From NCBI RefSeq assembly GCF_006345805.1, contig NC_043008.1:24056001-24120000 (forward strand): a stretch of DNA of 64,000 nt. The letters are read 5' to 3'. The notes beneath the pieces are model-generated. The model was not told the DNA's origin and searched no databases. It worked only from the letters and a program-made list of their open reading frames with translations. A program made the position numbers and the translations under genes. The stretch is from Octopus sinensis (lineage: Eukaryota). Each line of letters starts with the position of its first letter. Position 1 is the first letter of the stretch. Of the stretch, positions 1-64,000 are shown piece after piece.

Positions 1-685
1 ACGAGGAATACATCTTATCGATTTAGCTCACAAAAGAATAATAAGGCAGTTATAGAGATTAGCTGTATATATGAATATTTGAATGAAAATCAGAGCTAAA
101 GAGGGATTTTATAACCAACATTTCTGTAACACAATTATGTACTCAGATTTGTACTCATAATTATTGGCGAACTTAGTTGTATGACTTTAAGTCTTTAAGC
201 TATATGCTGTAAAATCTGTGGTTTTCATGCAAAGAAAATTACCATCTAACATATATTTGTGAACTTCGTTGTGTATGACACTTAAAATGTATATAACGTA
301 TATAAAACGCAGAACGGCCTTAGCTGAAATATTTTGACACAGACAAACTTCTTTTAAGAGACATTGCGTATAATAGATACAGAGCTCGCTCAGAATACTG
401 TCGATGGAACGTTAGGCACCGGTGTCTGGCGTCATTTGGTTTCCTCAGTGACAGAAAACCTGGGCAAACGAAGCTAGGTCGAAATTGCGTTCTACTATAG
501 ACATCAACAAATAAGACATTCAATAAGTTTTGTGAAAGTTGACAAGGGTAAAGTTATATCAATATTCATGTTTGAAACTGCATTAGATTATAACTATGAT
601 ACGAATAACATTTACAATCTACATAGAAATGTAGAACAAAAATGGGTGTAATATTTTCTAATCTATAATATAAATACCGTTCTGT

Positions 686-727
686 ATGTGTGTGTGTGTG
701 TGTGTGTGAGTGTTTGTGTGTGTGTGT

Positions 728-781
<54 letters not shown>
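686..781. repeat. (TG)n microsatellite inside the Helitron 5' end
   Basis: Direct reading. Confidence 0.95.
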
Positions 782-785
<4 letters not shown>

Positions 786-1204
786 GATTATAACGGCTGT
801 ATTTTTCAGCTGATTTTCTCCAAACCAGGAACATACATTACTTATGTTCCAGGAGTGGGTTTAGACTTAACGGGCCCCATGTGAGGGGGGCAGAAAACAC
901 CCGTTTCTGGGTTACGTAGAGCAGGAAGGCAACTCTTTGCGAAGTAACTTTCAGAAATTGATTGCCTTCCTTACATCCATTGGTAATTTTTAAAAATGAA
1001 TAAAATATTGCTTTTTTTATTAGATTCCCGTCTTTGAAAGTTTTTTAAAATATTTACTTCCGGCTTTCTAGCGTCAGTGACGTCTATATCTCTCTCTATA
1101 TATCTCTGTCCATTTCTCTCTCTATTTATCTCTATCGCTCTATATATCTCTATCTTTATTTTTCTATCCATCTCTGTCTCTATAGCTATCTCTCTCTCAC
1201 TCTG

Positions 1205-1206
1205 TG

Positions 1207-1274
<68 letters not shown>

Positions 1275-1320
1275 CCTATCTACCTATCTATCAATCTATC
1301 TATCTATCAATATCTATCTT
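1205..1320. repeat. (CTAT)n microsatellite
   Basis: Direct reading. Confidence 0.95.
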
Positions 1321-1990
1321 ATTTCTCTAACTAGCTAGTTCTCTTTCCCCACTCTCTATATCTCACTTACTCTCTATTGTTTTCACTTACATTTTTCAGA
1401 CGCTATTGTTTTCACTTTTTTTTTCCGACGCTATTATTTTCACTTTATGTTCAATCGCTACTGTAAGTTTTCAATCGCTTTTTATAAACAACAAAGACAA
1501 ATTACTGAAAGAAGTTAATAATTACTGATGAAAGTAATTTCATACATAATTTACTAACATAAGTTGCTTCATAAATTTCACTACAATCCGTACGTTTTGT
1601 TAAATTTGCCTACAAATCTTATATTTACTTTTGCAACGTTTTGTGTATTTTGTTGTTGACGGAATTACTGATAAAAGCAAGTTCATAATTTACTGACAGA
1701 AGTAATTTCAACAATTTCACTTAAATACATACACTTAGTTAATTTCTCTAAATTTTATTTGGCAATGGTTTTGTGCTCCTCTGTTGTTTACGGCTTTTTT
1801 CTGGTTCCTTCGATACTGGCTCTTTGGTTCGCTGACAAATTTCGCTTCAACTTGTACAGTTCTTTATTTTCCGTAAAAAATTCTTATTTACTTTCTGCCC
1901 GTCGTATTAAGAAATATAACTTCCGTTACCCAGTTATTTTCATTGTTTACTATCTTCTGCACCCGTGTATTTCTGAATACGTATATAATC

Positions 1991-2610
1991 ATGCCTAGAA
2001 GGAAAGTGTCAAATTTGTCTACAATGTCAAGATCACCCAAAATAATGTCTCTGTCCAGGGAAAGAGAGACAGCTACAGGAAGGGAAGCATATCAAGAAAC
2101 GAACAGACTGTGCACTACAAAAGCCAGAACATCTTAAAGTGATGAACACAGGTATGCATGGCTGACAAGGAATAGGATCTCCACTGCAGAACGAAGAGCA
2201 GTTTCAACAACTCAGAGAAGCAACTTCTATGAAGCAGCTTTCAATTATGATCCAGCATTTCATTATAGAAGTGATACTAGAGCTTCCATTGATGCAATGA
2301 CAAATTTGTGTATACATTGTAAAGCAAGGAAGTGGTCTAGAGAGATACCTGCACTGTGCTGCAGTGGTGGAAAGGTCAAAATCCCGGCAATCTCCCAACC
2401 TCCAGAACCATTGAAAAAACTGTTCTCATCAACTGACCAAGATTCCAAGCACTTTCAAAACAAAATTAGACAATACAACGCTGCACTACAGATGTCATCA
2501 TTTGGAGACACAAGAGATTTAACTGAGCCAGGATTCATGCAAACTTTCAAGATCAAAGGTCAGATTTATCATACTGGCTCTCTTCTACCTCTGTCAAATA
2601 ACTCACCAAA
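1991..2610 (+). pseudogene. Helitron Rep/Helicase N-terminal fragment (Zn-finger region), disrupted and truncated
   Basis: MPRRKVSNL start at 1991. ORF 2297-2683 reads CIHCKARKWSREIPALCCSGGKVKIP...HFQNKIRQYNAALQMSSFG...FKIKGQIYHTGSLLP, the typical Helitron N-terminal motif set. Confidence 0.85.
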
Positions 2611-3071
2611 ATCGGCTTTCTTTGTTTATAATCTATACCTGTGTTTTGGTTGCGAAATAAGCCTAGACGAAACATGTTCTTGAATTACGTATATTTTCAT
2701 TATGTACATATATGAGTTGAAAAATTTCTTTTAACATTTCTCTTAACGTCTATGTTCCATGATGGTATGGGTTGGAGAGTTATTAATATATTCAGCTACA
2801 ATCAGTTGAGATCTGCGTAATCTAGATGGCGTTTTAAAATTTCATTATTATCTTGAACCCGGGTGACGCCGGGTTTTTCTGCTAGTATAGTCTTTATAGA
2901 CATTATAAATATTATACATATAATTATTTTAATCTAATTCTGTTTCAAGTGTATATATTGTCTTCTTGCTTAATTTAATCTTCAGAACAGTTAAAAACAT
3001 GCAGGACATTCTCAAATTCGGGATGGAATTCTATAGACATATGTTAATTTATAAATTCCAGTGACTGGGTT

Positions 3072-3961
3072 TTATTTCTTTTTGGAAAGGGAACTGTTGC
3101 TCCCTTGATAACATCTTCCCTTTTCATTCGGATTCAATAGCAATCGTAGCTAAGTGTTGTACACCTTCTCACGAAGTCCTGTGATATTCCTAGTATTAAT
3201 AATTATATTAGGACCACATGCTGTACGTTCTACTCGGATTAATGCTGATTTTAGATCTTATGAGAAAGATATTGTATGAAAAAATGCTAGAAACAAACAA
3301 AACTCTTATGTAAATGACAGAACAATCAAGGATAGTAATATTGTTGAAGATAATTCAAATGGTGTTAAATACCCAAATACAGTTACAAACATTATGATGA
3401 TTATAATGATTTTAGTAAAGCTAATAAAAGTAACCTCCGGAATATGCATAATAGAATTTTAGGTGGGAATAAGGTTTCAAATGTTAATCCTAATACCAAT
3501 ACTGACGATAGATATTAAAAACAAAAATAACAGCTCATCAACAATTAAAAACGTGTAATTTAATGAGGGTAAAAATATTACTAAAAATAAATATAATAAC
3601 TCAGTACATGTAGTTAGAAATATTGAGGGAAAACAGAAGAATATATATGACTAAGAATAAACTAGGGTCTATAAATAAAGCCAAATTGCATTGTCTCCTA
3701 CTACATCTAATAGAAACAAGTTTAGAAAAATCAGTAGAATACGAAATCGTAACATTTTGCGGTTCAACATTACCCCAACTCGGTCTAAATATTGCTCCAA
3801 ATGCTTCTATTTATATATTTTGTTGGGAAAATCTAAAAATTCTTTTGAGTGTGTTCATAGGTGAAATTTTTCTATAAATTTTTCTACGATTGCTATTGAA
3901 TCCGAATGAAAAGGGAAGATGTTATCAAGGGAGCAACAGTTCCCTTTCCAAAAAGAAATAA
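3072..3961. repeat. Perfect 78-bp inverted repeat (3072-3149 / 3884-3961), probably PLE-derived
   Basis: TTATTTCTTTTTGGAAAGGG...GCAATCGTAG has an exact reverse complement at 3884-3961. The spacer is AAT-rich, like the PLE linker at 9.3-10.1 kb. Confidence 0.8.
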
Positions 3962-4360
3962 TATTTGTCCTTGCTCTATTATTTTCCTTTTACTGACCAA
4001 ATTATTGTAATCTTGTTCAATTCTAGCATTCCATTCATTGTAAATAATAGGGCGAATTCTATATTTATATTTAAAATCGATTCGTAAATGTAACCCTGAT
4101 GTTCCAGTGATCTTGTGAGTTAGCATTCTTTATTTGTATTATTTTGTGAATATACGATTGTATTGTATAACATCGTGCCTACATATTGATGCAAACATGT
4201 ACGTGTCGTTTTGCATACCGAAATTAATAATGCTGCATGAAGAAGATTATGAAACCTCACAACTTATGACTTTAGTCAGAGAAAAAAGGCACACTTTAAA
4301 AGAAATTTTGAGCTGCTATACTTTTATGTACTACTCGACTACATTATATGCATATAACCA

Positions 4361-4643
4361 AGTAGTTAGGGTTTTGCACTCTCGATGTGGCGACCGTACT
4401 TTCAGTTCCTAGACCGGGTGGTGTGTTGTGTTCTTGAGCAAAACACTTCATCTCACTTTGAACTGCGAACACTTCTTCACCTGACACGTGAAACAGTGCA
4501 CCTGTTCAGACAACGCAGATTTGATGGAGAGAATGAGCTAATGTGCAGCATGAACATTTGATCACTATAAACAAGTCATCTGTGCCGGTCGTTCTGCAAA
4601 AGTTAAACGCTCATACGTGGTCTTCGACGGGAGAGTCCATCAT
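4361..4643 (+). mobile_element. Diverged tRNA-derived SINE related to the copy at 27291
   Basis: AGTAGTTAGGG...TTCCTAGACCGGGTGGTGTGTTGTGTTCTTGAGCAAAACAC aligns with the head of 27291-27679, and the 3' ends are similar (CGACGG.AG..TCCATC). Confidence 0.6.
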
Positions 4644-5723
4644 ATATATATATATATATATATATAATGTATGTATATACAAAAGAGAGAAAGAGAAAGG
4701 GAGAAAATAGCGAGTGATTTACAATCATATATACTTACACACATCTCATGGGAGGTTTTAACATGATACCAGAGCCGAATGACTTTTTGGATGAAATCAC
4801 CAGCTAGAACGAAACAAGTTCGCGATTGAACTGTTACGTTCTCTTGTTTACAGTCATGTGTTTACAGTCAAGATGAGCTACCGAGTTGGAAGTAGGCTGC
4901 CAAGTCAAATCTGGTGAGACATAGGCTTTACCAGTATTTCTTATCCAATGCGTGTTGTAAAATGATGAACTCTATATCGGACCGTTGACAGTATAGGTTA
5001 ACGATGACTGCACTAATTGCCTCTCACCTGGACGGTTGCAGTAAATGTACCACTGGTAAATAAACACAAAAGATTCATGGCTGAGATAATATCACGGTTG
5101 TTACATGAATATAGGAACACTGCATGAAAAACAGAAACTAAAGTTGTCATATATGAAATGGAGAGTAACGATGTGTACTTTACTTCAATAGAAAGAACAG
5201 CAATGCAAATAGATTCCTGATCTATTAAGAAACGATACTAGGACGCCCACCGGTTTCATGTAGTTTTATGAATATCTCCCTGCAGGCAAAGCCTTTCAGT
5301 ATTACTGTGGGGCTGTTAGCTGAAGAATGTAAAGAAAACGAACGCAATTTTCTAGTACTAAAGCAACAAAAGCATTCCAACTTGTAAATGTCCACTCAAG
5401 AAAATAAACGAGCAGTAAATACCATCAAAAGCAAAAAAAAAAAATGGAAATAGCTTACAAAAGAAAAGGAAGCAACGGAATAGTGTGCAGAGTACTACTC
5501 AAAACTATAGAACTATCAGCTTACCAGAAATTCAGATGTGCGGAGCGTATAGAAAGTTTACAAAAACGATGACTAGACACTAATGCGATAAATTAAAGTT
5601 GCAATATCACTGAAAGGTGAGAAATTAGTAAAAGTTGATAACTTTCTTGCTGTTGTTATTAGATCTAGTGGTTTTGCAAAACCCATTTTTCTTATCTATG
5701 CATCCAATCCTGCTCTATACTCT

Positions 5724-6119
5724 TTTCTACTCTAGGCACAAAGCCCAAATTTTTTAGGGAGGGTGCCCAGTCAATTAGATCGACCCCAGTACGCCACTGG
5801 TACTTAATTTATCGACCCCCCCCCAAGGATGAAAGGCAAAGTCGACCTCGGCGGAATTTGAACTCAGAACGTAGCGGCAGACGAAATACCTATTTCTATT
5901 CTTTTACTACCCACAAGGGGCTACACACAGAGAGGACAAACAAGGACAGACAAACGGATTATATCGACCCCAGTGCCTAACTGGTACTTAATTTATCGAC
6001 CCCGAAAGGATGAAAGGCAAAGTCGACCTCGGCGGAATTTGAACTCAGAACGTAACGGCAGACGAAATACGGCTACGCATTTCACCTGGTGTGCTAACGT
6101 TTCTGCCAGCTCGCCGCCT
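5724..6119 (-). mobile_element. tRNA-derived SINE with Deu/Nin-type central domain, dimeric or nested
   Basis: Minus strand GGCGGCGAGCTGGCAGAAACGTTAGC...GAGTTCAAATTCC (B box)...GACTTTGCCTTTCATCCTTTCGGGGTCGATAAA. TSD CCTGCT(C/T)TATACTCT at 5709-5723 and 6121-6135. Confidence 0.85.
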
Positions 6120-7256
6120 CCCTGCTTTATACTCTGCTCTGCCAAAAACTACTTATGTACACCACTAAAATGGTTTTTGGTGAAATCAAATGAAACAACC
6201 AGAATCTAAATTTTTTTTTAAATATCAACAATGTATAAGTGCATAAATGGCCAACATAATTAAAGTAAGAGAATACGATGTTTTCCAGTAACATACAAGT
6301 GGTAACTCAATGTCTCAAATTCCTGTATTGTCGCGGTTGTAGTTTGAATTCCATTCCTCTGTAGTTGATAGATTGGGACACTGGTCTGACTTGCATCACT
6401 TAAGTTTTCATCTTCCAACATCAAGTAAATGTCGTAGTAAAAATCAAATTTAAATAAATAAAATGAAATTTACAACTCAATTTACGAGAATTCAATATCA
6501 CATGATTGTAAACATTTCCTCTAGTAAAATTTAAAAAGAGACAAAAGAAACAGTTTCCTCACTGAAAACTTGCAACGTTTTCGCCGCTTGAATGAGCAGA
6601 TTATGTGGCACAATAAATGTCATTTTGAATTCAATTTGAAGATTCTTATGCACGCCATTTTCAGGTTTTTCACGGTATTTCATTCCAGTAATGAATGGAT
6701 CAAAGGTATGATCGAAAGTTTTATGAGACAAAATGTTTCAAAGGAATGCTATGGTCTGGATCAATATTGTGGTTACAGGCTGGTACATTGTAGCATTTCA
6801 ATAGCAGGGAAATGTATGCTGCTATTAGTAATGTAATTCTGACCAGTATAAAAGGCTTTATGAAAGAACGGTGGGGTGTGAATCTAATTAGGCTATAAAA
6901 ACAAATCAACCACCCTCACAGAAATATCAAAAGGCAAACACTATCATAAATGCATGCATAAACTCATATTGACATTTATTACAGATTTGTTTCAACATTT
7001 TATTCTTATTATTTTCAGTATAATATCTAACTTGAGCTTTCAGTTTGTAATTTTGTTATTCCCCCAACTAAACAGTAAAAGTCAACATCAAGGCTTCTGT
7101 TTAGTCACTTAGCAAAATAATCTCAAACAATCAATCTCTATATATTCATATTTATTGCTATATAAGTCACTTCACAGCTGCTGCTAGACTGCAGAATGCT
7201 TATATTTTACTATTTTCTTCCGTACTGCTTCCCGCTGAAAACTGTGTTAATTCCAG

Positions 7257-7337
<81 letters not shown>

Positions 7338-7860
7338 TTCTCTTTCTCTCTCTCCCCACACTTTAAAAATTTTTTTAAAGTAATATAAAAGCATAGAAAT
7401 GACACATCCTGGCAAGAGTTTTAGTGAGAGACTTGATTAACGTACAACTGCTGCTAATTGTGATAGTCGAAACCTTTCAGCAACAAAACATTACATATTA
7501 CTTGGTTTTAATTAATATAAGCAGTAATACAACTTTTGTGGGCCCGTGTTCAAATTCCAGTCTTACCTTTTATGTGTGATTTTCCACGGTAAAAATGTCC
7601 AATTTGACTTTTGCCATGCTTATTCGACACTTTTACACATAGGTTTTACGTTACTTGTATACATACTTGTATACAGGCTGGCTATAGTGAGTCATTTCAG
7701 AGATGGAGTAAGTATGCTGAATTTTTTTTAATCTATACGTCCTTAAACGGATCCTCATTAAACGCAATACGCAGCTTTGTAGTGTTTTAGAACACACAAA
7801 TTAAGTATGTGATATTGATAATGTTTACATTATTGAGTCGGTTTAAGCACAAAATTTGAA

Positions 7861-7895
<35 letters not shown>

Positions 7896-7918
7896 ATTTA
7901 TGTCTGTATGTATGTATC

Positions 7919-8605
7919 TACAAGGTGCTTTCCAGACGCTTTCAGCCTTTTTTCAGGGGAGACATTTATTAATCGTAAAGAAGTACAAAACTCTAATTTC
8001 CTTCACGGCAAGATCCTCTGACTTCGTTGCACTTGTAGCGCTCCAGCTACTTTGTACAGCCTCCGTGGAAGTCTTTCAAAATGAAGATATATCCTGGGCT
8101 CTCCTCAGAGTCTCTTCCATCTTCAAATTGACCGCCCCAGAGGCTCTCAATCAGATCTGGATTGTAGGCAAGGTGAAGGTCAGTTTTGATGCCCTTCTTT
8201 GTTAAGTAGTTTTTTACCAGGTTTCTCGTCACTGAACACCTTGGAAACAAACTTTGCCCAAATTTTGCGCATGCGGTATGTCCATATCTTCATGAATGGT
8301 TCCATGTACAGTTGCCTCACCAACTCCAAACTATATGCTTATTGTCTTTATAGATACACAACGGTCTTCATTCAGGAAACTGTGATTTTTTAAAACTGCT
8401 CTGATGGCTTGACGTCCCTCTCACTCCCACACTTCTTGTTGTTTCTCACCTGCTCTTTCAATCTCTTGTGCCAGCGAAAAAAGTTAATCCATAAGCAGTA
8501 GGGAGTATCTCATACATTTCGATAACGTTTTTGCACAATTTATCACAAAACTTTGTTGCACAAGCTTCCAACTGTCCCGACAGTTACTTTTGAGAAGCAG
8601 TGTCT
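7919..8605 (-). mobile_element. Mariner transposon remnant
   Basis: Minus strand reads YLTKKGIKTDLHLAYNPDL (PYSPDL-like)...GQFED...DFHGGCTK*LERYKC, a degenerate mariner C-terminus. Ends approximate. Confidence 0.6.
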
Positions 8606-8866
8606 AGTAAGGTGTATTCAAATTGCTTGTACAGACGTTTCCTTCAATATAGAAAATCAAAAGTTGGCAGGTCATCTTATTAGATGTCATGTAATGATTT
8701 CCTAAAATTACAATAAACTTTATATCTCTCTCTTTCTCTCTCTTTCCCTCTCTCTCTCACTCTCTCTATCTCTCTTTACACACACACATATATATATAAG
8801 AATTTTTTGCGTAATAAGATAAAAACACCAAGGCTATGTAGATATTAGAGCATTTATAGATAGAAG

Positions 8867-8918
8867 GTCTTACAGCTATTTCTAGGATATTTATTAATTA
8901 TATCCCTTCATCGGAGAC
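8867..8918 (-). ncRNA. Type I minimal hammerhead ribozyme motif (CCGAUGA core variant)
   Basis: GTCT-CCGATGA-A-GGGATAT[loop]ATATCCT-A-GAAA-TAGCTG-TA-AGAC: stem I GTCT/AGAC, stem II, near-palindromic stem III, GUA site. Confidence 0.65.
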
Positions 8919-8958
8919 GGTATGAGAGGATGGTTAAGCCATTTCGTCCTCTCACACC

Positions 8959-9010
8959 GTCTCCAATGAAGGGATATAATTAATAAATATCCTAGAAACA
9001 GCTGCAAGAC
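8959..9010 (+). ncRNA. Hammerhead motif, mutated copy (likely inactive)
   Basis: GTCT-CCAATGA-A-GGGATAT..ATATCCT-A-GAAA-CAGCTG-CA-AGAC. G5 and U16.1 are mutated relative to the opposite arm. Confidence 0.55.
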
Positions 9011-9529
9011 CTATCTATAAATGCTCTAATATCTACACAGCCTTGGTCTTTTATCTTATTACGCAAAAAAATTCTTATATACTCACGCTGACATAGAACC
9101 AACGTTGAACCCTTTATTTTCAATATTACCGAATCTGGAAATTAACTATGGTCTGTCTATAGCATTTATTCAGCATTACCTGGCACCTTTGGGTCTCAAT
9201 GATACCATTATCCCTTATATATATATGACCAGGGAATCACCTTCCAAGATATTGATAGCTTAAATCTCCTAAATAATATAGTGAATGTAAATAACTTAAG
9301 TAATATAAACTCTCATACCCTACATAAACATAAATCAATCGAGGAAAAGAACCTAGCGTATAAACCTAATTATAAGAATAGAAATAGTAAACAGATCATA
9401 AATAAATATGAAAATGCGAACCTAGATAAACCCAATAGGCATAAAAATAATTCTAAAAGGAATAATAATTCTCCTATGAATACTGATAAAACTAATCCTC
9501 CCCACTCTTACTTAAACAAAAAAAACATA

Positions 9530-10545
9530 AAAGAGAAAATGTCATCTGGTTAAATATCCCCTTTAATTGTACGATCTCGACGAATGTGTACAGTAAATGT
9601 ATGTCTATACTGGAAAAAAATTTTCCAGCCTCCCATAAATATCATAAAATAATTTCTAGGAAATCAGTGAGAATTTCATATTCCACTCTCCTAGATATAG
9701 CTACCATAATAGCTAGACTTAATAGTAAAAACATTAAGTTAGCTAGGAGTAGAATGAATTGTAACAACAATGATAGTAATAATAATTGTAAAAATAGCAA
9801 TAAAAATAATAATAATTATTATTATTATAATGGTAATAATAATAATAATATTAATAATGATGATGATAATAATAATAATAATAATAATAACAATAACATT
9901 GACGTAAATAGTGATAATAGCAATATCAATAATATAGATGGTATAGATAAAAGTATGGTAGGTGATAATAATGAGGGTGGATTAATAATGAGTAACTCTA
10001 GTTTGCATAACAACGTAATTACTAATAGTGAAAATAATACTAATACTAACAATAATTTAAATAACAGTAATGGAAGTGAACTGTCCTTAAATAATTCCAG
10101 TACCGGACACTATCCCCCCAGTTGTAATTGTAGGATTAGATCAAAATGTCCGGTATCTGGCTGTTGTTCGGTCCAAAATGTAATTTATAAATGCACGATA
10201 ATAACTTCAAACAATAGCTTTCTTTATTTCGGTTGTTCGGTAGATTTTAAAAAACGTCTAAACAATCATATTTCCTCTTTTAGGCTCAAACATAAGGCAG
10301 GTTGCACTACATTATCTAGTAAAATTTGGGAACTAAAAACAAATAATATAGAATTCAACCAAAAATGGGATATAGTTAGAAGAGCGCAACCTTATAGAAA
10401 TAGTAGGGATGGTTGTCAACTTTGTTATATGGAAACTTATGAAAATTTTGAAACATCAGGGTAATACAAATCTGTTGAATAACCGTTTGGAGCTGGGAGC
10501 ATCTTGTATAGATCGTACGTTTAAATACTTTAAATAATAATTTTG
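9530..10545 (+). pseudogene. PLE C-terminal region with GIY-YIG endonuclease, frameshifted near 10455
   Basis: VIWLNIPF...HKYHKIISRKSVRISYS; CNCRIRSKCPVSGCC; NVIYKC...LYFG...FKKRLNNHISSFR; TTLSSKIWELK; CQLCYMETYE; then LLNNRLELGASC in another frame. A poly-Asn (AAT)n insert lies at 9760-10080. Confidence 0.85.
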
Positions 10546-10582
10546 TGAATATTCCTATATTTTTCAAATTTTAATTCTTTAT

Positions 10583-11052
10583 AACCAAATAAGAAGGAAT
10601 ATACCATACTAACTTTCAATTTAACATTTATAGATGACTAAAATAACTTCACTGCAAACTTAAAATTGAATTCTTTTTTCTAAAATTAAACTCTATGAAT
10701 CTAAATAGTTGGAACCCTAAATAGTATGAATCCCAAATAGTAGGAATACTAAATAGTATGAATCCTATGTCCCTAAAGAAACTATTCAGTTCACCTTGAT
10801 TATTTCACTTCCATTTCTTAATATATAATTAGTCTAAGATATCTTTAGAAAATATATTTAACCAAATAGGAACGAATATACCATACTAGTTTTAGTTTAA
10901 CACCCATAAATAATTAAAAAACTTCATTGCAAACTTAGAATTAAATTCTTTTTTATAATGTTCTCCAATACTAAGTAGCATTAATCCTATATCCCTAGGG
11001 AAACTATTTGGTTTATCTTGATTATCTCACTCCCATTTGTTAATATATAATT
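10583..11052 (+). repeat. Diverged ~277-bp tandem duplication, including 16-bp subrepeats (10695-10770)
   Basis: ACCAAATA.GAA.GAATATACCATACTA occurs at ~10584 and 10861. Units like ATGAATCCCAAATAGT repeat about four times. Confidence 0.75.
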
Positions 11053-11540
11053 AACCTAGTCTCTTTCTCCAAATTTGAATAAATTTTAGATTATATTTTT
11101 CCTTTATTCTAACGTGTCAAAGTACTTGGAACTTATAGATCAACTGTTGTGTTGATATGCATAGGGTTTGTAAGGTCTCTGCATCCTCTGTGAATGTTAT
11201 TGTGACCATTTGACTTTGACCTAGCTTCTCCTAACGCTGAATCTGTTCATCAAATAGTAGTAATTGGCATTTAGTTGTGACAATGCTGTCTTCTACATAA
11301 ATTCCTTATATGGAGCTATGATATCCCCTTTACCCCATTTCTATAATAAGAAAATCTCTATTGTCTCTTTTCATTTGTTCTTCCCTCTCAGGACCTTACA
11401 GTAGTCTGGAACAACTGAATCTTAGTCAGTCAGTTGATGGGCTCCACTACCTCAAATGTTTTAAAAATTTAAATCCACATCTTTGTCTATAATGTTGCCA
11501 CTTGATATGAAAATTTTTGCGTTAATGGAAAACCTCTATA

Positions 11541-11630
11541 ATTGGCTGATGAGTGCACAGCATTTTAAAACTGTTGTAATACTTACAATATTTAATAAAA
11601 TGATGTAGTACGTAACGATCGTACCAAATT
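11541..11630 (+). ncRNA. Hammerhead motif in the PLE 3' region, GAAA mutated to GTAA
   Basis: ATTGG-CTGATGA-GTGCACAGCATTTTA...TAAAATGATGTAGTAC-GTAA-CGATCG-TA-CCAAAT: long stem II, palindromic stem III, GUA site. Confidence 0.7.
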
Positions 11631-12849
11631 ACCGGAGTTATTCTTGTTGCTTATTTTGATTATAATCACCCCACGGATTTTTATGGATAACACCATACAG
11701 AATTCTGATGCATCTAAATTAAGTACCATACTCATTTGAATCTAAATTTTTGCTGAACGTATATATATATATATCTTTATGAAAGTATATTTGGTTTAAC
11801 AGAAAGCTATAAAACTTTTCTTGAAAACTTCATTCCATATGAAATATTATTGCTTTCAACCATGTTTATAAACAATCAGGTACCTAATGCATTGTGCTAC
11901 GTGCGAATAGTATATTTCGTAATTTTAGTGAGTAAATAGTATATTTTTATATTATTTGGCATTGGTTAATAACTTGTCCAGTTTCCGGATTCTTGGTAAT
12001 TTGGCAAACAAGTCAAAGAGCAATTTGAAAGCAGAATGTGCTCTACAATCCCGAGAAAAGAGTGTGCTACAAAACTGAAGAAACGACTGCAATATCTACA
12101 CTACTATCTTGATTGATTCTGCAGGCCCTTAGTTATTTAGTATAGACTTTCTAGTTATATTTTAAATAATGTAAAAGTACTTTGCAGAATCTTGCCAAAA
12201 TAGTAGAATGGATAGCTCTCTAATCTGCAGTGAAGTTGGATTCCTTGTCAGTGGTATATGCTATTAATGTGTGAATAACATATGATGACTTCGTCAAAAT
12301 TTTTCTTACTAGATTATTGACATCAGTGTGATTAGGTTAAGAGAAGGATGTACTTTAAAAAATGTTTGAGCTACATAATCCCTTTGACATTTCGATGAAA
12401 GCAACATAATAGGACTCATATTTAAACACATTTTTTCCATTCCAGGATACACTTTTCAGGCTTGACACCTGAAATTTTCGGCAGGGTCATTACGATACTT
12501 GAGATAAAGCTGAAGCAGATTAGATTGTTCACATCCTTTCAACAGCATGGTGTAAAGAACGCTAGGAGACGTTGTTATTTGAGATACAGAAGCTTCTGAA
12601 ACTTTATTCTCAATAGACGTATCATTCTCCAGCAAACACGTATAAAGCTTATCACTTAATTTAGAGACCATTGGCTACTCAACTCGAAGATCTAGAAATG
12701 AATTTCAACATACCTTAACCTAGTTAAGCCATTATTTTGCAGTTTTTACAATACGAAAGAGTAAATTTACATCTCACCTGTTACTACGTTGTTTTCATAC
12801 TTTTAATGCGATGGTTGTACTTTGTACAGGGATATCGGCTTCTCGACAT

Positions 12850-14400
12850 CAGACTGAAAGGCTCGAAGAAGTAGTCGTAGATCCCCGCATTCAATAATTT
12901 CCAGTCTTAGAAAGAAACTGGGCAGCTGCAATGAAACCCAGTTCTACTAAATATGATATTTGAAAGATAATAAAGTAGATTTTGACATTGTTCCACAGTG
13001 CTGCGTAGCAGTCAGAAATGTCCTTTTGCAATCAAAAATCCTAATATGATTTTTTGAACTTTGACCACGATGCGATTTTAAGGTGGAATCATTTCTTCCT
13101 TCACAATATTTGCTTTCTCATTACTGATATCTGGGGCTCACCCAAAACATTATTTTAAGCAAATATAAATATACTGAAATCTGCTAGACATGTATCTATG
13201 CAGCACATCCAGGTATGAATAATACACCTGAATATCATCTTCTGGTATGCGCTTTTCCCATCTCCAATTCTGAGTGGCTCGGAAACTGGAAAAAATTTTG
13301 AATAAATATAACTTGCACAGAAACATGGAGACTGCTGATTTTAGCGTGATAAAGTTCAACCTCATTTCGTGGCAGTTTCAAATTAAATGCATTGAACTTT
13401 GCGAATATATCTGCAATGTCATGCTTAATGATTTTTAGTTCATCACAAAAAAAAAAATAATTAAAAATAATTAGAATCCGGCAAGAATTCAACAACTGTT
13501 TTAGAAAGGTTATAGAAACTTTCAGATAGTAAGGCGGCGAGCTGGCAGAAACGTTAGCACGCCGGGCGAAATGCGTAGTTGTATTTCGTCTGCCGCTATG
13601 TTCTGAGTTCAAATTCCGCAGAGGTCGAATTTGCCTTTCATCTTTTCGGGGTCGATAAAATAAGTACCAGTTAATCAACTTAATCCGTTTGTTTGTCCTT
13701 GTTTGTCCCCTCTGTGTGTAGCCCCTTGTGGGTAGTAAAGAAATAGGTATTTCGTCTGTCGTTACGTTCTGAGTTCAAATTCCGCCGAGGTCGACTTTGC
13801 CTTTCATCCTTTCGGAGTCGATAAATTAAGTACCAGTTACGCACTGGGGTCGACTTAATCCCTTTGTATGTCCTTGTTTGTCCCCTCTATGTTTAGCCCC
13901 TTGTGGGCAATAAAGAAATAAGAAACTCTCAGATAGTTTGCCTTTGACAGCTATTGAATTTCTGAGTGCAACAACAAATGTTCAAAAACTTTATCGATCT
14001 CAGTACAGAGCTGTTTAAACAGCAGGGAATTGAGAGCATGTGTTTTTGATTCTATTCATTGCTGTGATAACAGTGCTCAACAATTTGTTAAGTCTAAGAC
14101 TTAGATTATTTGCAACCAGATGTTGACTGTGCGTTGTAAACACGCTAGGTATAAATTGATGGGGCAGTGATGACAACCTACCACCGGTGTCTCATCTATT
14201 TCTCAGATACGAAATATTTTATGTCCTCTTTTGCATCTGTTTCTAGTTGTCCTACAAATAATAGCTCTTGAACCAAACGTTAATTTTTGACGAAACAAAT
14301 ATATTCAAGAATCAAACTTTATTGCTTGGCAAAAGAGTCACATCTAACTGTGAACTGAATTTGATTATTCTAAATATACTGCACAATATATCTTTAATGT
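12850..14400 (-). mobile_element. hAT (Charlie/Buster-like) transposase remnant, interrupted by a SINE
   Basis: Minus-strand fragments QLDVTLL; HLVANNLSLRL; LFKQLC...LLLHSEI; IKHDIADIFAKFNAFNL; DDIQVYYSYLDVLHRYMSSRFQ; SYLVELGF. Confidence 0.75.
13532..13920 (+). mobile_element. Deu/Nin-domain tRNA-SINE, dimeric
   Basis: Same family as 5724-6119. 17-bp TSD AGAAACT(T/C)TCAGATAGT at 13514-13530 and 13921-13937. Confidence 0.9.
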
Positions 14401-15350
14401 TATAGTATTCCACATTTTAAAACGCTTCTGATACATGTTTTTACGGAGGAAACACTTTGTTCACCTCATTTTAATTTTTACGGTTAAAATCCTCCACAAA
14501 AAAATGAAGAAATTCCGATTTATGCATGATAATTTTCCAGAACTTTTTCTATAAAAATACGCATTACAAGTATTTCAAAATGTGATGTGGAATACTACAA
14601 CATGACGAAAAGTTATAAGAAAGAAAAGAAAATATTGGTGGCAGATTTTTAAAACAAACACATGAAGTAAAAGTTTTATTTTAAAGTAAATGTGGTGTAC
14701 TTATAAAATGTGGGGAAATCTCGAAAAGACAAAACAAGAAATTTCGATTTATATAAAACAGCTATTCCGAAAATCCAGCTAATATATTTTATTTTTTAAT
14801 TCGTAATGATAGAGTTTCTAAGACAAATTTGAAAAAAAATTGTAGTAAACATAGAAAAACAAAAATATTGGACTGGTTACATGGTGAGCTTCGGTAACGT
14901 TGTGAGCTTCTTACAACATTCTACCTAAGATAACAGAAATATTATTATAGTAATCTATATTTATAACAACTGTTATTTTAACCAGTGTATGAGTCCATTG
15001 TGTCACGCTTATGCTGAAAACAACTGTACGAAGACAAATTCTAAACTTTATCCGATATTGAAAATTTTCAAAATATATAAAAATATATTATAAGATTATT
15101 GAAAAGCAACTTAAGTTATGATCACTAACATTAATATTACATTCATCAGAAATGCGTTAAAATAATTGTAGTGTTGTTTAATAAGAACGAACATCGAAAT
15201 ACCAATTATGGAAGATATGAAGAATTTCTTACGTTTGACCTAAAACTACAAACTGCAGGGAACAGTTGCCTGAAATAGATCGAAGTCAAAATTGTAGTTG
15301 TCACAAAAACCGATTTTAGTTAAAAGCAATCTCTCTTTCTTCTCTCTCCG

Positions 15351-15381
<31 letters not shown>

Positions 15382-15474
15382 GTATGTATATATATGTGTG
15401 TGTGTGAGTGTGTGCGCGCGCGTGTGTGTGTGTGCGTACGCGTGTATGTCTGTGTGTTTTTGTGTCTGTCTTTG

Positions 15475-15662
15475 TCCCCCATTACTGCTTGACAACAGTG
15501 TCGGTTCGTTTACGACCCTGTAATTTAGCAGTTCGGCTAAAGGGAGTAGTATAATAAGGGCTAGGTTTAAAGGAAAATTAGTCCTAGGGTCCATTTGTTC
15601 GACTAAAAACCTTCAATCTAGCATTATTGCAGTCAAATGACTGAAACATGTAAAAGAATAAA
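15475..15662 (+). mobile_element. 3' half of a CORE-like SINE (family of 25927)
   Basis: CTTGACAAC...GTTTACG..CC.GTAA..TAGCAGTTCGGC...GCAGTCAAATGACTGAAAC matches 26110-26280. Confidence 0.65.
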
Positions 15663-15734
<72 letters not shown>

Positions 15735-16237
15735 AAGTAGCTGCTGCAAGGTAAGGCTTTTGTCTCTTGGGTGCATTGAGGGTTGTTGTCTGTGGTAATA
15801 TTTTTTACAAACAAGGAGTCCTCACTGGATTCAGGACTTTAGTCTGCTTGCAGTTCAGCAATATTGTTCACATTAAGTGAAAAAAGTGTTGTCATTGTGA
15901 GAAGTATAGTTTGGAGGCGTTTCCTGCCACCAAAAGTTGATCACTTTTTGTGAATAGTGTGTGTTTTTACAACAACGTTTACCAATAATTGGAAAACTGT
16001 ATTTCAGGTGGAGCAGTCCAGGTTCTAATCGGAGTACCATAGAGCTTGGAGTACCTGAATACCCAGAAGTTTTTTTGCTGTGTTTTGTTGAACTGTTGTT
16101 TTCTTTTTTTATTCTTTAATTGTGACTCTCTTTATTGAAGTGTTTGCTTTTTTCTTCTTCCCTTTTGTTTCCTTTTGATTTGTCTCTTTTCTTTTTGAAA
16201 TTTGTTAATTATTGTTTTGGTCATTTTAATTTAAAAC

Positions 16238-16850
16238 ATGGCAAAAATTACGGATAAGATTGTAGAGTGGGAGATTGTCCCACCTAAGGAGTGGCTCAGA
16301 CAGCAAGAGGAGAGGACGGTGGTGTTGGGAACGTATTCGAAGGTTCTAGACAACATTGCCGTCTTCTCCAAGCAGCTGACTGAGTAGGAGTTGGTGGAAC
16401 ATCTGCCAATCATTAAGTATATCTCTAGGGGTGTCAAATATGCAACGGTCTAGTTGCTATTTGACAACCCAGAGGAGGCTCGCAGTTTTGCGAGCCAGCC
16501 CCTTGAGTGTAGAGAAATTTTGTTTCTTCCCACTTATTGTGGGAAAAAGTTGACGAGGTCTGTGGTTTGCCACCCGGAATTGAACCCGGGGTCTGGGTGG
16601 AAGCGGGGCCAAGCTCCTCAATGTGAAAATTCTTCCTGCGGCTGATTCGGTTGGGTCAAAAGCTGTTTTGACCCTGTGGATCTAATGAGCCATGAATCTG
16701 GTTATGCCAGATTTTTTGAAAATAGCCGGGTGCAGGTACCCGGTGATTCTTGAGGGTCGCCTCACCTCAGGTGTCATCGGTGCCTGGAGCCTGGCCATAT
16801 AAAGAAAACTGTCCTCAGGAACAAAACAAAGTCCTGGAGCAAATCCCCTC
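16238..16850 (+). pseudogene. L1/Tx1-type ORF1 (gag-like) remnant with CCHC knuckle
   Basis: MAKITDKIVEWE...YISRGVKYATV...FLPTYCGKK; RYPVILEGR then RCHRCLEPGHIKKxCP. Contains stops and frameshifts. Confidence 0.55.
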
Positions 16851-19800
16851 ACAAGACGTTGGTCGGCCCGAGGCTAAAGTAAACGACACTTGCCCAAGGT
16901 GCCATGCAGTGTGACTGAACCCGGAACCATGTGGTTGGTAAGCAAGCTACTTTATTTCATTATAACTGCCTTAAAAGTAGTACATAGAGTGTAGTTTTGC
17001 GGGCTGGACAAGAATATTAATGAAGTGAATGATAATGAAACGAAGATGATAAGGATGGGAGAAGATAAAAAACGCTCGCCGACTTTTGCTTCTCTAAAAC
17101 ATTGTTCTTCAGAAAAATACAAAATGAGGTATTATACCTCTTACAATAGTTTTTTACAATTTAAAACACATAATTGAGGCAATAAATTCTTACAACAGTT
17201 TTTACAATTTAAAACACATAGCTGAGGCAATTAGGTTCCTTCCTCCCCGACCAGGCTATACGCTTCCTTTGGGCATTGCTTCAGCTCCAGGTCGAGGCCC
17301 CAGAAGGCATACCCAAACATGTCCTTCGAGAAGGTGTCCGTCGCCCTGGCCATATCGACATCCAATATGACCTTCGTAGTCACCTGCGATGGCCAATCCT
17401 CGTCCCCTGTCCAGCGCATGGGCTCCTCCCTCTGGTCATCCAACTTCTCTATGTAACCCTGTATTGCCCCTTCCTTCTGGAAGAAGATGACAAAGTCATA
17501 TCTCCTGGAAGGGGTCTCAGTTTCCTCTGTCGGTGGCACACCAACAATGTTTCCGGGCATGTCGACAGTTCACCATCAACCGCCGGCGATATTCCATTCT
17601 TTTTCTTTCTCCTTTTTCTTCTCCTTTACGACGGCAAGGTGGAGTTCCTCCTTCATGTCCTTCATGTCCCGCCACCTCAGGATCCATCGGTGGGCAACCA
17701 TTGTTGCCCACCTTCTTTCTTTTTTCCTTTCTTTTTCGAGGGGGTAACCATCCCTATAAGAGGTTTTGATACTCAAATTGAATTTCGCCCTAGTGATTTC
17801 TACTCAAAATACTCCGCTGAATGTGAATTGAAACAATTGTAAGCAATATTAATTAATTAATTAACTAATTTCATCCACTAAATCTCTCCCTGTTCTTGCT
17901 TAATGATAGTTGTTGTTTGTTCCTCTGCCATCGCTTGACAACCATTGTTGTCTCCGTAGTTTCAGCAAAAGAAACCGATAGAGTAAGTACTAAGATAACA
18001 AGGAGTAAGTCCTGGGGTTTGACAAGAGCTACAATTTTACGTAGCACTGGCAAGATTTTCCCGTTTATATTCTATTCAGTTTGTCATGGCTGCTGTTCTT
18101 GTCATTATTGTTGTTTTCAGCATCATCTCTTTCGTCTTTTTCTGGAATTTGGGGTATTTTATAGCCAGCTTCATCAGTAAACTTTTCTGGTTTGTTTTTA
18201 TCTATTTTTTCTTAGTTCTTGTTTTGAGAAGAAAGCTAGCTTCAATAAACTTTCTACAGGCCAATTTTTAAGCACTGTTTACTAAACCTGAGAGTGCACC
18301 ATTGAAATATAAAAGGGAGCATTGCCATCCAGCTCTTCCTTTCTTTTGCCGCCCAATTTTCTTCTATGCCGGATCTCTCTTTTACCCCAAGGAGCGACAC
18401 TGCCCACTTTGGGAACTATTGGGGTAGAATGAAGCATTCATGTTTACAGAGTTGTGTAGTATACTTGTAATGATACTGTCAAATCTTGCATTGTATTGCT
18501 CTTTAATCTTTCTTTCTTCGTCTCAACTGTTTGTTGTTCCATGTCCAGTAGACCTGAACATAATGATATACCAATATGTGTTTTCAAAATGATCATACTA
18601 GAACTGCTGGGGAAAGGCGTTACGTCCCTTGGGCTTTATGCGTGCTATGCAACAGCTGAGTGAAGTAAAGCCGTCGTTGGCTATTTTTCAAGTAGATAAG
18701 AAGCTTTGAATATTGGTGTATCTTCATGCACGGAAAAAACGAAAACAAGGCCTGACTGCGACGGTTGTATCATCCTAACTGGAATTAAGTAACTTTATTG
18801 CACTACTTGGGAACAGTTTGATTATTTGATGTCTTCCATGCAAAGTGAATTACTGCTAAAGGTACGACAGAGACCGTGAACCAACGAAGTGAAGTTACAT
18901 TCTGTTCACCACATGGTACAGATATCATGTACTTCGCTACCAAATCATGAAAACCAGCTGTGTATAAATGTTTTTATCAACAAACGTAGAAGCGCCAAGT
19001 GATTTACTTCCTTTGTGTTTGAATTATATTAATTGAGTGACGAGCAGAGACAATTTGTTGATTATTACCATGTATTGTGGTTGTTTTCTATCTTTAAAAT
19101 GACAAATTCACTTAAGCTCGCATGGGCCATAAAATTTTCCTAAATGTTAGATCTGAAATCTTGTAGAAGTTGCTGCTGCTTCAGTTTGAAAACTCTTGCG
19201 GTTATATCAGGACGATCTACGGTGCTTTCATTTATATTGATTTCTCTAGTAATTTCTTTCCGGTCTGGATTGAATTTAATGTTAATCTTCTAAATTCCTC
19301 AACGATAGTCTTTGCATCTTTGTAGTATTTTGCCATGTCTTAGTACTATCTGTAAACAGTTTTGAGAGAATGTACCGTCTTCCAGTCCAATTATCGTTGC
19401 CTGAAGTAACTGCATCTGTTAGACCTTAACACAGGTCAGCACGTAGAGTCTGCTGTTTGTTGATTGTTTCGATTATGCTACAATCAGACAAACTGAAGTT
19501 TGGTACATTGATATGCAGAAAAGTATTGAAAGACTGTATTGTGAGACGATATATTATCGGGTTCAACTTTCTTTATCATCAGAAGAGAATAAATTTAAAG
19601 ATATATCAATGCTTCTTTGATTTAAATGCCATCAATCAAAGTCATTATGAATTTTTAAAATGCATGGATACATTATGGTATCACAGACTAGATGAAAGTT
19701 GATAAATAGTTGAAGATTAGGCGAGTTGTTCTCAGCTGAGAACTTACCAATCCTTTACTAGTTTGATGAGTTTTCTCGTCATTACCTCATTGCATGTAGG

Positions 19801-21985
19801 CAGAATATACATTCTGGAGAGTCTGTCATCAAGTTTTTGTATATAATCCAATAGAAATATTTTCTGGTATTGTATCCGCATGAATGTTTTTGAACATATT
19901 AATGCTGGTACAAAAAAGTGTTAACCGAAACTACAGTAGAATAAAGCGTACAAAAGATAATAGCATCGAAATTTGTTCTTCCACTATCCGCAGCCATTCT
20001 TTACATACGAAGGTTTGCAAACTGGATGTCGCACCAGTAGCAGAATTTCTAGTTGCTTCAAAAAATCTGTAAACAACTCAGTGAATTCAGTTCATGGAAA
20101 GGCTTCGAGAAACTGTAAGAGCGTTTGCTTTCGTGTCACATATGACCAAAGTATTTCTGGATTTTGAATGTTTCTTCTAACATATTTTATTTGTTAAATC
20201 TGATACTTATTGAATAGAGATTAGACCAGATTTAAAGCACGCATCAAAATCAAAATAGGCCAATATTTATCCAGTATGCTTTGTTCATGAACATTAGCGT
20301 GTGGCAATGACGATACCGTACGTTCATTAAACTACAGGTATTGACAGTTACTTTCTAGAAATGTGTCAATGGCATGCTGTCTTCTAACATACTGCACCCT
20401 TTCTTGTTTCCTTTGATGATTAATCCTGTTCTGAAATATTAGTTTTTGTCTTTGTTCTTGAAAATATCGCTGTATGCTTGACGACGATGCACAAAATTTT
20501 ATTCTAAAATTTATTCTCGCTAGATCGGAAAGTTTTACCTGTGTTGCTCTGACTTTTTTCCTTTCTGAGTTCAAATCCTACCAGGGCCTACTTGAGTGAT
20601 AGACTTAACACTATTACCTCACATTTTGGGTGTCATGAGGTGGTGTTATGCACAGTGCTTTCGCTCATGACTAACAGATAAAAAACAGATATTGAAAATA
20701 ATCTTGTTCTCAGCATGTGACGAACGAACAGAGAAATACGACTCTTACAATATACAGAGAGATTCCCTTGAAACTTCTTGAGTTATTTTTTTCTATGGTG
20801 TTGTACGATAACTTCTTCCTAAAATGCTACAATATGTTGCTAAAATACATTTTGCTTGCCTTGATTGTATTTGACAATCAATTTCATGCACTGTTCGAGA
20901 AAACAGTCATCAGCAACAATCGAGCGACAACAATAGGAAGTCATTTTATATTACATTATCTTTGTATGCATATTCGTTTGCTACGCCGTATTTATATAGG
21001 GTCATTATTTTTATAGTAGGTGTGAGAAGACTATAAGGATGTAGGTTTAGAAATCAATATTCATTTAGGTATGTCTTGTCTTGGGTGTAATTATTTATCT
21101 AGATGTCAAAATAAACATGAGGACGTCTAAAAATTTACCTGTCATGGACTAGCAGCTTCTCCTGGAAAAATTGCCTCTCACTTGCTTAACATCATAACAT
21201 AACTGACAGTTACATTATTTCTCAGCAATATTATACTTTTTTCCAACACAGCAGCAAAATATGTAACATTAATACCATATTAACATCAAAATATAATTAA
21301 CTTTTTTTAAGCCAAACTGGAGCCTATTTGTACAATTTTCCCAGGCTATTTTTCGAACATAGAGTCGGAGAATGAAATTCATAAGATGGATTTACTCTCT
21401 TCATAAAGATAAGCAATTACAGTGCTAACAATAGAAAGTATATAGAATACTCCAGTTATGATATAGCTGAATTCTATTCCCGATACAGTATCATGTATCC
21501 CTAGATTATCTACATAGCTATGGTCTCTAACAACTAGAATCATACCTAGAAGCAATATAAAAGAGGAAAGACAAAATGCAAGCGATTATAATCCCTAGTT
21601 TGCTGCAAAATATGACGATTTATGGTCTGATAAATATTTGCAATACATTATTTCAATAAAATTATAAAGCAAAATATAAAAGCACCGAAATATTAGATGA
21701 AGAATGTAGACTTCACGATAATTCGACTGTAATTCATTTTTCTGATAAAGAAGTACACATATACATCTACGTACACACACAAACACAAATATAACCTATG
21801 CACACATACATATCCATGTAAACACAAAAAAATAATATACAGTTATGCATATGCCTGAATATGTAAATGCACACAAGTGCTCGCCCACCTATTCTCAAAT
21901 ACACATACACCTACTTACACGTGCTAGCACGAACATTTACATACATTAATGGGCAAACTTATATTTATATGTGCATGACTGTACT

Positions 21986-22090
<105 letters not shown>

Positions 22091-25000
22091 GTGTGTATAC
22101 ATCATTTATATAAGAAGACATGTGTATATGTACGCATATATGTGTATGTATGTGTACTTACGAATACAAACACAGACCTCGACTTACATAAGTGCACAAG
22201 AAAACAAACAGATATTCACATAATTACTAACTTGTGGACATTTATGAGTAGACACAAACAACTCAAAGACAACATACATACGCACATACTCTTTTTGATG
22301 TTAACATAAAAATATGTTTTCACCTATGCTTTCTAAAGAGAAGGAAAAAATCACTAAAACTAGCAATTTTGCCGCAAAATCCATCTTTTGATACGGTATC
22401 TGTCTTTGAAACTAATAGACTAGCTTATCTAATGAGACCAATTTTATAAAAGACCACCTAATAAAAGGCTGTGTGTTCAAGGATTCCGTCACAAAAACAT
22501 ATAAAATGCTAGATTATAAAAGTCTGTCAATATAAATGGTAGTGATTTAAAGGATGTAAATACATTTTATTTATGTATTTGCTTTTGTTCATTCATTATA
22601 TTTTTTTTAAATGCTCTTATTTCGGTAAGAGGGTATTATTAAAGGGATAAATGTGGATGTGGTTATTCTTTTCCTTTCTGTATAGAGTAACATGTAGTGT
22701 ATTATTATATATAACATTTATTGAAATTTCTGTAATATAAAGATAATAGTTTCGTGATTCATGGTTTATGTATCGAGCACATACGCACACACAATCACAG
22801 ACATTTACATCCATCCATCCGTCCATCCCCCCATTCATACATATATACATACATATATACATACATACATACATGTGCATTTAGCGATTAGCTTTATTAT
22901 ACCGATATGCCGAATAAACAAATATATAAATACCTTGGTGAGGTTTCAGATATATCACAAATGGCTACTGCATATCTCTATTCTAACTAAAATTCACGTT
23001 GTCAATATTTAGCATTATGTGATGATAAGAGCAAATATTATTTCATTGGCATCTGCTACAATCATGTACTGAATATCACATTTTGTTATATTCTTGGCAA
23101 CCCATTAACTTGAACGGAGGTCTACAAATTGATTTTGCCCAAACACCGAATAAGTTAGTGCCAACTGTCATACCTATATCTAGATAGTATCGATAAACAG
23201 TACATCTGCTAAAGGAGACCAGCAGACTAACCATGAAACCTCGACCCATCTACAATTTTTGCTGGCAACCTACATACCGCTATAAAAAGTAGAGAACAGT
23301 TTAACGATTATACCTTCGACTGGTACAACTGCAGCCCAGCTTACATACGAACTCATCAGACAGGCTTCTCAAAACCGTCAGTTTCTATCAACGGGGTAAA
23401 GCACATTTGCATGTACGCATAGTTTCCTCCCACACGGTACAGACATGCGTACATATCATACGCATACGCCCACATATATACATATATCTCTATATACATA
23501 TCTGCTTTCATATGTATAAACACACGCACACGCGCGCGCACAACAAACTTGCAGAATAAAGCATTCATCTCGTATCTCGGTAACATTAATTCATCAAGTT
23601 TATTTGAGTTTATTCATCTTTTCTGTGTATTATTTGTCAAACGGTAGCCTCATATCATATGCACTATTTATAACTGTGGATATAGCTTATTACAGTTACA
23701 TTGATTTATCGACTTTATCGACCAGTAGGGAATTCAAATAAAACCATTGTTAAAGATTATCTTTAAAATTGTCAACATACACAACAGTAGAGTGAGTGCT
23801 AACTTAATGTTGCAAGCAAAAGAATTTCACTTACGGTAGAAAAAATATTGGTTCCTTCTCTAATGCTGATAACTTTCGGTCAAGCTCAACGAGCCACAAA
23901 TTTGGAATTCCTTATTAATATTGGAATCACCCTTGTAGTTGAGGAAATGAAAACATTAGATACTGGATTATTATCATTTTAAAATGAACTTTCGCAGTTA
24001 CGATGGCAATTTGGAGTAAGTTTCGGTTAAACCTATTGCTTGCTAGAACTTGCGATATAGGATTAGTATAATAGACGTACAAGAAATGTACATGAACTAG
24101 TATAATAATAAAATAACTGTAGGAATTTATTTTAAATCATCTGCACGAAGCACTGCTGACTGAATGCTGAGCCACTTAATCTGGACTTGGCAAACAGTGG
24201 TTGAAATCTACGCTTCATAGAGTCGACTTCAGGACGCAACATGTCTGCACTTGACACCGTATTTGCCAAATTTTAGATTTAACCAATATTAAACCCACTC
24301 CTAGCAAATACTTTCTTGTTTTCACTGTTTGTGTAATTTTAATGTTAATGAATTAAAATTTCAATCTTATCGCCTCTTTACTAGGTGAGGTTAATAATAA
24401 TCAGTATGGCTATGTTTACTTCCCCTCCTAGCAACAGTAATTTCAATTAATTTAATGTACTTTTGTTTTTGCTCATGTTATCTTATCAATGATTATTTCC
24501 TGTAGTTGATAATTTTCCTTACTGATTATACTAAATTCTCAAAATAGCTCATGTATATTTTTTCTATAACCATAAGAATACTTCACATCCACTCAGTCTA
24601 GAAAGTACTACAAATCTTACACATAATATAACATTTTATTGATTATTTCTTTTTATACATGTCCAGCGATGCCACGAGCCATTAGATTAAATAAATATAT
24701 GTATTTGGGTTTATATTTCCATCTTCTCATAGCATACGTAATTCTGTGTTTAATTAGTCAAATTTTGGGTGCATTAAGTACGTTAGCACTCGTTCAATCA
24801 TTATGCAATAATCATTACATAGAATTATAATAACTGCTAACTTCTGCTATGGTTAATGTAAGTTATGGTCTTCTAGTCAAGGAGATCTCAAAAGTCCTAT
24901 ATGTGCAATTTTTATCCTTACCTATACTTTATTAATGAGAAGATAAGGTAGAGTTTGCACCTACAAAATTACTTTTTCTTTATCAAGTGTTGGAAAATAT

Positions 25001-25662
25001 TAAAAACGTTTGAGACCATCTTAATTTTAGTAAATGTGGCAAAATGTTTAACTCTTTTCTTTCCTCACAGGCCCCCATATGAGAAACACTGCATTAATGG
25101 GCAATGATTGATTATTTGCACTATATAATGTCAATCATTACATCTTAAGTGTTAGTTTCCTCCTAAATTGGTTTGTCAAGGTGAGTTTGCCATGACGATA
25201 CTCCTACGACTCAGTCAGGAGATGAGGATTCAAGAAAGCAAGAGCTCTAGACCTTGGAATGAAAGAGGTATTTCTAATAAGAATTTGTGTCGGCGATGTA
25301 ATCTGAATTGTAGCGCTTGCTATAAATGTTGTTATATCTCATATTTCTGCTGGGAAATGCGATAAAGTGTTTCATACGGTATATTTTGAGAAAATTAGTC
25401 TTCTAAAAATGATTTTTCTTTCGCTACATTATCTTTTGGGATTTGAAATAATTAGAAAATTGGTGTTCGTGTGTTCATGTGCGAAATATGTATTCTGGAT
25501 AAATTTGTACTGGGTGTGTAATAAAGTGAATATTTTTTCTTTTTATGTGTTGTAGTTACGAGGAAAGGAATCTTTATCTTTCAGTATATGTTTATATACA
25601 TACTTGTACAATAATTATAGTATTCTAAGTGAACAAATCCGAAAAGAACAACACACGCACGC

Positions 25663-25731
<69 letters not shown>

Positions 25732-25926
25732 TATATTTAAAGAAATAATTAATAAAACAAGCGTTATATTGTGTGCTAAACGGTCTTTTTTTTTGTTTTT
25801 CTCTAACAAAGCGTAACTGAAAATGTATGTCAATGCAGGTCAGAAATACCAAGCTACTAATTGAAAGACGAAATTGATTTATGTATGTACATGCACGCAC
25901 ACACGCATACACACACCCACACACAG

Positions 25927-26285
25927 AGGCGTGGCTGTGTGGTAATAATTTTGCTTACCAACCACATGGTTCCAGGTTCAGTCCCAATGTGTGGCACCTT
26001 GGGCAAGTGTCATCTACTATAGCCTCAAGCTGACCAAAGCCTTATGAGTGGATTTGGTAGACGGAAATTGAAATGTATATGTGTGTGTGTGTGTGTTTAT
26101 CCCCCAACATCTCTTGACAACCGATATTGGTGTGTTTACGTCCCCGTAACTTATCGGTTCGGCAAAAGAGACCGACAGAATAAGTACTAGGCTTACAAAG
26201 AATAAGTCCTGGGGTCGATTTGTTCTACTAAAGGCAGTGCTTCAGCATGGTCGCAGTCAAGATAACGGAAACAAATAAAAAAAGA
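25927..26285 (+). mobile_element. tRNA-derived CORE-like SINE
   Basis: A box TGGCTGTGTGG, B box GGTTCAGTCCC, CORE-like GGCACCTTGGGCAAGTG, LINE-like tail GTGCTTCAGCATGGTCGCAGTC, A-rich end. Confidence 0.85.
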
Positions 26286-27290
26286 AAAGATAATGTCTAC
26301 AAATGTAGCAAAAAATTAGTTTAAAACTATTTTCATTTATAAGTTACTGTTCCTCTTGTTTTGTTGCTATGGTACAATCATCCGTATAAAGATCATAAAC
26401 AACAATCCCTTATGCAATCATGTGACATGCTAGAAACAGTAGCTTATTTTCTCCAAATCCCACTCTGTAGTCTTTTTAAGAGCACATAGTCTGAGATATT
26501 CTGTCTCTGAATAAAATACTGGATAGTCAAGGCTAGAGTACCGTTCACTATAATTCTGATTGGTGATAGCTGAGATGCAGCTAAATAGCATCAACTAAAA
26601 TAAAGTTATAACTACTTCTGTTAAGACAGCAATCTAAAACCGTACATAAATCCCAGGTGTGCAGAAATAGCCTGCAGAATTAGTATAAGAATAACATATC
26701 TCACTGCATGCCAGAATCTTAAATAGCGAAACAACAAAGCAGTGGATCAACTCTGGTCAATCAACGTGTCATAAATCTCATGATGAGATTCGCATGACAA
26801 CAACACTCCGCTACGAACTTAACTATTCCTTTTTAGTGAATTTTTATCAAATAGTCTTATATGTTATTTTCCTACTTTACAGTTTGTTCAACATGTTAGT
26901 TCCGTGAAATTTAGTAAAATAAATTTTGTAGTGTTTGTGAGTTGTGTGAAGAATTTATTTTCTGAGTTGTACGTGACTGGGCGTGTATTTCGGGACAGTT
27001 TTTAGACTTGTGAGTATTGTAAAACCTTGATATTTTTACCTATTACTCCATATTATAATTTTATGTCTTGAATTTTATAATGCTAATTCACATCTCGCTT
27101 TTAAGAATTATCTGTTGACGTAATTGCATCAGTAAATTTACTCGGAACTTACAAGAACGGAGCAACCAGAAATGATCCTTATTGTACTGATAGCATAGTC
27201 TACACGCTGAATTTTGAATTTTATTTCCAAAATAGAAAGAAATACAGATTTTATGTAATACAATACAATACATTCATATCTAAGGAACGT

Positions 27291-27679
27291 GGAGGCGCAA
27301 TGGCCCAGTGGTTAGGGCAGCGGACTCGCGGTCATAGGATCGCGGTTTCGATTCCCAGACCGGGCGTTGTGAGTGTTTATTGAGCGAAAACACCTAAAGC
27401 TCCACGAGGCTCCGGCAGGTGATGGTGGTGATCCCTGCTGTACTCTTTCACCACAACTTTCTCTCACTCTTACTTCCTGTTTCTGTTGTACCTGTATTTC
27501 AAAGGGCCGGCCTTGTCACTCTCTGTGTCACGCTGAATATCCCCGAGAACTACGTTAAGGGTACACGTGTCTGTGGAGTGCTCAGCCACTTAGACGTTAA
27601 TTTTACGAGCAGGCTGTTCCGTTGATTCGGATCAACCGGAACATTCATCGTCGTAACCGACGGAGTGCTTCCATCCATC
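27291..27679 (+). mobile_element. Young tRNA-derived SINE with 11-bp TSD
   Basis: A box TGGCCCAGTGG, B box GGTTTCGATTCC, CpG-rich body. TSD ATCTAAGGAAC at 27278-27288 and 27680-27690. Confidence 0.9.
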
Positions 27680-28699
27680 ATCTAAGGAACATTTTAGGAA
27701 ACATGGTGCACAAATATTTTTGTTATATTTGTGAAATATTTATTATCGCAATACACTTTACCTTTTCATCCTTTCGATGTCGATAAGGTAAATGTAGTCA
27801 AGCACTGAGAACTTACCTGTATTTTTTTTCTTCCGTTTTAAATCTTGAAACCGTTGAGCAATGTAGCTGTAATATTTTAAACACACCCATACACAAAATC
27901 TTTTTTGAAATAACAATATCTTAGCTCGGTTAATGTGTTTTGTTTCTGTTTTCTCTTAACTAGCAGTTTAAACATGTATGATTGATGATCAAAAGTCGGT
28001 CTTGGTATCGTTGCTGAACGTAACATATAAACCGATGTATACACATCAGTTTATTTAAGAACCACGTGGTTCCGATTCCATTGCACAGTTCCTTGAGCAA
28101 GTGTCACTTCGTATAAACTTTTTTTTCGTATAACCATGAGTTGAATACTATACTGTGAGAGGTATTTTGTAATGCAACATATACGCGTGTGTATTTATCT
28201 TTGTATGTGCTTACCTATACACCAATCTAATTTCATGTTTAGCCGTTGCAGTGCAAAAAGCCTAATTTCGCGACTCAACAAATATAATTCAATAAAATAA
28301 GTGCCAGACTAAACTAATGGACTGATGTGATTGTCTAAACTACGCTCAGTATCTGTGTTTGTGAAATGTACGTTAAGGTGGTCGGTATTTACCCAATATT
28401 TTAGAACAGCGCGCGCACGCGCGCACACACACATTCACACACACACACACACTTATATATGAAAAGAAATGTAAATTTTGTCGATGAGGATGCAATAAAC
28501 AGCGGGAAGTGGTACGTGAATATTTTTAGAGTAGCAAAGGACTTAGTGTAAAAACACAAATATACACATGCCTTTACACACACACATACAGGGACATGTG
28601 CCCGAACACATCGTCTATAGCTTCGCATGCGCACTGATATACATACAAATTTACAACACACGCTTATATACTTACATATATTTTGTGTGTGTGTAAATA

Positions 28700-28779
<80 letters not shown>

Positions 28780-28889
28780 GTATATATACAATTTAAAAAT
28801 AGGATAAAATCTTTATAAGAATTTATCAAGTAGTTAGCGTGAAAACCTCATAAGAGAAAAGTCCATCAATTTTCCTCTTAAATATAATG

Positions 28890-29161
28890 TATTTATATTG
28901 AGGGCCTTACTACACATAAATGCCACACGCTAGGAGGGACTCTTAAAGTCAAAATCTACCAAAATAAATAAGCACATAGTATCGAATATGAGGGAATGCA
29001 ACTCTCGAAGCGAGCCCGAATTCTGTTTTTAAAGGGCTCGCTTCGGGAGTTGCATTCCCTCGTATTCGATACTATGTGCTTATTTATTTTGGTAGATTTT
29101 GACTTTAAGAGTCCCTCCTAGCGTATGGCATTTATGTATAGTAATGCCCTCAATATAAATA
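28890..29161. repeat. 128-bp fold-back hairpin (28890-29017 / 29034-29161), same family as 41322-41731
   Basis: Arms are reverse-complementary with a few mostly C/T differences. ACACATAAATGCC.CACGCTAGGAGGG.CTCTTAAAGTCAAAAT is shared with ~41325-41368. Confidence 0.9.
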
Positions 29162-29308
29162 ATATATATTTATGTATAATCCAGGGAAAATAAGGATGAA
29201 AACATCCAATCTTTCTCTGGTTCCACAGTTTAATACCCAATTTTGCAGAGGAAAAAACACTTTACAAGTTACATGAGTATATATTAAATTATAAAAATGA
29301 ATAGAAAT

Positions 29309-29374
<66 letters not shown>

Positions 29375-29456
29375 GTGTGTGTGTGTGTGCGTGCGTGTAT
29401 ATATGTGTGTGTGGTGTGTGTGTGTGTGTGTGTTGTGTGTGTGTGTGAGTGTGTGT

Positions 29457-30033
29457 GTAAATAAACCAGAAAGGCTTAGTAAATTACGGAGGGAAAGCTG
29501 CTATGGAAGGTTCTTAGTAAAATAACTAAGATAATATATATTCTCCGATTTGAAGCGGCAATTTTTAAATACAAACAAATGACCGAAGATAATGAGCTAA
29601 CCCCAGCAAGAATCAAATCCACAAATCAGCGCTAATATGGTTCCTTGCGCATCCGAATGCGCCAAACACTCACCCATCAATTTCAACCAGATTTAATGAA
29701 TATACTTATACTGACTAATAGTACATATAATATTCGTAAACAAACTAGAAAGGCTTTGTAAGTTACGGAGAGAAAGCAACTGTGGAAGACAGTTTAAGTA
29801 TATATTGATTAAATTTGGCCCACTCGGATGCGCAAGGAGTCGTGTAAGCGTTGATTTGTGGGTCCGATTCTGGCTAAGGTTAGCTCATCATTTTCGGTCA
29901 TTTGTATTTAAAAATTGTCGCTTCAAATCGGGGAATATATATTATTACGATATATATACAGTTATTATTAAACTATGAGTTGTCCATAGTAGCTTTCTCT
30001 CTGTAACTTATAAAGCCTTTCTGGTTTGTTTAC
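29457..30033. repeat. Diverged ~210-bp inverted repeat (29457-29666 / 29814-30033) with a partial direct copy at 29735-29790
   Basis: For example TCCTTGCGCATCCGA at ~29642 versus TCGGATGCGCAAGGA at ~29824. Confidence 0.85.
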
Positions 30034-30299
30034 AAATATTATATCACATGGGAAAATGCGTGCAAGAGAAATAATATTCTTAAGATTATAAACTTGGAAA
30101 AGTACAGCACAAGTTATTACACTTGGAAAAGTTCAAGACAAGTTATTACAGAATAAGTACAGAACAGAGACAATTTTTCCTTAAAATAGGCTTTTGTGTA
30201 AATTTGTTGGTACATAGCTTAATGCATGATAGGCACAGATGAAAAATTATAGTCAGGGTACAAGAGCTGTAAGTTTTACATTACTTCACCACAATTTTT

Positions 30300-31290
30300 C
30301 TCTTTTTCCTGAACTTTTGATTGTACATTCACATCGGCTACGGAGCTGACCTCTACAACAGTGTATGACTTTTATTTCCTGTCTTGCTGGTTTTATTGGA
30401 GTGTTCCATCAATATTCCTTGTTTTTAAAGGTGTGAATACATGCTAGTTCTGGCATGCCTTTGATGTATACGTCAGGATGTCCTTCCTGTGGATAGCATT
30501 GTAAATATTATTTACAAATATATCATGCCTCCTGGGCAGGTACTATCTGGTAGACATTTTGGGGTAACTGCTGATGATCTAGTTGATATCTTTCACATTG
30601 GTATAGCAGAGCCGACGTTTAATCGTATCTTTGTTCCTCTTGTTTATCAGATATTTAGTAGCTATCTCTTGTTCTTGAATAGCGAAGGCATATCCTTAGG
30701 TGGGATGTAATATAGCTATCAGAGTTCAAGAAGAGGCTACTCTTCCTATCAATGCTGTTAATATCTTCACCCATGCATTACTTTTTGCTCGTGTTATACC
30801 TTCTTCTCATCCAAGATTCTGTATGGGTAGGCCAATCCAGTTGCCTCTGTTTTCTCAGATTACCTGCACAGTAGTTCTTCTCCAACTCCGAAGCTGTTAT
30901 TGCTCTCACTTTTGAGCATGCAATGGAACGTTGTCATTTCTTTCTTTACTGTTCAGCAGGTGTTGTCTGAGTGATACAATGCAATATTCAAGGGTTGTCT
31001 GGACTGACCTTATACCTCTACTAACATCACTTTGTCTCACATAGATCCTGTCGGTGTCGCTGTTACTGTGGAAGTTACCAGTGGTGGTCAGTACCTTTCT
31101 AGTTTTGATGTCTAGAATATAGATCTTGTCAAGTATCCAGTCCAATATCTCAAATGTTGGTACTAGCACTAGCACCGCAAAAGCATTGTGAGATACGATC
31201 TTGTTAAATGCAGACAGTTCTCAGTTCCATTTTTGCCGGAGTCTACGGAAGTACTATTTTGTATTTCTGGCTTTAGTCACAGCAGCAATG
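30300..31290 (-). mobile_element. R4/Dong-type non-LTR retrotransposon fragment
   Basis: LDIKTRKVLTTTGNFHSNSDTDRIYV...RGIRSV; GYAFAIQEQEIATK; degenerate CCHC followed by YLPRRHD. Confidence 0.75.
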
Positions 31291-31292
31291 TA

Positions 31293-32858
31293 CAGTCATG
31301 CGCACAGTTATTGGTAACCGTTGTAAAAAACGAGTTTTTATTGAATTTCGTCCTAAAAGTAGAATCTCATAATTAATTTTTGGTCAATGTAGGCACAATT
31401 GTTTAAGGAACACTAAACAAAAGGTAAATTTCCAAAATAATTAATTTTTTACAAGAAAAACATGAAACCAATAATTGAACAGCTCAAAATTATTGGCACC
31501 TCTACAACATTCGATGATTAACAATCAGATAGTATATCGTTTATGCTTAGTAATTTCCTTCGATCTGCCAGGGTAGTTTTAGATTGCTTCACCTTCAGAT
31601 CAGAAGTAATTTTAGTTCATTCTCCAATCGCAAATTCATTCAGCTGCTTCAAGTTAGATGGTGTTCTTGCGTTCACTCTTTTCTATAGCTCCCACCATAA
31701 ATTTTCTATCGCGTTTATGTCAGGACTTTGTTTTCTTTCACCCAATTTTGGATTAAAAAGATGTATGCTTGGGACCATTGTCCTACATGAAGATTCGACG
31801 ACGTCCTGATCCCAACTGCTTTGCCGATGACTCCAGATTTTCATTCAAAATATCAAGGTCATTCTCTTTCATTTTTTATCGTTCTTTCAATTAGAATTAA
31901 TTTTCCAATGTCTTTATAGCAGAAAAATAGCTCCACAACATTATAATGCCTCCGTCATGTTTGATGGTGGGGATAGTATTCTTCAGATTGTAGGTTTCTC
32001 CTCTTTTCACCAAATGGTAGTTGTGACAAAACAACTCGAGTTTGGTTTCGTTAGACCACAGAACAGAGTGCCAATATCGTTCAGACCTCTTCAGAATATC
32101 CCTCACAAATTTCAAACGGCGTCTTTCGGAAACAGTATGCCTTCAAGCCACCTCTGTAGAGAGTTCGGATAATTATTGGCCTTGAAGCATTAACTCTGAT
32201 AGCTGTCAAATTGGCTTTCATTGTTCACCATTTTAGTTAACATCCGCTCATCTCGTTTAAAAAGGGCTTATTTCTGACGCGTCTACTCTTATTCTCCAAC
32301 AAACCGGTCTCTCGATGCTACACGATTATGTGACAAACAGTTGATCTATCCACATTGGAATTTTTTGTTATTATTTTATACCATCTCTAGAATCGTGAGC
32401 ATCAGCAAGCTTCTTCCTTAAGTCAGAACTGTGCTCCTCTACCTTCATCAAGGTGCCGTAGATAGAATTTTTTTCACTAAAAGAAGGTAGCAAAAACATT
32501 GTGCAAGCGATGTTACATAGCTTTGTCACGTGTTATTCCAGAACTTAGAACTTTCTTAGAATGACGTAACCTCTATCGATTGAGATGTATTCTCATATTG
32601 TAGCCCAAATCAGTGTTTTGTTTTTCAACGCAATAATCAAATAGTTATGTAAGTGCCAATAATTTTGAACCATGCTTGAAATACTTATCAGCTGAGATTA
32701 CTATATTAAACATCGCTATATGTCCCTTTTGGCAAAATGTATGCTTTAGTTGTTCACTTTATTGTGACATAGAGCATTTTTGTAGACATCTAATTTAAAC
32801 GAGAAATGCGATAAAATTTCATTTTTCACAAGGAATGCAAATAATTGTGCTCTAAATA
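31293..32858 (-). mobile_element. Tc1-like (IR/DR type) transposon, degenerate transposase ~31530-32450
   Basis: TA|CAG left end with degenerate TIRs and inner DRs (CAAAATTATTGGCAC at ~31485, reverse complement at ~32653). Motifs VLWSNETKLELF, TIKHDGGIIMLW, DNGPKHT, SPDINAIENLW. Confidence 0.85.
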
Positions 32859-33489
32859 TAGCTAGAGTGATAAATCAATACTTCAGTAGACTTTGCTCAC
32901 ACAAATCTGGCACGTTTAAAGAAATTCACAACTTCGACTTGAATACTAAAAAAAAGTATTTACTATTGGCAACTTCCACATCAATAGTTACACGGACAGG
33001 ATTTATAAAATAGGGAAGGGATTGCGCAAAAGAAGAAACACATGCATACATCTACATGTGTATGTGTATGCTTCTGTTTGTGTCACAATATGTCACAATA
33101 AACCTATAAAGTTTCGTTAGAATTTAATTATATACCTCTATATTTTTTAGTTTAAACTCATTTAATTTCAGTGTTTGAATTTGTTAACTTACATGACTAA
33201 ACATCTTAATTCTTGCATTTCACGTTTTCGATCCCAGGTATAACAATCAACAACATTTGGACTTTGCAAATAGCTTTAACATGTTTAGAAAGGTAAATAC
33301 TCGCGAGTATTCCTCCAGAACAGGATTTCACACATACTTAAATATATGTTTATAATTTTTATGCATACAAATTTTTTTATCTATTTCTTTTTACTTTTAA
33401 TTATTATGTGTAAAGATATATAGCTTATATAATTAGTATATTAAGCTAACCAATTTTAGATTGTTTTTATTCTTTTAGTCTTTTTTCTT

Positions 33490-33696
33490 GTGACAGGCAT
33501 TGGACTACGGTCGTTTTGGGGCACTGCCTTGAAAGGTTTAGCCTATCAATTTCCCCCTACCGACCCAACAGGGCTTGTGTTTACGTCTAGTAATATTTTA
33601 TTAGTTCTTCTGCCAGACTGCTAAGTTGCAGAGGCGTGAATAAGCCAACTTAGTTTGTCAAGCGGTGAGAGACAAATACTAACATAAAGACTCGCG

Positions 33697-33751
<55 letters not shown>

Positions 33752-33900
33752 GAGGGACTTCCGTACTGACCCTGTCCACCAAATTCAGTCATAATGCATT
33801 GTCCTGCCCGAAGTTTTAGCAGAAAATGTCGAGCAGTTGGGCTTAGTAGTTACGTGGGACATGGTTACTAATCGAACTTGTCAAGCATTTAGCTATGCCA
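33490..33900 (-). mobile_element. Highly diverged CORE-like SINE
   Basis: GGGGCACTGCC tail, internal (CA)n, CCAAATTCA.TCA.AA.GC pattern as in 43835-44242. Confidence 0.5.
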
Positions 33901-34079
33901 GCACCTAAGTGAAACATTATTGTTCATTTAGGCACAGTTCAATAATTCATTGCTCAATATAAAATATCCATTTACTATCCATAAACATTCTCGTTTAATT
34001 AATTAATTTTTATTTATGTTCATTTTTATGTATTAGATCGTTTTTATTAGATGAAATATTTCTTTCGATATCTAAAAAC

Positions 34080-35450
34080 ATAACTGTCTCTTTTTATCCG
34101 CATAATGTCAACAGTTGTATAAAAATATAATTATCTCTCTAAAATCACCATTCCTCACTTCAGTGTCTACAACTACTCTTGCCAATTTCTTTGCTATCCG
34201 CGATAAGACATCATTACCATAGACATCCTTAACCTACAATTATTTCCAAATCTGTCTCTATATCCATCTGATCGCTACCTAATCAAAGGAATATACTCCA
34301 TATTTTCATACCGATCCATTCCATCAAACGCTCTAGTACTTCAAGTTAATTGAGTGATCAGTTATATATTGACTACTTTTGCAGTACTTCTTGTTCTTCC
34401 TGACCCATATGAGTCACCTAAGTGATTGAAACCATCGTCTGAAGTATACTTCCCGAAATTCCTTACACAATCATCAATACGGGCAAATATAATTCCATGC
34501 AGAATTTGAACGAATTAAAACTATCATTACCAACTTGTGACTTATCAACGATTGCAACTTTTATTTACTATGGCAAGGATATCATCAAAAAATAACTATA
34601 AGTGTCTTAATAGATCACACTCTGCATGCTCTCCTCACTTCATAATTACAATTGATTCTTCTGGTTACATTGCCAACGGAGATAGCTAAGTTTTTAGAAG
34701 TTTTCTATTTACCACTCTTTAATTGTCATGACTCGCTTAGCCGCATCGTCGCTGAAAACCACTCCACTATTGCTACATAGTTCGTTTCAAACTCAAGCCT
34801 CTAGGAGAATTGTCTTGTATAACTATCGCCTGTCGTTCTTGGCCCTTTTCAATGTTCAGTCAAAGTGTTGTAACACTTAACATCGTAAAAATCTTCGTCT
34901 TATCTCACGAGAAGCTTCTAGATAGATCTGCTTTTGTTTTCTTAGACCTAGAAGACTACATTATTGCAGGTGAGTGTAACTGGAGATATCTTTGACCCAA
35001 CTCTGATGTTCAGTAATAGTTCCTTCTATATTGGTAACCTACTTGTAACTGTAAATAACACACGTACTTTTGAAAATGAGATCAATCTTTACACCTCCTT
35101 AATCTTATGCATATTGATGTCATACACATCTCACACTAAACCACTTCTCCCTCCAGAGGAGAAGACCTTAAGTGTATATACTTCACTAGTTAGATAACAA
35201 CCAAGTCCCTTCAGTTGCGCAAACACGCAAACACTGACATCATGTAGAAAACTAACATCAAGAAGAAAACTCATGTATGCATTTCATCAAATCTAGTCAT
35301 TATCAACACAACGCTAAAGCTCGGACTACCACTCTGTGGAAATCTTGCAAACCGACGAAACAAATATATTACCAAAACTGCTTTCTTCTTTACCTCATTT
35401 GAGCTCTGATCAATCACGGAATCTCTCTAAAGCCCAAATAAGGCCTAATA
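34080..35450 (-). mobile_element. Very degenerate RTE-like LINE reverse transcriptase remnant
   Basis: Minus strand GQERQAIVIQDNSP (GVRQGDxxSP-like) and FSDD (YADD-like). Many stops. Confidence 0.35.
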
Positions 35451-35700
35451 AAACTTATGTATCTCACTTATTCATAATTGCGGGGCCTTTGTTTTCTGCT
35501 TTTCTTGTTGCTAATATCATGATTTCTGACATTTAAACTAACTAGTTGCATAACATTTCCATTCAATCCCAGCTGATATATACAGTTGCACACATTATGT
35601 ACATACGTATATATGCACAAAAGTACAGAGCGCAATTCGGAATTAATATCGCGAGGAATTCGATTTTCACAATTAGCCACTTTATAACTATATTAGGTAC

Positions 35701-35732
<32 letters not shown>

Positions 35733-35748
35733 TCAAAATTAAAATGTA

Positions 35749-36737
35749 AATGAGGGTGAAAAATTAACATCAATTTAACACCAGTGGTCTAGCATATTAA
35801 AAAACTGAGGTTCAGTAAATAGTATTACATACATGTAAGGGGGATTACTACTATGTGGACACCCTAATGCTAGAAGTAGATCCGCTATGGTCTTACCACT
35901 AAGAATTGATCTCTAGAAAATTTATAAAACACCAGAAACGTAAGCGAGCAAACAAAAATATAGATTAATCATAACCAATGTTTCACTATTAACAAATTAC
36001 GTAATTTTACTTAAGCAATGTATCTGTAGGTCTTCAGTATGATCGTCCATACAAATATAATTTGAAGAACTACACACCAGACATCCACACGAGGTCGAAT
36101 ATGTATGTAGTTCTACCTATTACACTTGTAGTTATTTTTCAAAGGTCCTCGCTTTGGGGCGTGCTAAATTACCAGAAATAATACTGCATAAAATAATTTG
36201 CTGCAGTAGCTTTTGCCGGTTTGAGGCGTATTAATTTAAAATTAAAACTAAAATGAGGGTGAAAAAGTCGGATATTAATTTGATAACATCAATTTAACAC
36301 CAGTGGTCTAGCATATTAAAAAAATGAGGTTCAGTAAATAGTATTACATACATATAAGTGGGATGATTAATCTATATTTTATGATTCATGATTAATCTAT
36401 ATTTATGATTAATCTATATTTTTGTTACTTTTCATTTGTCTTGCTCGCTTACGTTTCTGGTGTTTGCTAAATTTTCTAGAGGACAATTCTTAGTGGTAAG
36501 ACCATAGCGGATCTACTTCTAGCATTAGGGTGTCCACATTGTGATAATCCCTCTTATATGTATGTAACACTATTTACTGAACCTCAGTTTTTTAATATGC
36601 TAGACCACTGGTGTTAAATTGATATTATCAAATAAATATCTGATTTTTTCACCCTCATTTTAGTTTTAATTTTAAATTAATACGTTCTCAAATCGGCAAA
36701 ACCTACTGCAGTAAATTATTTTATGCTGTATTATTTC
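35749..36737. repeat. Complex direct + inverted repeat unit abutting the Neptune PLE
   Basis: 35749-35970 and 36175-36365 are direct copies, and 36410-36737 is their reverse complement. A weak hammerhead-like motif lies on the minus strand at 35967-36044 (CTGAAGA...GAAACATTGG). Confidence 0.85.
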
Positions 36738-37330
36738 CATAAAGCGGAGGTAGTGGCTGAAGTTGTCTATATCAGATTTTAGTTCTATGAGGTTTGGAGT
36801 GGGTGTAGGTGTAAATTTGAGGCCTTTTAGTAGTAGGTTCATTTCATTTTCGTCAAGTTCTCTTTTAGATAAGTTTATTATTTTGGGGTCTATGTGTTTT
36901 GTGAGTGCATCCGGAATTTTTGGTGTATTGGGTCTGGAGTATGGTTGAAGTATCCTCTCCCTAAAAAATGGGTTGTGTTGTTACGTCTCCAAATTCCATT
37001 TTCAGTTCTTAGGTTTTCTTGTAGTTGGTGTGGTCTGTGTGGTCTGTATGTGTTGTTTTGTCTTTGGTAGTTGTTTTCTTCCCATCTTCTGTGTTTGTTG
37101 AGCCAATATCTATTACTGGGGTTTAGGTTTCTTTGTGGGTAGGTGGATGGTTCATGTATTGTGTTTGTATTGTATTGATAGTGGGAGTTATTTTTATCCA
37201 TCTTGTAAATTTGTGAGGTTGCATGTGGTTGGTGTTTGTGTGGTTTCGATTTCCTCGATGTTTGTTGTAGGTTATGTGTTGATTTCTATCCATTTGTATA
37301 TTGTTCCATGTGTGTGTCCTTTTAGGATGT
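36735..37330 (-). pseudogene. Inverted 5' segment of the Neptune-type PLE ORF
   Basis: Minus strand PKIINLSKRELDENEMNLLLKGLKFTPTPTPNLIELKSDIDNFSHYLRFME, the conserved PLE pre-RT motif. Base skew flips at ~37335. Confidence 0.85.
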
Positions 37331-37336
37331 CCAGTG

Positions 37337-39242
37337 TTAGCCCTACAAAAACTGAAAAATGACAAATCAATCATTATAAAAGAAGTTGACAAAGGTGGAG
37401 CAATAGTAATTATGGACACAGATTACTACAAAGAAAAGATACTGGAGTTACTGAACAACCAGACATACTATAAAGAGGAACCAACACCACCGGAGAAAAC
37501 AACAATAAAAAAAATTAGAACTTTGGTCAATGAATATCAGGACTCCTTTACAGATAAGGAGAAAGACTATCTATGCAACTCACGAACCAAAGAAAGCAAC
37601 TTCTTTGGATTACCTAAAATTCATAAAAGCTCTGAAATACAGAGAGCCATAAAGGAACCACTATATAAGAGTACAAAGGCCTGCAGACCTCACAATGAGA
37701 CCAATAGTGGCAGGACCCCAGGCACCAACACAACAACTAAGCCACTTCATAGATATACTCCTCAAACCTTTATGCCCACAGATACCAAGCTACATAAGGG
37801 ATGACATAGACTTCCTCACACACATTCCAAATACAGTCCCGAAAAACACCATACTTGCAAGCTTTGATGTCACAAATCTATACACAAACATACCACACAC
37901 CCTAGGTCTAGAAGCTATAAAACAATCAATAGAAAAATACAGAGAACTTATAGACGAACGCTTCAAGACAAACTTTATCACCCAAGCCACCCAACTAATA
38001 CTCGAAGAAAACACATTCTCATTCAACAACAAGACATACCGACAGATAAAAGGCACAGCTATGGGTACAAAATTCGCACCTTCATATACCAACCTGGTGA
38101 TGGGTTTCCTGGAGAACAAACTATATGATGAAATAGGGAAAGTCTTCGAACACGACTTCAGAGAAGACATCAAGAAAAAGTGGAAACGCTACCTCGATGA
38201 CTGCTTCATCTTTTGGAACAGATCAGAAGAGGACCTACAAACATTCCACAACATCCTCAATACGCTGCACCCATCAATCAACTTCACAATAGATATCAGC
38301 CACAACGAACGTCCCTTCCTAGACATCAACATCAAAATACACAACTCCATCGTCACAACAGACATCCACTACAAAAAAACTGACACACATCAATACTTAA
38401 ATTTCCACTCCTGCCACCCATCCCACACAAAAAGAAACATCCCATATAGTATGGCACGACGAATATGTAGCATAGTAACTGATTCACAAATACGACTTAT
38501 AAGACTAGATGAACTCAAAAACTTCCTCCTAGAGCAAAAATACCCCCTTAAACTAATAGAAAATGGAATCACAAGAGCATTAAAACTAGACATCGCACAA
38601 CTCAGGACACCCAAAACAAAAAACAAAGAAAACACTATCCCTTTTATAAACACACACAACCCTGGAGTTACCAACATCTTCCAAACCATACATTCAAACC
38701 TACCAATAGCCTTACAAAGCCCCAAAATGAAAAACATATTAAACAAATATAGCATAAAAAACAGTAGACGACAGGACAAAAACCTAAAGAAACACCTAAC
38801 AAGAGGGAAATTCTCTTCAGAAACTAAAACGGAATTCTTTGCAAAAGAGTGCGGAGATGGTAGATGTGGGATCTGCAGCAACCCCACCTACAAATACATA
38901 GAGGGTAACAGAGAGATGAGATTTTAAAATGGTGACATATTCAAAGTAAATGCAGATATGAACTGCAAGACGCAGAACGTCATATACTGCATAACCTGCC
39001 CCACGTGCAAGGAGAATTACGTAGGTGAAACTGGTAATTCTTTGTGCCAGCGAGCCAGGATTCACCGACATATTCGGCAGGAAGAACTACGCAAAATACC
39101 ACTAAGTACACATCTAGCTACATGTGGAGAAGGAAAATTTAAGATCTTTCCCTTCTACAAGTGTCCGAAGAACGACACCTCTTTCAGGAGGAATATGGAA
39201 AAATATTTCATAGCTAAGTTCTCCCCCAAATTAAATGGCTGA
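37337..39242 (+). pseudogene. Penelope-like (Neptune-type) reverse transcriptase + Cys linker + GIY-YIG endonuclease, two frameshifts (~37660, ~38920)
   Basis: IIIKEVDKGGAIVIMD; FFGLPKIHK; RPIVAG; SFDVTNLYTNIP; GTAMGTKFAPSY; RYLDD; YLNFHSCHPSHTKRNIPYS; CGDGRCGIC linker; NVIYCITCPTC...YVGET. Confidence 0.95.
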
Positions 39243-39256
39243 AACTTTACTCAACA

Positions 39257-39313
39257 TACATTGAAGGACAAATCTTTCGATTTACAATATAATATGGTAG
39301 AACATTTAATATA

Positions 39314-39407
<94 letters not shown>

Positions 39408-39594
39408 TGTGTGTATATATATATGTTACTTGTTATATACATTATATTGTTTTTGTAATTTACTTGATCTTTACTTGCCAATTGTCATTCTAATTTTAAC
39501 CTTCCTATGATATGCAATTTTCAAGATGGTGTAATTTGATTGTTCATTTTGATTCGATAGAAGGTGGGTTTTTTCTAATATTTCATGTGTAAGC

Positions 39595-39635
<41 letters not shown>

Positions 39636-39925
39636 CATTGAAGGACGCATCTTTCGATTTACAATCTAATATAGTAGAACATTTAGTATATGTCTGTATG
39701 TGTATATATGTATATGTGTGTGTATGTGTATATATATATATTGCCTGTTATATACATTATATTATTATTTTTATAATTTACTTCCATCTTTACTTTTTAA
39801 TTGTCACTTTTATTTTAACTTTCCTATGATATACTATTTTCAAGATGGTGTAATTTGGTTGTTCATTTTGAACCGATAAAAGGTTTTCTTTCAAATATTT
39901 CATGTATAAGTCTGTGTATATATAT
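39257..39925 (+). repeat. Two diverged tandem copies of a ~300-380-bp unit in the PLE 3' region
   Basis: ACATTGAAGGAC..ATCTTTCGATTTACAAT at ~39258 and ~39635; CAAGATGGTGTAATTTG in both. Confidence 0.8.
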
Positions 39926-40824
39926 GTAGTGGTATAAATATCAACACACAAAATTTTTTTTCTTCTCCTTTTCCTCCCTTATTTTTATTTTTATTTTTAT
40001 TTTCCCTTTTCTCTTTTTGTCTCTCTCCCCTTCTCCAAACACACAGAGACACACACACACACACACACACGCACACACACACACACACACACAAACACAC
40101 ACGGACACACAGACACACACACACACACCTCCACAAAACAATCATACAAAGTAGAAGAGTTCTTAGACCCCAAATGGCATTTGACCATCCTCAAAATCAT
40201 AAAAGGTGTAATTTATGGCCTGCCTACCCACCAACACACACTCAGTGACACTAGAATAGACAAAAGCTAAAATTCTTAGAACTCCCTTGGGGGTCCAGCA
40301 GGCCAAAGGAAATCCTTCTTCTTCTTCCCTCTCCCTTCCCCTCTTTCTCTTTAGCCTCAGATACAAACGCACTCACACACACACACACACACACACTCAT
40401 ACACATACACACATGTTCTCTCTTTCATTTCCTCCTCATCCACTTCACCCTCTTGTGCTGTCTTGTTCCTCCCCACCACTATGAAACTCTATAAAATGAT
40501 TAAAATTCCACACAAAGGAATTATTTTGATTTGAAAACCCCACTAGAATGAGAGAAAGCGCTAATGATCTGAATGATATGATCTGAATGATATGATATAT
40601 ATATGTAAAAATTGTAATATATAAATAAATATCTGTAAATATGAACCATCCGATCTTCTGATTACCTCATTTCTTCTAATATATATATACATATATGCAT
40701 ACATATACATACATACATATATATATAATGGATGTATCCTACCCATCACTGCAGTAGCTATAAATTAATTAGCTTTGTTAGAAAAAGTCGTAAACGTCTG
40801 TCAGTGTTAATGCAAATTCACAGT

Positions 40825-40877
40825 AAGGGACGACTGGAGTGTCGTTTCAAGTGTTAGTATACTCTCATCACCACTTT
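40825..40877 (-). ncRNA. Degenerate hammerhead motif (C3 to G)
   Basis: AAGTG-GTGATGA-GAGT[ATACTAAC]ACTT-GAAA-CGAC[ACTCCA]GTCG-TC-CCTT; GUC site. Confidence 0.55.
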
Positions 40878-41121
40878 AACCACCACAGCGAAATTGTATT
40901 TAAAGACATTTATTACACCTATATCTAAATTAGGTGTATTGATTTGTATATTTTTGACATATTTTGACATATTTTCGACCGTTAGTTCTGTGAGGTAAAT
41001 TACTGGTGTAGCAGCAGAGATTATTTTCCACCCAGAAATTAACTCTGGGGTATATCCAGTAATTTACTTTATATATAATTAAATTTGCATAAGTTATTTA
41101 CTATATATGTGAATGTGTGTT

Positions 41122-41153
<32 letters not shown>

Positions 41154-41189
41154 TGTATGTATGTATGTATGTATGTATGTATGTATGTA

Positions 41190-41297
<108 letters not shown>

Positions 41298-41432
41298 TTA
41301 TATATATAACACATAATATATATAACACATAAATGCCGCACGCTAGGAGGGGCTCTTAAAGTCAAAATTATCAAAATAAACATATCGTACCGAATGCAAG
41401 TCTTTAAGCAAGTCATTTAAAAACAGAATATA

Positions 41433-41497
41433 GCTGCAGATCACCAGTGATTTCGTAATTAACGCAGTATTTGCGTCCTTTACTCATCGGTGCCAGC
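41433..41497 (-). ncRNA. Hammerhead motif, CCGAUGA core
   Basis: GCTGGCA-CCGATGA-GTAA.GACGCA[AATAC]TGCGTT.TTAC-GAAA-TCAC[TG]GTGA-TC-TGCAGC; all three stems pair; AUC site. Confidence 0.75.
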
Positions 41498-41730
41498 ATG
41501 AATCAAGATTTATAATGAATGGATAAAATCAACATACCAGACGAACAACCATCGTATCCACCGTAGCATATAGAACTGTTCACCCCTTATACATCTATGT
41601 AAACGGCTGGCTTTTTCGAATTCCATTTCGGTAACAACGTGCTTATTTGGAATAAAAATTCAGTATTGAATATACGCCGGTGAAATTTATAATTTAAAAA
41701 TAGGATAAAATCTTCACGCTAACTACTTGA

Positions 41731-41775
<45 letters not shown>

Positions 41776-41870
41776 TATTTCTAAATCTCTCTAAAGGAGA
41801 CTGCAGCAGCGGTAATGGATATTAATAGTTATCACCAAGCTAACAGCGACACCTGCTGGGTTTGGCTACT

Positions 41871-41911
41871 CTACATTGATAAGGGGCAACTACCCCGAAA
41901 CTAGTCTGTAG
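41871..41911 (+). ncRNA. Hammerhead motif with decayed core (TTGATAA)
   Basis: CTACA-TTGATAA-GGGG[CAACTA]CCCC-GAAA-CTAG-TC-TGTAG. Stems are perfect, with two transitions in the core. The unit has ~20-bp inverted ends at 41826-41845 / 42058-42077. Confidence 0.7.
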
Positions 41912-42139
41912 GTGCCTAACCATCAAGGGGAAGCTGTTGACCTCCCCTGTTCGAAGGTTATAATGGACACAGGTTCGTGTGTCACATAGCTAGCTAGAGG
42001 TGATGGCCTCTTGTAGCTAATGTAGAGCAGCATTCGTCCTATTTTCTTGGACTGTCATGTTAGCTTGGCGATAACTATATATATATATATATTATATATA
42101 CAGCCAAACAGACAGACAGCCAGCCAGGCAGACATGTAG

Positions 42140-42198
<59 letters not shown>

Positions 42199-42383
42199 GA
42201 GATAAAACCACTATTAGGCAAATCAAACAGTGAAAAACATAAACCAAAACATAGAAATAAAATTAATTAATATAATATACAAAAAATATATAAAATATAA
42301 AATTCAAAATTTAAATTATTTAAATTTAAAGTTAAAATTTTAAAAAAAAATTTTATTATTAACTTATAAATTTATATATATAT

Positions 42384-42491
<108 letters not shown>

Positions 42492-42523
42492 ATACCGGAG
42501 TAAACATGAATGTGAAACAAAAA

Positions 42524-42561
42524 CTGTCTGATGAACGGCAACGAGAAACTCAGAGTAACAG
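42524..42561 (+). ncRNA. Minimal type I hammerhead ribozyme, intact core
   Basis: CTGT-CTGATGA-A-CG[GCAA]CG-A-GAAA-CTC[A]GAG-TA-ACAG; GUA site; stem I extendable (CAAAAACTGT/ACAGATTTTG). Confidence 0.8.
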
Positions 42562-42593
42562 ATTTTGTTGAATTTTCTGCTGCTTAAAATAAA

Positions 42594-42688
<95 letters not shown>

Positions 42689-42699
42689 ATTTATGTTGG

Positions 42700-42992
42700 T
42701 TTATGTTTTCCAGTTTCAGCTCTTGAGCTGTGGCCATGCTGGGGCACCACCATTTGGTGTTGCTAACTGATTTTACCTCACGAATGCTTTTTAGCAACTG
42801 CCATTTGGTGCATGAGAGAGTTTGATGCAGCTGCCCTCATCTGCACCTCCTGCCGTGAAGTTGGTTCATCCTGGACACCTGACAGGAAGAGATCCAGTCC
42901 TACTTTAAAGACCTCCGCATCCACCCCATGCAGGTCCCTCAGGTTCTTCGGGAGGATACTGAAGAGTTGTGGGCCTCTGAAGTACAGGCTAT
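42700..42992 (-). mobile_element. 3' end of a CR1-group LINE (ORF2 C-terminus + tail)
   Basis: SLYFRGPQLFSILPKNLRDLHGVDAEVFKVGLDLFLSGVQDEPT...RAAASNSLMHQ, then tail GGTGGTGCCCCAGCATGGCCACAGC. Confidence 0.75.
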
Positions 42993-43038
42993 AGCTATCA
43001 AAAAGTATTAAAAAGTTTAATATAAGATAAAAAGTAAA

Positions 43039-43138
43039 ACCACTACGATCGTTTCATGCCCATAACCTAATTCGAATAACAATAATTTAAATTCAATTAA
43101 TAATTCAAATTATGGTTATAGTCAATCTTCAGGTTAAT
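43039..43138 (-). ncRNA. Hammerhead motif, minus-strand copy of 45425-45524
   Basis: Plus strand reads TACGATCGTTTC ... TCTTCAG. Confidence 0.6.
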
Positions 43139-43834
43139 GATAATATTTAAATAAATAATCAAATATATTTAAACAACATTTTTTAAAGAAATAAGTAAAT
43201 AATAATTTTTCTTATAAGAAACTCTATTATCAAACTGGAAACTTTAACGATTATGATTATGTCATACAATCGATTATAGTGTTAAATATTAATTTTTAAG
43301 GTAAGAATAGATAGAAAATGTATTTATTCAGATATAATATGGTTTTAAAAAAACATAATTAACCCACAAATAATCAAATCTCAGTTATAGTCAATATCTA
43401 ATTACCTAAATATTTAACAAAAAAAAAACACTATTCATATTATTAAATTTAATTTCAAGTCAAATAATTATATAATACTTGAATAATAACTGAATTATCA
43501 ATGAATATATATAAATGTATACAAACATAAGAATTAAGATCTAAAATTATCTGTATCAATAAATATATATGCACGTATAATAAATTAATTATTCATTATT
43601 ACTTATAAATATATTAAAAAATTGAAGATGAAAAAGCTAATTGTAAACAAACAAACTATCTTAAAAGAACACTGTAACTAATTAACGATCCATATATCTC
43701 GTTGGCTAATTAATAACTTACAAAAACCGTATAGTTAAGAATTAAATTGAAATAAAAAATTTCTTAATGAAATAATCAATTGATTAGTATTTATTTTGAA
43801 TATTAATAATATGATATATAATATATATATATAC

Positions 43835-44242
43835 TCTTACTCTCTTTTACTCTTTTACTTCTTTCAATCATTTGACCGCGGCCATGCTGGAGCACCGCCT
43901 TTAATCGAGCAAATCGACCCCGGGACTTATTCTTTTGTAAGCCTAGTACTTATTCTATCGGTCTCTTTTGCCGAACTGCTAAGTAACGGGGACATAAACA
44001 CACCAGCATCGGTTGTGAAGCAATGCTAGGGGAAAAAACACAGGCACACAAACACACACACGCATATATATATATATACATATATACGACTGGCTTCTTT
44101 CAGTTTCCGTCTTCCAAATCCACTCACAAGGATTTGGTCGTCCGAGGCTATAGTAGAAGACACTTGCCCAAGGTGCCACGCAGTAGGACTGAACCCGGAA
44201 CCATGTGGTTGGTAAACAAGCTACTTACCACACAGCCGCTCC
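43835..44242 (-). mobile_element. CORE-like tRNA-SINE, full length
   Basis: Reverse complement of the 25927-26285 family (GGAGCGGCTGTGTGG, GGTTCAGTCC, GGCACCTTGGGCAAGTG, tail GGCGGTGCTCCAGCATGGCCGCGG). Confidence 0.9.
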
Positions 44243-45424
44243 TGTATATATACTTATCTTATACTAGAGTTAAGTTTATATTTTGTTATATTTCTGTTAT
44301 AAATTAGTTAAACCTTGCAAAGCTAAGTATATATTTATATTTAAGATTTAAAAATTTTTAAAATTTAAATATTTTAATATGTATTATTGTATAATTTTGT
44401 ATTTATATAAATACTGATTGTTATGTAATGATTTGGTTATCATAGTTTTTTTTATATAATTATTAGATTTTAACTCTACGTTTATTCGTAAGACTTTACT
44501 TAGCCAAAGAGATATATAGATCGTTAACAGTTATACGAGTTTTTTAAAGTTAGGTTTCATGTATAGACATGTATTGATAGCATAAATTTTAGTCTTTAAT
44601 AACTATATTTGTTGAGAGCTATTTTAAATATTTTATAATTGCTATTATAACATATATATTGATTTCTTCAGTGGATAATTAGTAATAGCATTTTTTCCAT
44701 TGATAGATATATTCGTAGCATATATTGGATATTATATAACTACGGATTGATTATTTCACTATATAACTACGGATTGATTATTTCATTAAGTATTTTTTAT
44801 TTCCTTTTAATTCTTAACTATACGGTTTTTGTAAGTTATTATTTAGCCAACGAGATATATGGATCGTTAATTAGTTATAGCGTTCTTTTAAGATAGTTTG
44901 TTTGTTTACAATTAGCTTTTTCATCTTCAATTTTTTAATATATTTATAAGTAATAATGAATAATTAATTTATTATACGTGCATATATATTTATTGATAGA
45001 GATAATTTTAGATTTTAATTCTTATGTTTGTATACATTTATATATATTCATTGATAATTCAGTTATTATTCAAGTATTATATAATTATTTGACTTGAAAT
45101 TAAATTTAATAATATGAATAGTGTTTTTTGTTAAATATTTAGTTAAGTAGATATTGACTATAACTGAGATTTGATTATTTGTGGGTTTATTATGTTTTTT
45201 TAAAACCATATTATATCTGAATAAATACATTTTCTATCTATTCTTACCTTTAAAATTATTACTTAAAAATTAATATTTAACATTATAATCGATTGTTATG
45301 ACATAATCATAATCGTTAAAGTTTCCACTTTGATAATAGAGTTTCTTATAAGAAAAATTATTATTTATTTATTTATTTTTAAAAAATTGTTTAAATATAT
45401 TTGATTATTTATTTAAATATTATC

Positions 45425-45524
45425 ATTAACCTGAAGATGGACTATAACCATAATTCAAATTATTAATTGAATTTAAATTATTGTTATTCGAATTAGGTTA
45501 TGGGCATGAAACGATCGTAGTGGT
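45425..45524 (+). ncRNA. Hammerhead motif with long stem II
   Basis: ATTAAC-CTGAAGA-TGGACTATAACC...GGTTATGGGCAT-GAAA-CGATCG-TA-GTGGT. Core and palindromic stem III are intact; stem I is weak. Confidence 0.6.
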
Positions 45525-46009
45525 TTTACTTTTTATCTTATATTAAACTTTTTAATACTTTTTGATAGTTATATATTAAAAAAAAATATAAAAAAATAAA
45601 AAAATAAAAAGAAAAATATGAAATAATAAATCCTTAAAATCCTTTAAAATGTTTTAGCCCGAAGGCCGCGGCCATGCTAGGGCACCACCGCTGAAATAAT
45701 AATAAAAATAAAAATAATAAATATATATATATACCAAATATATATATATATATATACCATATATATATATATATATATACCAAATGTAGGATAAAATATT
45801 TTTCGAAAAAATTCTTTTCGAAAAAAATTTTTAAAAATACCATTAAAGGTTAAATTTATAAACAATTCGTAAATAAGGGCAATCGAAAAAATTTCTAATG
45901 CCAAATATGCCGAAAAATTGGACATATTGTCCATTAACCATATAATTGTTTCACAATACGCACGCTACTCGAAAAAAGGTCGACAGAAATTTCTAAAAAA
46001 TTCCATTAT

Positions 46010-46067
46010 TACCATATCGGACCGATTTCATGGTTAGCTTATAACAGCCTTCCCTTCTTCAGTGATA
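46010..46067 (-). ncRNA. Hammerhead motif, minus-strand copy
   Basis: Plus strand TACCA-TA-TCGGACCGA-TTTC...TCTTCAG-TGATA. Confidence 0.7.
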
Positions 46068-46408
46068 CATGTGGCAAAAGGAATAAATGAGAAACTTCTA
46101 AGTCATGAGCACAATTAAGTACCCCAAATACATCCAAAATAGAAATACTCCAGCCCATTCGAGGCACGTGCGATTTGAACTGAGAATTTTTTTCGAAAAA
46201 TATTTTATCCTACATTTGATATAAATTTAAGCGTTCACTTCCGGACTCTTTCACTCTGTGAGAGCCTCAGTTCAAATCGCACGTGTCTCGAATAGGCTGG
46301 AGTATTTCTATTTTGGATGTATTTGGGGTACTTAATTGTACTCACGACTTAGTGTTTGCTTCTTCCATGGGTATGAGTAAGTTTCTCATTTATTTCTTTT
46401 GCCACATG

Positions 46409-46466
46409 TATCACTGAAGAAGGGAGGGCTGTTATAAACTAATCCTGAAATCGGTCCGATATGGTA
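46409..46466 (+). ncRNA. Hammerhead motif, intact core
   Basis: TATCA-CTGAAGA-AGG...CCT-GAAA-TCGG[T]CCGA-TA-TGGTA; near-palindromic stem III; AUA site. Confidence 0.75.
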
Positions 46467-46859
46467 ATAATGGAATTTTTTAGAAATTTCTGTCGACCTT
46501 TTTCTGAGTAGCGTGCGTATTGTGAAAAAATTATATGGTTAATGGACAATATGTCCAATTTTTCGGCTTATTTGGCATTAGAAATTTTTTCGATTGCTCT
46601 TATTTACGAATTATATATCCATATATATAAATTTATAAGTATAAATTAATAATTAAAATTTTTTTTTAAATTTTAACTTCAAATTATATATTTTTGTATA
46701 TTATATTAACTAATTTTATTTCTATGTTTTGGTTTATGTTTTTCACTGTTTGATTTGCCTAATAGTCGTTTTATCTCTAATTTAATATATATATTTATAC
46801 TGTAAAATTAGATTTAATTCTAAATCTAATTTTTACCCTGTAAGTTTGGATTTACTCCC

Positions 46860-47016
<157 letters not shown>

Positions 47017-47869
47017 CTGTAATGACATCCATCCTTTCGGAGTCGATAAAAAAGTTAACAGCTCCATTAGAAATCAAATGAGATTCCTAGCGGAATCCGT
47101 ACTAAGTCTTCGTGTTCTAACGGTAACGTCCGTAACATTACTGAAGACATGCTATATCGATCTTTCTAGGAAGTTTTATTTCTGAACAGTAATTGTGGGT
47201 AGGTAGAGGCAATAGCTCGTCTTACACAAGAATCCTTGCGCAGGCTTTCGCATGTAGGTGCAGGTGCATGCTCAACACTCAGCGCGGGATGCTCAAAAAT
47301 ATTATGTAGAATTGTGTGTGTAAGTACAATTTATGTATGTGTGTGTGTTAATTCTAACGTGAATACACACTCAGGTATTGCATACTTGTGATTTATAGGA
47401 GTTTCTTAGGACTATGTTGTTGAGGGATAATCTTAAAACTATTTTATCTTACATTATTTTATATTTTACCTACGTCAGCAGTCACAAATAGGGTCACCAA
47501 ACAGAAACTATTGCCGTCCTCTCCCACATCATATACTAGTTGTCCCTTTATACCTTAATCATAAGATCTTATCGCAAAGCAGCCTACCTATGGCATCTAA
47601 TAGTTGTTGGTTTCTCGCCTCACCCCCATACTATTCTATACGAACTTAGTATATGACTTCAACTATATTAAATGCGTTCACAATCTATCAAGTTTTGAAA
47701 TTGCAATCCTACGACTTTCTGATCATGTGATCTTTCATGCATTTGAACTATTTACTCGAATATTCCTTCAGGACTAGATTAAATATAATCTTTTCCCTTC
47801 CGCTATTTTACAAAAACATTTTTATCAATGTTACTTCATATATGATTTCACTAAAGTTTGAATGAATAA

Positions 47870-49802
47870 CACTGGTCTGCATTTGGGATTTTTTAAATAT
47901 TTTTATTCATGGATGTAATGTTACATATTCTTGGGGCGCTGATTTTAAATATCTAAACCATTTTGCTCTGTTAGATAAGGATATTGAATAAAATACAAAT
48001 TAATAATAATAAAAAAAAATGTGAATTTTTAATAAATCGTTACTTTATCAAAATGGATCAAGTAATCAAGGAAAAGCACATTTTGTTAGTTTTGAAATGA
48101 ACCACGTTCATCATGAAATGAATCAGAATTATCAACATCAAAGCAAATTAATGTAAAAAGAATATGCTCCTAATGGTTGTTGATTCAAAGGAAGGAGGAC
48201 CGCTTTGATTTCTGCTTGTGTTGTGCATCGGGACCATTACGTTTCAATGACCAGCAGTAATCCACCATCAATTTGACATTCCATTTGCCCTTGTATCGAG
48301 TTTCCATGGTGCAAATATCTTGATGGAACTTCTTGATGCTTCCTCAAAATGCTTGTCCCTCATCAATTCCCGAATCTGAGGGTCAACAAAGATTCTTGCT
48401 TTCAGCTTATCTTCATTTATACCAGAAAACTTTGACTCCAGATACTTGAAAGCAGCTCCATTCTTGTTCAAGATCTTCGCAAAATTTTTCGTAAGCCCTA
48501 ATTTGATGTGGAGTGGTGGCAGCAGAATTTGGGGGGATCAACTAGTGGCACAGATTTCACGTTGTGATTTCGGAGTAAGAAGCTGTTTCTTGGTGGCCAA
48601 TCATTTTGTTCATAATGCTGGCTCTCTGCCCTACTATCCCAAAGACACAGAAAACAGGGATACTTAGTGTATCTCTCTTGAATAGCTACTAGGAGAGCAA
48701 TAACTTTTAAATTACCACAAATGAAAAAATTATGATTATTATTATCTTCATATTTTCGTAAGTTTCTAGCATTTAGACGCTATTGCCAATTGGCACAGAT
48801 GCAGCTATGTTGTCATTGTAGAGAAGAACTGCCTAGAAGAATCAAGGAAGAGCCTCCATTCATCTGCTTTTTACGATCCTCATGTATTCAATAAGGCCAG
48901 AAATATTTGAACAGAAAACTAAAGAATCCTCTTTCTCAAAGAGCTGAGTGAAATCCGCTTCACGATGACAGTACCAAGAGAATGTTGTTCCAGGAGCTAG
49001 AAGCTTGTGTTCTTGCAGTCTAGAGCCAAGTAACTGTGCACTTTCTTTTGGAAGGTTAAGGTCTCTAACCAAGTCACTGAGCACAACGTAGTTGAAGAAT
49101 TTAGGGTTGTCATTTGTTGGTGGCTGATAGTCTGCTTCCATCTCATAAGTATCACTAGAATCACACTCTGATAAAATTTCCCGTGTCTCAGGTTGCACAG
49201 GTGCAGGAATATCATCTGAGTGTGGAACAGGCTTTATTGCTGGAGGAATATTTGGGTATATTATGCGATCCTTAGTCTTCTTGTTGAATCCAAAGTAGCA
49301 GTCATCATAGTGTTTCATTTTCTCCTGCCATACTATTGGTACTCCAAAGGGCATACTTTTAAGTTTTCAAACTGACCACATTTGAATCTTACTGATGCAA
49401 CTCTTGCAAGCTTTGTGGGGTGCAACTGGCTTGTCCTGGTCTCCCAGTCTGCAGCCAAAATATGCTAAATAGCAGCGCTTCAACAAAGGAGTAATATTGC
49501 TCCGGGAATCTGAAGGGGTGAATTGCCCACTGACAGCAGAATATATCTGGTGAATTGACGCAGCCTTTAGACATATTCACAGATTGAAACTAAAGAAAAC
49601 TATATTAGATTTAACATTTAAGTCAATATAAGGTAAGCATTTTAATTTATCATTTACTTATGTTATACAGAAGAGAAAAGTAACATCTCCGTAAAACTTG
49701 ACAGCCTGATGTGATAGAGATGAATTTAAAACACTCATTATTTTTCATATATATTCAGAAAAAGATACCATACAACTAATAAAAAAATCACGCAGACCAG
49801 TG
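47870..49802 (-). mobile_element. Chapaev3-type (CMC superfamily) DNA transposon with TIRs and TAA TSD
   Basis: TAA|CACTGGTCTGC ... GCAGACCAGTG|TAA; transposase pseudogene inside. Confidence 0.85.
48185..49574 (-). pseudogene. Chapaev3 transposase, frameshifted with internal deletion
   Basis: CVNSPDIFC; AYFGCRLGDQDK.APHKAC; MPFGVPIVW...HYDDCYF; DLVRDLNLPKESAQLLGSRL; TKYPCFLCLWDSR; LLPPLHIKLGL; FHQDI.TME.RY.GKW...DYCWSL. Confidence 0.85.
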
Positions 49803-51144
49803 TAATCAATGTAAGCTGTTTGCAGTTAAACTTGTGATTCCCTTCTCAGTATGTATCTTAAGCAAAATATTGAAGGTTTTTGTTTTGGATTAATGCAAAT
49901 ACGAGATATGGTTTAGTTATTAGGATTCAATAAAATACTTAACTTATATTTACGTCAATATCTCGTGAATTCAGACGGTAGGGAGAGGTAAATAAAAACT
50001 GAAGGGCATTTTGTCTAGCATTCTAACATTTCTGCTATGGCATTGCCTTTCAGTAGTGAAAATGTTCTCTGAGACTGACTCAGAGTCACGAATTCGGGGT
50101 GATTTAATCGATTCCAGTATTTAAGTATAAGCTATTTACCACACACAAGAAGATCAAAGATCATTATCAGTTTTGAACTCGGAATATAAAGCATATAACT
50201 AAATACTGCATGAGCATGTTCTGTATCTGTTTCTGCCATCAGTCTTTTTCGAAATGTTAAGAAATTTATCAATTCATTCGAATGCGCACCATTGGAATCG
50301 TACATGCCTTTACTCATTATGATCATTCATTTATTTTCTCATTATTCCACAATGTCTAGCGCACAAAGGAAATACACGCGCGTACGCAGACAGAGACAAT
50401 CACACATACACATGCATTCAAACATACGTACATATTTTATCTTGTTTTCACTTGTTTCATACATGTGACTGCGACCATGCTGGGGCACCGCTTTGAAAGA
50501 TTTTAGTAAAAGAAATCAACCCTAGCACGTTTTTTGTAAGTCTAGTACTTTACATATAGTCATATGTGTGTGTGTGTGTTAGTCTGTGCTTGTGTGATAC
50601 TTTCTGCTTGTGTGTATGCGTGTGTATGTATATACAAAGAGAGAGAGAGAGAGTGTGTGTGTGTGTGAAAGAGAGAGAGGGTGAGGGACAGATAGAGGTA
50701 ATGTTTATCTCCACTTAAAAACGCGGATGTTTTGTTAGAACAAACTATACTGTGGTAGATACCATGAAAGAAACTCTCATATTGGTTTTTGGTGGGAAAT
50801 GCACACTTGTTTCTATTGCTAGCGAGGAGATAAATCCCTGCCACCTCTAGCACTGAGATCACGTGATCTCAACCTTTTTCATTCTTATCAATGATAGAAT
50901 GCTCGACTACTAGAGGTAGCAGCTACTCATCTCCCCACCAGTGATATGTAGAAAGACAGTGTCTCAACAGGCGCTGGTGTCGCGATTAGCCAGTGAGATT
51001 GTCTTAAAATAGCAGCTGTTATGAGGAGACTCATTGTGTGTGTGTGTTTGTGCTTGTGTGTGTGAGTGTGTGTGCGTGAGTGTGTGTGTGTATGTGTGTG
51101 TGCGCGTGCGTGCGTATGTGTGTGTGTCTGTCTGTCTGTCTGTA

Positions 51145-52010
51145 ACGGGTCTCCTCATAACAGCTGCTGAATCAGGCAGCCAACAATATCCAATGAGGAG
51201 TTTCATGGATGATCTTACAATGACAACCTACAACCACAACTGATATGAAGGCGAAAAAGAGACAGAATGAAGTTTAAGCCCAAGAAATCTGGGGATATGA
51301 TGATCAAGAGAGACAAATTAACAAAAGAAATCAAGCTACAGGAGCCAAGAGAAGCTATTTCACCAATAAAGGAAAATCCTATCAAATGCTTTGAGAAGAA
51401 GTTTAACAATTCGCTCTCAGACAGAAGGAATGTCACCAATACTGAGAAGCAAGCAGAGGAATGACTGAAAAGGACTAAAAGATCAGGAATCAGGAAAATA
51501 CAAGGCCTGTCTCTACCAAGACGGACTGCTTCCAAGGCTCATATGGTTATTGCAATGACAAGAGTATAAAGAATGGAAAGGAAGGTAAATAAATACCTCC
51601 GAAGTGGCTAGGTGTGCCCTCAAGCTTCACTTCAATAGGTCTGTACATAAAATCTGGACAGCTACAACTTCCTCTGTCATCTGTAGTGGATGAATTTAAA
51701 GTCGCGAAATATAGAGTTGTGATAACCTACAGAGACTCCCAGGATGTGAGAGTCGGACATGCAGATATCAGAAGGTCCAGACGAAAATGGGTGGCTAGCA
51801 CCACATTCATACAGGCTGAAAGCATGCTGAAACTTCGCGACGTTATTGGAATTACACGCAGAGGTTGGCAGGATCAAGAGAGGTCAAGAACTGTGGAGCT
51901 GGTACCTCAAGGTGCCGGGACTAAATGGGACATACCCAAGAGGAAGATCGCCCGTGGAGACAGGAACATTCCCGTATCTGGTGCACAAATCGGATTGAAG
52001 GAGGACCAGT
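51145..52010 (+). mobile_element. Hero (R2-group) non-LTR retrotransposon RT fragment
   Basis: PMRSFMDDLT; MKFKPKKS; LLPRLIW; WLGVPSSFTSIGLY...LQLPLSSVVDEFKVAK; RKW.A. Confidence 0.75.
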
Positions 52011-52419
52011 AGAATTCGAAGTCGTATAAGTTAGTTTATTAATAAACATTCTTCCAGTGATGAAGTCAGAGACTTAACTACTGCTCTCACAGATACTAAT
52101 TCGTATCAGGAAATTAAGCAGGAATACTGAAATGTATCGCTCGTTCGCAGCAGAAGCGCTTGGGCCAACTTTTGTACAATAAAACCTTAGGAGATAAAAA
52201 GCCTTTACAACTCATAAGAAGAATAAAGGAACTACTGGAAAACTTCTTTAGAAGAATTTATCTTTCATACGACGTGGCAGCAGTATGACAAAATCGAGGT
52301 ATTCTCAGTAAAAAAACTGGAGCTTTGAGAAAGACCTCGTTTCTTTATGCATTCGGCTTCGCATTTTAGGAAGTTGAAAATTGCTTAGGAAGTATTTAGC
52401 CTCATGTTGCAGCTCGGTA

Positions 52420-53040
52420 TTTTTCGACCTTCTTCTAGTGATTGTTCTTTTTCCTTATATGTGGTTCCCAAAAAGGCCGAAGGTCACTTAGGATATCAAA
52501 ATGGTGTCGGATACATATCCTACCTTTAAGATTTCTCATCCTCTTTACACGGTGCTATTGTTTTTTCGAAGATACATTTAGTTCGGGCCTGTTACCGGAT
52601 TTCCACTGAACCGAGTGAATTCATAATACGGCTATTACTGCATCATTTTTTAAGGCTATATGAATTCGTTAGTATACCTTTCGGGCCCCCGAATTCTGTG
52701 AATTCCTTCCAAAGACTAACTGATGAAGTTACTCATTTTTGCTTATATTCAACGCTAGTACATCGGAATTGGAACAAAAACATCGTCTAAATCACCTCTT
52801 CACTAGATGAGCACATTGCAAAGTAATCATTAACTCCGGAAATGTAAATTTGGTGTTTAATCTTTAATTTTGGGGGTCACATTATTGATAGCAATAGTAA
52901 TCGTCCGATGGCGGGAAAGGTAAATGCAATTGTACAGTTTCCAGCCCCTACTTCTTTACGAAAATACATGAATTATCTGACTTGGTCACTTTGATTTTTA
53001 CAGGTGTTTTATTCTGCACTGAGTAGAAATGATTTACCCT
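52420..53040 (+). mobile_element. Degenerate Ty3/Gypsy RT remnant
   Basis: VVPKK; DFSSSLHGAIVFSKIHLVRA; LYEFVSIPFGPPNSVNSFQRLTDEV; KCKFG; KVNAIVQFPAPTSLRK. Confidence 0.7.
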
Positions 53041-53243
53041 TTAACTTTATTTACGTAATCAGAAAAACGAAAAATGAAAACATTTCCTTCTAAAACTGCT
53101 TGTAAATTTCATATTTATCTTATGTCTAACACCAGCACTCCGTGTTTTACTATTCCCGAAATATTGCCCACTCGTCCAATTCAATTTTATAAGTTGTGTG
53201 TGCGTGTGTTTGTGTGTGTGTGTGTGTGTTTGTGTGTGTGTGC

Positions 53244-53283
<40 letters not shown>

Positions 53284-54689
53284 ACGATGTGCTTCCACAT
53301 TTTTTGCGTACCTTTCTCTTTGTTGCTCACATCCTGTTTATAAGCAAGGATGAGCTATATTTTATTTCTGCTAGCCTGTTAGCAACGTTTTTCTTCATAA
53401 GTACATTCTTATAAAGTCAGTGACCCTGTTAAAGACCTACGTCTACCAGCAGAGTGGAGATACTTCTGTTGATACCTGTGACTAACTTACAAATTACAAT
53501 GGTGATTGAAGGTTATATGGATATACACAGTTGCTTTGATAAGGTAGTGCTTGCTTGTCTTGAGATGAAGAATGACATCTCTAAAGCCATCCATGGTAAA
53601 AGCATAAAATTGGCGAAGCTGTTAATACAGCTCGATATTGCAATCATTACAATGTAGGGCTGCACTTGTGGTTTGAGTTGTATGCGTTTAATGGAATGAG
53701 GATAAATATCCCAATGAAGTTAGAGAACCATGTCCCGTTGTAGCTCTTCATCGATACATGGAACAACAGTACTCTTCCTTTATTTTATTCAGTAGGAATC
53801 ATCGTAAAATAAGAGTGATTTACCTACGTTTAGATCGATTCTGATGTTTAGTAAACTGTGTACCAAGGTCTAAGGTGTTTAGGATGAAGAATATAAATGT
53901 ATTAAAGGTAAAAATCCACAATTAGCGGGTGAATTTGATACCTGCGTTCTTACTGATGTTGAAGAACCAGTTAACTGCAGTGGCAATGAAGTCCAACTGA
54001 ATCAACCATGTATCCTATCTGATATCAGAGTTGGTTGCATCGAGAATGCGTTTTCTCACCATGCCTATCTTACACTCAGGGGACGGCAATTTCATTCGAA
54101 ATGAAAATTAGGATAGTGGTCATTAAGTCTCATATAGGAGAGCCTGAAAAGGGAATGATTTCCTACAATTGGACGGTGGCTAGCTCCTACTTTTCAGTTC
54201 AGACAACGTGGCTACCCTTTCCTTCGCTAAAGAGCGATAACAGTTGATTTCATTATATGCTCTATATAATACAAAAGGCAGTATAACGGAGTCGAGTAGT
54301 TGGTGCTCTATCGGATTTGATAGTTCAACAACGTACCACATAACAGGTTTAGTGGTGTCAGATTACATATAAGTTTGCGTGGTGTAATAACCGAGTGAAA
54401 ATAAACTAAGTGGAAAGATGAATAATCCAACTGTGGTTAAACGGGTATCGTATAGCATTCAAATGTCAGTAAGCAAACTAGGAATGCGGTAGATTTTCAG
54501 TAGACTTGAAGTTTATTAACAGGGTGTATCCTTAGTGAAAACAACGACGAGATTGTGGTCACTGATCTAATTTGGTTATTTATCTTGGATGCTCTAAAGT
54601 AACGCAGACATCCCCACAGTTCAGTCTGGTGCAGCAAAGACGGCCAATTTATTTTACGCCATACGAACGGTCACGCTACTCTCATGGTT

Positions 54690-54900
54690 TGACAATGGTT
54701 AAATACTTAGATGTCATTCTAGACCTCAAGACAAGTAATTACAACCCATACTGAAAGGCAAACGAAGAAACGCCTCTCACTGTAATCTAAAACTTAATCA
54801 TAGGTATAAACAAAATAATCCCCACTCTATCGGCAAGTAGGGATATCTTCAACAGGGCAACACTCCATTATAATAGGGTGCCTGTAAGACTGGCTTTGGT
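54690..54900 (+). mobile_element. Short PLE RT/thumb remnant (a similar piece lies on the minus strand at ~53500-53650)
   Basis: VKYLDVILDLKTSNYNPY*KAN; TLSASRDIFNRA.LHYN. Confidence 0.55.
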
Positions 54901-54940
54901 AAGTATCATTGAAGATACATCCCAGCCCAACACTCGAACC

Positions 54941-54988
<48 letters not shown>

Positions 54989-55510
54989 GGGGGTAATCTT
55001 TATAAATTAAGCGCATTGAGAATGCAATACTATTTAGTAATAAAAGTATGATTGATTAACGGGTTTATCCACAATAGAAAATTAATAAAAAAAGAAGCAA
55101 GAACGAAGCAACTTGTTTTTTTAACAGATTGTACAAAGCAATATGCTACGCAGACAAGCTTAAGCTGTGAAGAGATGATATAAATTTTACAAAATAAATT
55201 TTCTTTTTTTGGCCATTATAAGTTTAAAAAAGAAACTCTGTTAAATTTATAAATCGCGATACATGATGGAATGAAACTACCATAAGTCACAATGAAAAAA
55301 CAAATGCTTTTTTCTTTGTTTTGTAAGGTATCTATAATATCTTTTAATATTTCATATTAGAATGGGATATCACGATATTCTTCAAATACTTTTAAATCCT
55401 TTCAAATAAAATCTTACCGTGCTTTTTTATGTAATCATATATCATATTTCTTGCAGAGATACACCATAACATCTAAAGTAGTACACTAAATCACCAGCAG
55501 AGAGAATAAT

Positions 55511-55708
55511 CTTTTCTACTCTAGGTACAAGGCCCAAAATTTTGGGGAGGGGGAGGCCCCTGTACGCAACTGGTACTTAATTTATCGATCCCAATAGGAT
55601 GAATGGCAAAGTCGACCTCGACGGAATTTGAACTCAGAATGCAAAGACAGACGAAATACCGCTAAGCATTTCGCCTAGTGCGCTAACTTTTCTACCAGCT
55701 GGCCGCCT
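55511..55708 (-). mobile_element. Deu/Nin-domain SINE
   Basis: Same family as 5724. TSD CAG(C/T)AGAGAGAATAAT at 55495-55510 and 55711-55726. Confidence 0.85.
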
Positions 55709-56694
55709 TGCAGTAGAGAGAATAATGCTAGTTGTTAATACGAGGATGAAGAGAAAGTACAAAATAAGGCAGAGAATCAATACACGTCTGTATGTGTCTA
55801 AACTAAAATGGGACATAAGGATAACTAATTTATTTCTATGATTCACTTCGTAGGAATTCATTGGTAAAGGTGTTTCAAGGTGCAAGAGGAATTGGATATA
55901 GTGTACAGGAGAGGTTGTCTTGATGGAAATTCAATTGGAATGACGGAAAAGAAAATACATATGTATTGGGTGAATTTTCGTAGGAGTAGCATAGAGGCAG
56001 CGAGTTAAAGAGAGCAATGGTAATTATGAGAGCAATAGTGAAGAGACAGATACATATGTTAATGGAACATTTGCCTTTCAAGTTAATGGCACTTATCTGG
56101 GATACGATATGCTCGACTTAACATTTTTTCTTTTACTGAAACTTGGAAACTTGGCACTTTCTAATATACTTGGTAATGACAATTAATTTTACATTTTGGT
56201 CAAATGTTTAAGAGTAATTTTAATCAGTTTACTGTATAATTTCAGTTTATTTCTTCGGTAATAATTTACATACGCATGCATATAGATCGGTATTTGAAAC
56301 AATTAAATGCAGAAAAGGAACCTGCAAATAAGGTTCAATCACTTTTACCTTTTCAGAAGACATTTAAGATTAGACATCTTCTCAGAAGGAAAATCATATT
56401 GAAAATCATACTTAGCTTTAAATTAGCATAAATTTGAATGTGATTTTTCAGCATCTGAATATTTCATTCTAAAAATCTAAGAAATTGACAGATATTCTAA
56501 GCTTCTTTTCACCCTTACCATTATTCTTATCATTTAGAATATCCAACCACCATAAGATTGTATGCCACTGCTTTTATTCAGGTTCACTGCTATAGATCAA
56601 CTGCTTCTATATCTATTCTGTAACTGCAAAACCGACTCAACCCGGTTAATCTAAATTACTTATACATGTGCTGAGCAAGGTAATATAAATATAA

Positions 56695-56730
<36 letters not shown>

Positions 56731-57037
56731 ATTTTTATATACTCTTTTTCCCTTTTTAAAATGCAGCTTCTTAATAACGCTGTATCCTATACGGAAAACG
56801 AAAGCAGTTATACAAAATGCAAAATGTTACGAAGATATGTTCACTACAATTATATTATTTTTTTCGGAAATTTGTCACAATCATGATTAGTAGAAAAACA
56901 AAGCCTGAATAGCGATCCTTTATTTAAACATATTTGTTTAATTTTCATTAACATTCGTACTGAATCTGCATTTCTAAACACTGCGTGTCGAAATGGGAGG
57001 ACTGAACAACAAGCATAGTTTTAACTGTTTTCTAGGT

Positions 57038-57084
<47 letters not shown>

Positions 57085-57399
57085 CTACTCCATCAGCAAC
57101 AGTATTTGAATGTATAAATATGTCGATTTATTCAAGTCAATAATGTAAAACTCCTTTTTTTATTCGATGTTATGCAAACGAAACAAAAAATATAAAATAA
57201 AATATTTTACTATATCAATAGACATGAAATAGATTTAAAGTCAAAACGAGACGACTATTATTAAGAAATTGTTTGTAAATATACTAAAGGATTATACGAA
57301 TAATAGTTAAGTAATAAATTTTTAGATCATGCGGCAGTAAAAAGAAAATGCTAGATGTCGGAGCAATATATCGCATCATTAAACTAGCCATATGCTAAA

Positions 57400-57935
57400 A
57401 TTGGTTTCAAATCTTGGCAGAAGTCCAACAATTTCAGTGGGGAAATGAAGTTGATTACATCAGCCCCAGTGTTCAAATGGCAATTATTTCATCAACCCCC
57501 AAAAGGATGAAAAGCATAGCCGACATCGGCTGAATTCGAACTCAGAACGTAAAGTCGGATGAAATACTGCTAAGCATTTTTCCAGTGCGCTAACAATTCT
57601 GCCAGTTCGCCATATGCGAATATTGGTTTCAAATTTTGGCACAAGGCCAGCAAGTTTGGGGAAGGATGTGAGTCGATTACATCGTCCCCAGTGCTTAACT
57701 GGTACTTATTTTAATGACCCCGAAAGGATGAAATGCAAAGTCGACCTTAGTGGAACTTGAAATCAGAATGTGCAGACGAATAAATTACGCCAAGCATTTT
57801 GCTCGGCGTGCTAACGATTCTTCAGCTCGCTGTCTTTTCCATATGTTAATATTAATAATTGGTTCAAGGCCGACTTTGCCTTTCACTCTTTCGAGGTGAT
57901 GAGTACCAGTTGAACACTGGATCGATGTAATGCCA
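57400..57935 (-). mobile_element. Two tandem Deu/Nin-domain SINE copies plus an opposite-strand fragment
   Basis: 57400-57611 and 57622-57833 on the minus strand; GACTTTGCCTTTCA fragment at 57870 on the plus strand. Confidence 0.8.
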
Positions 57936-59056
57936 AAATTTGATATCAATATTAAAAATTAGTTTATCTGCTAAACTGGTATCATGTCTATGTTAGACAT
58001 CAATGTATTATATGAATAAGTTATTGCTTAACCAGGTGATATTTAAAAGAATATTTCATTCACATGTCAAATTTTATCAAACAGAAATATGATAGTTTGT
58101 CTAAATCCATTGAGCATTGGACAACCTGTAGAAGAATATGTATTGCGCATTGCTGTTGTAGTTGAGTATCCGGAGATACATTTCATTGGCATAATCGACT
58201 TCATTGAGAATAGGAAAAGTAAATGTATCTGCTAAATTGCATAAAGTGATAATTGTTTCTTTAGCTTGCTCTATTGAGCTGCTATAATCCCGCTACGGGC
58301 AGCGAAAGAAATGAGAAAACAATACTTACTTAGAACATCTTGTAGTTGCTGGTCTTCTGCTTAACAACTAGTATTCGACATATGAAATAAGATTAAATAC
58401 TTATAGCATACATTCTAAAACATATTCATTTGATCGAAATTAATATATTGATGTTATAGCTTCAAATATTTTAGTTAAATTGTAATGCAATATAATCCCA
58501 CCCTCGGTTTTTAAGAATGCGTTATTGTAGCCGTATGATTTTTCAAAGTATTGCTACCATTGTTTCTATATTATCAACTGTTTCTGTACTTCAAACAGGG
58601 GAACAAGTGCAAACCGCCAAGTACAAGCATTTTTTCTATTGTGGCAGAATTTATTTGTTCATTTGTTGGAAATCGAGCTGCAATTTGTTGAGATTTCTTT
58701 TCAGGCATTCTTTCAAGGTATCATTGAACATGAACATGTTAATTGTAAAGGTATTATTGGATGCATACTTTCTGACAATATTCTTATTGATTGACTTCAA
58801 TGATCAAACTCTAGTAGTTTGTTACAAGTAGAATTCTATCTACTACCGCTGTTGTACGCTATTATGATGAACGGAGCTATGCTAATTCTAGTATAATGCT
58901 TTTAGGTGGAAGAAATTACCCGATCGATATACTCGCTATCAGATGACAGAACGCCTTTCAATGCCCTATGGAACCATTAGTTTAATAAACTAATGTTTTG
59001 TCAAAAGAATAAAAATATTGCTTCAACGATTATCGTATTTAAATTTCTCTCTCTCC

Positions 59057-59106
<50 letters not shown>

Positions 59107-59250
59107 ATATATATATATATACACTCACACAAACGCACAAACACACACACACGCAGACGCACATCTACGTATACATATATATGTGCATATGTATATACGT
59201 ATCCATATATGTATGTGCATATATATATATATATATGTATCTATGTATAT

Positions 59251-59798
59251 ATTGGGTTGTCCGGAAAGTTCGTGCCGATTTATAGTAGCTTTCGACTTAT
59301 TTTAGAACATGGTTGAGTCCATAAAATAGGATTTGACTACACTTCCATCTAGAGCACAGTTTAAGCTATCTTTTCGTAGAAGAAGGTTTATGTTCCTATA
59401 ACCTGTGTTTATTCTGTAACCCTTTAAAAGGGAAGACAAGAAAGTTCATTTTCGGCACTTGATGCTTTTCTTTTTCCGTAAAGGGAAAAATGCCTCACAA
59501 GCAACCAAAGAAATATGCGCAGTTTACGGTGATGTTTCTAATCGGCTTTCTAAGAGGCACAAAAATGGAGAAGTCAGTCATTTTACTACAACTGTTAAGA
59601 ACTCAACAGTCAGTTAAATATATTTTGAAATCTGATGATTACTACGAACGTATGAAAGCGCTAATTGAACTTTATAAACATTACAAAATATTTTTTAATG
59701 TTTAACATACTTCAACATTGTAAAAAAAAATATTTTTTTAAAATACCATAATAAAAAACGTGAAAACCGGTCCATGATTTAACTTTATTCAACTGATA
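59251..59798 (+). mobile_element. Internally deleted mariner element
   Basis: TA-TTGGGTTGTCCGGAAAGTTCGTGCCGAT TIR; EDKKVHFRHLMLFFFRKGKNASQATKEICAVYGD (mariner N-terminal HTH); degenerate right TIR. Confidence 0.75.
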
Positions 59799-60485
59799 TA
59801 TTGCTCTATACACGTTTACACAAATTCGGAAAAAATATAGACATGTATATACACATAAATATGTATGTATGTATGTATGTATTATGTATGTGTGTATGCA
59901 TGTATGTATGTATGTATGTATGCATATATGTAAGTATGCATGTATGTATGAATGTGTGTATATATACGTATATATATATGTATATATATACACACACATA
60001 CACACGGACACACGGACACACACGGATACACACACAGACACACACACTCGATTATACAACCGATCATCATTCTAAACAGAAAAAATATCTGAGATAATAT
60101 GAAAATAGTGGTGTAACAGTTTCTTGTCAAATACTTTTTTCCACCTATAAACAGAAACACTAACATCCATAGGTTTGTAAGTGCAGGAAAGTGCCAGTCG
60201 CAACAGCAGGAATATAACGGTAGCAACAGCACACATGTTTCCACTCGCGTCATACTGAAAGAAATTGATCACTGAAGTGATTCAATAAGATTGTCACAAA
60301 TCATGCATCCAGTAAAACATTTTCAATTAAAATACTCAATCGATTCTTCAAAAGAATGCCAGCAGAAATCTCAGAGGAGCAAGAAATTGAAGCTAACTGT
60401 TTCCAGCAAATGAACAATAAGCTCTACTACATCACTTTTCTGATTCTGGTTTAATAAAGCGTGCATACACAAATCCTTGTAAAAG

Positions 60486-60556
<71 letters not shown>

Positions 60557-60589
60557 TGGTGTGTGTGCGTGTGTGTGTGTGTGTGTGTG

Positions 60590-60620
<31 letters not shown>

Positions 60621-61014
60621 ACGCGTATCATGTATATGAGTGTGTGTGTCGTAGCTAGAATTAATCTGTTTAGTATAAAAATCAAATTGATAATAGCTAA
60701 AGGCAAAGTATTATTTCAAGTAAACTTCACCTTTATTGAGTGGATCACTTGTGTAGTCAAATTTAATTGTCACATAATTCATATATGGATTGTAGTATTG
60801 GTAAATAGTTATAGCAACGAAAATATGTGTGTGTGAGCGCATGCGACTATGAGTGTGTGCAGATATATGTATACATACACACTTGGCATATATAGATATA
60901 TAGATATATATATATATATATATATACAGTATATATGTGTGTGTGTACGTATATACATACATTCGTAAATACATATGCATCACAAATACACATTCAAACA
61001 GGCAGACAGACAGT

Positions 61015-63126
<2,112 letters not shown>

Positions 63127-63457
63127 GATGGACTTCCACACAGTTTTCGTCTCCTAAATGCGGTCATAAGACATTGATCAGCACGGGACCGTAGAATACA
63201 CTTGTTTAAAGTGCCGTATAGTGGGCCTGAACCCGAAGAATGAAGTTACAAAGTGGTGGTGGTATGGAGGGGGGGCTGCATTGCCATACAGCCATGCCTT
63301 CACCTATAGTATATAAATATTAAGAGCAAAACAAAGTTTGCCCAAGATGAGTGGTCGTGAGATCGAACGCAGAACATAGCGATTACAAACCGGATGTCTT
63401 CAACATTTGGTTATGCTTGCTCCCTCAAAATCCACTATGTAGTAAGGAAGAAATAAT

Positions 63458-63525
63458 CCTTTCTACTAGAGGCACAAGGCCTGGAATTTTGGGCGAGGGG
63501 TAAGTCGATTACATCGACCTCAGAA
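63458..63525 (-). mobile_element. 5'-truncated SINE tail with 19-bp TSD
   Basis: TSD GTAGTAAGGAAGAAATAAT at 63439-63457 and 63526-63544; the insert matches the SINE 3' end at 55511. Confidence 0.8.
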
Positions 63526-63825
63526 GTAGTAAGGAAGAAATAATGTTAAAGGAGAGTAGATTGATAGACACTTCTATGCATAGAACAAAATGCCTCGCAG
63601 TACTCAGGGTTCTTTGTGTCCCGACTTCGTGTACCGAGAATCTCGTTGATGTAATTAAATATACGGTACAGCTATCTAATTACACTGATTAGATATGCCA
63701 TTCAGTTTCATTTTATTGCCTATCCAAAAAGTAGACCTATGAAATAGTAGTCAAATTTCCATCAGATTACCCTCTACCATTTTAAAAGAAGAGGGAAGAT
63801 CACAGGGGGAGCATCTTTGGACTAA

Positions 63826-64000
63826 CTTGAGAGGCGGTTGGATGGAACCTACACTCGCCTCCTTATGAGAGCTCAAAATCTCTCGTGGAAGCGCCATCCA
63901 ACCAAAATGCAAATATATGGGAGACTACCACCTGTGTCATCTCTTGTGAAAGGTAGGAGAGTCCAGTTTGCTGGACATTGTTATAGAGCTGAAAAAGAAG
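63826..64000 (+). mobile_element. RTE/RTE-X LINE ORF2 C-terminal fragment, runs off the window
   Basis: LERRLDGTYTRLLMRAQNLSWKRHPTKMQIYGRLPPVSSLVKGRRVQFAGHCYRAEKE. Confidence 0.8.

What the first reader, a model, noticed from the sequence alone, without database searches (positions are those of the whole stretch)
42494..42594. 38-nt minimal hammerhead with intact core in a ~100-bp island between (TA)n tracts
Seen: CTGT CTGATGA A CG-GCAA-CG A GAAA CTC-A-GAG TA ACAG. It has a 2-bp stem II capped by a GNRA loop, an A-A apposition at 10.1/11.1 and a one-base stem III loop that cannot close intramolecularly. Inference: an obligate dimer, and the island is almost nothing but ribozyme, either an extreme 5' truncation or a very small mobile unit.
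Basis: partly seen in the sequence, partly recalled or inferred. Interest (0 to 1): 0.75.

Follow-up and report, generated by a model that had tools for sequence, protein, structure and literature searches.

The report
Stub of a Penelope-like jumping gene
The 100-base island is the clipped end of a Penelope-like jumping gene whose small self-cutting RNA motif occurs in thousands of copies in this genome; the motif is predicted to fold into its active shape only as a pair, a design already described, so this lone copy is likely an inactive leftover.

Summary
The 38-nt type I hammerhead is present as described (42524-42561, predicted cut after A42557). It is not a stand-alone unit. The exact 38-mer occurs 2,397 times in the genome, in the pseudo-LTR of a ~3.4-kb Penelope-like element (PLE) whose ORF has the Hydra-clade motifs. 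The island is a two-armed stub in (TA)n: an inverted 26-nt piece of the element's 3' tail joined at a 5-nt microhomology to the last 79 nt of the pseudo-LTR. Twenty-one such stubs were found, 81-115 bp long, with 17 different junctions, so they form a truncation series. Folding supports dimer-only activity but predicts very weak pairing in trans. The one-base stem III centre is common in this clade. Only A.A at 10.1/11.1 is unusual (0 of 53 relatives). Not found in the papers searched: every opposite-strand arm pair is one short end plus one tailed end (34 of 34), and arm 5' ends pile up just upstream of the ribozyme, not at its cut site. Cleavage is untested. The scan noted minimal PLE hammerheads before in other genomes.

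The parts
42365..42494 (.). (TA)n tract, left flank; likely target of the insertion
   Evidence: all 21 island-type insertions have TA-type repeats on both sides
42495..42520 (-). Inverted arm: last ~28 nt of the element's 3' tail (tailed end), with one 2-nt deletion and one substitution
42516..42520 (.). 5-nt microhomology shared by the two arms (the junction)
   Evidence: sequence; overlap of the two blast segments
42516..42594 (+). Sense arm: last 79 nt of the pseudo-LTR, ending at the short end; 100% identical to many other copies
42516..42569 (+). Extended hammerhead: 7-bp outer stem I (42516-22 with 42563-69), A.A mismatch, then the 38-mer
42524..42561 (+). Type I minimal hammerhead; inner stem I 42524-27 with 42558-61
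42528..42534 (+). Core CUGAUGA (C3-A9); predicted to be tied up by pairing 42527-31 with 42550-54 in the monomer
   Evidence: pair probabilities 0.94-0.98 for four of five pairs in the 54-mer
42535..42544 (+). Stem II domain: A.A at 10.1/11.1, two C-G/G-C pairs, GCAA loop
   Evidence: stem II pair probability about 0.8; A.A in 0 of 53 relatives
42545..42548 (+). Core GAAA (G12-A15.1)
42548..42556 (+). 9-nt near-palindrome: stem III, predicted to form only between two copies (4+4 bp around an A.A)
42557..42557 (+). Predicted cleavage nucleotide A17 (GUA triplet); not tested
   Evidence: sequence; hammerhead numbering from established knowledge
42595..42685 (.). (TA)n/(TG)n tract, right flank

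Best explanation
The island is a two-armed, extremely truncated insertion of a Hydra-type Penelope-like element into a (TA)n tract, and its hammerhead is the element's pseudo-LTR ribozyme, which is predicted to fold actively only as a dimer and is likely idle at this site. Shown: parent element, position of the motif 175 nt upstream of the ORF's ATG in tandem copies, two fixed 3' ends about 72 nt apart, back-to-back arms, copy numbers. Inferred mechanism: the element's RT-endonuclease nicks both strands of (TA)n and primes two cDNAs on uncleaved element RNA, one at the short end and one at the tailed end. Both stop early, and they are joined at a few shared bases. Here the tailed cDNA stopped after about 28 nt and the short one after 79 nt, just past stem I, which is the family's preferred stopping zone. 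In direct tandem copies two ribozymes 3.4 kb apart in one transcript would be able to form the double hammerhead, perhaps with protein help, and cut the precursor. A lone stub has no partner in cis.
For: Parent: 723-aa ORF beside the motif; model pLDDT 93.3, top Foldseek hit telomerase RT, E 2.8e-9, RT-class folds by VIA-align, best Z 14.4; Hydra motifs RWK, DKT, CxCx5C, CxxC, CxH present and near-invariant in 118 aligned proteins. Motif under structural selection across the clade: sense-strand hammerhead in 56 of 78 related loci, antisense 0, shuffles 0 in 20 rounds; in a stem-blind test of 48 motifs stem I is 97% paired against 49% with shuffled partners and stem III 98% against 65%. Two ends: 1,200 short and 1,130 tailed; 34 of 34 opposite-strand pairs among 115 arms are short + tailed. 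Uncleaved template: 104 of 115 arms run past the cut site and only 5 end within 3 nt of it. Two internal RT start sites, cleavage and extension of both strands, AT-rich targets and use of uncleaved RNA were shown in vitro for a Poseidon PLE (PMC11167929). Inverted truncated copies, tails and (TA)n targets are described in PMC8557442.
Against: No cleavage assay and no RNA ends. The two-cDNA scheme is taken from a different PLE clade. The dimer is only marginally favoured (-22.6 against -20.4 kcal/mol; in the dimer ensemble the inactive intermolecular pairing, about 0.45, exceeds active stem III, about 0.3), and ViennaRNA does not model the catalytic core. The GIY-YIG assignment rests on motifs and weak Pfam scores (2 of 40 relatives, below cut-off; P0001 itself 0 hits). 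A sister subfamily shares a U4-to-C core change (4 of 8 arms with a non-A 11.1 among the loci held), so an intact core may not be needed for copying.
Confidence: 0.85

Rival explanations
1. The island is a tiny non-autonomous mobile unit (SINE-, MITE- or retrozyme-like) that is copied as such by the PLE machinery.
For: Some junctions recur: one 81-bp form 3 times and one 109-bp form 3 times; palindromic two-armed minis with the same junction are frequent. One locus (L318) holds three head-to-tail ~155-nt hammerhead + tail units with shared private changes.
Against: The window's own junction occurs once among 21 island-type insertions with 17 different 5' parts. Recurrent junctions sit at microhomologies, and one occurs in both the TAA and TAG sequence subfamilies, which points to repeated formation. 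Lengths are continuous with kilobase copies.
Confidence: 0.07
2. The ribozyme of this young subfamily has lost activity (A.A at 10.1/11.1, only two stem II pairs, core tied up in an alternative helix) and is carried along as a passenger or as a structural signal.
For: A.A in 0 of 53 relatives, where T.T (24) and G-C (18) dominate. Sister copies have T, G or C at 11.1 and some share U4C. No pile-up of ends at the cut site. Catalytic mutants did not affect insertion in vitro in PMC11167929.
Against: All core letters, stem I and the palindrome are intact in 2,397 copies. An unpaired 10.1/11.1 position is the commonest state in the clade, and a 10-nt stem II domain occurs in 6 of 53 relatives. This rival concerns catalysis only and is compatible with the origin given in the best explanation.
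Confidence: 0.3
3. The island is a host-adopted ribozyme that cuts a host transcript at this site, pairing in trans with other copies.
For: Thousands of identical potential partners exist.
Against: 100% identity to the young family means a recent insertion, not conservation. Predicted trans Kd is about 29 mM, and two whole islands pair through their CCGG ends, not as a double hammerhead. The ORFs I examined in the window look like mobile-element relics; I did not search for host exons.
Confidence: 0.03

Closest known systems
Hydra-clade PLEs and their hammerheads (Craig et al. 2021, PMC8557442; File S2 rows such as Hydra-2_aMil, Penelope-3_HM, Hydra-1_oBim)
   Same: ORF motifs RWK, DKT, CxCx5C, CxxC/CxH; (TA)n targets; sense hammerhead near the 3' end; 4-bp palindromic stem III with a one-base centre. 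Hydra-2_aMil has the same stem I, stem III arms and A17. Several rows have an unpaired T.T at 10.1/11.1.
   Different: Unit is 3.4 kb (3,383 and 3,425 bp), against generally under 3 kb. Stem II is 2 bp with A.A. The Hydra-1_oBim hammerhead differs. An 18-nt piece of this motif and an 11-residue piece of this ORF were not found in that paper's supplement text (long runs in it are cut in display).
Minimal hammerheads (min-HHR) of metazoan PLE pseudo-LTRs (Cervera and de la Pena 2014, PMC4209133; Lunse et al., PMC5785218, seen only as a citation)
   Same: Type I topology, palindromic mini stem III, dimer dependence, mostly solo truncated copies, pairs on opposite strands 100-700 bp apart.
   Different: That paper's consensus has a long stem II (7-8 bp in Schistosoma) and a conserved G10.1-C11.1 pair; this motif has neither.
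Poseidon element PAc of Anolis (Frangieh et al. 2024, PMC11167929)
   Same: Two fixed 3' ends that define a tail; AT-rich targets; copies made from uncleaved RNA.
   Different: Different clade. There the tail is 30-40 nt (as quoted for Penelope) and the start sites lie inside the ORF; here the tail is about 72 nt and ends 66 nt before the ATG.
Non-LTR retrozymes (PMC7229834, search listing only; bioRxiv 10.64898/2026.07.22.740005, part 1 of 5)
   Same: Small, non-coding, type I hammerhead, derived from PLE pseudo-LTRs.
   Different: Retrozymes are tandem arrays of at least two units; the island is a single copy with an inverted partner arm.

Membership tests
Type I hammerhead ribozyme | Core C3-U4-G5-A6-N7-G8-A9, G12-A13-A14, A15.1-U16.1, H17 | tested here: met
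   all letters present
Type I hammerhead ribozyme | Stems I and III supported by compensatory change | tested here: met
   across 48 motifs of related elements; no covariation within the young family itself
Type I hammerhead ribozyme | Stem II closed by a 10.1-11.1 pair (canonically G-C) | tested here: not met
   A.A here; unpaired T.T in 24 of 53 relatives, so not required in this clade
Type I hammerhead ribozyme | Site-specific self-cleavage | not testable with these tools
   needs an in vitro assay
PLE minimal (dimer-type) hammerhead | Lies in the pseudo-LTR on the ORF's sense strand | tested here: met
PLE minimal (dimer-type) hammerhead | Palindromic stem III that is unstable in the monomer and forms in a dimer | tested here: met
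   computed only; margin small
Penelope-like element (EN+) | Single ORF with telomerase-related RT | tested here: met
   RT fold clear, telomerase top in Foldseek and among the top rows in VIA-align; no tree built
Penelope-like element (EN+) | C-terminal GIY-YIG endonuclease | tested here: inconclusive
   Y595, Y610, G612 invariant in 118 sequences; Pfam below cut-off in 2 of 40 relatives; single-sequence domain model unusable, pLDDT 34.6
Penelope-like element (EN+) | Pseudo-LTRs, partial tandems, inverted truncated copies, optional tail | tested here: met
Hydra clade | RWK, DKT, CxCx5C linker, CxxC and CxH motifs | tested here: met
   definition; motifs
Hydra clade | Insertion into (TA)n | tested here: met
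Hydra clade | Absence of the CCHH motif; grouping with Hydra references in a tree | not tested
   reference proteins were seen in the supplement but not used in any tool
Non-LTR retrozyme | Tandem array of two or more units with complete hammerheads | tested here: not met
   single copy in the window; one other locus of the family, L318, does meet it

The most novel reading that the evidence does not exclude
The thousands of young copies record how this element inserts: every event primes two cDNAs, one at each of two fixed RNA sites, on opposite target strands and on uncleaved RNA, and the hammerhead region acts as a boundary (a short RNA that begins about 13 nt before the 38-mer, or an RT stop just past stem I) that sets the size of the stubs. 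The ribozyme would then work during transposition as a structural landmark, with cleavage playing no part, and a 2-bp stem II with an A.A closing position would be among the leanest natural hammerheads if it cleaves at all.
Probability: 0.3. Interest if true: 0.55.

Novelty: new member of a known kind. Interest (0 to 1): 0.25.

Why it matters
As a single locus it matters little: it is one dead stub among thousands, and dimer-type hammerheads in Penelope-like elements are published. The family is more useful than the locus. It is young and abundant, so its insertion ends give a genome-scale check on the unresolved PLE mechanism: strict pairing of a short with a tailed end, copying through an uncut ribozyme, and a roughly tenfold excess of stops just upstream of the ribozyme. 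It also offers a very lean natural hammerhead for testing how little stem II is enough.

Tried and rejected
Rfam: no hammerhead model hit. Pfam and PDB sequence searches with the parent ORF: nothing; the single-sequence fold of its C-terminal domain was unusable and was not searched. RNA evidence: no RNA holder listed; four runs laid as contigs show no ends, strand or level, so there is no evidence either way on expression or cleavage. Cleavage-site run-off as the source of short copies: not supported, 5 of 115 arms end within 3 nt of the site, most at microhomologies. A transcription start at position -155 of the full-length RNA as the cause of the pile-up: an initiator-like CCATTCT sits there (consensus recalled), and 224 of 1,542 exact matches that reach -155 have a non-template base before it, but 0 of 30 examined ORF-continuing copies (of 91) end at -141 to -155 and 15 of 30 extend beyond -300, so a simple start-site model fails. 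A cap-derived extra G at that edge: 80 of 224 have G, but in nearly all of the 30 inspected the G can come from the partner arm; not shown. A splice acceptor at the same place: no shared upstream exon among arms ending there. Lunse et al. (PMC5785218) could not be read. Repbase and Dfam cannot be searched here, so the family may already be catalogued.

Full report
Observation. The loose core pattern is weak evidence (9 matches in the window, 3.55 expected). My descriptor with stems gave 3 window hits (42528, 46414, and 59632 with only 3 bp of stem I) and none with stem I of 4 bp or more in 50 mononucleotide shuffles. Rfam misses the motif. Stem I extends by 7 pairs beyond an A.A mismatch, so the folded unit is about 54 nt.

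Copy number and parent. The window lies in a 2.7-Gb genome, G000; no call identified the host. The exact 38-mer occurs 2,397 times, a lower bound because a sister subfamily differs. Longer copies carry an ORF: L033 gives 723 residues stop to stop. It has 2,093 relatives among 7,999 scored candidates, the best 120 at 43-58% identity. A model built on 118 sequences has pLDDT 93.3; Foldseek ranks telomerase RT first (E 2.8e-9, TM about 0.4) and VIA-align returns RT-class folds over residues 20-490 (best Z 14.4, DRT2 RT; telomerases up to 13.0). The motifs that Craig et al. give for the Hydra clade (RWK, DKT, CxCx5C, CxxC, CxH) are present and near-invariant. The endonuclease assignment is weaker: conserved tyrosines and glycine, Pfam GIY-YIG below cut-off in 2 of 40 relatives. 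In tandem copies the hammerheads are about 3.4 kb apart and the predicted cut lies 175 nt upstream of the ATG, on the sense strand.

The motif is selected as a structure. In 78 metagenome loci that encode relatives (the best 80 of 481 confirmed), 56 have a sense-strand hammerhead, none an antisense one, and none appeared in 20 rounds of shuffles. With only core letters and spacing demanded, 48 motifs show stem I 97% paired (shuffled partners mean 49%, maximum 60% in 1,000) and stem III 98% (mean 65%, maximum 75%); related sequences inflate such controls somewhat. Of 53 distinct motifs, 24 have the same 7 nt between A15.1 and U16.1, 6 have a 10-nt stem II domain, and position 10.1/11.1 is T.T in 24, G-C in 18 and A.A in none. 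File S2 of Craig et al. lists Hydra hammerheads with one-base stem III centres, one with the same stem I, stem III arms and A17. So only the A.A with two pairs is unusual.

What the island is. Copies end at one of two fixed places: a short end (equal to 42594) or a tailed end about 72 nt further on; 1,200 and 1,130 exact matches; 91 copies run on from the tail into the ORF. I took 115 of the 116 listed ends on contig C1 up to 150.7 Mb (one lay outside the fetched DNA), in 79 loci. All 34 opposite-strand pairs are one short plus one tailed arm, pointing outward; 44 loci had a single listed arm and 3 pairs were same-strand tailed arms. The island is such a pair: 42495-42520 is the inverted tail tip, 42516-42594 the short arm, overlapping by 5 nt. 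Two pattern searches found 21 island-type insertions at 20 places, 81-115 bp long with 17 different 5' parts; the window's junction occurs once. This is a truncation series, not a fixed small element.

Why the island is almost only ribozyme. With the last tail base as 0, the 38-mer spans about -142 to -105 and the cut falls near -108. Of 115 arms, 37 end at -141 to -155 (2.9% per nt among 86 at risk), 12 at -130 to -140, 5 at -105 to -111 (0.7% per nt), and 10 at -156 to -249 (0.2% per nt). Arms of one insertion are not independent, part of the peak at -152 sits on a CTAG palindrome, and lengths above about 600 nt are unreliable because the alignment stops at subfamily indels. Genome-wide, 224 of 1,542 exact matches that reach -155 have a non-template base before it. 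The window's short arm ends at -150. The cause is open: ORF-continuing copies do not stop there (0 of 30 examined), which counts against a start site of the full-length RNA; a separate short RNA or an RT stop just past stem I remain. In any case the templates were uncleaved.

Dimer. In the monomer the core pairs with the stem III palindrome (probabilities 0.94-0.98 for four pairs) and the active fold has probability about 7e-5. For two 54-mers the minimum-energy fold is the double hammerhead, -22.6 against -20.4 kcal/mol for two monomers. The ensemble is less favourable: binding -2.2 kcal/mol, Kd about 29 mM, active stem III about 0.3, inactive intermolecular pairing about 0.45; two whole islands pair through their CCGG ends instead. 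Dimer dependence is therefore plausible, but a lone stub is unlikely to cleave. These are nearest-neighbour predictions without tertiary contacts or protein.

Against function. A sister subfamily has T, G or C at 11.1, and 4 of 8 such arms among the loci held share U4C (the loci were picked mostly by the exact motif, so this is a biased sample). No RNA evidence was obtainable (see Tried and rejected).

What I read. PMC4209133: parts 1-2 of 4 (abstract, results, discussion). PMC11167929: parts 1-2 of 4 (main text). PMC8557442: passages, section 11, supplement part 2 of 59 and two term searches. bioRxiv 10.64898/2026.07.22.740005: part 1 of 5. PMC6765202 and PMC6155905: passages. Lunse et al.: citation only. 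Six paper searches listed nothing on this family or on the pile-up of ends, but the library lacks most subscription papers and repeat databases, and the supplements of PMC4209133 and PMC11167929, which I did not open, may hold similar motifs or end maps. Earlier notes of this scan report the same kind of motif in four other genomes and nothing for this sequence or genome; they agree but were not used as evidence.

Verdict. Real hammerhead motif, known kind, new family member. The locus is an ordinary dead stub; the family's end statistics are a modest lead on PLE mechanism. Interest 0.25.

Noticed in passing
window 45851-46625: A second two-armed inverted insertion (94-95% complementary arms) of another repeat family, with a hammerhead-like motif in each arm (core at 46414 on +, 46062 on -; long stem II, palindromic stem III). 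50 matches listed, 1,756 candidates, best copies 93-96% identical. Parent ORF not sought.
   Followed up: partly
L318 (G000:C5:83780565-83781323): Three head-to-tail ~155-nt hammerhead + tail units separated by short (TA)n, sharing private changes, and a fourth copy 392 bp away. It fits the definition of a retrozyme-like array and could form a double hammerhead in cis; local DNA duplication or an assembly artefact is not excluded. L206 shows a similar duplicated stub.
   Followed up: partly
sister subfamily in G000 (markers at window-equivalent 42562 and 42586): Copies with T, G or C at 11.1, several sharing a U4-to-C core change (4 of 8 such arms among 229 held; also seen in laid contigs). 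My exact patterns under-count this subfamily, so total copy number is above 2,397.
   Followed up: partly
window 9496-10464 (+): ORF relic similar to the C-terminal part of the parent protein (E 5e-17; weak GIY-YIG hit), interrupted by an (AAT)n tract: a likely older PLE of the same type.
   Followed up: partly
window 37283-38927 (+): Two overlapping ORFs with an RVT_1 hit (E 3.3e-10) and a C-terminal cysteine cluster; likely another PLE-type relic (motifs recalled, not tested).
   Followed up: partly
window 42990-45573: Large inverted repeat, arms about 96% complementary in three segments.
   Followed up: no
window 42177-42285 and 46691-46799: 109-nt inverted repeat pair, 95% complementary, the left copy just upstream of the island's left (TA)n tract.
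   Followed up: no
window 59632-59663 (+): Hammerhead-like core with a 3-bp stem I and short palindrome; weak, may be chance or a relic.
   Followed up: no
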